A stretch of DNA of 55,391 nt, filler included, from Platydemus manokwari (lineage: Eukaryota), in assembly GCA_037951405.1 (NCBI GenBank). It is 5 parts of 5 records of this genome, joined end to end, with 100 filler letters (N's around TTAATTAATTAA, not from the genome) between each part and the next. Parts side by side here need not be neighbours in the genome. Positions count along the whole stretch, not along the records: positions 41,277 to 55,391 come from JBBMOY011525856.1; 4 more parts are not named here. One strand, 5' to 3'. Below the pieces are notes generated by a model that was not told where the DNA came from, ran no database searches, and saw only the letters and a program-made list of their open reading frames with translations. Of the stretch, positions 1-55,391 are shown piece by piece. The translations under genes were made by a program, and so were the position numbers. Positions within the stretch are counted from its first letter, which is position 1, and each line of letters starts with the position of its first letter.

Positions 1-87
1 TTTTTGTAAACCTATCATAGTTTTGGCCCTCTAAATTTTAAAAAATCAGCAATGTGGCCCTTTGCTGAAAAAGTTTGCAGACCCCTG
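1..87. mobile_element. Terminus of a hAT/Charlie-type DNA transposon or MITE, truncated by the window edge
   Basis: The reverse complement of 52-87 is CAGGGGTCTGCAAACTTTTTCAGCAAAGGGCCACAT, closely resembling the CAGGGGTCGGCAAACTTTTTC...AAAGGGCC termini of Charlie/MER58-type elements. The other end is not in the window. Confidence 0.7.
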
Positions 88-1293
88 AATTACACCATCA
101 ATTGTTTATTGTCAATACTATTAAAAGCAATTTATCAAGGATCAGTTTCTAGTTAGGATCAGTTTATAGTTATATCACGAATTGGATACTGAATTGTTTT
201 CCTTGAACGTTCTTCTTGTTGAATTGGGTTCAGTGTTGAATAGGCTCATTCCATAATAAAGTTAAATGGCAAGGTTATGTGTATATATGCTATGGCTATG
301 TACAGTATTGTATTATTTTCACATGTTGTGTTTACATTATATTATTTCATATGTTATATTGTGGGAATGTATACTGTTTTGTGGGGGGTGCACCCAACAA
401 AAAAATACTTATGGAAACTATGAGAACAACTTTCTAATGGTTGTGCACACATATACAATAACCATATGGGCTAGTTGAAAATTAATGTATAATCAAAATA
501 TCCATCTCTCAATTGATTTCAGTTGCCAACTGGCGTACATCAATAACAGTTAACGAATACAAATGGAACAAAGAGATAAAAGGTAACTTGTCAATAGGCA
601 ATGAGCGAATTCTAAAGTAAGAGAAATTTTTATCACATTTAATTTATCAACGAATAATTTTTACAATGCAAGGATCTCACTATATTCAAAGAAATATCGA
701 CTTAAATACTAGTTTCTAGTAAAAGCCATACATAATATTGTCATAAGTGATGTGCAAGATTTATTTATATTTTTTAACAATCTTAAAACTCATGTGCCAA
801 TTACTAAACAATTCAAACAGGCTATCGCACTCGTGGGTAATACAATTTAATATTTATGTGTACTACATTAATTTTTACGTCTTTGTTTAGTGTAACTTGG
901 CTACTTTCAATACCATTAAGTGATTCTAACTAAAATAAATTATATGTATCAAATATCCACATATCCTAAAAGATTTAATAGCAACTAGTTAGTCCTTGTA
1001 TAAAACGATGTTTCGCTAAAATGAAATGACTTGTATAATATTTAATTATGTTTCAAATTTAAAATAAACTATCTACAATTAGTTTGATTTGTGTATATTT
1101 AAATTATGTAAATTAACTTACATAAGTCGACTTAAAATTTTCATGATGTTTTAAAAATAAAAATTTTCAAAATGTTATTTACAATTTATTTAAATAAAAG
1201 TTAAATAATTGTTTGTATAATATCTAGTTTTGATATTTGTAGATTAGATTTATTTAAATTACTATTTTTATAAATTTTTAATGGTATATTATA

Positions 1294-2472
1294 ATGGACG
1301 AATTTAAATTTATGTAAGTTTCTCAAATTATATTTTTAGTCATCCTAATGTGTTCATAGACCACCAAATGATAAAGAAAACAAATCTACTCCGATTCGTA
1401 ATAAACCAAAAATAAATTCGCATTTGACACCAATTTTAAATACTCCAAATGGTTCAAAAGTAAACCATCCATTTATTAAGAATCTTATTACAAATAGATA
1501 TAATTCTCAAATTAATGATGATATTTTCCAAGAAAAAGAAAGTACACCAAATATCGGTGCGTTCTCACCAGATTTTGTTGGGACACTGTTTCCTAAAGAA
1601 ATCAACACAAGTCATCTTCAATTAAAATGTTTTGATAAATTGTACCAAAAGGTTCATTTTTCAACCGGTTATGAATAAATTAAATATTAATACATTTTAT
1701 TTAGTATCGGCATTATTTGAACGTAAAATCTTCACAAATATTAATTGACGAAAGCATTGCACCGAGTCCAGATTCGGCGATTGGATCGTCCATTCAAACA
1801 ACTCGATCCAGTCTGTCTGAAATGAGCAATTTCAGCAACTCACGCTTCACCAATAATACGCCACCCTCACAGTTCAAGTGGAATCGAAAAGAATACCGTT
1901 CAGATAATTTCGATCAAGCTTCATTGAATATTGATTATTCCAATGAATTGGATGAATGCAGTGATGATGAATTGATAAACAGCCGTAATCTTGAGTCAAC
2001 ACAAATATTCAACAACTCGACTCGTTTGGCCGATAATAAATCGATGCGTCGATTTTCGGCTATCAGAACAAACAATCATCAGAATTGTGATGATAATGAT
2101 TCATTTTCGAATCTCAATTCGAGAAAACGTCGTCGCGTGTCGCCAGTTGCCAATGATACGAGTATTTCGTCGATTTTGCGAGATTCAGGATTGGACGATT
2201 TGGAAAATAGTTTCAGTTCCAAACAGCGTATAATGAAGATATCTGTAATGGATTCAGATATGGATGTCAGTTATTTATCATCGAGTTCCAGTAGTTTTCA
2301 ACAGCAATTTTTACGATCTAGCCCAAGTTTTCATTGGAATTTTGCTATGGAAGCTGACATGAATTTGTCGCCTATAAAGTCTGATATTGGTGATAAATTT
2401 CGAATGTTTCCCACTATCGATCTTTCGCCAATTAAATCGAATCCCAACGATGACGAGAATGATTTTTTGTAA
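1294..2472 (+). CDS. BORA: Bora (aurora borealis)-like protein, copy A, 359 aa; join(1294..1313,1360..1651,1705..2472)
   Basis: GT-AG introns of 46 and 53 nt join the ORFs in frame. The N-terminal motif series TP..KVNHPF / DIF / FSPDFVGTLFPKEIN / ESIAPSP parallels the Bora N-domain (NPF..SPSVF..WSIDQLAVINPVEID..VIVPSP). Ser-rich disordered tail with SP/TP sites and a KEN sequence near the N-terminus. Confidence 0.7.
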
Positions 2473-3326
2473 TTTACTAATAAAATTTTATTAAATAATT
2501 GTTAATTTTTCAACATATTAATTTCTTTATAAATTTTTCAAATCGTTTTACTTTATTAAATTTCATTTACATGGATTGTTGCTAAGTAGCGATTTTCTCG
2601 ATTTCGTAAATCATTTTTAAAAAGTGAATTGTTTTACCAGACTAACTTTGTTTCTTTAATCTGGAATATTTCGAACTTTGTCTTAATAAAATTTTGTTTA
2701 AAAATACTTTTCAAATAGTCATAAAATTATCACGTTTTATGCAAAAACACACAAGGTCAAATCCCATATAATAGTGCACTTTTCTAAAGTTGTATATGGA
2801 ATGTCAAGCCATATAAATAATTTCCTATGAAATCCCAACATGAATATTGCGTAATAAATAATTTGTCAATTCCTTACACACTTGTTAAACAGTAACTTTA
2901 AACTGTTAAATTGCCACGATCATTGATTTCTACATTATATTTGGTCTCTATTGTTTATAATAGCTTATAACATCAATTAATATTGTTCAATATCACAGTA
3001 ATGGTTGATAAAAATATAATCAAAATATTATTAAATATAAAACATGACAGATGACATCATTTTATGGAGTAGTTTTGTGTGCAATTATCTAATAACCGTA
3101 TATTGATTTATGATGGTACATAAAATGATATAAAATGAAATACCGAATCATTCCGATACATAAATATTTATAATTCAAGAAACACATCTGACAAATCCAA
3201 CACAGAAACCAACCAAGATTTCAATAAATCAATAATATACAACACTACATTGAAATATATCTCATTGATCTCAATATAAAAATATTTCTGTGCCCAATAT
3301 TGATATACATAATCAATGTTATTATA

Positions 3327-4971
3327 TCAAATATCTTCCTCGGTATCCATGTCATCATCGGTAATGCGCTTAATCGGAGACAGATTGATATTATTCATCG
3401 TGAGAAAATTGTATTTGGCATGAGGACTAGATCTCATATAATTGGTCCAATGAGATTGCTCGATTAATGAACTCGTCATGTGATCATCACAAAACATTGG
3501 TGAACCAATAATCGATTGGTGTCTTATCGACCAATTATCTGTCAGACAAACATTATTCTCTTGATCAAACATTTGATTCGATTGGTGATTATTATCTTCA
3601 ATTGACATTTCAGATCCATTGATGATAAATGAGCGATTGTTATGTCCAGATCGATATTCTTCACGATTCCATTTGAATTTGGAAGGCGGTGTTTGAAAGA
3701 GTGGAACAGGAGCAGTGAAATTATTTTCAATATCATTGCAACTGGGATCAGTCAATTGCAACGAGACACCGATTCCAGAATCGTGTGGTTCTGGACTTGG
3801 TTTTATTATATTTTCCGTGAAGAATTTAGCCGATGTTTTATCGAAATAATTCTGATACTAAAAATTGAAAGGAATATTCAATTCAATATCCAACCGATAT
3901 CACTATAAGTCGAATAATAGCAACTATGTGGCAAATTTATAAATTCAATAAATCGATAAAATAAACGTCATCGACACTGAAATTTGTGATAGAAATTGTT
4001 ATTTACGATCTTGAAAAGTAAAATATTTCTTATGCTTGAGATTTTAATCAATAAATATGTTAAGAATATGAACTGAGTTCGACTCTAATAAAATATATAG
4101 GAACAAGTAGAATATTTGTAGGTAATAAGGAAGCCATTGGGATCGGTAATACAAAACAGTTATGTCGGTTTTGCAGCCTTTTGTACCTAATTATTAAATA
4201 GAACCAAAGAATCCATTAGTAAGAATTTTAACTAATGATTTCCTTAGCTCCACTTACTACTTGTGCCAAAGTACTTGTTATGCAATTTAGTCCCTTACAC
4301 GTTATATCTTTCATCAATGCATAATATATCTTTGACATATTTATATTCCTTATAATGAAATCTCTTCATTTATATACAAAGGTCATCTCATAGTGATTAA
4401 TACATCTTTTGGTGGACTTTCTTACTCTTTCATCTAAACACTACTCTGTCTTGGTACATCAAGTCAAATTATACCATTTTATATAAATCAAGATTAGTTT
4501 ATATGGCTAGAAAAATAAATAATAATTGACTTTATTAGAATCGAAAGATTTAGTCTAATAACGGTTGCTGAAAATTAAACTGAAATTAACACTGTGATAT
4601 CAAAATCTAAAGTTTAATATCGTTAAAATTAAAATTTAATTACTTGACAGAAATTCAATATGGCTTACTTGTTTGTATAAATTTTCTTCGAACTGATGTT
4701 GATATTCAACATTGGTATTAATTTCCTTCGGAAAGAGAGTACCAACTAAATCAGGAGACAGTGTATTAATATCTTGATGAGGATATTCACGGTTTTTATT
4801 AAACATATCTGGGCTGGTGAATTGTTTATCTAAATTTGTCATAACATGAGACAAAAATGGATGATAAATTTTTGTGCCCTTGGGTGTATCAAAACTTGGT
4901 AATGTATCAATCATTTCGAAATGTTGGGTAGAAGAAGGCGGTATATTATTGTTATCTTTAAGTTCATTCAT
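3327..4971 (-). CDS. BORA: Bora-like protein, copy B, 277 aa; join(complement 4669..4971, 3327..3857)
   Basis: An 811-nt phase-0 intron (GTAAGC...TAG) lies at the same position as intron 2 of copy A. Motifs TPKGTKIYHPF, TSPDMF, LSPDLVGTLFPKEIN, AKFFTENIIKPSP (cf. Bora EFFTKDVIVPSP). Shares PPS.FKWNR.EYRS and NLSPIK with copy A. Confidence 0.7.
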
Positions 4972-5419
4972 TTGACTAAATCTATCAAAGCATTGAACGA
5001 AATTTACAGTAAGCTTTAAAATTTAAGATGTTTTTGAATAATTATTAAATGTTTATTGTAAGTATGTGATAAATATTTTAGTCATGAACTCTAAGAAGCT
5101 TGCATTTCAAAAAATAGTCAAATTTAAATCAATACAAATAATTTTAAATAACTTCATGAATATTAAAACATCTCTTTGTCTTATATGATTGCTATCAAAT
5201 TTCTTGTTGATTTATAAAGTTTTATTTCATTGAAAGAAAAAATATCCAAAACTATTACTTCTTTTACATGTTAATTTAGATTGGTTTCAAAAGCAAAGTA
5301 TATGTTTTATATACAATCAGGTAAAAGTTAAAATATTTGTATCATATTGTTGCCATTAGTTATGATAATTAAGTTAATAATTTTTTAAAAAGATTTAAAT
5401 AAAAGAAATCAAAATTAAT

Positions 5420-5680
5420 ATAAAAATCAAACACTACATACACAGAATCCAGAAAATTCGAGAGCTGATTTAAAATAGTAGAATTTTAATTGATATGCAT
5501 TTTTTTAGAAAATCGACTAAGGTCATTTTATAAATAAATGCAATCATTTTATAAATAATTGCAATCATTCTATAAATGATTAATAATAAATCATAGTGTA
5601 ACTGGTGAATTTTGATAGGGTTCAAGATTTTTTAAGATATTAGGTTGCGCTATTCATTTTTAACTTCAAAGCTTGACTAC
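5420..5680 (+). repeat. Dispersed repeat copy related to ~37555-37905 (probable decayed non-autonomous TE)
   Basis: Identical ACACAGAATCCAGAAAAT at 5440-5457 and 37567-37584, both preceded by AAATCAAACAC, with weaker similarity downstream. Boundaries approximate. Confidence 0.5.
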
Positions 5681-8585
5681 CCAACTCAAGGAGGTAGCGT
5701 AGAAACCTTTAAAACAATAATTGAAAAACATTTAGATAATAGCAATATGATAATGGTAATGACATAAAATCAACTGATTTGGGGGTTCGAGAAAATCAAA
5801 TTAACAATATCACAATTATCCGGAGATATTGACTCCATTTGCGTATTTGTGCACCCTGTTTTATTTCTATCTTATTCTTGGTATAATGTATAAAAACTTA
5901 TCATTGTATCTATGTATTAAAGTAGTAATTTTATTTAATAACATTTTTATATCTGGAAAAAGTCTCCTTGTGGTTATCTATAAAAAAGAAATAAAATAAT
6001 AATTATTATTACATTTATTGTGTAGTATTTATTTGAATAATCTTTCAACTAATAAATCATCCACATTAAATGTCTAAAATCACTCCCTTTAAATATAAAA
6101 ATAATGACTCAGTAATTTATTGAAAATACCCCATAAATAAAAATAAGCCTTCATTTGTTTGGCTTGGTAACAAATACAATACCTATTGATTGAAATATTG
6201 ATAACAATTCCAATGCAATGAAAACCCCTATATTAAACCCCTGCATTAAAATATAAATTCCATTGAAATAAATTAATTAAACCCGTATTTTAATTGGAAT
6301 TAGATCTGAATAAAATCAATATAAATAGGCTCATAATATCAGCAGACTTGCCCATTAACTTACCGAAACCACTTGTAAAGTGCGTTGCTATTTAAAGACA
6401 AATCATTCAAAGTACAAGCCATGAAAACCAGCCAGATTCTCGTTAATATTCTCAGAAGTTTATGCCCAGTTGTTACAGGAAAATCAATTTTAACATTGAT
6501 ATTCTGTTCTGAGGAATCAAAGCTCCGAAATAGGAAAAGTAATAGTAAGATCGGTAACTGTAAAATCATACATTATTTATCATAATAGCATATTCTCCAT
6601 ATTTATCGGGCTAACCTTGGGCTAACCTTAGTTAATTGGTTTTACTCATCTTGAGAGCATTATAACCACAGATTTTTCCTGAATATTATCAGTACATCTT
6701 GTCGTTTGAGTGTATGACAGTAGTGTTGAGTGAGATGAAATTCTGCAAAAACAAAAAAGAAATTACACCTTGGAACCCTTGTTTTGGCACTTTGAGCATT
6801 TGCATGCCTGCATGACCATATAGTCATGCCAATCGGCCAATTACAATCAAGCTGGCTAGCAAATTACAATCGGGAAAAAAGGACATATCTACACAGAACA
6901 CACATCTAGGGATTGACCAATCTCATTCATTTAAAAACCTAAATACCCAATAAGAACACATAATGGCAAACACCAAATCAAATTGTAGTACATCATGACA
7001 CAGAAAGATGCACACAGATCGCAAGTATAAAAAGCAATGTAAAGATAGACAACTACCGGTTGGAAGCCAGATTTGGTGAAGTTATTGAGCTCACATCGAT
7101 TGCCGAGATTTTGTCAGTGTGTTTTGTATATTGATTAATATTCCTTCGAGGAATCAGAGTTTGATATTCGTTAATACCTCAATAGTAGTAATTTATAAAA
7201 CCTTGTATATAAGTAATAATACATAATTGTATATTTGTAATAATTTATATCAATAAATGTGTATTTGATAGCAAGTTTAGTTTGATATTTGAATTGGCAA
7301 GTGTCATAAGGAATCACTTCATTTATAATAATAATATCATTTCATTATCAAATTCATTACCTCTTGGAATAGTGAATACGATGTGTAAAGAGACTGATAA
7401 TTTGGTAAATTGTATTAAAATAATAGAAACAATATTTAGAGCCCATCATTCTGTCTTCATAGGTGGATTAAAGTCGATTGAAGCTAAGAGACAACAAAAT
7501 ATTAAGTGTAATTGTTAAACTCAGATATTGTCAAAGTGATTTAAAGTTATAATCGAATCTAGAAATAATTAAAAAAAACAATCAATCCCCAATAAACAAC
7601 ATATAAATTAGAATAAATTTCTTTTAAAAAATATTCGAATATAAATTTAAATACCATTGTATTAGATACTATTCTACAAGAATTTGTTCCCTAAAGGATG
7701 ATATACTCACTAGAATATAAAAGAAGAGATGTGAGAATATTTTTTACGATACTCATGTTGAACTCTTTCATGATTATTTGCCAGGTTTCGTTGAGTTTAG
7801 CTATATCCTTATCTATATAATTATTGTTATAGATCGTCGTTTATATCATTTTCCCTTAATTTTCCCTTTAAATTCTATGATTGTTACTTATATTTCTTCT
7901 CCAATGATTAGTTGTGGTTATAGTAATTATTTCTATTACATATCGTATTTTCTATTAAGATTTAATATGTACACTTCAAGTTTTTAACATTTCAAATGGC
8001 AATAACTAAAAATCACACTATCCTGGTACTAATTTCATTTTAAAACACGATACCCAATTATTAATGTTTCTCAAGCTGTCAGCATTCTAGAAAGTGATAA
8101 TTAAAATCCGAACAACTATCATAGGTTATTAGCTATAACATTTCAAGTCGATGACTTCGAGAATTCAGTTCAAACTTTGGGAGCAAATGGCTATTATAAC
8201 TATAACATAATAAAATCTGATTACACATTCATCCATTCTAGTTAAATTTATTTTCCCTTTTAATCAACGCTTACAGTCCGTCACCTTTTCTTTAATATTA
8301 ATCCAAATTGGAAATGACATCCTATGTGTCCATGCTATCATTTAATTGTATTATGACCATATTTTTCCAATAAAATTTTTATCATGTATTGAATAATATA
8401 TTATAATATTTACAAAATAGAGTAAAATATTGAGTATTTCACTCATCAAAAATATAGTAACTTAAATTTTAGAAAATTGTTTTAGTTGTCTAATATAATG
8501 TGCTTACCTAATTACATTTAGGCATCTTGTCAATTTTGAATAGAATTTTGGTAATTTTTTTAGATAAAATTATTTAAATTTAGTA

Positions 8586-9688
8586 ATGATTTCCCAAAAT
8601 ATAAAAATTGACAAGCCACGATACGACCAAAATACATATTTAGGTCGAGCAAAACACTTTTTTATCACGACAAATCCTCTCAATTTATTCAAATCATCTG
8701 ATGAACTTGAAAAATCCAAGGAGATCGTTGAAAATTATCGGTTAGAAATCAGTGTTAATATATAAATTTATAAGATTTTTGCATTTAGTAAAGGCGTAAT
8801 CGATCCTAATCTCACCGTTGATGAATTATGGCGATCCAAACAAATTTACGATTCTGCTTTTCATCCGGAAACTGGTGAAAAAATGATACTTTTTGGACGA
8901 ATGTCATTTCAAGTACCGGGAAATATGTTGATTACTGGTGGAATGCTTCAATTTTATCGGTAACATAGCATTGTAATTTTAATCAAACTCTTTAATTAGC
9001 ATTCTTTACTAAAGACAAATTTTATCATAAACCATTTTATTATAAATCCAAAGAAAATAGATTCAAGTTGTCGATATTTGGATGAGGTTATCAATAATCT
9101 AGTAAAACGGATATTCATGAATTTAATCGATTATAATCATACAAGTTAACAGACCAAAGATAATTTATGCAAAAGATTTGTAAAAGCTGTCATTGGTCAG
9201 GTTTATTTTGACCTTGAAAAATATCATTTTATCGTTTTAGTTTTCTATTAATTTTATAAATCGTATATAAACATGAACTAATGATTATTGTCACTGGAAA
9301 CGTTAAATTATCGAATCAAAATTATTTCAGCTTTCAAGAGATTTTTATATGTTCTACATTATATGAATTATATTATCAAGAGAAAATTTATATCATACAT
9401 TTATATATATTGACTTTTTTGTATAGAAAATGGTGATATATTGCTATATAACGAGTTTAGGTACCACTTGAAAAGTGAAAAATTGTTTGATCCGCCAACG
9501 TTTATATTGTCATAAAAATCAGCGTTGTTATTGTAGATAATGAACTATTTTACTTTTGATAATTTTGATGTCATCTCACTTGGTTCAGGACGTGGCCCGG
9601 TGTACTTTTCTGGCAGTGGATTAATCAGACATTCAATGCTGTAGTGAATTATACGAATAGGAGTGGTGATAGTCCGATATCTGCACAG
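8586..9688 (+). CDS. SFXN: Sideroflexin (mitochondrial carrier), 5' partial; join(8586..8740,8789..8959,9589..>9688)
   Basis: Spliced translation [34 protein letters not shown]...[65 protein letters not shown] has the sideroflexin hallmark motifs. Cut by the linker and absent from the ORF track. Confidence 0.95.
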
Positions 9689-9788
9689 NNNNNNNNNNNN
9701 NNNNNNNNNNNNNNNNNNNNNNNNNNNNNNNNTTAATTAATTAANNNNNNNNNNNNNNNNNNNNNNNNNNNNNNNNNNNNNNNNNNNN
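9689..9788. other. Artificial contig linker (44N-TTAATTAATTAA-44N)
   Basis: The 12-mer has stops in all six frames and is flanked by N runs; it occurs identically four times. Confidence 0.99.
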
Positions 9789-11153
9789 ACAGATGTTGTA
9801 TTTTCATGAAATAGTGATTAATTTATTTACTATGAATTATTTTATGAATTTAGACGTGTAAAATGAATATAATTATTTTGATAAATAATTTCACGTGTAT
9901 TTTACAAATAGGAATTTTTTTAAGTTTGAGAAAATCTAAAATTAAAAATCTGAAATTTCTGCAGTACCAATAAATATCATTCAAGATTAAGATAGTTGTA
10001 ACAATTCAATTTCCAGGAAAATATCGCTAGGAAAATATCAATATCACATGACAAAATGCAAATATTAAAATTTAAATATGCATAACCTGGTATTTCTTAC
10101 TCACCTTATAATAATTTTTTATCTTAAAAATATTAATATTGAAATTAATATCATCTTATATAACATCTGTAGGACATAATAATATGGGATTTTTAATAAC
10201 CAAAATTCGATGTAATTATTCTCCTAACCTAAAAAACTTTCCTCCAATAGGTAAATTATATTTAAAAAACATACCAATTAAATAAAATCATTTAAAAAAA
10301 TGATTAAACAAATCATTCTCAATTGCATGTCAAGTACGTATTAACAAAAATTAAAGAGTCACCACAGATTATTCATTTCTCATCGCATTAAGAATATTTC
10401 ATCATATCCACATGAGGTACTCAATGTCTCAATAATGTTCTAGAAAAATAGTACAAAGTTGCGTTTATTCTTAAGAAACACAATTCGAAGAAGTACTTTA
10501 ACTGGTTTTTTGTGTACAGAAAAGTTGCTAATTCGCTGCTTTTGTCCACCACATACAAATTAGCAAAGAAAATGAATTCAAAACACATACTAAAACAGAA
10601 AATAAATGCTGGCAACAATACAATTGTTGCAATAACAGTAGTCAATAATAATAATAGTAATAATAAGATTAATATCCTGATAATAAACATAATATCAAAA
10701 TATATTGAAAGTAATATTAAAAAACTGTACACACGCATACAATCACGCGCACACATACAAGTGCAGGCTGAAATCGTAAATAATTAAAATACGAATAAGA
10801 GCAGCGTGCTGAAACGACTACTGAATGGCGAAAATAGCGCAGATATGCAAGCGATTCATAAATGCGCAGAGCTGCACTGATGGTAGAAATTATAAATAGT
10901 AGGAACAATAGAGATTGTAATAGTAAACAAATAAATAACGATTATATATAACTATAAAATATAATGATAATATATAATGATAATAATATTAAGTGATATA
11001 AACAAAGAGAGAGACAAGTAGTAACCAATTGAAAAACATGTATACAAATATTATCATAGAATATATACATCAACATATACACTTGCACACACGAATAATC
11101 GATATCAACAGATCAATAATAATAATAATAATAGACAAGGTGGTGACGACATA

Positions 11154-14100
11154 TCATGACCATGTTGGTTGGCCTCGATACGGATATGCAGTTGTGGTGA
11201 TGGCAGCTGACAATGAAATAGGAGAATTATTGATCGCGGAGCAATTTTGTCTTAAGCTGCTGTTGTTGTTCGTGACGGTCAAGTTTGGTTGGACGTTGCT
11301 AGGCTGGACTTGACCAGAAGAGTTGGGATTCTTCAGTTCCAACTCAACAAGAAGCGAAAAATGATCACTGTTGAAATGGACGTGTGGTGCCCCGACGATC
11401 TTCTGTTGTTCAAACCAACTTTCTGGAATTTGCTTGAGATTTCCTAATAGATTCAAGTGATTCTTCGAGAAGAATATGTAATCAATTATTCCTCGGAAAT
11501 CGTATCTGAAAATGTTAAATAATAATAAAAAATTATCAATAATAATAATAATAATGGTAATGAGGTCAATAATATAGGTCAACTAATGAATAAAATCAGT
11601 TGCAATAATCATGAAAAGGTGCCAATAGCACCATACACACTAAGAGGAACTGCACTAGTCGCCCTCCTACCCAGTGACATTCAGGAATATAAATATATTT
11701 CACATAAAACTGGCATGAAATTAAGCCACTAATTGATATGTTGTCATAGTAACAGAGAAATATCTTACGTGTAATTGGACCATTTCAAACCACTCTCGTT
11801 TTCATCTTTGTATGCACGATCGAAATTGAAGCGATGCTTTAGCACATCGTTTTCGACGAATTCCTCTTGAATTGCACTCCACTCATTAAATAGATATTTG
11901 TCCCCAAAATCCCTGAAATCCACGTGACTACATTCAACCTCACCCTTAATCAAATAATCCACCACCCCGGAATCAGGAAGTGAGTTCAAATCACCGCAAA
12001 GGATTACAGGCATCTACAAAATTAGTCTCATATAACATCACAACGATCGATTAGCATTATTACTTCACTAGGACTAAGATATGGCATATTTTCGGTTTTA
12101 AAGTAGTCTCGAATATAGTTCCACAATTCTGATGACCAAAACAATGTCTGGATGAGCTTAACATCACTATATTCGGGATCCCAATGAATGTGACCGGTTG
12201 ATACACATAATTTACGCTTATTCATTTCTTGATAAACATTGATATCGATAAGGGAAAGTTGTTTAATCAAATAGTAGCTCACTTGGATCTTTGGCCTCTA
12301 AAATAATGCTAAGTGCTACATTATCCCTATTCATGACACGATTCAATAATTCCGGTGCTGGATTTTTACTGACACCAATGCATGATAGCATAAATTCATG
12401 TGTTACATGATGCACTTTTTCAAAGCTAGTAAACAACAAATCAATCATTTATATATATTAAAAAAAATAAATGATGAATATTAACGAATTACAAGTACTG
12501 GTTGAATGGGTGTGATGTAGAATCGAAAAAATATCGATAAAAAAGGAGAATGAATGACGGTTAACATGTCATTTTTATTTATTATTCACTATTAATAAAT
12601 AATGATTCATTATTGACCTAATGATGTACATTTGCACTTATGATGGATAAATTCACCATACTTTCTCATCACACACGATACTGATATCGATTTATTCTAA
12701 TAATTACTTCCAAGATACCAAAAGGTAAATAAAAATTTTAATAAATAAAAGTGATGAAGACTAAATAAGAAAAAAGGAAAATGCGAAATAACACAGCAGT
12801 GAAAACCAAAAATAATAGAAAAGGCGGAAGGCGAACAAATTCCCGTAAAGACCAAAAGTTAATTTTGTTATTTAACAAAGAAATTTTTGATCAAAGGAAA
12901 GAAAAGGCTTGAGGGAAACACATAACGCCATCAAAGGTAAAGATCGATTGATTGATGTGCAAATTATAAGTGCATTTCACAGATGATTACATTAATCTTT
13001 AATTTGAGCAGATCATAGAATATTTACAATAGAATTGATCAGATGTGCATTGGCCACTAATATATCTCAATGATGAGACGACTAAATAATATTTTTAATG
13101 ATAAAGATGATCTAGATATAGACGGCTAATCGAACAAATAGACCGTGAATCTCATCTCATCAAATGATTTTCTGTTTAGATAACAAAACAATAGCTATTG
13201 ATTATATTATTTACAAAAATCAATAATAAACAAACCATTCAACTTTCCAAAAAATAGCGCAGCCGTCTACGCATTTGGAATCGGATTCGTGCATTGTTCT
13301 CGATCGACTTTTTGGTACAAATAAGCCATCATAATTTCGCTTTCTCAATTCCAAAGAAAACACATTTTCATATTGGGACGTCTCCAATTCCTAATAATGT
13401 AAGAACAAATATAACAATAATAATATTTATATAAAATTGAAAACAAAAATAATAAGACACACCGAGTGAGTCACATGAAAAGAAAATTATGAGTGGATGT
13501 GGTGTCGTTAAAAAAGTGCTCGAGGAAAACAAGTGAACGTCGATTGACTAAGAAGCGTCCAAAAATCGATACACCACCTCCTCCCTGCCACAGTGAAAAT
13601 CAATGCAAAGCACTCCAAAAATATGCTCGATGAATCAACAAAACAGAAATAAAAGTACACGCGTCGTATAACTCTATCAAATTATAGGTTGGCAAAATTC
13701 TATTAATAGAAACACTTAAGCAAAATCATCAGATAGAAAATTTATTCTAAACTAATGAGATATCGACACAATAAATATTCAAGAAATATATTAGAGCATG
13801 GCAAATAAAGCCATGTAAAATACAGAACAATCGATTTATCACATAGTTCTAGCTAGAATTTTGCATGGGAGTTTCGTACAAATGGTAAATGGAATTTATC
13901 TATGTGTATAAATCATTGAAACTGCAATGCTGGCAACCAAACGTACATGTCTTTTGTTATTGTTATTACTATATTTCCATGTGTACATATGGCATGATTT
14001 TTTACCGTGATAAACTACCGACCGTAGCTTAGTGTAGATGTACTGTAGCAACCAATATTCACACTTACCTGTAAACAAATAATGTCTGCCTTATACTTCC

Positions 14101-17100
14101 ATATTTCTTCGAGAATACCACGTTTACGATATTCCCAATCTAGAGCAAAAGCCGGACAATATGGATACATGTTAGTTGTAGCATATTTTTGGCAGAGGAC
14201 ATTGTAGCACATTAAAGTAAATGACACTGAATAGTTAGGATTAAATTTAAATATTCCAAATACAATATATAAAATGTTAACAATTGATTAAAGAAATTGT
14301 GTATACAGCACAATAAATTGATTTATTATTTAATGAAATGATAATATTAAAAAATAATCAATAATTTTAAATAAAATAATCAATAATTTTGATTAAAAAT
14401 GTTAATATTAAGAATATTACAAGTGTCAAGAATTGATTAAATAGATTATTGATCAAATATAATTATTTATATTAAAATAATATATAGATTTAATTAATAC
14501 AATATAAATATATTTCGTTGAAATCAATAATTTCCAATAAAAATATTGATTTAAAATAATCACATGTTATTATTGATTTCTTAAATACCAACGACAACAA
14601 TTTTTTTAAAAGAAATGAAAACATTAATGATTACTTCCATCAGAGGGTTCTTCAATGATGTGCCAATTACGACTCGGTGGAGCAACAATTTTATCTAAAT
14701 AAAACATGTTAAATTTAATAATAATTTTCGAAACTAAAAATGATTCAATAAAAAAAATAATGTATCGATTAAGAAATAATGGCTATACCGGCAATAACAT
14801 ACACATACATAGAAATAATAAAAAATAAAATGTTGCCGATAAAAAGAATCAACATAAAGAATTAATTAACCTAAAAAAATTAATATCTTATCTTCTACTC
14901 ACAATAGTTGAGGAATCTTTGAGGAATTAAACAAGTTTTCAACGAATCAAAGATATCATTGATACGTGATGACTGAATGGGTTCGGCAATAACGCAGGCT
15001 GATTTAGATATGAGATCGGAATATTCATTATAATTACAAACTTTACAAGAGCTGCAACTGTAATTATAATTTGAAAAATAACTAGGCGGTGTCTTTCGAC
15101 ATTCATAGCAAAAAGTTAAATTAGAGTGACAAAAGAAACACTTTTTAAGGCTATTCGGTATTAAAACTGATAAATAGGGTCTAAGAGAAAGGCTGGAAAA
15201 ATTATTGAGTGAGAAATTAGTGCTGCTATAATTTTGATTGATAAAGCTCTGTTGTTTTAGAGAAATAGAGTGTGATAAGGAATTTGTAAAATCGACTGAT
15301 GAATATGATGTAGAATAATGTCGCGATGAAATTCCTGACAACTTTTCTACCTGGAATGTTACATTTTTACAATTGGTCAAATCAACACTAATCCCATTAC
15401 AGAAAGCCGACTCTGAACTATCGTTGTCAATAGGATTCGAAAATTCAAATGTAAAAGACAATCTCTCTGAAGAATACGATGAAACTCTTTCTGGCATCTT
15501 AGGCTCTGAACCTTCACTAGCTGACTTCACTCGAATTCTATCTGATTTAATGTTGATATCTTCTTCACCAAATCGAGATTCCAACACTGCATCAGTAGAT
15601 TGAATTCTTTGACGTTTTAAATAATTGCACACTGGACACTTATCTTTTTCATAATTGATCTTCTCTACTCTTTGGTTCGGTATATAATGAAATAAAGTGT
15701 GCAATCCCGAATTCGAATTTTGTACATCATTTGAAATCGATTCTTTATCCAGTGACTTTGCTAATTGATTTACAACTTCTGTCATTGTTGTTTCTTTTTC
15801 CAGAGAAGATGTGGAAAATTCTTTGTTCGATTTTGAGTTTTCATTATTTGCTTCAATCTTTGCTAGAGAATTATTTTTAGAATTTTTCCTAAAAGATTTG
15901 ACAGAATTCTGATTGTAATTTGCGAGTTTCAATTTCCGACCCTTTGATGAATTTTTCAATGTAAAAATATCCAATTCATTTGTATTGGAATAATGAGAAG
16001 TTCCGTTCTTGAGTTTTCTGTTGTTTCTCATTTAGTGAAATAAAACGTTCCGATTAGCACGAAATTCAAATTATAAGTAATGCAATTCAGTTTGCTTTCG
16101 GAGAATTGATAATTAAGAAATACCCAAATGTTATAAATTAAAATTAGTTGCTAGAAGAAATTACAGAAATTCAGAGAAGAAAATCAGCTATATAAAGGAC
16201 AGAAAAATCTCAATTTGTATAGTTAAAAACTGTCCAATAGCGACACAGTAATCGTCAATCAATATTCACAAAGACATTATCTGAAGCCTATTAGTTGATG
16301 TTATCATGAGTCACAATTAGTAGTATTTGCTGCCTTCTCAAAATTATAACAAAGGCATTAGTAATCAAATATGAATGGAGCACAATACAGAATGAATAAT
16401 TAATTTATTTATTGTAAAATTCAACAAGCGCGTTACTGAAGTGCTTCATTGTTAAAATATTTGACTATAAAAATACATTGATTCCTTCAAGTTTTTACAC
16501 ATATTTTTTTTTATTTATTCAGCATCATTACCGAAACCGTGCGCATCACAAATAAATGAGATCCATTATAAAAACAGATCGAAAAATACGAAGAAAATTG
16601 CTATAAAATTCCTGAAAAACAAGACGGGACTATTCATCAGTATCATGTATAGAGATGTGAGTAAATATTTATGAATACATACACGCACACCCAGACACAG
16701 TCGCATACAAACACACGCATGAATCCACAAATTCTCTGTAACACAAAAATACTCGATAAAACTGTAGCGTGATTACACACCCCCGCTGAAAATCATGGTT
16801 GAAAGAAATATTCAATTTTCCGTTTCTTATTCATATTAACACGTGTTTCAATCAAACCGCAAATGAGTCACAACCCTTTGTTATCAATATCCCTCATCAA
16901 CATTTTCAAGTGCTCACTCATACAATGAAAAATAACTTACTTTTGATATAATATTGTTCCAGCAGTTGTCGAATCATATTTTTACCATTAGATTCGAGGT
17001 CATATATTTGAGCCGTAAGATTGGTCAGTGGATTGCTGCGTAAATCTAAATTGTGAGAAAAAATTGCACTTTAATTAATTCTCAGAGGTGGAGTGAAATG

Positions 17101-20100
17101 TGATAGCGATAGAATTTTCAAAAGAATCGCAATGAATAAAGTTCAATAGAATGTCAGATAATTGAAGAATAGTTATTTTAGTTTTGTTCGATAAATTTCA
17201 TTCATTAACGCCATTCATGTTTGAAGCATTATAAAAGCGTTATTCAAATGATAAGTGATTATTGAATTTATTAATAGAAACCGACAATCAAATAAATATG
17301 CTAATGGAAATAATCAGAAATAGAGATCAGAATTTATTAAACAAATTCAGAATAAATCATTATTATCGTATTAACCCTCATATTGGGTACTAAATTTGAC
17401 AAAATGACATAAATCAGACAAATTAAATGAATTAAAAAAATATCGTTAATAAAATTTTAATATTTCATAAAAATCATCCTTTTTATTATACATATCATGT
17501 TAATTTTTTTCGTTATCTAAATATCTTACAAGATTCATTTACTGTTAATAGCAATCAATTGAAAACATTTACAATCTCATAACAAGTATGATCGAAATTC
17601 AATTTTATGCTGCTTTAACAAATCATATGATTGTTAATCAAGATTATATGAAAAATAGAAGATGATTTACTAGAACTGGTTATGTAGATCGCAGAAAAAT
17701 ATTAATGCTAACTGTGAATCAATCGACAATATCCAAATGGCAACTGATATAAGAGAACAGCAATAATATGGGGAGCATAATGTTTAAATCAAAATCATCA
17801 AATTAAACTGATCAATAAAGGGAGATATTGTAAAAACTAATTATCATAATCACAAATGAATATCAAATCCAATTTTACTCATTTTTTTTCGTTTCATTAA
17901 AAATTTCTGTCAAATATCTAATAAAAATTCAGAAAATAATTTAAAACCATTTAATTCGAATTTTCTACAAATTTTTAATGACATTTAGAATAGAAAAATT
18001 GAACACGGGTTTGAAAAAATTGAATTAATTATCAAATCAACAAAATTAGACGGTTATTATTGTGAGAATTTATTGTTTGTTTTTACAATATCATTTATTT
18101 TTATTAAATAAATTACTTTTAACAGCAAATAATGATAATATTTTATATAAATAATAATAATAATATTAATGCACATTATTTTATATATGAAAATATACAT
18201 AAAATCGATCAAGAAATAATGATAAAAGTGAAAAATATTTTCTCATTTTTAAATGATATTTCATAAACAATCAATAACAGTAATTTTAGCAATTAATCAA
18301 TCAATTATAACAACTTCCCGTTAATTTTCATAACGAAACTAATTTTCAATCGAACAAATGATTCTTAAAGAAGGATAACTTAAGAAATTAATGGTGAACT
18401 AATATTTCCATTGATCGTAAAAGCGGATAGATCTTATGAATGTGAAAAGCTATGGGATAAATTGAATGATGGGAATCATTTAACAGAACTAATCCATTGA
18501 TATGAAAAAATAATTCCATTTTAATGAAGATGAAAGAAATAATGAATCTGTAAAAATCTAAAATAATAATAATAATTCCAAAGAAATATTTTTTACCATA
18601 AAAATGAATTGATTATATCAAGAAGAATAAATTCATGCAAATCGTCCGAATATACACAGAAGATCGGATTTGTAGTGATGGCTGGGTGGGTTGCAGAGAG
18701 ATTAAAAAGGAAATTATTTATCCGAATATATAAATCTCGATTAAGAAAAGAGAAATATCAATTTCAAATCCAAAAATAAACAAATTTATTACCAGAAAAA
18801 CAAACAATTATACAACAAAAATAAGATAAATTTCATTTATTCCATAATGTTTAATCAAGAGAAATTATCTCAGTTGATTTTTTAAACAGAATAATTTTTC
18901 ATTGGGATAAAATGTATTGGTTTTGGGAAAGTTTGTTGATTAACATCAATTTAGAGCCTTTCATCAGCATATCGATTTAATAGAGATAAATATAATAAAT
19001 GGCATCAAACAATAAAATTGGTAAAAATTAGAATGATTCATATAAATATGATGAAAGAGAAAATGAAAAAAAATAATAAATGATAGAGAAATGTTATCAA
19101 TATTAATGAATTAAATTAAACTTGAGAAACATATCGATTTTCTACATGAAAATATCAAAAATAATCAATTTTATTATAAAAAACAATCATTATTTTTAGA
19201 CTGATGATATAAAGAAAGAAAATTAAAGAATCCTTCAAGAAATGAGCACATATATGGGAATAGAATAGATTTAAAAGGGAAAATTTTTAATCAAAAGTAG
19301 AAAAATGGTTTAATATTGAAAAATAATATCGATTTTTCTACAAAAAAGTAATCAACATAAATGAAACCAATAAAGAAAACTGCAATGCAGTAAAAAGAAT
19401 TTCACAACAAAAAACACTGTCGATATATGGGAAACAGATTTGACAAAATTCGTAATTGATTTATTCAAAACATGTCGATGTGTAGGTGGCGGGTGAATGA
19501 GAGGAGAATGAAAGAGATTAAGATGGGAAAAAATTAATCCAAATGATATCATTCACTTTCACTCATAAACATAAAATATATAAAAGAATTAATTATGTTT
19601 GAGAGAAGGATTTTAACAAGATTATCCCAGTAACACAAAAAAATAATTAAATATTAATAAAAACAACAAAAAATCGATAGAAAATAACAATTTATTAGAG
19701 GGCCCCTACAGAAAAATATTAGAAAGCAGCTTGTACAAACCATGTGATCAATGTGGTGATAAGCAGGGGGGGTCAGGTTGGATTTGAAATGGGAAATATT
19801 TATCAAAACAAATTACAAAAACAACCCAAAAATTCATTGAAAATCCAAAATAAACAAATTAATTAACGGAAAATTAAACAATTCGCCCCACCAAAATAGA
19901 GATGATTTCATAAATAATAATACGGTTAGACAATTTGAATGAAAATTTCCCATTAATATATCAACATTATTGAATAAAATACGATATTCACTGTTTATAA
20001 TATCTCGAAATAATAATAATAAATTTAATTAATGTTTTTAATTGAAAGAAATCCCAAAATTTCCCCCATCGGGGGAACACATTTGCATGCAATCCTATAA

Positions 20101-20884
20101 TATCAAAACCACACAAATTTCTCCCCCATTTTTTTTTCTGAAATCGAAAAACAAAAACTATATCCACGAGTAAAGGAGATGGAAATGAAAATTTTGTGTA
20201 CGTGTGCAAAAATATATCAATTTGATAAGATGATATTTTATCGATAATAACCAGCTGTGCTATGAGATTGAATGACAATTACTGACAATTAAATCGATTG
20301 ATTTCACAACAAAAATCACTTAATTTCATTATTGAATTAATTAAATGTTAAAATTAAATTGAACTTTTTTTTAAAAAATTAAATTAATGAAATCAATAAG
20401 CACAAAGCAAATGAATATTTAAAATTACCCAGCATTTTAACGTTGTGAAGAAATCCAAACGTACACGGAACTTCTTTGATCTTGTTATTAGATAGTAGAA
20501 TATTTCTCAATTCAAACATATAACCCATCTGAACGGGAAGCGATGAAATATTATTATAACTTGCATCAAGATTTTTTAAATTTTCCAGTTTACAAATTTC
20601 TTGCGGTAAAGAATCAAATAAGTTATTCTTGAGAACTAATGTTGTGATAAATGTATGAGAACAGATTTTGATTGGAAGAGTTTTCAAATAACCTGAAATA
20701 CATACATATATAATGGTCTTATTATTTTTAATAAAAACCATGTACCAGTCAATTGTAAACGAAACCAATCGCTAGTTTTCCCCTTCTCGATTTCTTCCTT
20801 AGTCATTGCTCGACTAGGCATATTAAATTCTGCTGACCCATATGCGCTTTGTTTTCGTGTAGATGAAATATATTCACTTGACAT
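11154..20884 (-). CDS. CNOT6: CCR4/CNOT6-type deadenylase (LRR + EEP nuclease), 594 aa, 10 exons: 20884-20746, 20692-20429, 17045-16941, 14694-14635, 14226-14069, 13390-13236, 12425-12283, 12227-12064, 12013-11769, 11505-11154
   Basis: All junctions are GT-AG and in frame (total 1785 nt). LRR repeats are followed by EEP motifs CYNVLC.KYAT..MY.YCP..AL.WEYRK, ADIICLQE, DGCAIFWK, HIHWDPEYSDVKL, CGDLNSLPDSGV, FRGIIDYIF and SDH. Confidence 0.96.
14903..16031 (-). CDS. Putative alternative first coding exon of CCR4 (376 codons + 1 nt; Ser/Asn-rich with Cys clusters)
   Basis: Long ORF on the same strand inside CCR4 intron 3. An in-frame TAA directly precedes the ATG. A GTGAGT donor at 14902-14897 is phase 1, matching the phase-1 acceptor of exon 4 (14694). 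Confidence 0.7.
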
Positions 20885-21436
20885 CTAAATTTTAAAAAAT
20901 TTTATTTTAAATCTATTCGTCGAATTGTTTATTACTCAAATGATTATAAATATAACTATTACTTAAAAATTGCTATAAAAATTGCTTTAATAATATGGAG
21001 TTATTTTAATAAAAGCAGAGGTTGACAAATAATTTAACAATAGGAATCAAAAATACTACAAAATTAAAACAAATTTGTAAATGACACAAGGTCACAAATT
21101 TAAAGAAATTCGAATGAAATGCGATGATTTCATTAAATATTTTAATTGGTTTTCGCAATCAATTTTCTATTTTTTAAAATTGTCTATAAGAATATGATTT
21201 ACTAAATTTAGTTTATTTTCAAAAATATTAAAAATGACTATTTACTTTACTCTACTTTCTTATAAATTTCGCTTTTAGTTCATTTAAATTTGCGTTCCTT
21301 TAAAAGTACCAAAATAGATGTAAGCATAAAAAATTGAAAATAATAAAAAATTATGCGAAAATGTTAATATTTCATATAAGAATTTGTTTAATAATTAAAT
21401 TAATTTAGAAAATTACTTACAAAATTAATAATATTG

Positions 21437-21536
21437 NNNNNNNNNNNNNNNNNNNNNNNNNNNNNNNNNNNNNNNNNNNNTTAATTAATTAANNNNNNNN
21501 NNNNNNNNNNNNNNNNNNNNNNNNNNNNNNNNNNNN
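21437..21536. other. Artificial contig linker
   Basis: 44N-TTAATTAATTAA-44N. Confidence 0.99.
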
Positions 21537-22730
21537 CTCATTGATTTAATTTCTTTATCATCTTCTTTATATCTTTTATTATAGAAATATGATAGTTTTC
21601 TATCTTGCTCAGATCATAGTCCTCATTTTATATACTATATATTTCATGTGTTATTTTTATAAAATTATCTTAAAAAATTGTATTATCTTTATTTATTTGT
21701 TTTATCGCAATACAAGAATTCATGGCACATTGAGTTTCGATCTTTTGAATACATAAATAGTTAAACAGACATGATCACTGACCAATTAGAATCAATATAG
21801 AACGAAGATTTCAATTTAACAAAATACATGACTACACGATGACACGAGGATAGACTAATCCAAGCTGACATAAATCGATAACACTAATCATGACATTGGA
21901 AATCAAAACTTCGAATAGAAGTTTACCATGCTCTATATTAACTATAAGTATAGCAAACAAACACTACCATTAGAAACCAGAGTATTTGAATTGTAAAAGT
22001 GCTGAACAGTACTTACAATTTGGTCAGTAAATATTTGTATCAAACTTTCGCTCAATATTCAATGATTTTAACCATTTAAAATCACTTTTATCCGTATTGT
22101 TGTGATATAATTTTGATTTAATAAAATAAGTACTTTTAATAATTTATTCAGGTTTTTATCATTATATTGGAATATCTCTTAACAGAACACATACATAAGA
22201 ATTGACCAATCCCGATCACATAAAATCAATAAATCCAATTGGAATTTGAGAAACAAAATATCAAATCATAAAGTGGTACACTAATTACCCACAAATCTCA
22301 AGCATAAATACTGATTAAAGATGGCTAACTGCCATGTGGAAGCCGAGTAATATGATATTTTTGTATATGATTTGTGGAGTATTTTTGATGGATTTTGGAG
22401 TTATTGATAAATGTACTGACTAACACTAATTAGTAAAAGAAAAATACTTTGCAACCTTCAATTCTTCAGGATCAAAACAGTATCTATTATTCATTTTAAA
22501 TCACCGATCTACCGAGAACAACCTTCTATCTGTTTAGAGTCAATGATGTGAAAGATCTAAAAAACCTCCTAATAATAAACCTTAATTAGTCAAGAGTTCA
22601 GAGTTTAATAATAGAACATTTGATTATTAGCTTATCATGTCCACACAAATCTAAATAATATCAATAATAAGTTGTTTCCTTTTAAATAATTTTTCCACTT
22701 TTGGATGAAACCATTTCTAATAATAACTCG

Positions 22731-22756
22731 CACACACACAAACACACACACACACA
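22731..22756. repeat. Interrupted (CA)n microsatellite
   Basis: CACACACACAAACACACACACACACA. Confidence 0.9.
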
Positions 22757-22916
22757 AATCGTAGTAACTTACAAGTAACTCATCAACTTTCCCAATTATT
22801 GTTCGAAATAATGTTCTAATCGAAATAGTGTTCTAACCACGATCAATATAACATCTCCAAAGCCAGGAAATATTAGGAAGATTTCATAATAAGTGAATGA
22901 TAAAAATAAATATTTA

Positions 22917-23001
22917 TTATTCATATAAGAAGCGGACTGCTTGTGAGTGGACTACTTGTTGGAATTGTTCAAGGTCCATTCCATAATAATCCTGACCAGC
23001 G
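22917..23001 (-). CDS. Putative alternative terminal exon of the RanBP3-like gene (AGQDYYGMDLEQFQQVVHSQAVRFLYE*)
   Basis: Acceptor TTGTTCCATCAG is phase 2, matching a TC|GTAGAG donor at 23791 that overlaps the stop of the long exon. AATAAA overlaps the new stop, and the segment is less AT-rich than its flanks. Confidence 0.5.
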
Positions 23002-23787
23002 CTGATGGAACAAACAGACACTTATGATCAAAACACAAGTCTTAATAAGAAATAATGACTTATATTGTAAACATAATGGAGATAGTAATCTCTGTTGCAA
23101 CTGCCACTGTGCACTAAATGAGTAAAACATGTTCAAACTTTAAGAAAACTAAAAATCAAACCCAAAAAATCCATCAAGTTCGATTTGAAAACAAATTAAA
23201 AGAAAATATATCACGCAATACAATAAAGAAATTTGTCTGTTTTTAATTGGAAAATAATGTGGAAACACAATTTAATAAAAGTTATATGAAAACAATTATA
23301 TAACTGATTTCATTTTTTCAGAAGCCAAGCAACAATTTTTGTTTATCATTTAAATTAACCAATCACAATCAAATAAACAACTAAAATCGGTGTGCCAAAT
23401 TGTCATCAATCGATGGGATTATATTATTTCAAATATTCTGTCAATGTGCAATCTAGAATTTCATTTATTTCCAACAAGAAAATCAAATTAAGAAATCTTT
23501 TCTCATATCAGTACATTTGCCAACAATCACATGTGACATTCGTGCAGTTCATAAGTAGGAATATGAAATTATCGAGAAATCTTTATTTTATTCGGCCACG
23601 TTTCGTTATCGTCACAAAACAATCACCAAAAATATATATATTTATTTCAAAAAATACAATCCAACGAAGTTTTGTTTTACCGCAGTCAACAATGAAAATG
23701 AGACATTTGCAGATTTGATAACAAAAATAAATCAATATCATTTATTATATTTTAGCTGTACAATTTTAAAAATTTGTCCAAAAATCT

Positions 23788-24890
23788 CTACGAATCATCT
23801 TGTGTTTTATCGCCATTATCTTTTGTTTCGATTACACGTTTTTTCACATCAATTGGCCCGTCTTCGCTGTCATCTGAATCGAGTATTTCTCTTTTCCGAT
23901 CGACATTCCTACCGGCACTAATAGTTGATGTTTCTTTCGCCAAGCGGGTTTTTCTATTCAGCAATGCAAAATAAATCATATCAGCATCAGTGGCATTTTG
24001 CATAGTTAACAAATACGATTTTATGCCTTCTTCACTCTGAGCTGTAATACGGACAGCTTTAATACTAGCTCTAGCCAAACCCATATCTGACCATATCAAT
24101 GTGTTTACGAGAACTTTCAATCCTCCTTTGGACCGAACAACCAAGCGAGATTTGATTTTTGAACTCTTTTCATCGGTCATATCGTTCAAATGGACATTGC
24201 AAAAGCCTTTTTCCACCCATTCATTTTTTTCTGAATTGAAGAGAAATAGTTTGCACAATGTTTTCAATACATTCGTTTCTTCTTCTTCTCCAGTTATGAT
24301 TTCTGCTTCTTCGTATTGCTGAGTGATGATTTGTTTCTGGGAAAGTTCGTTAGCACTTTTCCGTAAGGCATCATTATCCGAATTTTGTTTGGAATCTTCT
24401 TCATTGTTATTACACACTAAATCCTTGAATTCTTTCGCTGATTCTTCTTCATTGGGTTTAGATGAATCGTGCTTAACGACACGGGAGAAAATATTTTCAC
24501 CGAATACAAATCCACTCGATTCACTGACTTCTTTCTTGTCAGCTTGTTGGTCTGAAGTTTGTACATGAGATAAGTCTTTGGGATTATCACCGAGAACTAA
24601 GAATTTGTTCGAAGGGGCATTACTGCTAGCACTAACAGCAGCTTTATCTGTTCGAATCTGTTCGGCTTTTTGAGTTAATAATGAAGGCTTAAGCATAAAC
24701 ATGGACTTTTTCATTGTAGTTTTATTTTGAAGAGATTTATAATTTTTTGCATCTTCCGGAGTATCGTGAAAGCTTGGGTTTGCTAAAAATGTTATTCAAA
24801 TATTAATTAATTTAAAATCTTACTTTGTTCATGAATAATAGTGTCATCCTTTCTGATACTTTCCGATTTGGAAATATTAACATCGGCCAT
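23788..24890 (-). CDS. RANBP3: RanBP3-like Ran-binding protein, 353 aa; join(complement 24824..24890, 23788..24782)
   Basis: A 41-nt intron extends the ORF to an ATG at 24890. An FVFGEN motif precedes a Ran-binding domain (ITGEEEETNVL...CKLFLF...EWVEKG...LNDM...SRLVVRSKGGLKVLVNTLIW). Confidence 0.88.
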
Positions 24891-25669
24891 TTTAAAAAGT
24901 TTAGGTAAATTTGTAATAATATGTTAATGTTTTAAACTAACTTTTAAAATAATAGAAATTTAAACTTATATAAACAACTTTCACGTAATAGCAATTCAAA
25001 GAATTCAATGTTTAATAATTTTTTTTAATTTAATAAAAAATAATATATATTAATTGTATTTTTTTAAATATTTTTTTAATTGACTAGTTCAGTTAAAACT
25101 GATGGATTAAATATGAGAAAAAATGTGACTGAGCTTTGAAAGATAATTTGAATTTTATATGCATCTCTTTGAAAAGAATGAAAATTAATGCATAAATTAT
25201 ATTAAATTGAAAAAATAAATGTAGACAAAATTTTAATATTATAAAACCATATATGCAAAACACATTATTTTAAAATGAAAAGGTTATGAAAGGTAATTAA
25301 TATTGTTTATGGGTAAAGTTTCCGATTCATTTTATTATTGATGTTTATCATTTTAACAATTTTGCAACAGCAAAGTTTTCGTCCAGAAAATACATAATTA
25401 TTGGTGATGTCTGCACAATTGACTACATACCATCAAAAAAAGATAAAACTGCTACAATGTAGTGTTATTAAAAATTACTACTATATAGATATAGGTCATA
25501 TCATAACATTTGGAAGAAATATCAAATTTCAAGTGATAAACGAATAAAATAAAAAAAATGTTCAAATAGGTAGTCAAAAGGTCTAAATCATTAAATAAAT
25601 TGTCAAAATGTTCTATTTAAATTTGTTGTATGTACATGATTACATGATTCAGTCATAATTGATTGGTAT

Positions 25670-26700
25670 TGTTAGGGTCTCAAGGGGCTTAATTTTATTT
25701 CCGAGGTTCAGAAGGTTTAAGAGATTAGTAATGCCTGACTCCAGAAGGTAGAGTGACAAAATGATGTAAGCGATTTGAATTATAAATAAAATAAATGATA
25801 TAATAATATATATTTCTTCGAGAATAAATAATTAATTATATATAAAAAATTTAATAACAATGATTAATAATACTAAACAGATATATTATCCAACAAATAA
25901 CCAGGAGTTTTTTTATTAATTCGATAATTAATTAATTATTTTCTGTTGTCTGTCTAAGAGTTTATACGGTTCTTGAGTAGAGAGCGGAAAGGTTCTTTGA
26001 TTTATTATATATTGGGACCCAATAGTCCGGGAACTATAAGGATAATTCAATATTACTTTGGTTAAGGTTTAAAAAATCAATTAATGCTTGTTTAAGTTGG
26101 ACCCAAGACCCGATCTGTTTAATATATAAAAAGTCCTTGTGTACAATAAGTTGTTTTCTGCAAAGATCCCGATAATATCTCTGGACTGCAGTGTTTTGAC
26201 TGTTTTCTCCATTTTGTGTTTTGGTGAACTAGTTCGAACTGTGCTTCTTCATATCGCTTAGATCTGCCCACACAAACTCAATAAAGCTTTTTATCATGGG
26301 TTAGATGAGGCAATCGGTATAGGTAGTACGTTTGGTATATAGAGCTCTCTAAATTTCCTTCTTAAATTTAATCATACTCCATTTTGGCACGAATAGATTT
26401 CAATTGTGGTAATTATTTCTGAATTTCTTCATTATATTTCTTAATCGTGTGATTTCAGTTTTCTGGATAAGTACATCATTGTAGTTGTCCATTCGTTCTC
26501 GAATTGAAACCTACTAGCTTGTGTAGTTAATGTTGTTTGTATGCATGTTTCTGTCGTATTCCAACAATAGTAATTTCAGATTCATTTATCATTACTGTTA
26601 GTTGGTATCGTTTATGATAAATGTTTAACTGGTGGATCCGAAAAGACTAAGAAGAAGGCACATAAAAACCAATAAATCTTTGAGATTAAACCTAACGAGC
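25670..26700 (-). mobile_element. Degenerate LTR-retroelement-like remnant related to 53180-54800
   Basis: Shares CCTGAYTCCAGAAGGT (25734-25749 vs 53187-53202) and AACAAATAACCAGG (25892-25905 vs 53323-53336) in the same order. The minus strand ends ...CCCTAACA at 25670, an LTR-like terminus. Right boundary uncertain. Confidence 0.45.
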
Positions 26701-27393
26701 TAATTTATCGAGTTAATTTTACTATTTTAAATAAAAATTTTCTTTCTAAAGCTTCATGCCAAAACAATTTGTTGTTCTCACATAAAGGAAGGTCACGCGA
26801 CTTCTTAAAATTATTTTATTGCTTGCTCCATAATATTAAACGCTTAATAATTCCAAAATTTGTTTTCATTTGATTATATATTTATTGATAAATTTCCAGT
26901 TTCGGTGATTAATATAATGAAATGTGGTATCAGTAAGGATTAAGAAATCCTTTGAGTTTACACTATCAGTTGCCAAATATAACTCGCTAGATGATTTAAT
27001 AGATTTCCACTTCTGAGGCAATCGTAATTTGCGGGATCATATGTAATAATTTGTTATTTAAATATTTTGGTTACAGACTCTTAAACGAGAAACATGTCAA
27101 GGTATCACTCCAATAAATATATCGTTCAGATAATACAGTTATGTCATAGTTATTATCAATAATGACTCGGAAACAATAATGCTGTAATAATAATTTATTT
27201 AACATGAAAGATTTGCAAAAGAATAGTGTTCTGTAGGTCATAAAACAACCAACATATTCACGGAGACCATGGAAATAGCCTTCAAAAGGTTCATACACAA
27301 AGATTCGATAAGCAAACACACCAGTGGCCAATCAGATTCCTGCGATATCTTAATCAATATTTAGAATTCAATAATCAACTGGTGGACATCAAC

Positions 27394-27621
27394 TGGCTAT
27401 AAATATTGAGATTCACCATTGGCACGAGAGATACAAGAGAATTTACTAACAGACCGAAGTGTGAACTACTTAATCAAATTAAAAGTGTAGCTCTGAGAGA
27501 TCAAGTGAGCACACATACGATAAGCCTATAAAAGGAGTTGGATTTCACGAGCACCCAGTTTTTCTTTTTAATAGGAAACTTCTATTTTGTGTGACTTTTA
27601 CGTGATTTTTCTGAAAACTAG
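27394..27621 (+). repeat. Dispersed LTR-like repeat, homologous to 44641-44866 (inverted)
   Basis: Colinear blocks TGGCTA, TGGCACGAGAGA..AAGAGAA, GTAGCT..GA.ATCAAGTG, TATAAAA...TTGGATTTC..GAGCA and GTGACTTTT.CGTGATTTTTCT occur in both copies. Confidence 0.75.
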
Positions 27622-28129
27622 TCTTTGTCATTGTCTTCTGTTTAGTTGTTTATCTTTTGTGTGCGGATCTCACCTTGCATTATTATCTATTATTGACTTT
27701 GTGTGATTTTTGTAATTCATTGGGGTTTAAATTATAATTAAATGACAAAACCCTCTGTGGTCCCAAAAGCGATTGGATGAAAATTATCAATTAAATTTGA
27801 TTATTTTTCTTCAAACATTCAATAAACGAACATCAATTACTGCTATTATAGTTGAAACCTATGATGGATTGGAAAATAGAAAACGACTCAACATTAATTC
27901 AGCATTACTGTTTTAAATGAAACTCATTGGTTAGATTTCGTTCTTCCCAGACAAGCTATCACGAAATTGCTCATTTAATCGTCTAATTATAAAGGCATGC
28001 ACATAAAAAAAACTAGCCAATCAGAAAACGAGTTGACCAAATATCGATTTATCTCCATCAAATAAATTGTTTTAATGAAACAATCAAAAAATCAAACAAA
28101 AAAATCGATATATTAATATTTCTCAACAT

Positions 28130-29456
28130 TTATTTTTTAGTCTGTGGTCTCATTTCTTCATTACATGGTCGAATAAAGATTTTTGGTTTCTTATTGGGAT
28201 CATTGTATTCATGGCCTTTGCTCCAATCATATCCGAATGCGTAGGCGAAAATATTGCCCTTTGAATCGATAGCACTGCTGGTAATCGGTTGCGGTTCCGT
28301 CGTTTCTGAACCTTTCAATTTCGTTCGGGCATCTTTGTCCCAATACGTGTATTTGCCATCACTGCCCACAGTGACCAGTGTTTGATATACGGGATGAAAT
28401 GCGAGATCGTTAACGGCAAATATGTCCTGGGTATTGGTCGGCGTCACTTGAGATCGATGGCATTTGAATGTAAAACTATCTTTTGGGTTCTGGCTGGCTA
28501 AACATTGAATACCAACTCGACCTTCGATGCTGCCCAGAGCATAACCGGCCGGATTGGAATTGTTCTTATCGAGAAAAATACTGATACAGCGACTCTACAA
28601 AATCAAAGAAAATCCATAAAATCGGGAAAATAACTTCTAAAAATCATAAAATTGATTCAAATTTTTAAAAAAAAGTTAATTTTTTTACAGAATTATAAAT
28701 ATTAAAAATTATTTAATTTTACTAATAAACGCCTCAGACTTACTTGATATTTCAATTGGGATTCCAACTTTTTGTATTCGACAGGACCGTTTTCGAGATT
28801 GTAAACGATTACCGATTTATCAGCCAAAGCAACCGCTGCCATCGGATAATGAACAGCGGCACAATACACTCGTTCACTCAAATCTATCACAGACATGGGG
28901 TTTGGACTTCTCAAATCCCAAAACCTGAATAAATAAACGAATAAAATTGATTACAATCTTCTCATATTGGCTTACTTCAGTTTTTTATCCCAACCACCCG
29001 TCATTACGCATGTATATGTAGGAGCCTGAATGTGATGAATGGTTTTTATTGGGGCATCATGGGTTGCAATTTTCATAATTTGATTTGTAGATATGTCCCA
29101 CATATAACCACACTTATCAACACCACAAGCATAAGCTTTAGTACCATCCTGTTATTTGTTAAAATAATTCACCATAATGTCAATAATCTTACAGCACTCC
29201 AGCACGCATCTAAAATAGGACCTTGCAAATTCTGTTGAGCACGAGGTATTACTTCTCCATTGTTAGAAATTTCCCAAATTCGAACACTTTTATCCCAACT
29301 AGCAGCCATTAAATAGGTTTGAGATAAGGATGATGGGCTGAATCTCAAGCACGACACACTATCTGAAGGTGGATTTGGTACTTCTATATCTTTAATCATA
29401 TTTTGTGATAAGTTTGTATTATTGTTTCCAAAAAATGGTTTGGTTGTGTAAGCCAT
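28130..29456 (-). CDS. RAE1: mRNA export factor Rae1/Gle2 (WD40), 360 aa; exons 29456-29193, 29148-28976, 28924-28744, 28594-28130
   Basis: Motifs [93 protein letters not shown]. Introns of 44, 51 and 149 nt, all in frame. Confidence 0.97.
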
Positions 29457-29700
29457 TTATGTTCTTAATAAATAAATTTAATAACAATCAAATTTAATTT
29501 ATTTTAAAATATATTTAAACAAATATGTAATTTAATCTAATGTAAGGTCTTTTAATAATATTTAATTAAACATTAATATAGACTACTATTAAATAAGCTT
29601 AAAACTAAAATAAGTATGAATGTATTGGTATTACTAAAAAAATAATTGAAATATTAAATCAATTACATTAAATAATCAATTAATTAATAAAATTCCATCA
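29457..29700. promoter_or_regulatory. Putative bidirectional promoter between Rae1 and ClpX
   Basis: Only 244 bp of very AT-rich DNA separate the divergent predicted start codons. Confidence 0.55.
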
Positions 29701-30658
29701 ATGATGAATGGTAGGTTTGGAATGGTCATAATCAGAAATTGCATAAAGCAGTTAAATGTACCTTGTAAGTCATTCTATTTATTTATAATCTTTAATACTG
29801 GACTTTGTAGATTATCAAGTATTGAAATTAAAAGCACAACTAAGAGACTGTGAAAATGGGTATCCCAAACATATGACTTCTCACAAAAATGCTGCAGGTT
29901 AATATTTCTTTCGCAAGTGTTTTTTGATGAAATAAAACTTATTATAAGTAAAATTAATTTTTTAATGTATTATTGTACATTTTTGTACTTTCATAGCTTA
30001 TAATAATTTTCAATCCTTTAGAAACTCAAGCAAAATTTTGTGGACCTCTTATAACTCTAAATATAAATGACGAGAACTCTTATCCTAAAATGTTGGATAA
30101 TGACTACGGGTCAAAGAATCAAAAATCAAATTCTGGAAATAGTGGTGGATTTATCCCTTGCTCAAAATGTGGAGAACCTCTCAGAGCTATAAAATCATCC
30201 AATGCAGGTAAAATAAATATAAGTTTATTTTTTTACATATAATTGTTTGTCAAAATTCACAGTGCAAACATGATATCAATAATAAATAGTTCGATTATTT
30301 TGCATGAGGTTGTTTTTATCAATTGAACCGTTTCAGTAAATTTTTGTATTACATTTCACAATCTAAAAATCATACCGAAGCACAAAATAGAATACTTTTA
30401 ACAAAAACATTTTGTCATTCAATTTAATAATTGATTTGTAATAATTTAATAATTTATGTTGATATTTTGATATAATAATTTTAAATAAATAATTTTTTTA
30501 CATAAAGCTTAATTTCAGTATTTCAATATATGGTTTGTGATAAGTGTAAATTCCTCTTTACTCTCATCGATAAAGATATTCTTGATACGACTTTAGCTAC
30601 AAAAACATCTTACCAAAGTTCCACAGATGCTGCAACACATATTCCAACTCCAAAGGAG
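29701..30658 (+). CDS. CLPX: Mitochondrial ClpX ATPase, 5' partial; join(29701..29764,29811..29897,30022..30207,30519..30658)
   Basis: The spliced product has a basic presequence-like start, then GNSGGFIPCSKCGEP...VCDKCKFLF...IPTPKE. This matches the C4 zinc finger and the PxPK(I) lead-in to the AAA domain of metazoan mitochondrial ClpX. The rest is lost at the linker. Confidence 0.72.
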
Positions 30659-31204
30659 GTAAAATTGAATCATTTTATTATATATTATTGTATTAATATA
30701 TTAGTGATAAAATTGCTTAATAATAATTTAATATCGTTTCTATATTACAATTAACAGAGATTTTTTAATTGAATAACCAAGATTATATAAATAAATAATT
30801 TTATAAAATAATATTAATGCATTCTCATCAATTATGTCTCGATATGTATTGATTTTGTAAATATGATGACATTATTGGGTTTTAAAATTAATTACGTTTG
30901 GTGATTTATTATATAGATATTTATCCATAATAAATTATCAACAATGTCTATTTATATTTGGTTTGTAGTGAGGGGATTATCAATGAGATGATTTAGAATA
31001 AATGTGCCCTTGGTTATGAAAGTGGTATAAGTCATATATTTCTTGTTTGGAGATATTAAGGGATTAGCATGTTAAAGAATTAAAAGATATTTGTGTATTA
31101 TGGAATGAAATATTTTGACAATTAATCAGCGCCGGTAAATCAGCATTTAATATGATTGTGAAATTTATTACCATTTTTAAATGGAAATTTGATTTTGAAA
31201 GGTT

Positions 31205-31304
31205 NNNNNNNNNNNNNNNNNNNNNNNNNNNNNNNNNNNNNNNNNNNNTTAATTAATTAANNNNNNNNNNNNNNNNNNNNNNNNNNNNNNNNNNNNNNNN
31301 NNNN
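31205..31304. other. Artificial contig linker
   Basis: 44N-TTAATTAATTAA-44N. Confidence 0.99.
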
Positions 31305-31625
31305 ATTTTTAGTTGTGAGTATTAGAGGCGGGTGGAAAAGTGAGACTGCCTTCTGCAAAGTTCTGAAAAAAACTGAGTCGTGAGTTGTCAATCGGAGTGA
31401 AAATGTTAGCCAAGAGGTGTCTTTGAAGTGAAAATGTTATCCATGAGGTGTACTTTGGAGTTAGAATATTACTCGTGAGATGTAATTGGAGGTAAAGCTG
31501 TTAGTTGTTAGGGTTCGAGACGAGTGGAAAAGTGAGACTTGTTTCGTTAAAGATCTGAAAAAGTTAGTCCTGAATTGTTAATCGAAGTGAAAAAGTTAGT
31601 TGAGAGGTGTACTTTAAAGTCAAAA
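31305..31625. repeat. Degenerate ~30-bp minisatellite with a ~192-bp higher-order period, in PHB2 intron 2
   Basis: Units resemble GAGTGAAAATGTTAGCCAAGAGGTGTCTTT. GTGGAAAAGTGAGACT recurs at 31332 and 31524. Confidence 0.75.
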
Positions 31626-31659
31626 TATGTGTTTTGTTACTAATTATAAAAATTCGAAC

Positions 31660-31910
31660 CTGAAATGAAGTCCTTCTGAGTAAATATTATCTTTAACCCC
31701 GCCAAGGCGGCTGAATATAATGCTTCTTTGACCACCATCGACTTTAAAGATAGAATTTTCATTTTAAATTTGTTTTGTATAATTCTTACCGGTATAAAAC
31801 GATTTACTAAGAGCAAATAATAGACCACCACCTACGGCTAATAAGCCAAGGCCTCGAGCACCTCCTTTACCAGAAGCACGGAGTACATCATTAATTTTTT
31901 TCGGATCCAT
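31660..31910 (-). CDS. PHB2: Prohibitin-2, 5' partial; join(complement 31790..31910, 31660..31741)
   Basis: [68 protein letters not shown] after removing a 48-nt intron. This is a typical PHB2 N-terminus; later exons are lost at the linker. Confidence 0.93.
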
Positions 31911-34900
31911 TATATAATGGCGTGTGATAAATTTATTCAAATTGGTAATAAATTAAAACACGGGGAATTTCTGAAAATATGATTACCTTTCCTAAGTTAA
32001 TAAAAACATCGACTATTATTCCAAAATATAAATATATAAATTGTACAAGCATATTTTTTAAATTTTGATTAAATTATGACAAAATTATATAGATATTTAA
32101 ATATTTTAATTTAATTGAAAATTAAAAAGTTAATTAAATACCATTATGTAATTTATATGAATTGCGTTTTTCAATATTATTAAATCTTTGAGTCAAACTT
32201 TTTTTATGAAGTCCACTTTTTTAAATAATTAAAATTAATTTACAAAAACATTTAGATTTTATGAAATGAACATAAGATATTTGTTACCTCTGGGAAGTTT
32301 CGAAATACTTTAATATTTCTTAAACTATTACCATAGTTAATAAATTAAGCAAATATGTAAATTTAAAAGCTTAACTTTTAATAAATGAAATGAAATATTA
32401 CAACTTGATTAATGTAATTAAAATTAACTGAAACTTTTAGGCGGAATTTAACAGAATTAACATGAATGAAAGAGCAATCAAGTCATACCACTGAATTATA
32501 TATATATCGCTGAATAAAATTATTCAAACAACGATGTTTCACAATTTACACGGTTTACATATTTACTGGTATAGATTTAAAATTTAACGATTATTATAAA
32601 ACTCGAGCTTCCTAAGCCTCATTTTATAAAGACTTTGTTTTCAATTTTCATTTTCTAAATCGCCAACATTTTTATTCATACAAATACTAATTCCGTTCTC
32701 TACCTGAGAACTTATCAGCCTAATCGATCATTACAAATTCTATTTTACAGTTGAACCAAGTTTGAATGATGATTCTGGTGCACTAGTTTTTTACATGAAA
32801 CATAGGAAAAAATTAAATGGCGCTGTGTGATTTTGGATCGTCTAACAAATTTTCTAGTAAACCAATTCAACGTTTAGTAAATTCATAGTGCAAATTATTA
32901 AAAATTAAAGTAAAAATTTTCATTATATGTTATAATTTTTAAGTTAGCTTGTGTGTTTTATTATGATTTCATTATTTCTGAGGCACTTCAACAGCATTGT
33001 ACTAAGACTCTACTATTTGAAAGCTTTAGGCTGAAATTTGAAACGTTCACTATCCTACAATGGAATTTTAACTGTATTGAACTTATTACTATCTGTGAAT
33101 GTTTATAACGTTTCCATATCAATTTTTTGTATATTTTTATTATATTTTTATTGGACTTCTTATTGATTTATTGTGAATTCAACACATATTATGTTCTTTT
33201 TTCATATTTTATTAAATTATTAAAAATTGACTTGTTAATTATTACTATTTTTATTTTATTTTATTATTTTTTTATTATTCTTTAATTAATATGTTTGTGT
33301 CATTTTTCAATCTATTCACTCTTCTTGATAATTATAATCATTTATGAAATACACAACCATGAATGCCTAACAAGCATTCAATGGTCAAAATTCAAATATG
33401 GACTTTCATATTTAAACTAAATAAAATGTTAGTTCTTATTGAACACAGAATGTCTATCATATAAAAACAAAGCTCAATTAAAAGGGTGAGACAAAATAGT
33501 GGAAAACATTGACTTGTTAATAAATGGATTTGTCAAATTTTGTTAGAAAAATTGAGCGTTAGAGATTTTGCAGGCCTTGTATTATTGCTATTTAAAGAGT
33601 ATATTGCTATTTGAAGAGTATATGATGAATGATGATGGGTTATGTTCTTGCTAACTCTTATGTTACGTTCGGGCCTTATTTAGTTTATTGTTTTACTAAA
33701 CTTAATGTTATTTGATATCACTACTGTCTTAATCAATCTCTATGAGCTCTTGATTAAGACCACTGGAGTAATCTATCTTATATTGATGTTCCTTCACCTC
33801 GCACAACCTTATTTTGTAAAGACAATAGATGTGACAGTAGCGATATATTTTAATTAACCTTAATATCAGTCTTACAATACTTAACCCTATTCAAACTGTT
33901 AACTAAGTTTATTACAATAGTTACGAATAATTGACTTTACAATATCTATATTATTAAGAACAAAGGTTTAATGCTACAAATGTTTATTACATATAACACC
34001 AATACATAAACTGATTAACATAAACTAAAATAAAAATTACAGATCGATTTTGAAACTGCAATATAGATCAAGTTACACTAAAGACAAACCTTACAACTCC
34101 TGGATTAAGTTGACGGTTGATAAACTCCACTCTCTTGAAGCAAAACTGGTTAATTAAAATCAAACTTCAATGGTAATTATGAAAAAATAATTAGTGAAAT
34201 TGATTAAATGCCGCCAGACATAGCAACAAAATATTCACAAAAAGGAAACTATATTTAATAAAGAAAATTCCAGATAAATAAATTTATTTACAACCAAATT
34301 TATTTATAACAAACAACACTCCTCACATTTAGCAAAAAAACATGAATCCTTTTGAATTAATTTGAAAAAAAATATTTTATTTAGAAAAAAGTACAGGAAA
34401 ATAATAAACCTATTGAGATGACCAAGCATAAACAGGTTGAAAAATTCAGTACTTGAACTGTTTGTTACAAACCATTTGAAGCTTTCTTTCGAAGACATGT
34501 TCTCCATATCTACCCAAATTAATATCCATGAAAATATTAATGCCGCTTACCTTGTCATCATTTGAGTGATTAAGTCATAGATTCCAAAGAAGATCAAAAA
34601 CATAAGGTTCATTAATACTTGAATTTAATGGAACTCATATGATTTATATAAAATGTGGACAGCATAAATCAAAGTTGATAATAAGATTACAATGAACAAA
34701 TACAATTACCTGATAAAGTAACATAAAGACGATTTTGGTTTTAATTATATGCAAAATGAAAAATATGCAATTATGGTACTTTTCTTTGAATATAAAATTT
34801 CTTAATTTGTGTACGCATACAATAATATTACTTTATTGTTATTTTAGAATTAATTTAATAATAATTTTAAATATAATTAAATTTACATACTATGTGCATT

Positions 34901-35056
34901 TTGCTGAGCATTAAGAGTTATGATTTTTTTTAAATCTAAGAATTTTATATACATTTTACATTTTTGAATTATTGTTTAAATATTTAATAAATTTATTTTC
35001 CAACATGTAGGTCACATTTTATTTAATTGATGTTTAATAAATTTAATTAGCTTCAC

Positions 35057-36274
35057 ATGGATATTGATCAACAAACTGAAGACATAATTAAGCCAACGTT
35101 TTCCGAAATCAAACTTTTTCAAGCTATTGAAGAAAAAGATTTCGAACTTGTAAAAAGCTGTATTGAAAACGAAGATTGTGACGTTACTTATCAAGTAAAT
35201 TCGAAAAATAAAATAGAAAAATTATAATAAAAATCTTAAAATGTTTAGGACCAAAAAACTGGTGTAAGTCCTCTAATGATTGCTGCAGGTGTTGGCAGTA
35301 AAGAAATTTTGCAATTTTTGCTTGGTGAAGGTGCACCTTGGAATGCCGTTGATAGGCAATACAAATGCGCAGGTGATTATGCATATATGAATGGTCACCA
35401 AGATTGTATTGATGTATTGCTTCAACATGCAACTATCTCAGAAATGCTTCTCGGTCGATCTATCATGGTAGATATAATATTTTGCAAATTTTTTTTCACA
35501 TTGAAATAGGATCAAAAACGAACTCTCAATAGCAATTATTTAAGCAAAGATGTTTCTTATACCGGTGATAAGTTAATGGATTCCGAAGGTTTAGCAGTCA
35601 TGATGGATTGGGAAAAAGATCTTATGGAAAAACATGCTGCATTTATTTGTCACGCAGACAACCAAATTGTCAATGACGATGGTGAACCAAGTGCCAAATC
35701 GCAACGGAAATCAGTACGCGTTTTAAATGTCGGATTTGGTATGGGTATCGTTGATACAGCTATTCAAAGCCACAATCCAACTGAACACTACATCATCGAA
35801 GCCCATCCCAAGGTTTACGAGCATTTGACTTCCAGTGGCTGGGCTAACAAACCAGGTGTGAAGATTCTTTTCGGAAGATGGCAAGATGTTCTTCCTACAT
35901 TGGACGTAACCTTTGATGGAATATTCTTCGATACTTACGCAGAAGATGATCAAGATTTGAGAGACTTCCATGAACATTTACCAAATATCTTGACTCCACA
36001 AACTGGAAGATATTCTTTCTACAATGGCATGTGCCCGGATAATGTTTTCTTTCACGCAGTTGCTTGCGAAGTGACAAAATTGGAATTGAATCAGTAAGAG
36101 AAGATTTGTTTTGATTTTAAGGGTTTATTGTTGTTTAGCATTGGTCTGAGCTGTGAATACGAATCGGTCAAAGTCGATGTGGCCGACCCAGAGATATGGA
36201 AAGGTGTTAAAACTCGATACTGGTACTTTGATACCTACTATTTGCCGAAATGCCTTTTTATTCCGAGCTTATAA
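35057..36274 (+). CDS. RMT2: Rmt2-type (type IV) protein arginine N-methyltransferase with N-terminal ankyrin repeat, 358 aa; join(35057..35194,35249..35467,35510..36093,36139..36274)
   Basis: Ankyrin-like TGVSPLMIAA...LLGEGAPWNAVD, then AVMMDWEKDLMEKHA, VLNVGFGMGIVD, HYIIEAHP, GRWQDVLP, FDGIFFDTYAE, YSFYNG and WKGVKTRYW...YYLPKC. Introns of 54, 42 and 45 nt. Confidence 0.92.
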
Positions 36275-37554
36275 ATAAATCTATGATTATCATGATTTTT
36301 CGTTAAATTCGTTAAGATTTTTATTGATAATTGTGTGTTTTCATCAATTTTTATATTATTTTGCCATTGATTTATTGTTATTGATTAATATGACGCATTT
36401 GTTTGTCTTAGAGGAAATGCATTATTTTGATTAAAAATTGATAAATATTTATTATCATTTTTATTTTATTGCTCATGTTAATGTTATATTTGTGAACAAT
36501 TTAGAGACTTGATTTATAAATCTTGGTAAGTGTGAGTCGTGAAGTGTTTTGGAAATTATTCAAAAATCACAATCAAAATCTTTGAACAGCTTTCAAATCT
36601 TATTGGATTATGTTTTTCAATTAGTGCACATCCTAGCGCACCAAAATGGGCCAATGATATAATCAATTGAAGAAAATATCCTTATTAAAATATGGATAAT
36701 TTAAAACGGTTACAACAAAAAATAAAAATTTTGTTTCAATCAAGAAGTAAGCACAAAGCACCGTCTATGAAAAGCATCAAGACTCGATAATATTAGATGT
36801 CTTCCATATTTTGGGTGATGTATCGATTTAGGTTATATGTGATTCCTTGGGTTGATATTTATTTTGTTGATGACCATTGGTTAATCAATTGTAGCTTTTA
36901 GATTTATGCTGACATTTAGTTGAAGTGTTTATCTTTTAAGAGTATTTTTGTATTTTGAAAGCAAGAGATGATGATTTCAACAATATCAATTGTATTAAAA
37001 AGAAAATGAAAAAATATTGATTAAATTTTAAGTTTAAGATTTTTGTAAAAATATGAGGATAGTTTAGTATTGATATAAATCAAGATAATATAACAAACTA
37101 AATATAATATAAAATTAACTGAATGAATTATAAGCAAATTTAATAAAATCACAATGACCTACCGGAATAATTTGTAGAAATTCGAGCGAAATATAATCAG
37201 AATATATTTTATTAAATAATCTACAAGAAATATTTTATAAATTAGAACCGACGAAACATATTTTGCCAGCATTAAACAATTTTCTCGAAGGTGCATATTC
37301 ATCGTTTATCGACTTTTCGCTCCATTTGTTTTAAACAGTGTTTAGTAATTATTGTTAGGTATGGCCAAATCCGAGTCTAGCATTACATAAATAGATAATA
37401 AAATTAATCCATAAATAACTAGAAATTAATCCAAACATAACAACAGATTTAATAAATTACAAAAATAATAATTCATCAAAAACACTCCTAAAAAAATGAA
37501 GATAGTAAAGCATCAAAAATAAAAATAATAAATTATTAAAATAAAACAAAAGAG

Positions 37555-37905
37555 AAAATAAATCAAACACAGAATCCAGAAAATCATATAAAATAAATAG
37601 GAATTTGACTAAAAACGCCCACAACTATTCTAATCTATATCTCGTGTAAAAACCTAGTGCTTGCTCAGTAAAATCTGTTCTTACTAAATTTGGATATACT
37701 GGAAATTCGTACATCAGAAGAAAAATTTTCAGTAATGGATTCCATCGATTCTTGCTTAAGTAACTTTATTATTGTAAATTCCTATACTTTAATTAAAAAA
37801 CCTAAATGCAATTTAATTGCACCTATAATTAAATATAAATTTTAAAATTATCATAATCCAAATTAAGGGGTAGCTTCGCTCTATTATGACTTTAAAAAAT
37901 GACAA
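37555..37905 (+). repeat. Dispersed repeat copy related to ~5420-5680
   Basis: AAATCAAACACAGAATCCAGAAAAT block shared with 5424-5457. Boundaries approximate. Confidence 0.5.
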
Positions 37906-39402
37906 AACAGTAACAAATACTAGCATATCTAGGAACTACATAATTTCAATAATAAATTCTCCAATTCCTGATTGTTTGTCAATAACTAATTGTGCTTATT
38001 TAATTTTTGATATTAATTTATTATAATATTTATTTAATTGTTGATATTAATTTATTCTAATATATTTTATTTTATATATTATTAATTTTTATTTATAGCA
38101 AATTTGGCGTCAGATAAATAGAATTTTAAATTTATGAAAACATTCATTAAAAGCTCATCAAAACGTAATATTATTGAATTATACAGAAGCAATACTAATT
38201 AGTTAGAAATCACTGACTGTCATTCTGGTATGCTTTATTACTATTTAGCTACCTAATATTGCTCGTGAAATTTTAAGTCTATCTAAGAACCTTAAGTCTA
38301 TCAGAAATACCTTTCAAGTGGAAACACCATTCCGTTGATCACTTAATGTTTAAATCAAGTCATAAATTTCGATTAATTCAGGTTACATTTCATTGTTCGG
38401 TGTCTAATTTATACCTTGAGTTTATTTATTTACTGAGTCCAAAGATTTGTGTTCAGATCATAACTTGTATATTGAATAGAAAATAAATTCAGGTATACTT
38501 TGAAATACAAAATAATATTCAGTTCAAATATATATTATCCGAATAAAGAACACTTATCACTTGTTAAAATTTGTTTCCATCGGAATATTATTATTCAATA
38601 AAGTTTAATAAGTACTCTAAACCATAGTAATAATACAACAAAAGTTGTGATACATGAGCGATTTTATAATTGAAATAATAGTAAAGTTTTATTTGAATAT
38701 ATGGTTTTTGATTGCGGTACTTAGGGTTATCAATTAATATTGTTTTTTATAATATTAGTTTTCATAATATACTTGGAATTCGTTCAAACCTGCCAAATCA
38801 ATTTACCAACAAAATTTGAAAATTTTTCAGAGTTAATATTAAAGTAGATAATACTAAGTTACTTTATTATTATTTTTTTTATCCATTGTAAATGAAATTG
38901 AACAGAACTATATTAAAAAATATACACTTAAGATAAATTTTAAATTAAATTAATTTATTGAAAGATCTACAAAAGTTTTACAAAGTTGTCATATTAAAGA
39001 AAAAATTAAAATTTTCCAAATATCCTTATTTAAATTAAAATGATAATAAAATTAAAATGCTTTTATCAATGTATGACAACGTCTAGACAGCAGAAGAGTG
39101 TAGATCATCTATTTGGATTTATCTAATGGAAAATTGAAGTATATTTTTTTTTAAAATTCAAATTACCGTTTAGATGATAAACATTAATCAAATTATAAGT
39201 TTTTATATATTAAATAGGATTACAGTTAGGATTTTGTTTTTTCAATTCATATCAATTCACATTTCCAAAATTTGACAAATTGAAAGCATTTCAAAATAAA
39301 ATTCACTTAAAAATTTAAATTAATCTGGTTTTATTGTCATGATTTCAATTATGTTTTTCTAATGTAAAAGTAAAACATTTGATTTACTTTAATACTTTTT
39401 AG

Positions 39403-40224
39403 ATGGAGTTCTTGACAATGTCGAGATCGTTGAACGAAATTTTTAAAACCACATCCTATAAAAATATTTTCGGACTTTTAGCCTTAATATTAGGAGTGCC
39501 TTTTACATTTGTATACGAGATATTTATTTTATCATATTATAATTTTCCAAATAAAGAATTCCATATCGTTTTTGCGTTATTTTTGTTATTTCAAGTTTGT
39601 TCAAATTTTTTCTATGCTACATCAACGGATACGTCGATGAAATGTTGTCAGATATCTTATCAGGACATGGATAAAGTGTGTAACAATTGCAATAAAGTTC
39701 ATGTACCAAGAACTCACACTTGTCCCATATGTGACCAGTGCATAATCAGAAGAGACCATCACTGTTGGTTCATTGGATATTGTGTTGGTGCAATGAATTA
39801 TCGATATTTTTTGTGTTTGCTGTTCTATGTTTGGATTTCTGCTCTTTATTGTAATTTCTACAATTTGGACTTTGTGTTTGAAATTTTCGATAAAAACTAT
39901 TTATTGATAATTGGTTGTCATTTAGCTCCACAATTTCTCATCATAACAGGGTTTCTTACTGTTAAACAATCACTAATTGGAATAATTACATTCGTGGGAT
40001 TTGGATTTTTTATTGTATTCACTTGCCTCATTGTTATGCAAATGGTACAACTTCGAAACGGTCAAACTTATCATGAACGAAAAATGAACATCACCAAATA
40101 TAATTATGGGATTTTGAAAAATTTTCATCACGTTTTAGGCGATTCGGGGTTTTGGGTTTTAATAAATCCATTTATGAAATCCAATGTGAATATCCATTTA
40201 CAAATTTGTGAAAAATCAATTTGA
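39403..40224 (+). CDS. ZDHHC24: DHHC palmitoyltransferase, ZDHHC24/22-like, 273 aa, single coding exon
   Basis: Cys-rich domain CNNC...PRTHTCPICDQCIIRRDHHCWFIGYCVGAMNYRYFLCLL, several hydrophobic helices and a GQTYHE..YNYG...NF..VLG tail. The subfamily is less certain than the family. Confidence 0.85.
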   Translation: MEFLTMSRSLNEIFKTTSYKNIFGLLALILGVPFTFVYEIFILSYYNFPNKEFHIVFALFLLFQVCSNFFYATSTDTSMKCCQISYQDMDKVCNNCNKVHVPRTHTCPICDQCIIRRDHHCWFIGYCVGAMNYRYFLCLLFYVWISALYCNFYNLDFVFEIFDKNYLLIIGCHLAPQFLIITGFLTVKQSLIGIITFVGFGFFIVFTCLIVMQMVQLRNGQTYHERKMNITKYNYGILKNFHHVLGDSGFWVLINPFMKSNVNIHLQICEKSI

Positions 40225-41176
40225 TGTTCAGATTATTTCGATGGCACTTGATATTGAAGTTGTATCGAATGAAATTTTGTGATTAATCTAGTGATTAATG
40301 TAGTGATTAATATAGTCAGTAACGAGTGTACAGATGTATTTGTTTATTAATAAATCGAACTCAATGAAAATCAATTTTTGTTAATTTTTATTATTGTAAA
40401 CTCATTTTTGAAACGATCGAAAAATTTTATTAGCTAATGATATGTTGAAGTCTGATTTGTTGAATTAATTCTTTTATGTTTGCTTTTTCAAAATTGATTT
40501 TTGTCGAGTTTTTCATTTTTGGTATTTTCTATCGCTGGGAATTATTTTGCTCTTGTGGTTTCACTTTGATTGAAGTGAAAATTTTATCCGAAAAATTTAG
40601 AATTCTTGTATGTAATGTTTATTTGGGTTTATGAATTGACCCATTGACAATTCCAAATGGTAGTCCTCTGATAAACCGATTTCATAGTTCTTTCTAATCA
40701 CTAGTATCGTATATTGAACTAATACATAATTCATTAATTGGTGGATTTGAACCCATGGTCATATTACTCAAAGTCATCATAAACTTTATTATATTACACA
40801 ATACTCTTCTTATTGGATTGAGGTTCGAGACTTTTACCATTAGCACATGTTTTGAATGTATTTTGATTTCATATAAACAAAACTCACACTGATAACTAAA
40901 ATGCATTATTAGATATATTTGCGATGATATTATCGAATTTTACAATCATATGGTGATCGAATTTTAAAAAAAAATATTAATTGAAAATTATAGTAATATG
41001 TAATATGATTTTTTACCATTAAAAATGAAAAACAAAGATTAATAATAATAATTAACGGAATTAACGAAAGTACACCTTTCGATACTTCGTAGCTGCAACT
41101 ATATCTATGCATTGAAAATGAATCTAAGAACTTCGAATAAGAAAAGTATATGTAATAATAATATACATTTAATAAT

Positions 41177-41276
41177 NNNNNNNNNNNNNNNNNNNNNNNN
41201 NNNNNNNNNNNNNNNNNNNNTTAATTAATTAANNNNNNNNNNNNNNNNNNNNNNNNNNNNNNNNNNNNNNNNNNNN
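41177..41276. other. Artificial contig linker
   Basis: 44N-TTAATTAATTAA-44N. Confidence 0.99.
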
Positions 41277-44200
41277 AACTTCTTCGGTGTGATTAGCCAA
41301 TTATTCTCTTCTCAATGTAAACATCTGTTTTTAATTCAATATATCTTGCTATTTGTTATATAATTCTACTAACTTTAAGAAACAATATTTATATTTAATT
41401 AACATTTTAAATCTGAAAATTATTTCTTTTTAGTATTTCTTCAAGCAATTTTTGGTATTTATATTTATTAAAAGATAATCAACGTGTCTTGTTATTGTAA
41501 TTATTTCTTAAGGCTATCAATTATTAATTCTATCTAACCAGTACGCATTTCGTTATTTCTTTAAACAGCTGTTACTTGTGTTTGTTTCATTTCTATATTA
41601 TTCAAATCAATCAATGCGTATTGTGATTTATCACAAATACTTATTTACTTCCTCCATTAAAGTGTGCTCTGCAGTGAAAATTTATCATTTTAGTATATTC
41701 TTCTGTTATGTAAGTAGTACCCTAAGAAAACACCACAGGTAAGTAGTAATTGTTTTAAATTTGTACTTAATCAAAGGAATTTTATGATGCTTCATACTTG
41801 TTCTCCCGTTAGAGATTAATTGTTTTAGCATTAGTACTTTATTATATTTTATTAGTCGAGTTCTGATTGGTTTTATATATTAAAGTCCTAATGTCCATAG
41901 AGTGAGGTTATCTTACTGATATTGTTTTGGTATTTTCTATTTTTATGTGTTATGTAAGACGATTGACATTTCAACGAATAACGGCTTTTGAAATTAATCT
42001 AGATATTATTATAGATGTCTAGTCTACTCATTTTGAATATTTTCCAAAACTTAAAATATTTAACTTAAATTATTTGTTATGTTGGATTTAAATTATAACT
42101 TTCTTAATTGGATGGAATTAGAAAACTTATACATACAAATTATCTATCTTCATTTTTATCTAATTTTGTTAAAAAAAATTGTTAATAAGCTTGAAACTTT
42201 TCGATATTTGAAAATTATCGATTATCATATGATAGAGAATCAGAATGCCTAATTAAATACTCGATTCTATATGCCTTTGGTTCTGTTTAGAAATTAGCAA
42301 TTTCATTATTGAAGATTTTTCTCCGTTTACTCTTGCGAAAGTTTTTCTCTGCATTTAAATCAGGTACATTCAAAGAGTTGTAACAGATTGACAGAAAATA
42401 ATTCACAAGCATGAACTAGCTTGAAATCGAGGACATACCAAACTATTATAAAAATCTTGGTAACAAACACAAAGTAAACAATTCTTGATTAAAAAATAAA
42501 ATTATTAATTGATTTTTTATTTTCTATAAAAAATAAATAGATAAATTTGCATTATGTAATACAAATAATATTAAAGATATCAGTAACAGCACAAGCAAAA
42601 AATTAAAATTAATTTTTATCTAAATTTGATACGGCTTAAGTTATGCATTTGCCGTATTTGAATAGCCTTTATCGCATCAAAAATTTTTATTTACACCTAA
42701 TTATTTTCGAAATGTACAGAATGTCTCTGGATAACAATAGTTGTTGGGAAAGCTTTGTTGAAATTGAAACTGTTTTATGTATGACTAATAATTATGCAAA
42801 TGTTTACTTCTATTGATATTGTCAGTAATAAGAAGAACTATTAAAAACATCAAAGATTCTAATAATTAACGAATACTGACAATAATCTATTTTACAATGA
42901 AAGTAATCCTTAGAGATTTCCGATTACCCAATGTTGAAAAAAATGAATGCCAAAAATACTATATCCATTAAATTTTATTATTCAGTGTTACAAGATTTAT
43001 TTAAATACAAATTTGTTTGGTTTTTTGGATTAATTTTTACCTGCTTGGGTCTGAAAGCTTCGATTCGTGACGTCATCAGCACAGTAGAGGCGTACCCTGT
43101 TACAATTTTGCTTTCTTTCACTCATCTAGGCTTTTCGATGGGTAGAAATTGTATGCTTTTGTGCAGTATAAATGAAGTCGAAACACCGGTCGAGTGAAAA
43201 TGCCAGATTTTCCCTGAATGTTCAATGTTGCCTTTGAGCATTCTTTGAACCGATTTCGGATCCAATTTATATCTAAGCTCTGGTTTATTTTGAGTTCGCT
43301 GCAACTGTTGCTTCTTGCTTTACTTCGGTTTCTCATGGTGTTGTTCAATACAAACACTGTATTCTTATATATCATTTCTTGATTACTTTATTTTAACGGC
43401 ACCATTTTTTTCGATTGCGTTAATTTTTTATTTGCATTTTCCGGCACAATGACCGTTACTATTTTTATTTTTCCTCTAACTGTGAATCATTTTTTTCCGA
43501 TCTACTCCTTTTTAGATTAAATAATGTTTATTTTTATTACTATTTTATTGTTTCTGCTTGTTAATATCTGATTTTCATCATAATTTGTAATATAATAATA
43601 ATTATTGTTATTATTATTATTAAATATTTCATTATTATTATTATTACGATTTATTTCTATATTCACTGTCGTTATTTATTTAGTTTTTCTTTTAATTATA
43701 CTTTTTTATTTAAAATATTTATTAAATCTTTGTCGCTTCCTATTGGCATTCTTTCCGATTTAAAATTCAAAGACTTTCATACACAAAGATACATTTCACT
43801 CGCAAGATACATTTATTCAGCATGAAAATAATACAATTATTTTTAAAAAGTAAAGAGTCAAAAATAGAGAATAAAAATGAAAAACACAAATTAATTCAAT
43901 TAAGTTCTACAGATGATCAAATGTAACTTGTTTTGCACACTGGGTGTTGACGATTGAGGCTTTAAGACTTTGTTGTTTGCTGATTTCTATGTTGGACATT
44001 TGTCGGAATTGGTGAAGCGATTTTGGGTAAATTTCATTTGAATGCTGATTCTGGATGTGTTCAGAGAGATTGGAAATAGTTTTTGAAAATTGTTTTGTTG
44101 GGATTGGAAATTGTGTTATTTGTGCAGGGATGGGAATTGCTTTGAGATTAAATCTTCAAATTAAGAATTTTTGAAAAGAACATACAGTTACACATTATCG

Positions 44201-44640
44201 TAAATTTTTATTTTATTAAAATGGTTTTCTATATTTGTTTTGATTTAGCCAGTAGTAGGTTACCTTGTCAATGAATACTCACAGTAAATGAATGTTGAGA
44301 GATTCTAATTACATATTGGTCTTTCATGTCGTCGAAATATGGAAATATTAATACAATTGATACTATCAGTACTTTTTGTATTTGATATGTTTTCCAAACA
44401 TATCTTTGAAGATGTCATTAAAATTCACTAATAGTTTTCGCATGTATTGCTCTTATTTTAATTTTCTAAAGTTCTATGAAAAAGGTAGTAAGGATTGCAT
44501 TGTTTTAAGTTATTATGTTTTATCATTCGCTAGAATTGGTTTTTTTTCCTTTCTTGTGGATGGTATCAATAATAAATTATCACTCAAGGACGGGATCCGC
44601 ATAGGAAAGTTGTATAAAGAATAAAATACAACCAATAAAT

Positions 44641-44866
44641 CTGGCTTTTAGAAAAATCACGCAAAAGTCACCGAACAGAATGAATGTTACCGACGGAAAA
44701 GATTGGTTGTTGCTCAAGAAATCCAACCAATTTTATAAGCCATATTAAGTGTCCACTTGATGTCCCAAAGCTACGAATTTCATTTGATAAATTCGTTCAT
44801 ACATCGATATGTTAGCAGTTTCTCTTACTTCTCTCGTGCCATTTGCGAATATCAGTGTTTGTAGCC
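44641..44866 (-). repeat. Dispersed LTR-like repeat, homologous to 27394-27621
   Basis: The reverse complement aligns colinearly with 27394-27621, including the TATAAAA box. Confidence 0.75.
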
Positions 44867-47800
44867 ATTTATTGGTATGCGCTAGTCGAATATTAATATG
44901 AATTGATATATAGAATGAAGCTGAATTTCATTGATTTTTAATACTTAAACTAGGACTAATAGTTTACTTGTCAAAAATCGAGTACATGAATATCGATTGT
45001 AATTAATTCACGAGGAAGTTAATTAGACTGATCTACATGATAAGTTTCGGGCTCTTGAATTACTTTTGTTTACTATATATTATTATTGATTATTTTTATC
45101 ACTATCCAGAACTTTATCAGTCTGTGGAGTCCTTTCGACTCTGCTAGTATTTATACCTTCGATTAATGTTCTATGTCTCAACGTTTTAAACTTTTATGGA
45201 TATCAGTGGCACGGCGTAGATAGCTGTTTACATAATTTAAACTCTATCAATGCCTTTTGTTGAATTAAATCTTATTTCAATTATTTTATCAGTGTCTTAA
45301 CTTTATTCCTATAATATTCCTAATGGTTGATGATTGAAAATTATTATATTTAACTATGAAATTTAGAATCCTTATGATCAACAAGCTTATTGATAACAAG
45401 CTCTTTATGGATAAAAATATTTATTAAGGATTTCAAATTTACAAAATTCAGTAGTTTGTACAAATATTGCGTAATGGACACAAATTAATATTTTATACTA
45501 TTATTACGTTAAAGACAAGTATACTGAAATTAATTACGCTATACAGTTCAACGTAGGCATCAACTAATAATTCAGAGTAGCAGATCGTAGACTAAATAAG
45601 GCTCTTCATCGATATTAGGAAAGTGTATTTGAAGGTATTTGAAAAAAAATAAAATAAAAAATCTAATATTTATTATACATAAATGTTTGCCTTCACAAGG
45701 CAATGGGATATCCCTCACCTCGACTTTAAGTTTTTATTTGATATTGGTTTGTAATGTTTTTTTTTCCATTATTGGCTGCGCAGAGTGGCAATACCATGGT
45801 TTCCGGCAAAGTAGAATCTTCTGTCTTGGCATTTTTTTGAGGTTTTATCATTTTTTGTTGATATTGATAGAATGATTATGATTATGATGTAGAAGACTTA
45901 GTAGATATGAGGTTCGCTGATTGATTCAGTTGTCCTTTCGGTAAATTTGCTTTGTTTTCAGAGCTCATAGAGAATGTCAATCGAAGAGTGTTGTTATTCA
46001 TTTGGGTTTGCCTCCAGTGTATTTATAGATTTGCTAGAGTTTGAGATCTTAGCCGAATGTTGTTGGCATTGAGAATAAATTGATCACGGAGTATTGAAAT
46101 TATTATTTGTTGTTGCACATGTGGAAAATAAAGATAAAGAGGTTAAAATTAATATTTAAAATTTATACAAATCACTTAATAAAAATTGTTTAATACATCT
46201 AAACACCAATAATCAAATTATTTGCTACCATTATACACCTATAATCAAATCACCAAAAAGATTCAAATTTGCTCATTTGACGTTATCCAAGTTATTTGAA
46301 ATTCATATACCTTTTGCATAGCTTTGTAACATTAATTTATCTCTCTGTTAATGTTTACCAAGAGGCACTGTATTTCTATATCTCTGCATGTTTTTCTCAA
46401 AATTGCTTTTATTTCGACACCTGATCAGCTAACTTTTCATTATCCACATACTGTCGATCACATTCGTCCTTTCTATTTGATGTGTTACGGGCTTGTGGCT
46501 TTAATTAATTTTTCTATCACTTTCGACTTCATTCTTTTTGAAGATCACTGTTGTCTTGATCAGTCTCGATGAGTCCTAATCAAGCCCCATGTACAAACTA
46601 TTAAACCTATCAATCTTTTCTTCAAGTCATGATTATCTGCAAAAATGATCTTAATTATTTTAATGTTATCAGTCTTAAATTGATATTTTAAATTGCCTAT
46701 GTAATCTATATTAAAAAACAATCGGACTCACGTTGATTTGAAATAATATAAATTGAAATATGAATTCCGCAAAACTCGAGTCAATAGCAATGACGCTTCC
46801 GCAAACTGTGTCTGTTGGACTGACGGCAAATTCGAAGTTAATGATCTTAGTGTTTTCCAAATTGATGAGGCCTGACGTCACGAATAATCGTAAAGTTTTA
46901 ATATGGTTATTTTTTGTTTTCTGTGTGCTATTATCCTTCATTTTATATATATCGTGGTCTCCCATATATTATCCCTCAATAAATTTTGTTTTGTTATATT
47001 TTTTATTAAATTCCTTAGAGATTTTAATTCTATTCTAACTAATATTTGCCATACAAAAGATGCTTTATAAATTTATATCGGAAATATGTTAAATTTTCAA
47101 AATTCCCATGATAATTATAAATATAAAATTACATAATACTATATATATATATATTATGATTATAATTTTTATAATTATGAATTTCTTTTAATAAATAATT
47201 CATCCAGAATCGGAAAGGTTTAATGAAGGAATAAAAATTTTTACAATTAATGTAAAACTTACATTAATTCATGCAGATTAGTTTTATAAAACTGAAAAAC
47301 GTTACATTACAATAATCATAAATTAACTGGTACATCAACTGACACATATTGTTACATTAATCGATATCGTTCGATTAAATGTTAAACTACGATATACATG
47401 AAATATAAAAATTGCTACATTATACGTTGATAATCAACATTTGAAATAAATTATTGCTATACTATACTTAAATAATCAGGTATTATTCGGCAGTTATCAA
47501 GGGTTTTCTACTCTTTTGTTTTTTCACTTTCGATATACTGCTCAGGCTCCGTCCACGGCTGCTCGTATTCCAGCTGTTCCGTGATCATTTGTTCATCCTC
47601 TTGATCTTCAGTTGCCAACCATAATTGTTCTAAGAAGATCTGATCTTGATCAGTCAATTAATAGCTTTCCTGTGGCACTTCCATATATTATATAATAAGT
47701 TATTGGTTGGATTTGAATTTTTTATAGGGGCTTTAATAACAGGTATGATGACCGCGTTATTGAAAAAACAGATGCTCAGTTTATAAAGGTTTTCAGGAAA

Positions 47801-48534
47801 GTTAAGGCAATAAAGCCCTAACCAAGTTAAATTTAATCGTGATGAGAAAAAATGGTCGATTGACTCTGCAATCTTTATTTAATAAATTAATTGTTAAAAT
47901 GTAAATCAGTGCTATCAGATCTATGTATGTGTGAATGTCAGCTCTGATATGTTGATTCAAAAGTCGGAAGACAATCATTTTAATAATGCGTTTATTTCAG
48001 GAATAAAAAAGAAAGATAACCGAAATGATTGAGAAAAAATGTGAGCAAATAGCCGGCACGTTGCCTTAGCAAGTAACTAGCGCAGTCCGAGGCGGACGGC
48101 GAAGCGGTAAGATAAATAAGAGATGAAGTTTGGCATATTGGTAGTTAACACAATATAGCATAAATTTAAATAATTATTCCATTATAATACAATTCTGAAA
48201 TATTATTTATAAGGATTAGATTAAGTGAATTTGACTTCTTAATAAATTCATCGTATAAAAATGTAAATAAAATTACTGTTAACTATGTAATGAAATAAAT
48301 CTTCACTTTCCGCTCAGTTAGTAAATAAGTCTTCTATATTAAATATCAGCGATCGTTAGCTTGATAATGTCTACTTTCTCAGAATTATTTCGTCTTCAGT
48401 CGTAATTTCGCTTTCAACGTAAATAGAAATTACTAGATGTGATTTTTGGTTGTGTTGTGTTCTGGCTTTAGCTTGGTTTTATACCATGCTGATCCGTCCT
48501 CCGCTTTTTTTTATTTTTAGTAACCTTACAATCC

Positions 48535-48720
48535 GTTATCAACGGCCTCCACTTTTATTATTGTTGAGTGCTTTATATTTATGTTTGTTCTCGTTATAAT
48601 TTTGAAGTACCACTATATTTTAAATTTGTTATCAACAGCCTCCACCTTTATTGTTGGTTTAAGTTCTTGTTATTTATGTTTGTTCTTGTTATAATTTTAA
48701 AATACTAATACATTTTTCTT
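48535..48720. repeat. Diverged ~93-bp tandem duplication
   Basis: TTATCAAC.GCCTCCAC.TTTATT...TATTTATGTTTGTTCT.GTTATAATTTT starts at 48536 and again at 48629. Confidence 0.8.
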
Positions 48721-48885
48721 ATGTTGTATTTTTATTATTCTATGTTATAAACATGCTGTTACATTATTATATTTATTCTCCATTATAATTTGGCATTAAT
48801 TCTAATCGCAACTTTACCGTACTGTTATATTAATATTTGCCGTATTTTCTTTTATTGTATTAACGTTCCCCAAATCTGTCATGAA

Positions 48886-48905
48886 TCCTCTCCCCCCGCC
48901 TCTTT
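48886..48905 (-). promoter_or_regulatory. Candidate polypurine tract of the LTR element
   Basis: Minus strand AAAGAGGCGGGGGGAGAGGA is followed by TTCATGACA (a possibly mutated TG-start LTR end), about 480 bp downstream of the last ORF remnant. Confidence 0.5.
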
Positions 48906-49382
48906 ACATGATTCATAAAAATAAATTTAAACACAAAAATATCGCATTATTAACCAGTATTGGATTACACATAAAAATTGTCACCATTGTTAACCGTAAA
49001 ATTGTCACACAAAATAAACATAAAGGTTCTCAGCATAATCATTGTCTATATGTTACAGCTGTTGGGATTGAGGCCGGATTTAAATTCAAATTGAATTGGG
49101 TTTGAATTTGGGTGCATTTTACATCCATATTCAAAGGTATATATTATATATTAATAGGCGTATACTATGTGTATGTTATAATGCACTTTGCTATATACAT
49201 CTTATAATACATTGCTGTATGTTTGTTCTGTTGGGTCTGAATAAGGTTTTAGATGGAAAGATGGAAAATTTTGAATATGATTTTCTAATAATAAGGATTA
49301 GGCTTGGTATGTGATTAAAAAGTTTGACTAGTTTCATTGGTGTGGGACTCCCAACAAAAAAAAATCTTCGGTGAACTGAAAA

Positions 49383-50700
49383 TTAGATTATCATGATTCG
49401 CCTTTTCTCTGCAATCTTGTTTGCCCTCAACTGATGAAATTGCTTTATATGCTTTTTCCAGAATTTGTCTCCTTTTTTGCCCATATATTGTTCCTGGGCT
49501 GATTTAAGCTCCCATAAATCTCTCCTAGTTCGGATCACTGTTTTTTCTGCGGGAAACTTTCTTTCCACCCACTTAAATATGCTTATAGCTTAGTTTAATA
49601 TTCTGTCTTCTTGTATTTTCATTTGATATCTTCTGTCATAATTATCTTCCATTGAATCAATCCATTTCTCATTTTTGATTTTGTAGATTTCTATGACTGC
49701 TTCTATCTCTTCGTTAATATTTCCCAATTGGATTATTTTTCTTCTTATTATTCTCTAATAAATGTTCTTCATATTTTCGCTTGGGCAAATGTTGTTTTCT
49801 TTCAATATTCTATTCATTGTTTGGGCTCCTTTGGTGTCCAATAACTTCTTCCATGAGAATAGACAAAGCTCTCAATTTCTTCTTCAGACGGTATCAAATT
49901 ATTATTTTTCCATTGGTAAGCTTTATGATTTATCGACTAATTTCTTCAGAATCCACCGCTCCTCGTAAAGAAACTTCTTTAAGCTTATTTTTATTCGAAG
50001 AGTAGTGTTTAATTTCCCTCCTGGATCAACATTTTTGCTCAACAATAAATTTTCCTCTATGATCTCTTAAACTTATCCATACAGAGTATTCTTTATTATT
50101 ATCATCTGTTGTTTTTTTACGGCAAGATAATTATCAAAGAATTGCTCTTCATATCTATTGATATCATTCGGCTTACGAATAAATGCCATTTTGTTCTTTA
50201 GTTTATCAAAAGAAATTCTGATGGGACTATCAGTGATGTACGGGTTAGGTTTTCGAAATTCTACTGGATCAGTTGACCAGGTTCAATAAACTCATTAGCG
50301 TGTAAGGGATACTTCTCGCTCTAATTGTAAATTTTCGAATTCTGCTTGGCTATTTTTGAGGCAAAAGATAGATAAACGCTGATGAAACAACTTCGAGGTC
50401 AACTTTTTCAGAATGATATTTAATAGTGATCTCAGTCTGTGCGTTATGAGCGATAATTGTTGTAGGGGTAAGGGCAAATTGGAAATTACGCTTTTGAAGT
50501 TAAAGCTACCTTATTCTTGAGAATATTAGATGATTATTGTTCTTTTCAATTGCGACTATATTCTTAGGTGGTTTGGGAGATGATGTTTTCTTCCTAAACC
50601 GAAAGGTACTTTCTTCACTTCTGATCGAATATTGTTGAAAAAATTTTCTTGAAAAATATTGGATGATGATAGTACTTGCTTCCATATCTTTGTGTTAATA
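49383..50700 (-). pseudogene. Decayed ORF of unknown function within the element
   Basis: ORF fragments 50477-50295 and 49568-49383 plus intervening stop-interrupted coding-like sequence (e.g. WSTDPVEFRKPNPYITDSPIRISFDKL). No family recognised. Confidence 0.45.
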
Positions 50701-50759
50701 GTAATTTTTATAACATAAAAAATCAATTACTTGTATCAATTGATTTGGAATTCGAAATT

Positions 50760-52290
50760 AGAGGCTTGATCTTTGCTTTTATATATTTTTGGTACTTTAA
50801 TCCTATTGGCTGATATTTTATGGACTCTATTTTCATTGGGTAAAAATTTTGGGGTAATTTTTCATTAGTTAATTCTTTTCTCCCTATTATTTTGTTTACC
50901 AGGAATTTTTTATTTACAGGAATTAATTTGTTTACATTGAAGTTCCATTCAAACAATATCTTATAATTCATTCTTATTTTATTTCTATAAAAATTGGGTT
51001 TCCATTCAAACCAAATCCAAAGAGATTATTATTCCCTATTCTATCATTACCACAATAATTTTCATTAAATATGCTTCATGATTTTTCAACTGGTATTTAT
51101 ATTTATTGTTCCTACTATCCATATTTGCACATTTAAATATCAACTCATATTCAAAATTGTTGATTCCATTAAATGTCACTAAGATATTTCCTATTTTACT
51201 AAAATATTTATTTATATACAAGTTCTGGGTCTGTTATAGCTAATGCTAACTTGGTCTTTAAAACTTCTCTACTGAGCTTACAATCATTCAAGACTAACTC
51301 CATGTAAACTTTCTCCATTAATCCTTGGGCTAAGTGATAGAAATAGTTCAGTTTATTGTTAAGGTATTGTGCCAGTTTCACATCTAACTTATTCACTTCT
51401 TTTTGGCATCTTTTATTTCATTTTCACTTAAGTATATCATCTTATAGTTTGTTACTATTTAAGCACATCTCTTATCTTGTCTTTTATATATGAATCTCAT
51501 TCCACTTTTTCCTTCTTCACCCATGTATACTGTAGGCGTTTCCTTCATTCTAACTTCTGATGTTTCTCTATTACTGTCGGGTAGATAATTTTCTGCAAAT
51601 TTTGTCTCCTTAAATGTTTTACCATTCATTGAATGTAATTTTTCCTTTGTTAATAATGTTAATAGACATTGGTATAGATTTGACTTATACATATTTCTTT
51701 TCTATATTCATAATCTATCCATGTTGTCATTTTTTTAGTTTGTGGATCAAATATTGTGTGAAATTCTGTTAACTCTATGATGTAATGTCTTAATCCCATT
51801 ACATTTTCTAATGTCTTATTCCACACTTGATTTTCCGATTCTTTACAATATCCTCCTGTTCCTCTCCAACCTGCTAGTCCTATTGTTTGTCTTGTAATAC
51901 CTTTTCCTAATGTTATAGCATCTCCTCTTGAAGTGTAATATGTTCGTTTCTCAAATGCTTGTGTACATTTTTCTCTGTTGGTATTTCTGACATTGGTGCC
52001 TATTCTGGTTCTAATATTGTTGTATATGCCTTTGATGTCCATGAACAATGAAATGTTAGCTCTTGATACATTATTTTAAACTATCTGGCTTTTTCAAACA
52101 GAATTTCGGACTCTTGGTACACATAAATTTACTAGGTTATAAATTTTGTTAAGTTTACAGGTTATGCTTCTATGTCTATTAATGAATATTTTGTCCCCAC
52201 TGTGGTTTCGCACAATCATAACCGTCTTATCCTCCCATTAATCCTACTAAATACATTGTTAATAATGTTTGAACTATGGTAGTAAACTTA
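50760..52290 (-). pseudogene. Chuvirus-like (class III / gB-like) envelope glycoprotein pseudogene
   Basis: Across frameshifts: hydrophobic leader, GYDC (52223-52212), YSLIDIE, IYVYQESE, ELTFHCSWTS, REKC..TYY..TRQTIGLAG..GYC..ENV, then YLNNKLNY...MEKVYMELVLNDCKLSREVLKTKLALAITDPE. The motif order matches that recalled for chuviral glycoproteins and the related env of BEL/Pao elements. Confidence 0.7.
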
Positions 52291-54211
52291 GATTTTTGCT
52301 TAGGCTGTTTTTTTTTCTGATGGTTTTTCCTCTTTTTGGACTATGGGTTTCCCTTTACCATCATTTGTTCTAACATTGATTGTATTAATTTAGTCCATCC
52401 ATTATTTTGATTAATCTCATTTTCATATTCGTTTGCTATTAATTCCGCTCCCTCATCTTTATCGATTATTTGATTATCTATTAAATTTATTGTTGTTTGT
52501 AAAGTTGTTAGCATCTTTGCAGGTGCTTTTTCTTCATTTATTATATTAATAACTTCTTTGTTTGTTTCTTTATCTGATATTTAATTGCTTGTTAAAGTTA
52601 TTTTTTCTTGGTATGGATAAAAAACTTTCTTGATTTCGAAGCAATTTCCTTAATCTTTTCTTTGATTTTGACTCCCATGACAAGGATCATGGCATTGTCC
52701 TTGTAAACATCCCATACAATTTCTTAACCCATCTTGCTGTTTCCTTATTTGCTTATTCACTTTATAGATTTTTGGTGATTCTATCAATTTCATGAACTCT
52801 TTTCCTCATGATTCCAATTCCTCTGTATTTTTAACTTCTTACCTCTTCTTTTTCTTCTTTGATGTTTCTCTTTCGTCATCATTGCTTTTATCATCTACAC
52901 TTCCTACCTCATCTAATATTTCATCCAGGTCTATTGATTTTTCTTTCTTCTCTTTCTACATTTTACCATTTCTATTTCTTCTGATTTATCGATTTTATCA
53001 TTATTTATTTCTTCTTTATTATTTTCCTCACACCTTATCGTGTTTATTTCATTTTATTCCCAACATACATCTAGGTTTGCATGTTCCCAAAGCATTGTTC
53101 TAAGTATTACTGGGGTTTTATTTAGTTGAACTTACTATCTAGTTGACTGTACTGTCCCAACGTATGCGAGCTCTATTTTTACTACACCTGATTCCAGAAG
53201 GTGTGTTTTATAACAAGAACAATTAATAATAAAATGTATTTAACGCAAATAGATTCTACAATATAAATAATTTTATTATTAAAAGTTAAATGATATTGAG
53301 AATACAATTTAGGCGATTATTAAACAAATAACCAGGCACGTTCGGAGGGGTTTTCGATTTTAATTAATTAAAGAAATTTATAGACTCTACCGATAGAGCT
53401 GTTAGTTAAATTTTCTGGTATTTTATGTGTATTCCTGTAAGAGCCCTAAATGTAGTTATTGGAGGTTAGGCGTACTTAGCACCGTAACCCCGTCGACTGA
53501 ATTTGTTGTGATTTTTTTAAGTTAATAAGTTGAACTGGGTTCAATCTAGAATCTTTATGTACAGGATTTGCGTTGAGTTATATAATCAAAATTATATAAA
53601 TATATTAATGAATAGTGATTAGCTACTGTTGTAATTAATAATTATTTATGAAAGATATGATAATTAATGTGAAAAGTATTGATTATTATAAAGTTATTTA
53701 TCTAATTATGATAATGAAACGTTATTATTCAATGCTTAATTGTTTAAATAGTCTTACGCAATTTACCAAAATCCTGTTAGTGAAATAATAATGAATGACT
53801 CTTGACGATTGAGTACAACAGCTGTGTTAATCGTACGAGATTGTATATGGTTGGCATAGGAAAATTGAGGTGATTTCTGATCTAGATAGTTTATTTGTTT
53901 CCTATCTGCTTGTTGGTTAACGATAATTTTATCTTCGAAAATTCTTTTTTAAGAGACTGCAAAATAGATCTTTTGCCTTGGTACACTTAAGATGCTTTTT
54001 CAATAATACTGTATGAGAGAGTTTCATTTTCTTTTTTCGTTGTTTTTTTTAACTTCCGTCTCTTGTTCTTTTATACTGTGGCGTCTATTTATACCTTTAA
54101 TTTAAAGTCAATGAATAAATCTATAATAATATTTCTACCAATGATAAAACATTAGCTCACAATTAATGGTTAACATCAATTACAACGAAAGTTAAAAATC
54201 CAAGAAAGTTT

Positions 54212-54292
54212 AAATATCAATTCATGTCAATATCCAAGTTGATAAAATATCAATTCATGTCAATATCCAAGTTGATAAAATATCAATTCATG
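54212..54292. repeat. Perfect 33-bp tandem repeat, ~2.5 copies
   Basis: Unit AAATATCAATTCATGTCAATATCCAAGTTGATA at 54212, 54245 and partially at 54278. Confidence 0.95.
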
Positions 54293-55391
54293 ATTTGATT
54301 GTTAAATTTTTACATTGGTCATCATTATTGAGGTTGACTTATTAAATTCTGGTTCTGACCACCATCATCTGGATTGTTTGCACCTTTATAATCAAGGTTT
54401 TGTTGCATGGTATATTTGTCTGATTAGTTGTTTCTTTTATTGGATTATTTTTGATTATGTTTTATTTTTTACCAATGAATTTCAGTTTCTAATTTTTGAT
54501 TTTTTTATTGGGTTAGAAGTTACAATTTACACCAATTGTAAACCTTAGCCTCCAATTCATCTTTTTGACTCTCAATAGTTTTTGTCTATTTGACGTGTTG
54601 TATGGTTCTGTAATCTCTTGGCCTTGTGAATAAATCATATCTCTCATAATTTAGTATATGTATAGCTACTTTAGTTAATCCTACTGCGAATTCTACTTGT
54701 GCATGTTCGACGTGTACAAATTTTATTCGTTGTTGTTCTTCTCTTTAAATTAATATTTTTCAGCCAACATACCCCTTGTATTCTATATACCTTCAACCAT
54801 TTTCCAAGCGGTTTACATTATCTCTTGCAATGCCGAAGGGTAGGTTGTATTGTTTAATAAAATCTCATAAGTAATAAATAACAATAACTTAGACTGCATA
54901 AAGATACTTTGATGATATCATAAATAATAGTATTTGTTAGTTGCTAAAACTTCTACTTAGATCAATGTTGTCTTATTAGCCTCACGTGGTTCTCACCAAA
55001 CCCAGTTACAATTCTAAACATTATAGTTTTCTTATTTCAACTCGCAATCTCCACTATATGAAGATAATATAAATTGTCAGTATTATATATTATGTATGTA
55101 CTATGTATTATCTTTAAATTCTCAATCGATGAATCAACTCGTTACTGCACTATATATTTATTGATACAACACAATTAATACCAAAAAAGAATTATTTTAC
55201 AATACGATATACACCGAATAAAAATTTACACCAAAACTTTGTCCTAACAAATTCTGGGTGAAGTGATGATTAGTATCTCCAAATATAGTTTTCTCACAGA
55301 CTAGTTTTAATCGTCACAAAAAAGTTTAAAGTTGTTATATTTTTATTTATTCCCATTAAATTCTTATTTTTAAGTCTATTGTCTATCCTTC

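What the first reader, a model, noticed from the sequence alone, without database searches (positions are those of the whole stretch)
14695..16031. Intronic 1.13-kb ORF predicts an LRR-less CCR4 isoform with a novel Cys-rich N-terminus
Seen: a 378-codon ORF lies on the CCR4 strand in the intron between the last LRR exon (ends 16941) and the first nuclease-proximal exon (starts 14694). Its ATG is preceded by an in-frame TAA. Just before its stop is a consensus GTGAGT donor (14902) in phase 1, the phase exon 4 needs. Splicing out 208 nt gives an 801-aa protein in which 376 new residues replace the whole LRR. These are Ser/Asn-rich and contain CPVC, CFFC..FCYEC and CSSCKVC clusters, possibly zinc-binding. 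Established: the CCR4 LRR binds CAF1 and tethers the nuclease to CCR4-NOT. Inference: one locus could encode both a complex-bound deadenylase and a CCR4-NOT-independent one with its own targeting module.
Basis: partly seen in the sequence, partly recalled or inferred. Interest (0 to 1): 0.8.

Follow-up and report, generated by a model that had tools for sequence, protein, structure and literature searches.

The report
Conserved orphan exon inside CCR4 intron
A 378-codon reading frame inside an intron of a CCR4 deadenylase gene is a real, selected coding exon with its own conserved upstream control block, and it probably splices onto the nuclease exons to give a CCR4 without its leucine-rich repeat, though no RNA data were available to show this.

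Summary
On the minus strand, 16031-14895 is a 378-codon ORF in the intron between the last LRR exon (17045-16941) and the first linker/nuclease exon (14694-14640) of a CCR4/CNOT6-like gene. It is not chance: P about 7e-14, and shuffles never exceed 154 codons.

It is conserved in the same place in the one relative found (L001, genomic). Amino-acid identity is 80%, synonymous sites are saturated, and dN is 0.11. All 14 cysteines are invariant.

Both species share three further features:
- a 200-nt non-coding block upstream, 88-98% identical, with TATA-, CCAAT- and acceptor-like sequences;
- an ATG-free leader;
- a GTGAGT donor overlapping the stop, in the phase exon 4 needs.

Only five GTRAGT sites occur on this strand in 11.6 kb. 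Two are known CCR4 donors and one is this site.

The last ~300 nt of the ORF plus 50 nt beyond it are also constrained at the nucleotide level.

No Pfam, PDB or transposon match was found, and there was no other homologue among 1.8 billion representatives.

The only run that holds the stretch is DNA, so splicing to exon 4 is inferred, not shown. My odds are about 0.55 for an alternative first exon giving an LRR-less CCR4, and about 0.3 for an independent nested gene. Zinc binding and independence from CCR4-NOT are untested.

The parts
16941..17045 (-). CCR4 exon 3, the last LRR exon, with donor AAA A|GTAAGT in phase 1
   Evidence: The orthologous exon in L001 (245-349) has 29/34 aa identical and the same phase.
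16125..16342 (-). Conserved non-coding block upstream of the ORF. It holds AP-1-like TGACTCA (16313-16307), ATTGG (16238-16234), TATATAG (16194-16188), and a pyrimidine tract plus AG (16160-16151).
   Evidence: 88-98% identity to L001 in 50-nt windows, while the rest of the intron cannot be aligned. No excess RNA structure, z = 0.0. No Rfam hit. The motif names come from my own knowledge of consensus sequences and are inference.
16032..16150 (-). Presumed 5' leader. It is poorly conserved, has indels, and has no ATG in either species.
   Evidence: The first ATG downstream of the TATA-like element is the ORF start in both the window and L001.
14903..16031 (-). Coding exon of 376 codons plus 1 base. 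It is S/N-rich, with four conserved islands (about residues 1-36, 83-152, 162-243, 265-376) and 14 invariant Cys.
   Evidence: 80% aa identity to P0001, dN 0.11, pS 0.77 (saturated). Island 85-151 is 98.5% identical in protein but only 31% identical at third codon positions.
14897..14902 (-). Consensus 5' splice site GTGAGT in phase 1. The TAG stop of the unspliced frame is 14897-14895.
   Evidence: It is one of only 5 GTRAGT sites on this strand in 11.6 kb. Those at 16940 and 14068 are CCR4 donors. L001 has only two, at the exon 3 donor and at the ORF end. Chance of one falling in the last 12 nt is about 0.005.
14850..15203 (-). Zone of nucleotide-level constraint covering the Cys-rich coding end, the donor and the first ~50 nt of the intron
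   Evidence: 82-100% nt identity, with a 68-nt identical run at 15059-14992. Third-position identity is 74%, against 31-45% elsewhere. In L001, GC3 is 0.43 here against 0.68 in the rest of the ORF. RNA fold z = -1.98, which is marginal.
14695..14902 (-). Proposed 208-nt intron joining the ORF exon to CCR4 exon 4
   Evidence: Inference from donor, acceptor and phase. There are no RNA reads. The only A[AT]TAAA hexamer in it is at 14719.
14640..14694 (-). CCR4 exon 4, the linker before the EEP nuclease domain (KIVAPPSRNWHIIEEPSDG). This is the acceptor shared by both proposed isoforms.
   Evidence: The next exon, 14236-14069, matches CNOT6L residues 29-82 of 3NGN.

Best explanation
The ORF is a lineage-restricted, protein-coding alternative first exon of the CCR4 gene.

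Transcription is proposed to start at an internal promoter in intron 3, the conserved block with TATA- and CCAAT-like elements at about 16340-16160. Translation starts at ATG 16031. The conserved GTGAGT at 14902 is then spliced to the exon 4 acceptor at 14694, which the canonical LRR-containing mRNA also uses.

The product would be about 800 aa. A 376-residue module, Ser/Asn-rich and carrying conserved Cys clusters, replaces the LRR and sits directly on the linker and complete EEP nuclease domain.

Shown: the exon is coding, selected, syntenic in two species, has a conserved start, and has a conserved in-phase donor.

Inferred: the promoter, the splice to exon 4, and any function of the new module such as targeting, metal binding, or binding or not binding CAF1.

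The extra nucleotide-level constraint around the donor suggests that use of this splice site is regulated. Some transcripts may remain unspliced and yield the free 378-aa protein.
For: (1) The exon is real. P(chance ORF) is about 7e-14 and the shuffle maximum is 154 codons. It is 80% identical to P0001 with dN 0.11 and saturated synonymous sites. Its islands are as conserved as the nuclease exon: 98.5% against 96% aa, with third-position identity of only 31-45%.

(2) Its position is the same in a second species. L001 carries the LRR exon, an unalignable intron, the conserved block and the ORF.

(3) It behaves as a first exon. Conservation starts at the ATG, the frame is closed upstream, and there is no ATG between the TATA-like element and the start in either species.

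(4) The donor. GTGAGT lies exactly at the ORF end in both species. It is one of 5 such sites in 11.6 kb, two of which are bona fide CCR4 donors. The chance of this is about 0.005, multiplied by 1/3 for the matching phase.

(5) The only A[AT]TAAA hexamer between the stop and exon 4 lies 25 nt before exon 4. L001 has none in the 212 nt after its stop. A transcript is therefore likely to run into exon 4, whose acceptor is known to be functional.

(6) The junction falls at the natural domain boundary, the linker before the EEP domain.

(7) There is no transposon or virus signature. Pfam, NCBIfam and PDB gave nothing and there are no terminal repeats.
Against: There is no transcript evidence of any kind. 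The only run that holds the locus is DNA, with contigs colinear with the genome.

No junction-spanning protein exists in the word-indexed collection or among 1.84 billion representatives. However, length limits and 50% clustering could hide an 800-aa isoform.

The whole 3' end of the ORF is ultraconserved, so conservation of GTGAGT is not specific to the donor. The same bases also encode Cys-Glu-stop.

A 1.13-kb intronless ORF with its own promoter, inside a gene of short exons, is also the typical look of a nested gene.

The conserved block also reads as a good 3' splice site, so the 5' end of the mRNA is uncertain.

Only one relative is available for comparison.
Confidence: 0.55

Rival explanations
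1. Independent nested gene. The same promoter drives a single-exon mRNA that ends shortly after the TAG at 14895 and encodes a free 378-aa orphan protein ending in ...LNYCE. The GTGAGT is simply the sequence coding Cys-Glu-stop. The conserved 50 nt after the stop is a 3' UTR element.
For: The ORF is an intronless 1.13 kb with its own conserved upstream block and an ATG-free leader. Cys377, Glu378 and the stop are conserved. Conservation continues about 50 nt past the stop, as a 3' UTR could. The gene caller in the collection records it as a stand-alone 402-aa product. No fusion protein was found.
Against: A perfect, in-phase donor at the last codons is unlikely by chance, at about 0.002. There is no canonical poly(A) hexamer in the conserved 3' stretch. 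The only one lies 25 nt before exon 4. Any read-through into exon 4 would meet a donor and acceptor pair 208 nt apart, which would be expected to splice.
Confidence: 0.3
2. Internal 'poison' or bicistronic exon. The pyrimidine tract and AG at 16160-16151 act as a 3' splice site, or as a spliced-leader acceptor if the organism trans-splices. In that case 16150-14903 would be included in transcripts from the upstream CCR4 promoter. The LRR frame would stop after a few codons. The ORF would be translated only by reinitiation, or after trans-splicing.
For: TTTCTTCTAG|C with an upstream CTGAT branch-like motif is perfectly conserved. From exon 3 in phase 1 the frame closes before the ATG in both species (read). 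Conservation of the intronic flanks on both sides of the exon is typical of regulated cassette exons.
Against: Strong purifying selection on the whole protein from Met1 argues for efficient translation as a first ORF. A 1.25-kb internal exon is atypical for this gene. The block extends about 190 nt upstream of the AG and contains TATA- and CCAAT-like elements at promoter-like spacing. Trans-splicing in this organism is unknown.
Confidence: 0.08
3. Relic of a transposon, virus or other inserted DNA, or a non-functional chance ORF.
For: It is an orphan sequence with no homologues beyond one relative. It has low-complexity composition and a low 'recognition' score in the protein atlas.
Against: P(chance) is about 7e-14. 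It sits at the same place in two species with saturated synonymous divergence and dN 0.11. It has no transposase, integrase or RT match, no terminal repeats, and no other copies in the piece.
Confidence: 0.02

Closest known systems
Canonical CCR4 / CNOT6 / CNOT6L / Drosophila twin (LRR + EEP deadenylase of CCR4-NOT)
   Same: The host gene has LRR exons and an EEP nuclease 60-70% identical to human CNOT6L in the exon tested. The proposed isoform keeps the whole linker and EEP part.
   Different: In the proposed isoform the LRR is replaced by an unrelated 376-aa module. The LRR is what binds CAF1/POP2 and tethers CCR4 to the complex (PMC4033318). I found no such isoform described in the reviews I searched (PMC12746107, PMC4033318).
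LRR-less CCR4-type nucleases: Nocturnin, Angel, 3635/PDE12
   Same: An EEP catalytic domain of the CCR4 type without an LRR (PMC4033318). The EEP exon here also hits PDE12, Nocturnin and ANGEL2 weakly.
   Different: Those are separate paralogous genes with diverged catalytic domains. Here the very same nuclease exons as canonical CCR4 would be reused through an internal promoter.
[quoted passage not shown]
   Same: A Cys-rich N-terminal domain stands in place of the LRR, upstream of the EEP domain. In plants it binds the PXLXP motif of CAF1 (PMC7105381, citing Chou et al. 2017).
   Different: There is no sequence match to zf-MYND or any other Pfam zinc finger. The Cys spacing is different (C-x2-C-x6-C-x2-C-x14-C-x2-C-x2-C). 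Plants have only this form, whereas here it would coexist with an LRR form from one locus.
Nested (intronic) genes and alternative-promoter isoforms in animals generally
   Same: A same-strand ORF with its own conserved upstream block inside a host intron.
   Different: The terminal in-phase consensus donor and the strong nucleotide-level constraint across the exon-intron junction are not expected of a simple nested gene.

Membership tests
CCR4/CNOT6 deadenylase (host gene) | EEP (Exo_endo_phos) nuclease domain of the CCR4 type | tested here: met
   Exon 14236-14069 matches CNOT6L (3NGN) at E 1.2e-20, then CNOT6 and yeast Ccr4. Further exons align to relatives' EEP ORFs that carry PF03372.
CCR4/CNOT6 deadenylase (host gene) | N-terminal leucine-rich repeat that binds CAF1 | tested here: met
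   LRR exons 20693-20427 match LRR proteins at E down to 6.5e-41. Exon 3 (17045-16941) completes the repeat. Binding to CAF1 itself was not testable.
Proposed LRR-less CCR4 isoform | mRNA joining 14903 to 14694 | not testable with these tools
   No RNA run holds the locus, and the one holder is DNA contigs. Only the donor, acceptor and phase were verified.
Zinc-finger domains (Pfam: zf-MYND, RING, B-box, LIM, etc.) | Significant match to a curated zinc-finger profile, or a confident fold | tested here: not met
   No Pfam family at E up to 10 for the C-terminal 100 aa. The only hit is Rad50_zn_hook at E 0.13 around CPVC. The PDB profile search gave nothing. AlphaFold pLDDT was 30 for the whole ORF and 44 for the C-terminal part.
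Zinc-finger domains (generic) | Conserved paired CxxC ligands | tested here: met
   Four CxxC pairs and all 14 Cys are invariant between the two species. This is suggestive only, because the whole region is 98% identical.
Transposable element or viral gene | Transposase, RT, integrase or capsid homology; terminal repeats; multiple copies | tested here: not met
   The only homologue is the syntenic orthologue.
Protein-coding exon under selection | dN much lower than dS against an orthologue, with indels in multiples of three | tested here: met
   pN 0.10 against pS 0.77. All gaps are in frame. In the last 313 nt, 28 of 33 mismatches are at third positions.

The most novel reading that the evidence does not exclude
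One CCR4 locus makes two deadenylases from two promoters. One is the canonical form, tethered by its LRR to CAF1. The other is a lineage-specific form whose LRR is replaced by an orphan module with conserved Cys clusters, acting as a new targeting or docking domain. The ultraconserved ~350-nt element spanning the exon end and donor would act as a switch between splicing to the nuclease exons and release of a free 378-aa protein.
Probability: 0.2. Interest if true: 0.7.

Novelty: new variant of a known kind. Interest (0 to 1): 0.5.

Why it matters
In animals and yeast, CCR4 is thought to act only through its LRR-CAF1 tether. LRR-less relatives such as Nocturnin, Angel and PDE12 are separate genes with other roles.

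An internal-promoter isoform that puts the authentic CCR4 nuclease behind a different, strongly conserved N-terminal module would be a natural experiment. It would show how a deadenylase can be retargeted, or docked by other means as plant CCR4 is through its MYND-like finger.

Even if the ORF proves to be only a nested gene, it is a well-supported orphan protein. Its islands are as conserved as the nuclease itself. It also carries an unexplained stretch of synonymous-site constraint that resisted a large GC shift between the two species.

The value is limited because the lineage is unidentified, only one relative exists, and everything beyond the DNA is inference.

Tried and rejected
- RNA evidence. 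The look-up of sequencing runs gave one holder that is not on record as RNA. Read laying showed contigs colinear with the genome through introns. The listed 'joints' have 20-21-nt sides in AT-rich repeats and are not splice junctions.
- Homologues. The word search with the whole ORF found only P0001, and with the C-terminal 100 aa found nothing. The exhaustive HMMER profile search of 1.84 billion representatives found only P0001. The protein atlas gave no usable hit. Two degenerate-codon pattern scans of metagenome contigs gave 0 hits. The exact-sequence look-up found the ORF not on record.
- Families. Pfam, NCBIfam and a PDB profile search gave nothing meaningful.
- Structure. Two AlphaFold jobs gave pLDDT 30 and 44, too poor for a fold search.
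- Structured RNA. There is no Rfam family apart from a chance mir-297 hit on a TG-rich stretch at E 0.94. The upstream block has z = 0.0 and the 3' zone z = -1.98. A 12-bp hairpin in the window at about 15070-15020 is not kept in L001.
- Dual coding of the 3' zone. The +1 frame is open for 58 codons in both species, but its residues change freely outside the identical run, so I rejected this.
- Transposon. There are no terminal repeats.
- Organism. I could not identify it. The CCR4-exon search returned only unnamed Logan contigs, and a search for the run accession in papers found nothing.
- Other relatives. Contigs L003-L007 (50% identity in the nuclease exon) do not reach the intron in question, so presence or absence of the ORF there is unknown.
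- Complex prediction was not used. No CAF1 sequence of this organism is available, and I make no binding claim.
Full report
**What is there**

The usable piece (9789-21436, 27.6% G+C) carries a CCR4/CNOT6-type gene on the minus strand.
- The N-terminal exon has an ATG at about 20884.
- The LRR exons are about 20693-20427 and 17045-16941.
- After a 2.25-kb intron comes a short linker exon (14694-14640, ...KIVAPPSRNWHIIEEPSDG).
- EEP nuclease exons then run down to a stop at about 11157.
- Exon 14236-14069 matches human CNOT6L at E 1e-20, and 20693-20427 is clearly LRR.

Inside the 2.25-kb intron, on the same strand, lies an ATG-to-TAG ORF of 378 codons, 16031-14895.
- an in-frame TAA directly before the ATG;
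- GTGAGT at 14902 overlapping the stop;
- phase 1 at both this site and the exon 3 donor;
- a 208-nt interval to exon 4;
- Ser/Asn richness (66 S and 43 N);
- the CPVC, CFFC-x6-CYEC and CSSCKVC clusters.

**More than chance**

At this composition a codon is a stop with probability 0.077. The probability of 378 open codons is therefore about 7e-14. In 200 shuffles of the piece the longest open stretch was 154 codons.

**Conservation**

The word-indexed search found one relative, P0001, at 80% identity over the whole length. An exhaustive HMMER profile search of 1.84 billion representatives found nothing else.

P0001 is encoded on a 2.9-kb genomic contig, L001. This contig also carries the orthologous last LRR exon, which has 29/34 residues identical and the same AAA A|GTAAGT donor. 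It continues with an intron that cannot be aligned to the window, then a conserved block, then the ORF. The arrangement is therefore syntenic.

The two genomes have diverged strongly in base composition. GC3 of the ORF is 0.28 in the window and 0.62 in L001. Synonymous sites are saturated (pS 0.77), while dN is 0.11. All indels are in frame.

For calibration:

| Region | aa identity | third-position identity |
|---|---|---|
| CCR4 nuclease exon from the same run (L002) | 96% | 45% |
| ORF residues 85-151 | 98.5% | 31% |

This is the signature of selection on the protein. All 14 cysteines are invariant.

P0001's nine extra N-terminal residues start at a GTG chosen by the gene caller. Nucleotide conservation begins exactly at the shared ATG.

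**How the exon is expressed: the 5' side**

Upstream of the ORF, at 16342-16125, lies a block that is 88-98% identical between species. The surrounding intron is at random-level identity.

The block shows no excess RNA folding (z = 0.0) and has no Rfam match. It contains several recognisable sequences:
- TGACTCA;
- ATTGG, about 45 nt upstream of TATATAG (16194-16188);
- a pyrimidine tract and AG at 16160-16151.

Reading these as AP-1, CCAAT and TATA elements is my inference from consensus sequences.

Between the TATA-like element and the ORF start the sequence is poorly conserved and has indels. It contains no ATG in either species. Together with the closed frame upstream, this marks the ORF as the first coding exon of its own transcript.

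The same block could instead serve as a 3' splice site or trans-splice acceptor. In that case inclusion from the upstream CCR4 promoter would terminate the LRR frame within a few codons in both species. I rate this lower, because the whole protein from Met1 is under strong selection.

**How the exon is expressed: the 3' side**

GT[AG]AGT occurs only five times on this strand in 11.6 kb, against 5.3 expected from composition.
- Two of the sites are the exon 3 and exon 5 donors of CCR4.
- One sits on the last codons of the ORF.
- L001 has only two such sites, at the exon 3 donor and at the ORF end.

The chance of such a site within the last 12 nt is about 0.005, and the matching phase adds a factor of 1/3.

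The stop lies two codons after the donor, as happens at ordinary exon ends in AT-rich introns. Exon 3 behaves the same way.

The only AATAAA or ATTAAA hexamer between the stop and exon 4 is at 14719, 25 nt before exon 4. L001 has none in the 212 nt after its stop.

A transcript that reaches exon 4 would present a perfect donor and a proven acceptor 208 nt apart. The join falls at the domain boundary, the linker before the EEP domain. These points make the alternative-first-exon model the best reading.

No RNA data exist for a test. The single run that holds the stretch consists of DNA contigs that run straight through the introns. No junction-spanning protein fragment is in the collections.

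I did not build or search the joined product. The length limits of the word search, and the 50% clustering of the big library, could hide an annotated 800-aa isoform.

**An extra layer of constraint**

The last ~300 nt of the ORF and the first ~50 nt after the donor (15203-14850) are 82-100% identical. They include a 68-nt identical run at 15059-14992.
- Third-position identity is 74% here, against 31-45% elsewhere.
- In the GC-shifted species, GC3 falls from 0.68 to 0.43 in this part.
- Identity drops to 42% beyond 14850.

Dual coding is unlikely. RNA structure is only marginal (z = -1.98), and a local hairpin is not conserved.

Constraint straddling an exon-intron junction is what regulated splice sites show. 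I therefore suggest that use of this donor is controlled, and that both a free 378-aa protein and the nuclease fusion may be made. This is inference.

**What the module is**

It is unknown. No match was found in Pfam, NCBIfam or the PDB, and the atlas gave no neighbour. The AlphaFold models are of low confidence, at pLDDT 30 and 44, so I ran no fold search.

Four conserved islands are separated by variable low-complexity linkers. Four invariant CxxC pairs are compatible with metal binding but do not prove it.

That follows from the role of the LRR in binding POP2/CAF1 (PMC4033318). It is not the only option. Plant CCR4 proteins lack the LRR and use a Cys-rich zf-MYND-like N-terminus to bind CAF1 (PMC7105381). 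The present module does not match zf-MYND.

**Rivals**

| Reading | Confidence | Main points |
|---|---|---|
| Alternative first exon of CCR4 (best explanation) | 0.55 | See above |
| Independent nested gene | about 0.3 | Fits the intronless ORF with its own promoter and the conserved CE-stop. Must treat the in-phase consensus donor as coincidence and needs an unseen poly(A) site within 200 nt. |
| Cassette or trans-spliced exon | about 0.08 | Discussed under the 5' side above. |
| Transposon relic or chance ORF | about 0.02 | Excluded by synteny, selection, lack of any mobile-element homology, and lack of terminal repeats. |

**Novelty and verdict**

I found no description of an LRR-less CCR4 isoform with a substitute N-terminal module in the reviews searched (PMC12746107, PMC4033318).

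The finding is a new variant of known kinds: an alternative-promoter isoform or nested gene, and CCR4-type nucleases without an LRR. The headline claim, a second form of the deadenylase, is plausible but unproven. The organism remains unidentified.

Noticed in passing
window 16125-16342 (-); L001 1118-1335: A ~200-nt non-coding block, 88-98% identical between two species whose synonymous sites are saturated. It contains TATA-, CCAAT- and AP-1-like motifs and a strong acceptor-like tract. It shows no RNA-structure signal.
   Followed up: partly
window 14850-15203 (-): Synonymous sites are constrained across the last ~100 codons of the ORF and 50 nt past its donor/stop. There is a 68-nt identical run at 15059-14992, third-position identity is 74%, and this part resisted the GC3 shift in the relative. 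The cause is unexplained.
   Followed up: partly
window 16650-16690 and 16793-16806 (-); L001 ~735-775 and 538-551: Two small conserved islands lie in the otherwise unalignable part of intron 3. One is CGTGTrTGTATkCAyAAATATTTrCTCAC, next to a TG-rich tract that gave the chance mir-297 hit. The other is an exact 14-mer, TTCTTTCAACCATG.
   Followed up: no
window whole piece vs L001/L002: There is an extreme compositional shift between close relatives. GC3 of the same nuclease exon is 0.45 here against 0.87 in L002, while the proteins are 96% identical. The window genome is strongly AT-biased at 27.6% G+C.
   Followed up: partly
window 11160-11330 (-) and 10421-10787: The CCR4 C-terminal tail after the EEP domain is Asn/Ser/Thr-rich low complexity. 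Relatives L004 and L005 also have a long Ser/Thr-rich tail. Downstream AAT/ATT-type repeats create spurious ORFs on both strands (111 aa on the minus strand, 91 aa on the plus strand).
   Followed up: no
window 10104 and 21420 (-): Two further consensus GTRAGT sites on the CCR4 strand lie outside the known coding exons. One is after the stop codon region and one is upstream of the first coding exon. They may be UTR introns or chance.
   Followed up: no
L003-L007 (runs SRR22558374-88): A more distant CCR4 homologue, 50% identical in the 82-aa exon and from a genome of ~48-50% G+C, has fused nuclease exons (a 171-aa ORF with PF03372). None of the contigs reaches the LRR/linker intron, so whether the orphan exon exists there is unknown.
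   Followed up: partly

Follow-up and report, generated by a model that had tools for sequence, protein, structure and literature searches.

A decayed class III envelope gene, very probably from a Ty3/gypsy gag-env-pol retrotransposon, in the Platydemus manokwari assembly

The envelope fossil and its flanks

The window, i.e. the whole stretch of 55,391 nucleotides that was analysed, is a pack of five stretches of the Platydemus manokwari assembly, the last of which, contig G000:C1525856, carries an envelope fossil flanked by further retroelement parts (Table 1). The original prediction had joined frames across stops and frameshifts at 50760-52290 into an ordered series of chuvirus-like envelope motifs; all of these are found on the minus strand, where they are spread over three frames and follow the order given, and the gap left at 51692-51400 is filled by a frame -1 piece that had gone unquoted. 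The stretch 51220-51375 matches the Pfam family PF24664 (Monjiviricetes_fusion) with 30.7 bits (E 1e-7; curated cut-off 27), and 51662-52075 reaches 18 bits (E 7.5e-4), which is under the cut-off. The envelope of an intact relative from the same genome scores 75.1 bits against 50760-52290, compared to a maximum of 23.9 bits among 200 triplet shuffles of that stretch, 104 of which gave any match. By sequence homology, 51220-52223 is hence a decayed class III envelope gene, corresponding to residues ~1-347 out of 534 in the intact relative's ectodomain. It is directly preceded by the hydrophobic stretch originally described as a leader, which presumably acted as a signal peptide.

The envelope part extends over about 51220-52295 rather than over all of 50760-52290, because envelope DNA homology stops at 51188-51220: copies of the envelope align down to this point, and copies of the 3' spacer align up to 51220. 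The right-hand part of the predicted extent thus stands, and 50760-51220 is other element DNA. In agreement, the terminal 'FKC' (51137), previously read as envelope, probably does not belong to it, as the DNA leftwards of 51188-51220 matches the 3' spacer of the element. No pol or post-integrase match was detected in the window.

Table 1. Positions of the envelope fossil, its motifs and flanking parts in the window, and of post-integrase modules in relatives
Feature	Position	Strand (frame)	Remarks
Class III (gB/chuvirus-type) envelope ectodomain fossil	51220..52223	minus	N-terminal ~65%, through central helix; PF24664 and relative's envelope
Putative internal signal peptide of the envelope	52224..52295	minus	hydrophobic, directly before GYDC; same place in relatives
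GYDC	52223-52212	minus (-1)	
YSLIDIE; IYVYQESE; ELTFHCSW	52188; 52128; 52062	minus (-3)	
REKCTQAF; TRQTIGLAG; GGYC; ENV	51976; 51895; 51856; 51808	minus (-2)	
YLNNKLNY; DCKLSRE; ITDPEL	51366; 51285; 51237-51220	minus (-3)	
Junction of large internal deletion	51188..51220		envelope C-terminus, anchor, all pol and post-integrase cassette gone
AT-rich spacer, polyprotein to 3' accessory ORF	50691..51187	minus	collinear with contig C1444421
3' accessory ORF fossil, ISG20/REX4-like DEDD exonuclease fold	49413..50690	minus	core about 50130-49700
Bcl-2-like domain remnant preceding the envelope	52395..52613	minus	C-terminal part ending in GW motif; 66% to open-frame copy L008
Gag-to-env linker piece of polyprotein, decayed	52674..53107	minus	DNA and tblastn
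~960-bp interspersed repeat abutting the fossil	53116..54084	.	copies 71-88% identical
Signal peptide, ectodomain, Thr-rich stalk, TM module	L191 (G000:C94677) 49-2397	minus	relative
Signal peptide, ectodomain, Thr-rich stalk, TM module	L072 2-1426	plus	relative
Signal peptide, ectodomain, Thr-rich stalk, TM module	P0128, P0130, P0138, P0275		after integrase

On the 5' side of the envelope, the DNA at about 52590-53107 is 71-80% identical to many genomic copies, and the linker piece within it matches an open-frame copy at 67% (tblastn E 2e-31). Since other copies hold about 0.4-2 kb extra between the linker piece and the Bcl-2-like part, the window copy is internally deleted near 52600. For the Bcl-2-like region, a profile of six genomic copies weakly matches Bcl-2-related protein A1 in the PDB (E 0.0026), with Bcl-2 family members making up the majority of the top 60 PDB rows; for the window's own subfamily, whose row is the most divergent in the profile, the call depends on location together with the GW motif. 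On the 3' side, the arrangement is mirrored by contig C1444421, in which a window-type envelope, a protease, a spacer of the 50691..51187 type and the 3' ORF all lie in one orientation. A LINE remnant had been considered for 49400-51190 and was dropped, as comparison with the copies assigns this DNA to the 3' region of the envelope-carrying element.

Copies of the repeat at 53116-54084 are located on contigs other than those of the envelope-element matches, and it may represent the end region of another LTR element. The repeat holds an imperfect hairpin, and one copy follows an integrase ORF at a distance of ~750 bp on C1800171. Further along, at 54211-54294, a ~36-bp unit is tandemly duplicated (about 2.3 copies, directly visible in the sequence).

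Host of the contig

Elsewhere in the window, ordinary host exons are present (11157-11582, 20382-20771, 23791-24795, 28133-29456 and 39403-40221), their types comprising a RanBP1-domain protein, RAE1, a DHHC palmitoyltransferase and what we take to be a CCR4/CNOT6-like protein, with an LRR match at 20382. The RAE1 exon lies on a different contig of the pack and shares 58-65% identity with named animals. In a tree of 37 rows, including 36 among the 120 matches listed, it emerges as the sister of seven named parasitic flatworms (97/93), its own branch being long (0.69). Three of seven translated COX1 loci in the assembly read AAA where Asn is expected, i.e. the flatworm/echinoderm code. The remaining four lack the flatworm code and look, by their motifs, like snail and arthropod genes. 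The host had been predicted to be non-arthropod, which the RAE1 tree and the COX1 codon use make probable, pointing to a flatworm. The simplest reading is that the assembly combines a predatory free-living flatworm with DNA of its prey, and we infer that the envelope contig belongs to the former. The COX1 loci L089-L096 represent at least five distinct types, only some of which use the flatworm code.

In such a mixed assembly, the contig could alternatively stem from another animal, a snail or arthropod eaten by the flatworm, and carry the same kind of element, in which case the gag-env-pol layout would extend to another phylum. At least four COX1 genes without the flatworm code are compatible with this, as is the absence of an identified host gene on the window's own contig. 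However, the GC content of the contig (28.6%) fits that of the other stretches of the pack (26.6-29.0%), the hundreds of candidate sites of the subfamily are situated on contigs of 27-33% GC, in line with the dominant genome, and the envelope is by eye closest to that of Smed_errantivirus_3 from the planarian Schmidtea mediterranea, as presented in PMC13524379. A prey origin is therefore unlikely. The mixture of host and prey nevertheless has to be kept in mind for anything else found in this genome.

Two further loci of the window were noted. A methyltransferase exon at 35510-36094 (plus strand), with weak Pfam matches only, presumably resembles the fungal/plant Rmt2-type arginine methyltransferases. 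Similar Ser/Asn-rich open frames at 1349-2469 (plus) and 3330-5022 (minus) suggest an inverted gene duplication spanning 1349-5022; one tested piece of it gave no match in Pfam.

The parent element and its envelope class

Searches of the own genome were run on the 911-Mb assembly of 1.99-million contigs. At the DNA level, 49 matches of 71-83% identity (the self-match apart) were found among 40 scored of 229 candidates, and at the family level the 68 scored of 629 candidates gave 76 PF24664 matches, a number of which lie in open frames of 1,200-3,300 residues. The search for intact copies suggested at the outset yielded a distant relative and none of the window's own subfamily. This intact relative, on contig C1468085, spans 14.4 kb with a 3304-aa open frame that encodes, in order, three CCHC motifs, PF24664 (944-1577, 318 bits), protease (1713-1809), RT (2031-2189), RNase H (2273-2402) and integrase (2510-2682). 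The envelope is in frame between gag and protease, here as well as in a 2338-aa open frame, and hydrophobic segments follow the ectodomain and recur near the C-terminus. The two ends of the contig carry a repeat pair, putative LTRs that are only 88% identical over 426 bp; no such pair was seen for the window copy or its subfamily. The envelopes of the intact relative and of the window share 24-55% identity over pieces.

The layout of the window's subfamily was pieced together from several broken contigs. A SUMO-like domain (PF13881, 24 bits vs a cut-off of 23), a Bcl-2-like remnant, the envelope and the protease follow one another on C1137106, the envelope, RT and RNase H on C158233, and the envelope, RNase H and integrase on C1133128. 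The pol pieces share 34-62% identity with the pol of the intact relative, and their Pfam families are exclusively of gypsy/retroviral type (gag-asp_proteas, RVP, RT_RNaseH, Integrase_H2C2). In the gag-like pieces of the subfamily, Pfam detects nothing except one CCHC (E 0.012).

Based on these linkages, the stretch is very probably the broken, internally deleted envelope of a multi-copy gag-env-pol Ty3/gypsy LTR retrotransposon, likely of a free-living flatworm. In relatives, a single polyprotein comprises Gag with CCHC knuckles, SUMO-like and Bcl-2-like linkers, a putative signal peptide, a gB-type ectodomain, a membrane anchor and PR-RT-RNase H-integrase, in this order. We propose that active ancestors would have operated as follows. 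The internal signal peptide would thread the ectodomain into the ER, where signal peptidase would free it, and the anchor would bring the chain back to the cytosol, allowing the aspartic protease to release Gag and Pol there. The trimeric class III fusogen would then let particles enter neighbouring cells, e.g. stem or germ cells. With neither the anchor nor any of pol left, the window copy is incapable of this cycle.

To place the envelope, the intact relative's ectodomain was searched against 1.84 billion representatives, yielding 1,210 proteins at E <= 0.001, of which 20 were looked up by name among the 150 matches listed; a word-index protein search gave five envelope homologues. The closest public relatives are 36-41% identical and mostly long chains, i.e. 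retroelement polyproteins, and nine of the 12 closest that were scanned have protease or pol domains after the envelope in one chain. The AlphaFold model of the ectodomain, computed for the intact relative and not for the window copy (pLDDT 90.5), displays a long central helix (295-342) and a beta-rich fusion domain and matches pseudorabies gB in the PDB (E 9.5e-15, TMq 0.46) and chu-like virus G in BFVD (E about 1e-36, TMq up to 0.76). When the PDB was searched by sequence, the intact envelope retrieved gB only, at E 0.12-0.22. As modelled, the envelope of the intact relative is folded like herpes gB and chuvirus G. A profile or structural match to class III fusion glycoproteins, which had been set beforehand as the decisive test, was accordingly found, the fold being that of a distant relative. 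Together with PF24664 and the homology to chuvirus G, it corroborates the claim of a fossil chuvirus-like class III envelope gene.

The origin of the gene is a separate matter. One possible reading is an endogenous viral element, with the G gene of a chuvirus (Jingchuvirales) copied alone into the genome. The G proteins of Wenling fish chu-like virus and Guangdong red-banded snake chuvirus-like virus are 27% identical to the intact relative (E 3.5e-32), chu-like virus G is among its best fold matches in BFVD, and the G proteins of Chuviridae/Jingchuvirales, including Tacheng tick virus 4, share the PF24664 family, conserved cysteines and a predicted class III fold. In contrast to the envelope here, they are stand-alone genes of ~650 aa in negative-strand RNA viruses, with 18-27% identity, and the retroelement polyproteins are closer. 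We calculated a quick, midpoint-rooted tree from 41 hand-chosen N-terminal halves, eight from this genome, 13 of polyprotein type and 20 stand-alone public ones. The window fragment groups with its own subfamily (100), and L080 and P0122 form the sister of this group (99). All of these are nested in the clade that unites the polyprotein-type envelopes (98), apart from the stand-alone G proteins of chuviruses and insects. The phylogeny proposed earlier thus places the fossil with polyprotein-borne envelopes; because the tree is quick and midpoint-rooted, no direction of capture is claimed. As both flanks in the window are also retroelement, a stand-alone viral insertion is highly improbable, and it is contradicted by the linkage to gypsy pol.

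Capture of the envelope by a BEL/Pao element, the other origin that had been suggested, would place the same glycoprotein superfamily in a different backbone. BEL/Pao elements with an envelope have a BEL-type protease/RT with the Peptidase_A17 marker and carry the envelope after pol. Mosquito elements of this kind, with a captured envelope, are said to have been described by Dezordi and colleagues in 2020. Here, the linked pol pieces match gypsy/retroviral-type families, neither Peptidase_A17 nor another BEL marker is present in the scanned relatives or the window subfamily, and the envelope precedes pol, in frame. Mosquito BEL/Pao glycoproteins did serve as baits for this envelope type in PMC13524379. 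Nonetheless, a BEL/Pao origin is very improbable, and, like that from a chuvirus, gives way to a Ty3/gypsy gag-env-pol element.

Within this Ty3/gypsy element, the window copy is severely decayed. The mature envelope part contains six stops (52164, 52134, 52131, 52083, 52002 and 51461), the signal region one further (52229), and the frame changes four times (near 52190, 51975, 51690 and 51405). Some 65% of the ectodomain is left, whereas its C-terminal third and the anchor have been deleted. At the DNA level, the fossil is 80.5-86.2% identical to eight other copies. Changes private to the window are distributed as 18/11/13 over codon positions 1/2/3 (6.8% of 614 columns), as compared to 41/28/69 for the pairwise differences to an open-frame copy, suggesting selection during replication of the element that ended after insertion. 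The window copy is likely decaying without function. Domestication as a host gene, for which nothing speaks beyond the recognisable homology, is ruled out for this copy by the broken frame, the deleted anchor and private changes without third-position bias. Large internal deletions were observed in several further element copies as well; in L014 (425-1186, plus strand) the deletion joins the envelope in frame to mid-RT.

Published planarian elements and the accessory proteins

Elements of this layout are already published in flatworms. Chary & Hayashi (PMC13524379) describe Platyhelminthes GAG-ENV-POL errantiviruses with an HSV/gB-type envelope, stating that the transmission mechanism is elusive for most elements. 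Their Smed_errantivirus_3 likewise has a Ty3/gypsy pol and a gB-type envelope between gag and pol in a flatworm host, and its envelope shares by eye YQES.F, TIL.P.WAP, GW..TGGYC, ELR.F.A.FD...KKM, CDTG.S, TPT.YM and AMRF..KG with the rows of the window subfamily and L080. It differs in that the window copy is dead and deleted, and in that the present family carries Bcl-2-like, post-integrase membrane and ISG20-like parts, of which a term search of the main text of PMC13524379 gave no sign. The planarian Burro/GYPSM1 elements are giant gypsy-like elements (Arkhipova & Yushenova 2019, PMC6431247), whose polyprotein, according to that report, combines a CCHC Gag, Ubi/SUMO-like and BCL2-like domains, an in-frame envelope matching mononegaviral fusion glycoproteins, and PR-RT-RH-IN, i.e. 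the same sequence of parts as here; decaying fragments with stops and frameshifts are described from Dugesia japonica. However, Burro exceeds 30 kb with about 4,900-5,100 aa, as opposed to 14.4 kb and 3304 aa for the intact relative, in which Pfam detects none of the MATH, BIR, ankyrin and dUTPase domains that PMC6431247 gives for Burro proper. We do not file the present element as Burro proper, the copies of the window subfamily being too broken up for an estimate of its length.

With the layout published in PMC6431247 and PMC13524379, the fossil indicates neither a new host range nor an independent capture, as had been proposed. It is a dead addition to a published class; its protein had been identified correctly, and the framing as a new host range was mistaken. 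The fossil adds one flatworm lineage to the env-carrying retrotransposons and supports their long vertical history, and changes nothing.

The part of the family that deserves attention is the 3' cassette, whose post-integrase portion is a property of the relatives and is deleted from the window copy. We found no report of the ISG20-like ORF and post-integrase membrane proteins in planarian elements, although the extended data of Grohme 2018 or Repbase may list them, and the cassette seems undescribed there. In relatives, one or two signal-ectodomain-TM modules follow the integrase in the same frame, namely on C1468085, on C94677 and on contigs that also hold a window-type envelope; the window's subfamily has two in tandem. 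Among six public relatives examined, four possess such modules and two end at or before the integrase. Pfam gave nothing significant for the post-integrase protein, and ESM Atlas no usable match for that of C1468085. The second ectodomain of C94677 is predicted to consist of tandem fibronectin-III domains: its model contains two beta-sandwiches (pLDDT 84.9) and matches tandem fibronectin-III structures in Foldseek (E 4.5e-6), with middling agreement by VIA-align (best Z 8.6, rmsd 10.7 over 144 residues). Herpes gB requires partner proteins for attachment. For the way in which invertebrate gB-type envelopes find their target cells, a membrane-anchored fibronectin-III protein of the same polyprotein is a candidate; we hypothesize that the post-integrase proteins serve attachment.

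The 3' accessory ORF, represented in the window by the fossil at 49413..50690 (tblastn E 1.6e-99 to the open-frame copy L146), has 118 matches in the genome among 114 scored of 743 candidates. It has no significant Pfam match. A profile of nine copies retrieves human ISG20 (E 1.2e-7) and ISG20L2 (E 2.8e-7) from the PDB, and the ORF of the intact relative scores 0.94 to RNase_T clusters in ESM Atlas, RNase_T accounting for 29 of 30 matches. To read the catalytic acids, we took the ExoI motif to be D-x-E. At this position, eight of the nine aligned copies read D-x-K and the ninth lacks it; GHDLKHD of ISG20 aligns to G[YH]DLK[KR]K in the seven rows of the window subfamily, and the final catalytic Asp is missing in all nine. 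Because catalytic acids are replaced by Lys, the product is likely a pseudo-nuclease, as far as the alignment indicates. At 47511-47663 (minus), 1.75 kb past the main remnant, a stretch that weakly matches the ORF's C-terminal tail (E 6e-4) is perhaps a displaced piece. Bdelloid rotifer LTR retrotransposons likewise encode a nuclease of the DEDD superfamily in an additional ORF located 3' of pol (Rodriguez et al. 2017, PMC5408684). As described there, however, the rotifer ORF3 is of the RNase D-like (DEDDy) kind, retains its catalytic residues and belongs to elements that have no envelope, whereas the flatworm ORF is ISG20/REX4-like, has acidic residues changed to Lys and occurs alongside an envelope.

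Taken together, we tentatively consider it possible, though doubtful, that the flatworm elements are complex enveloped retroviruses, in which a gB-type fusogen before pol would be complemented by one or two separate membrane-anchored proteins for attachment or as decoys, released from the part of the polyprotein that follows integrase (one of them with tandem fibronectin-III domains on a Thr-rich stalk), by a Bcl-2-like blocker of cell death, and by an ISG20-like pseudo-nuclease that would bind the element RNA and shield it. One public member of the family, the 2627-aa env-pol polyprotein P0130, is filed at NCBI as a protein of a Flavobacteriaceae MAG and likely stems from animal DNA that was assigned to a bacterial genome by mistake during binning.
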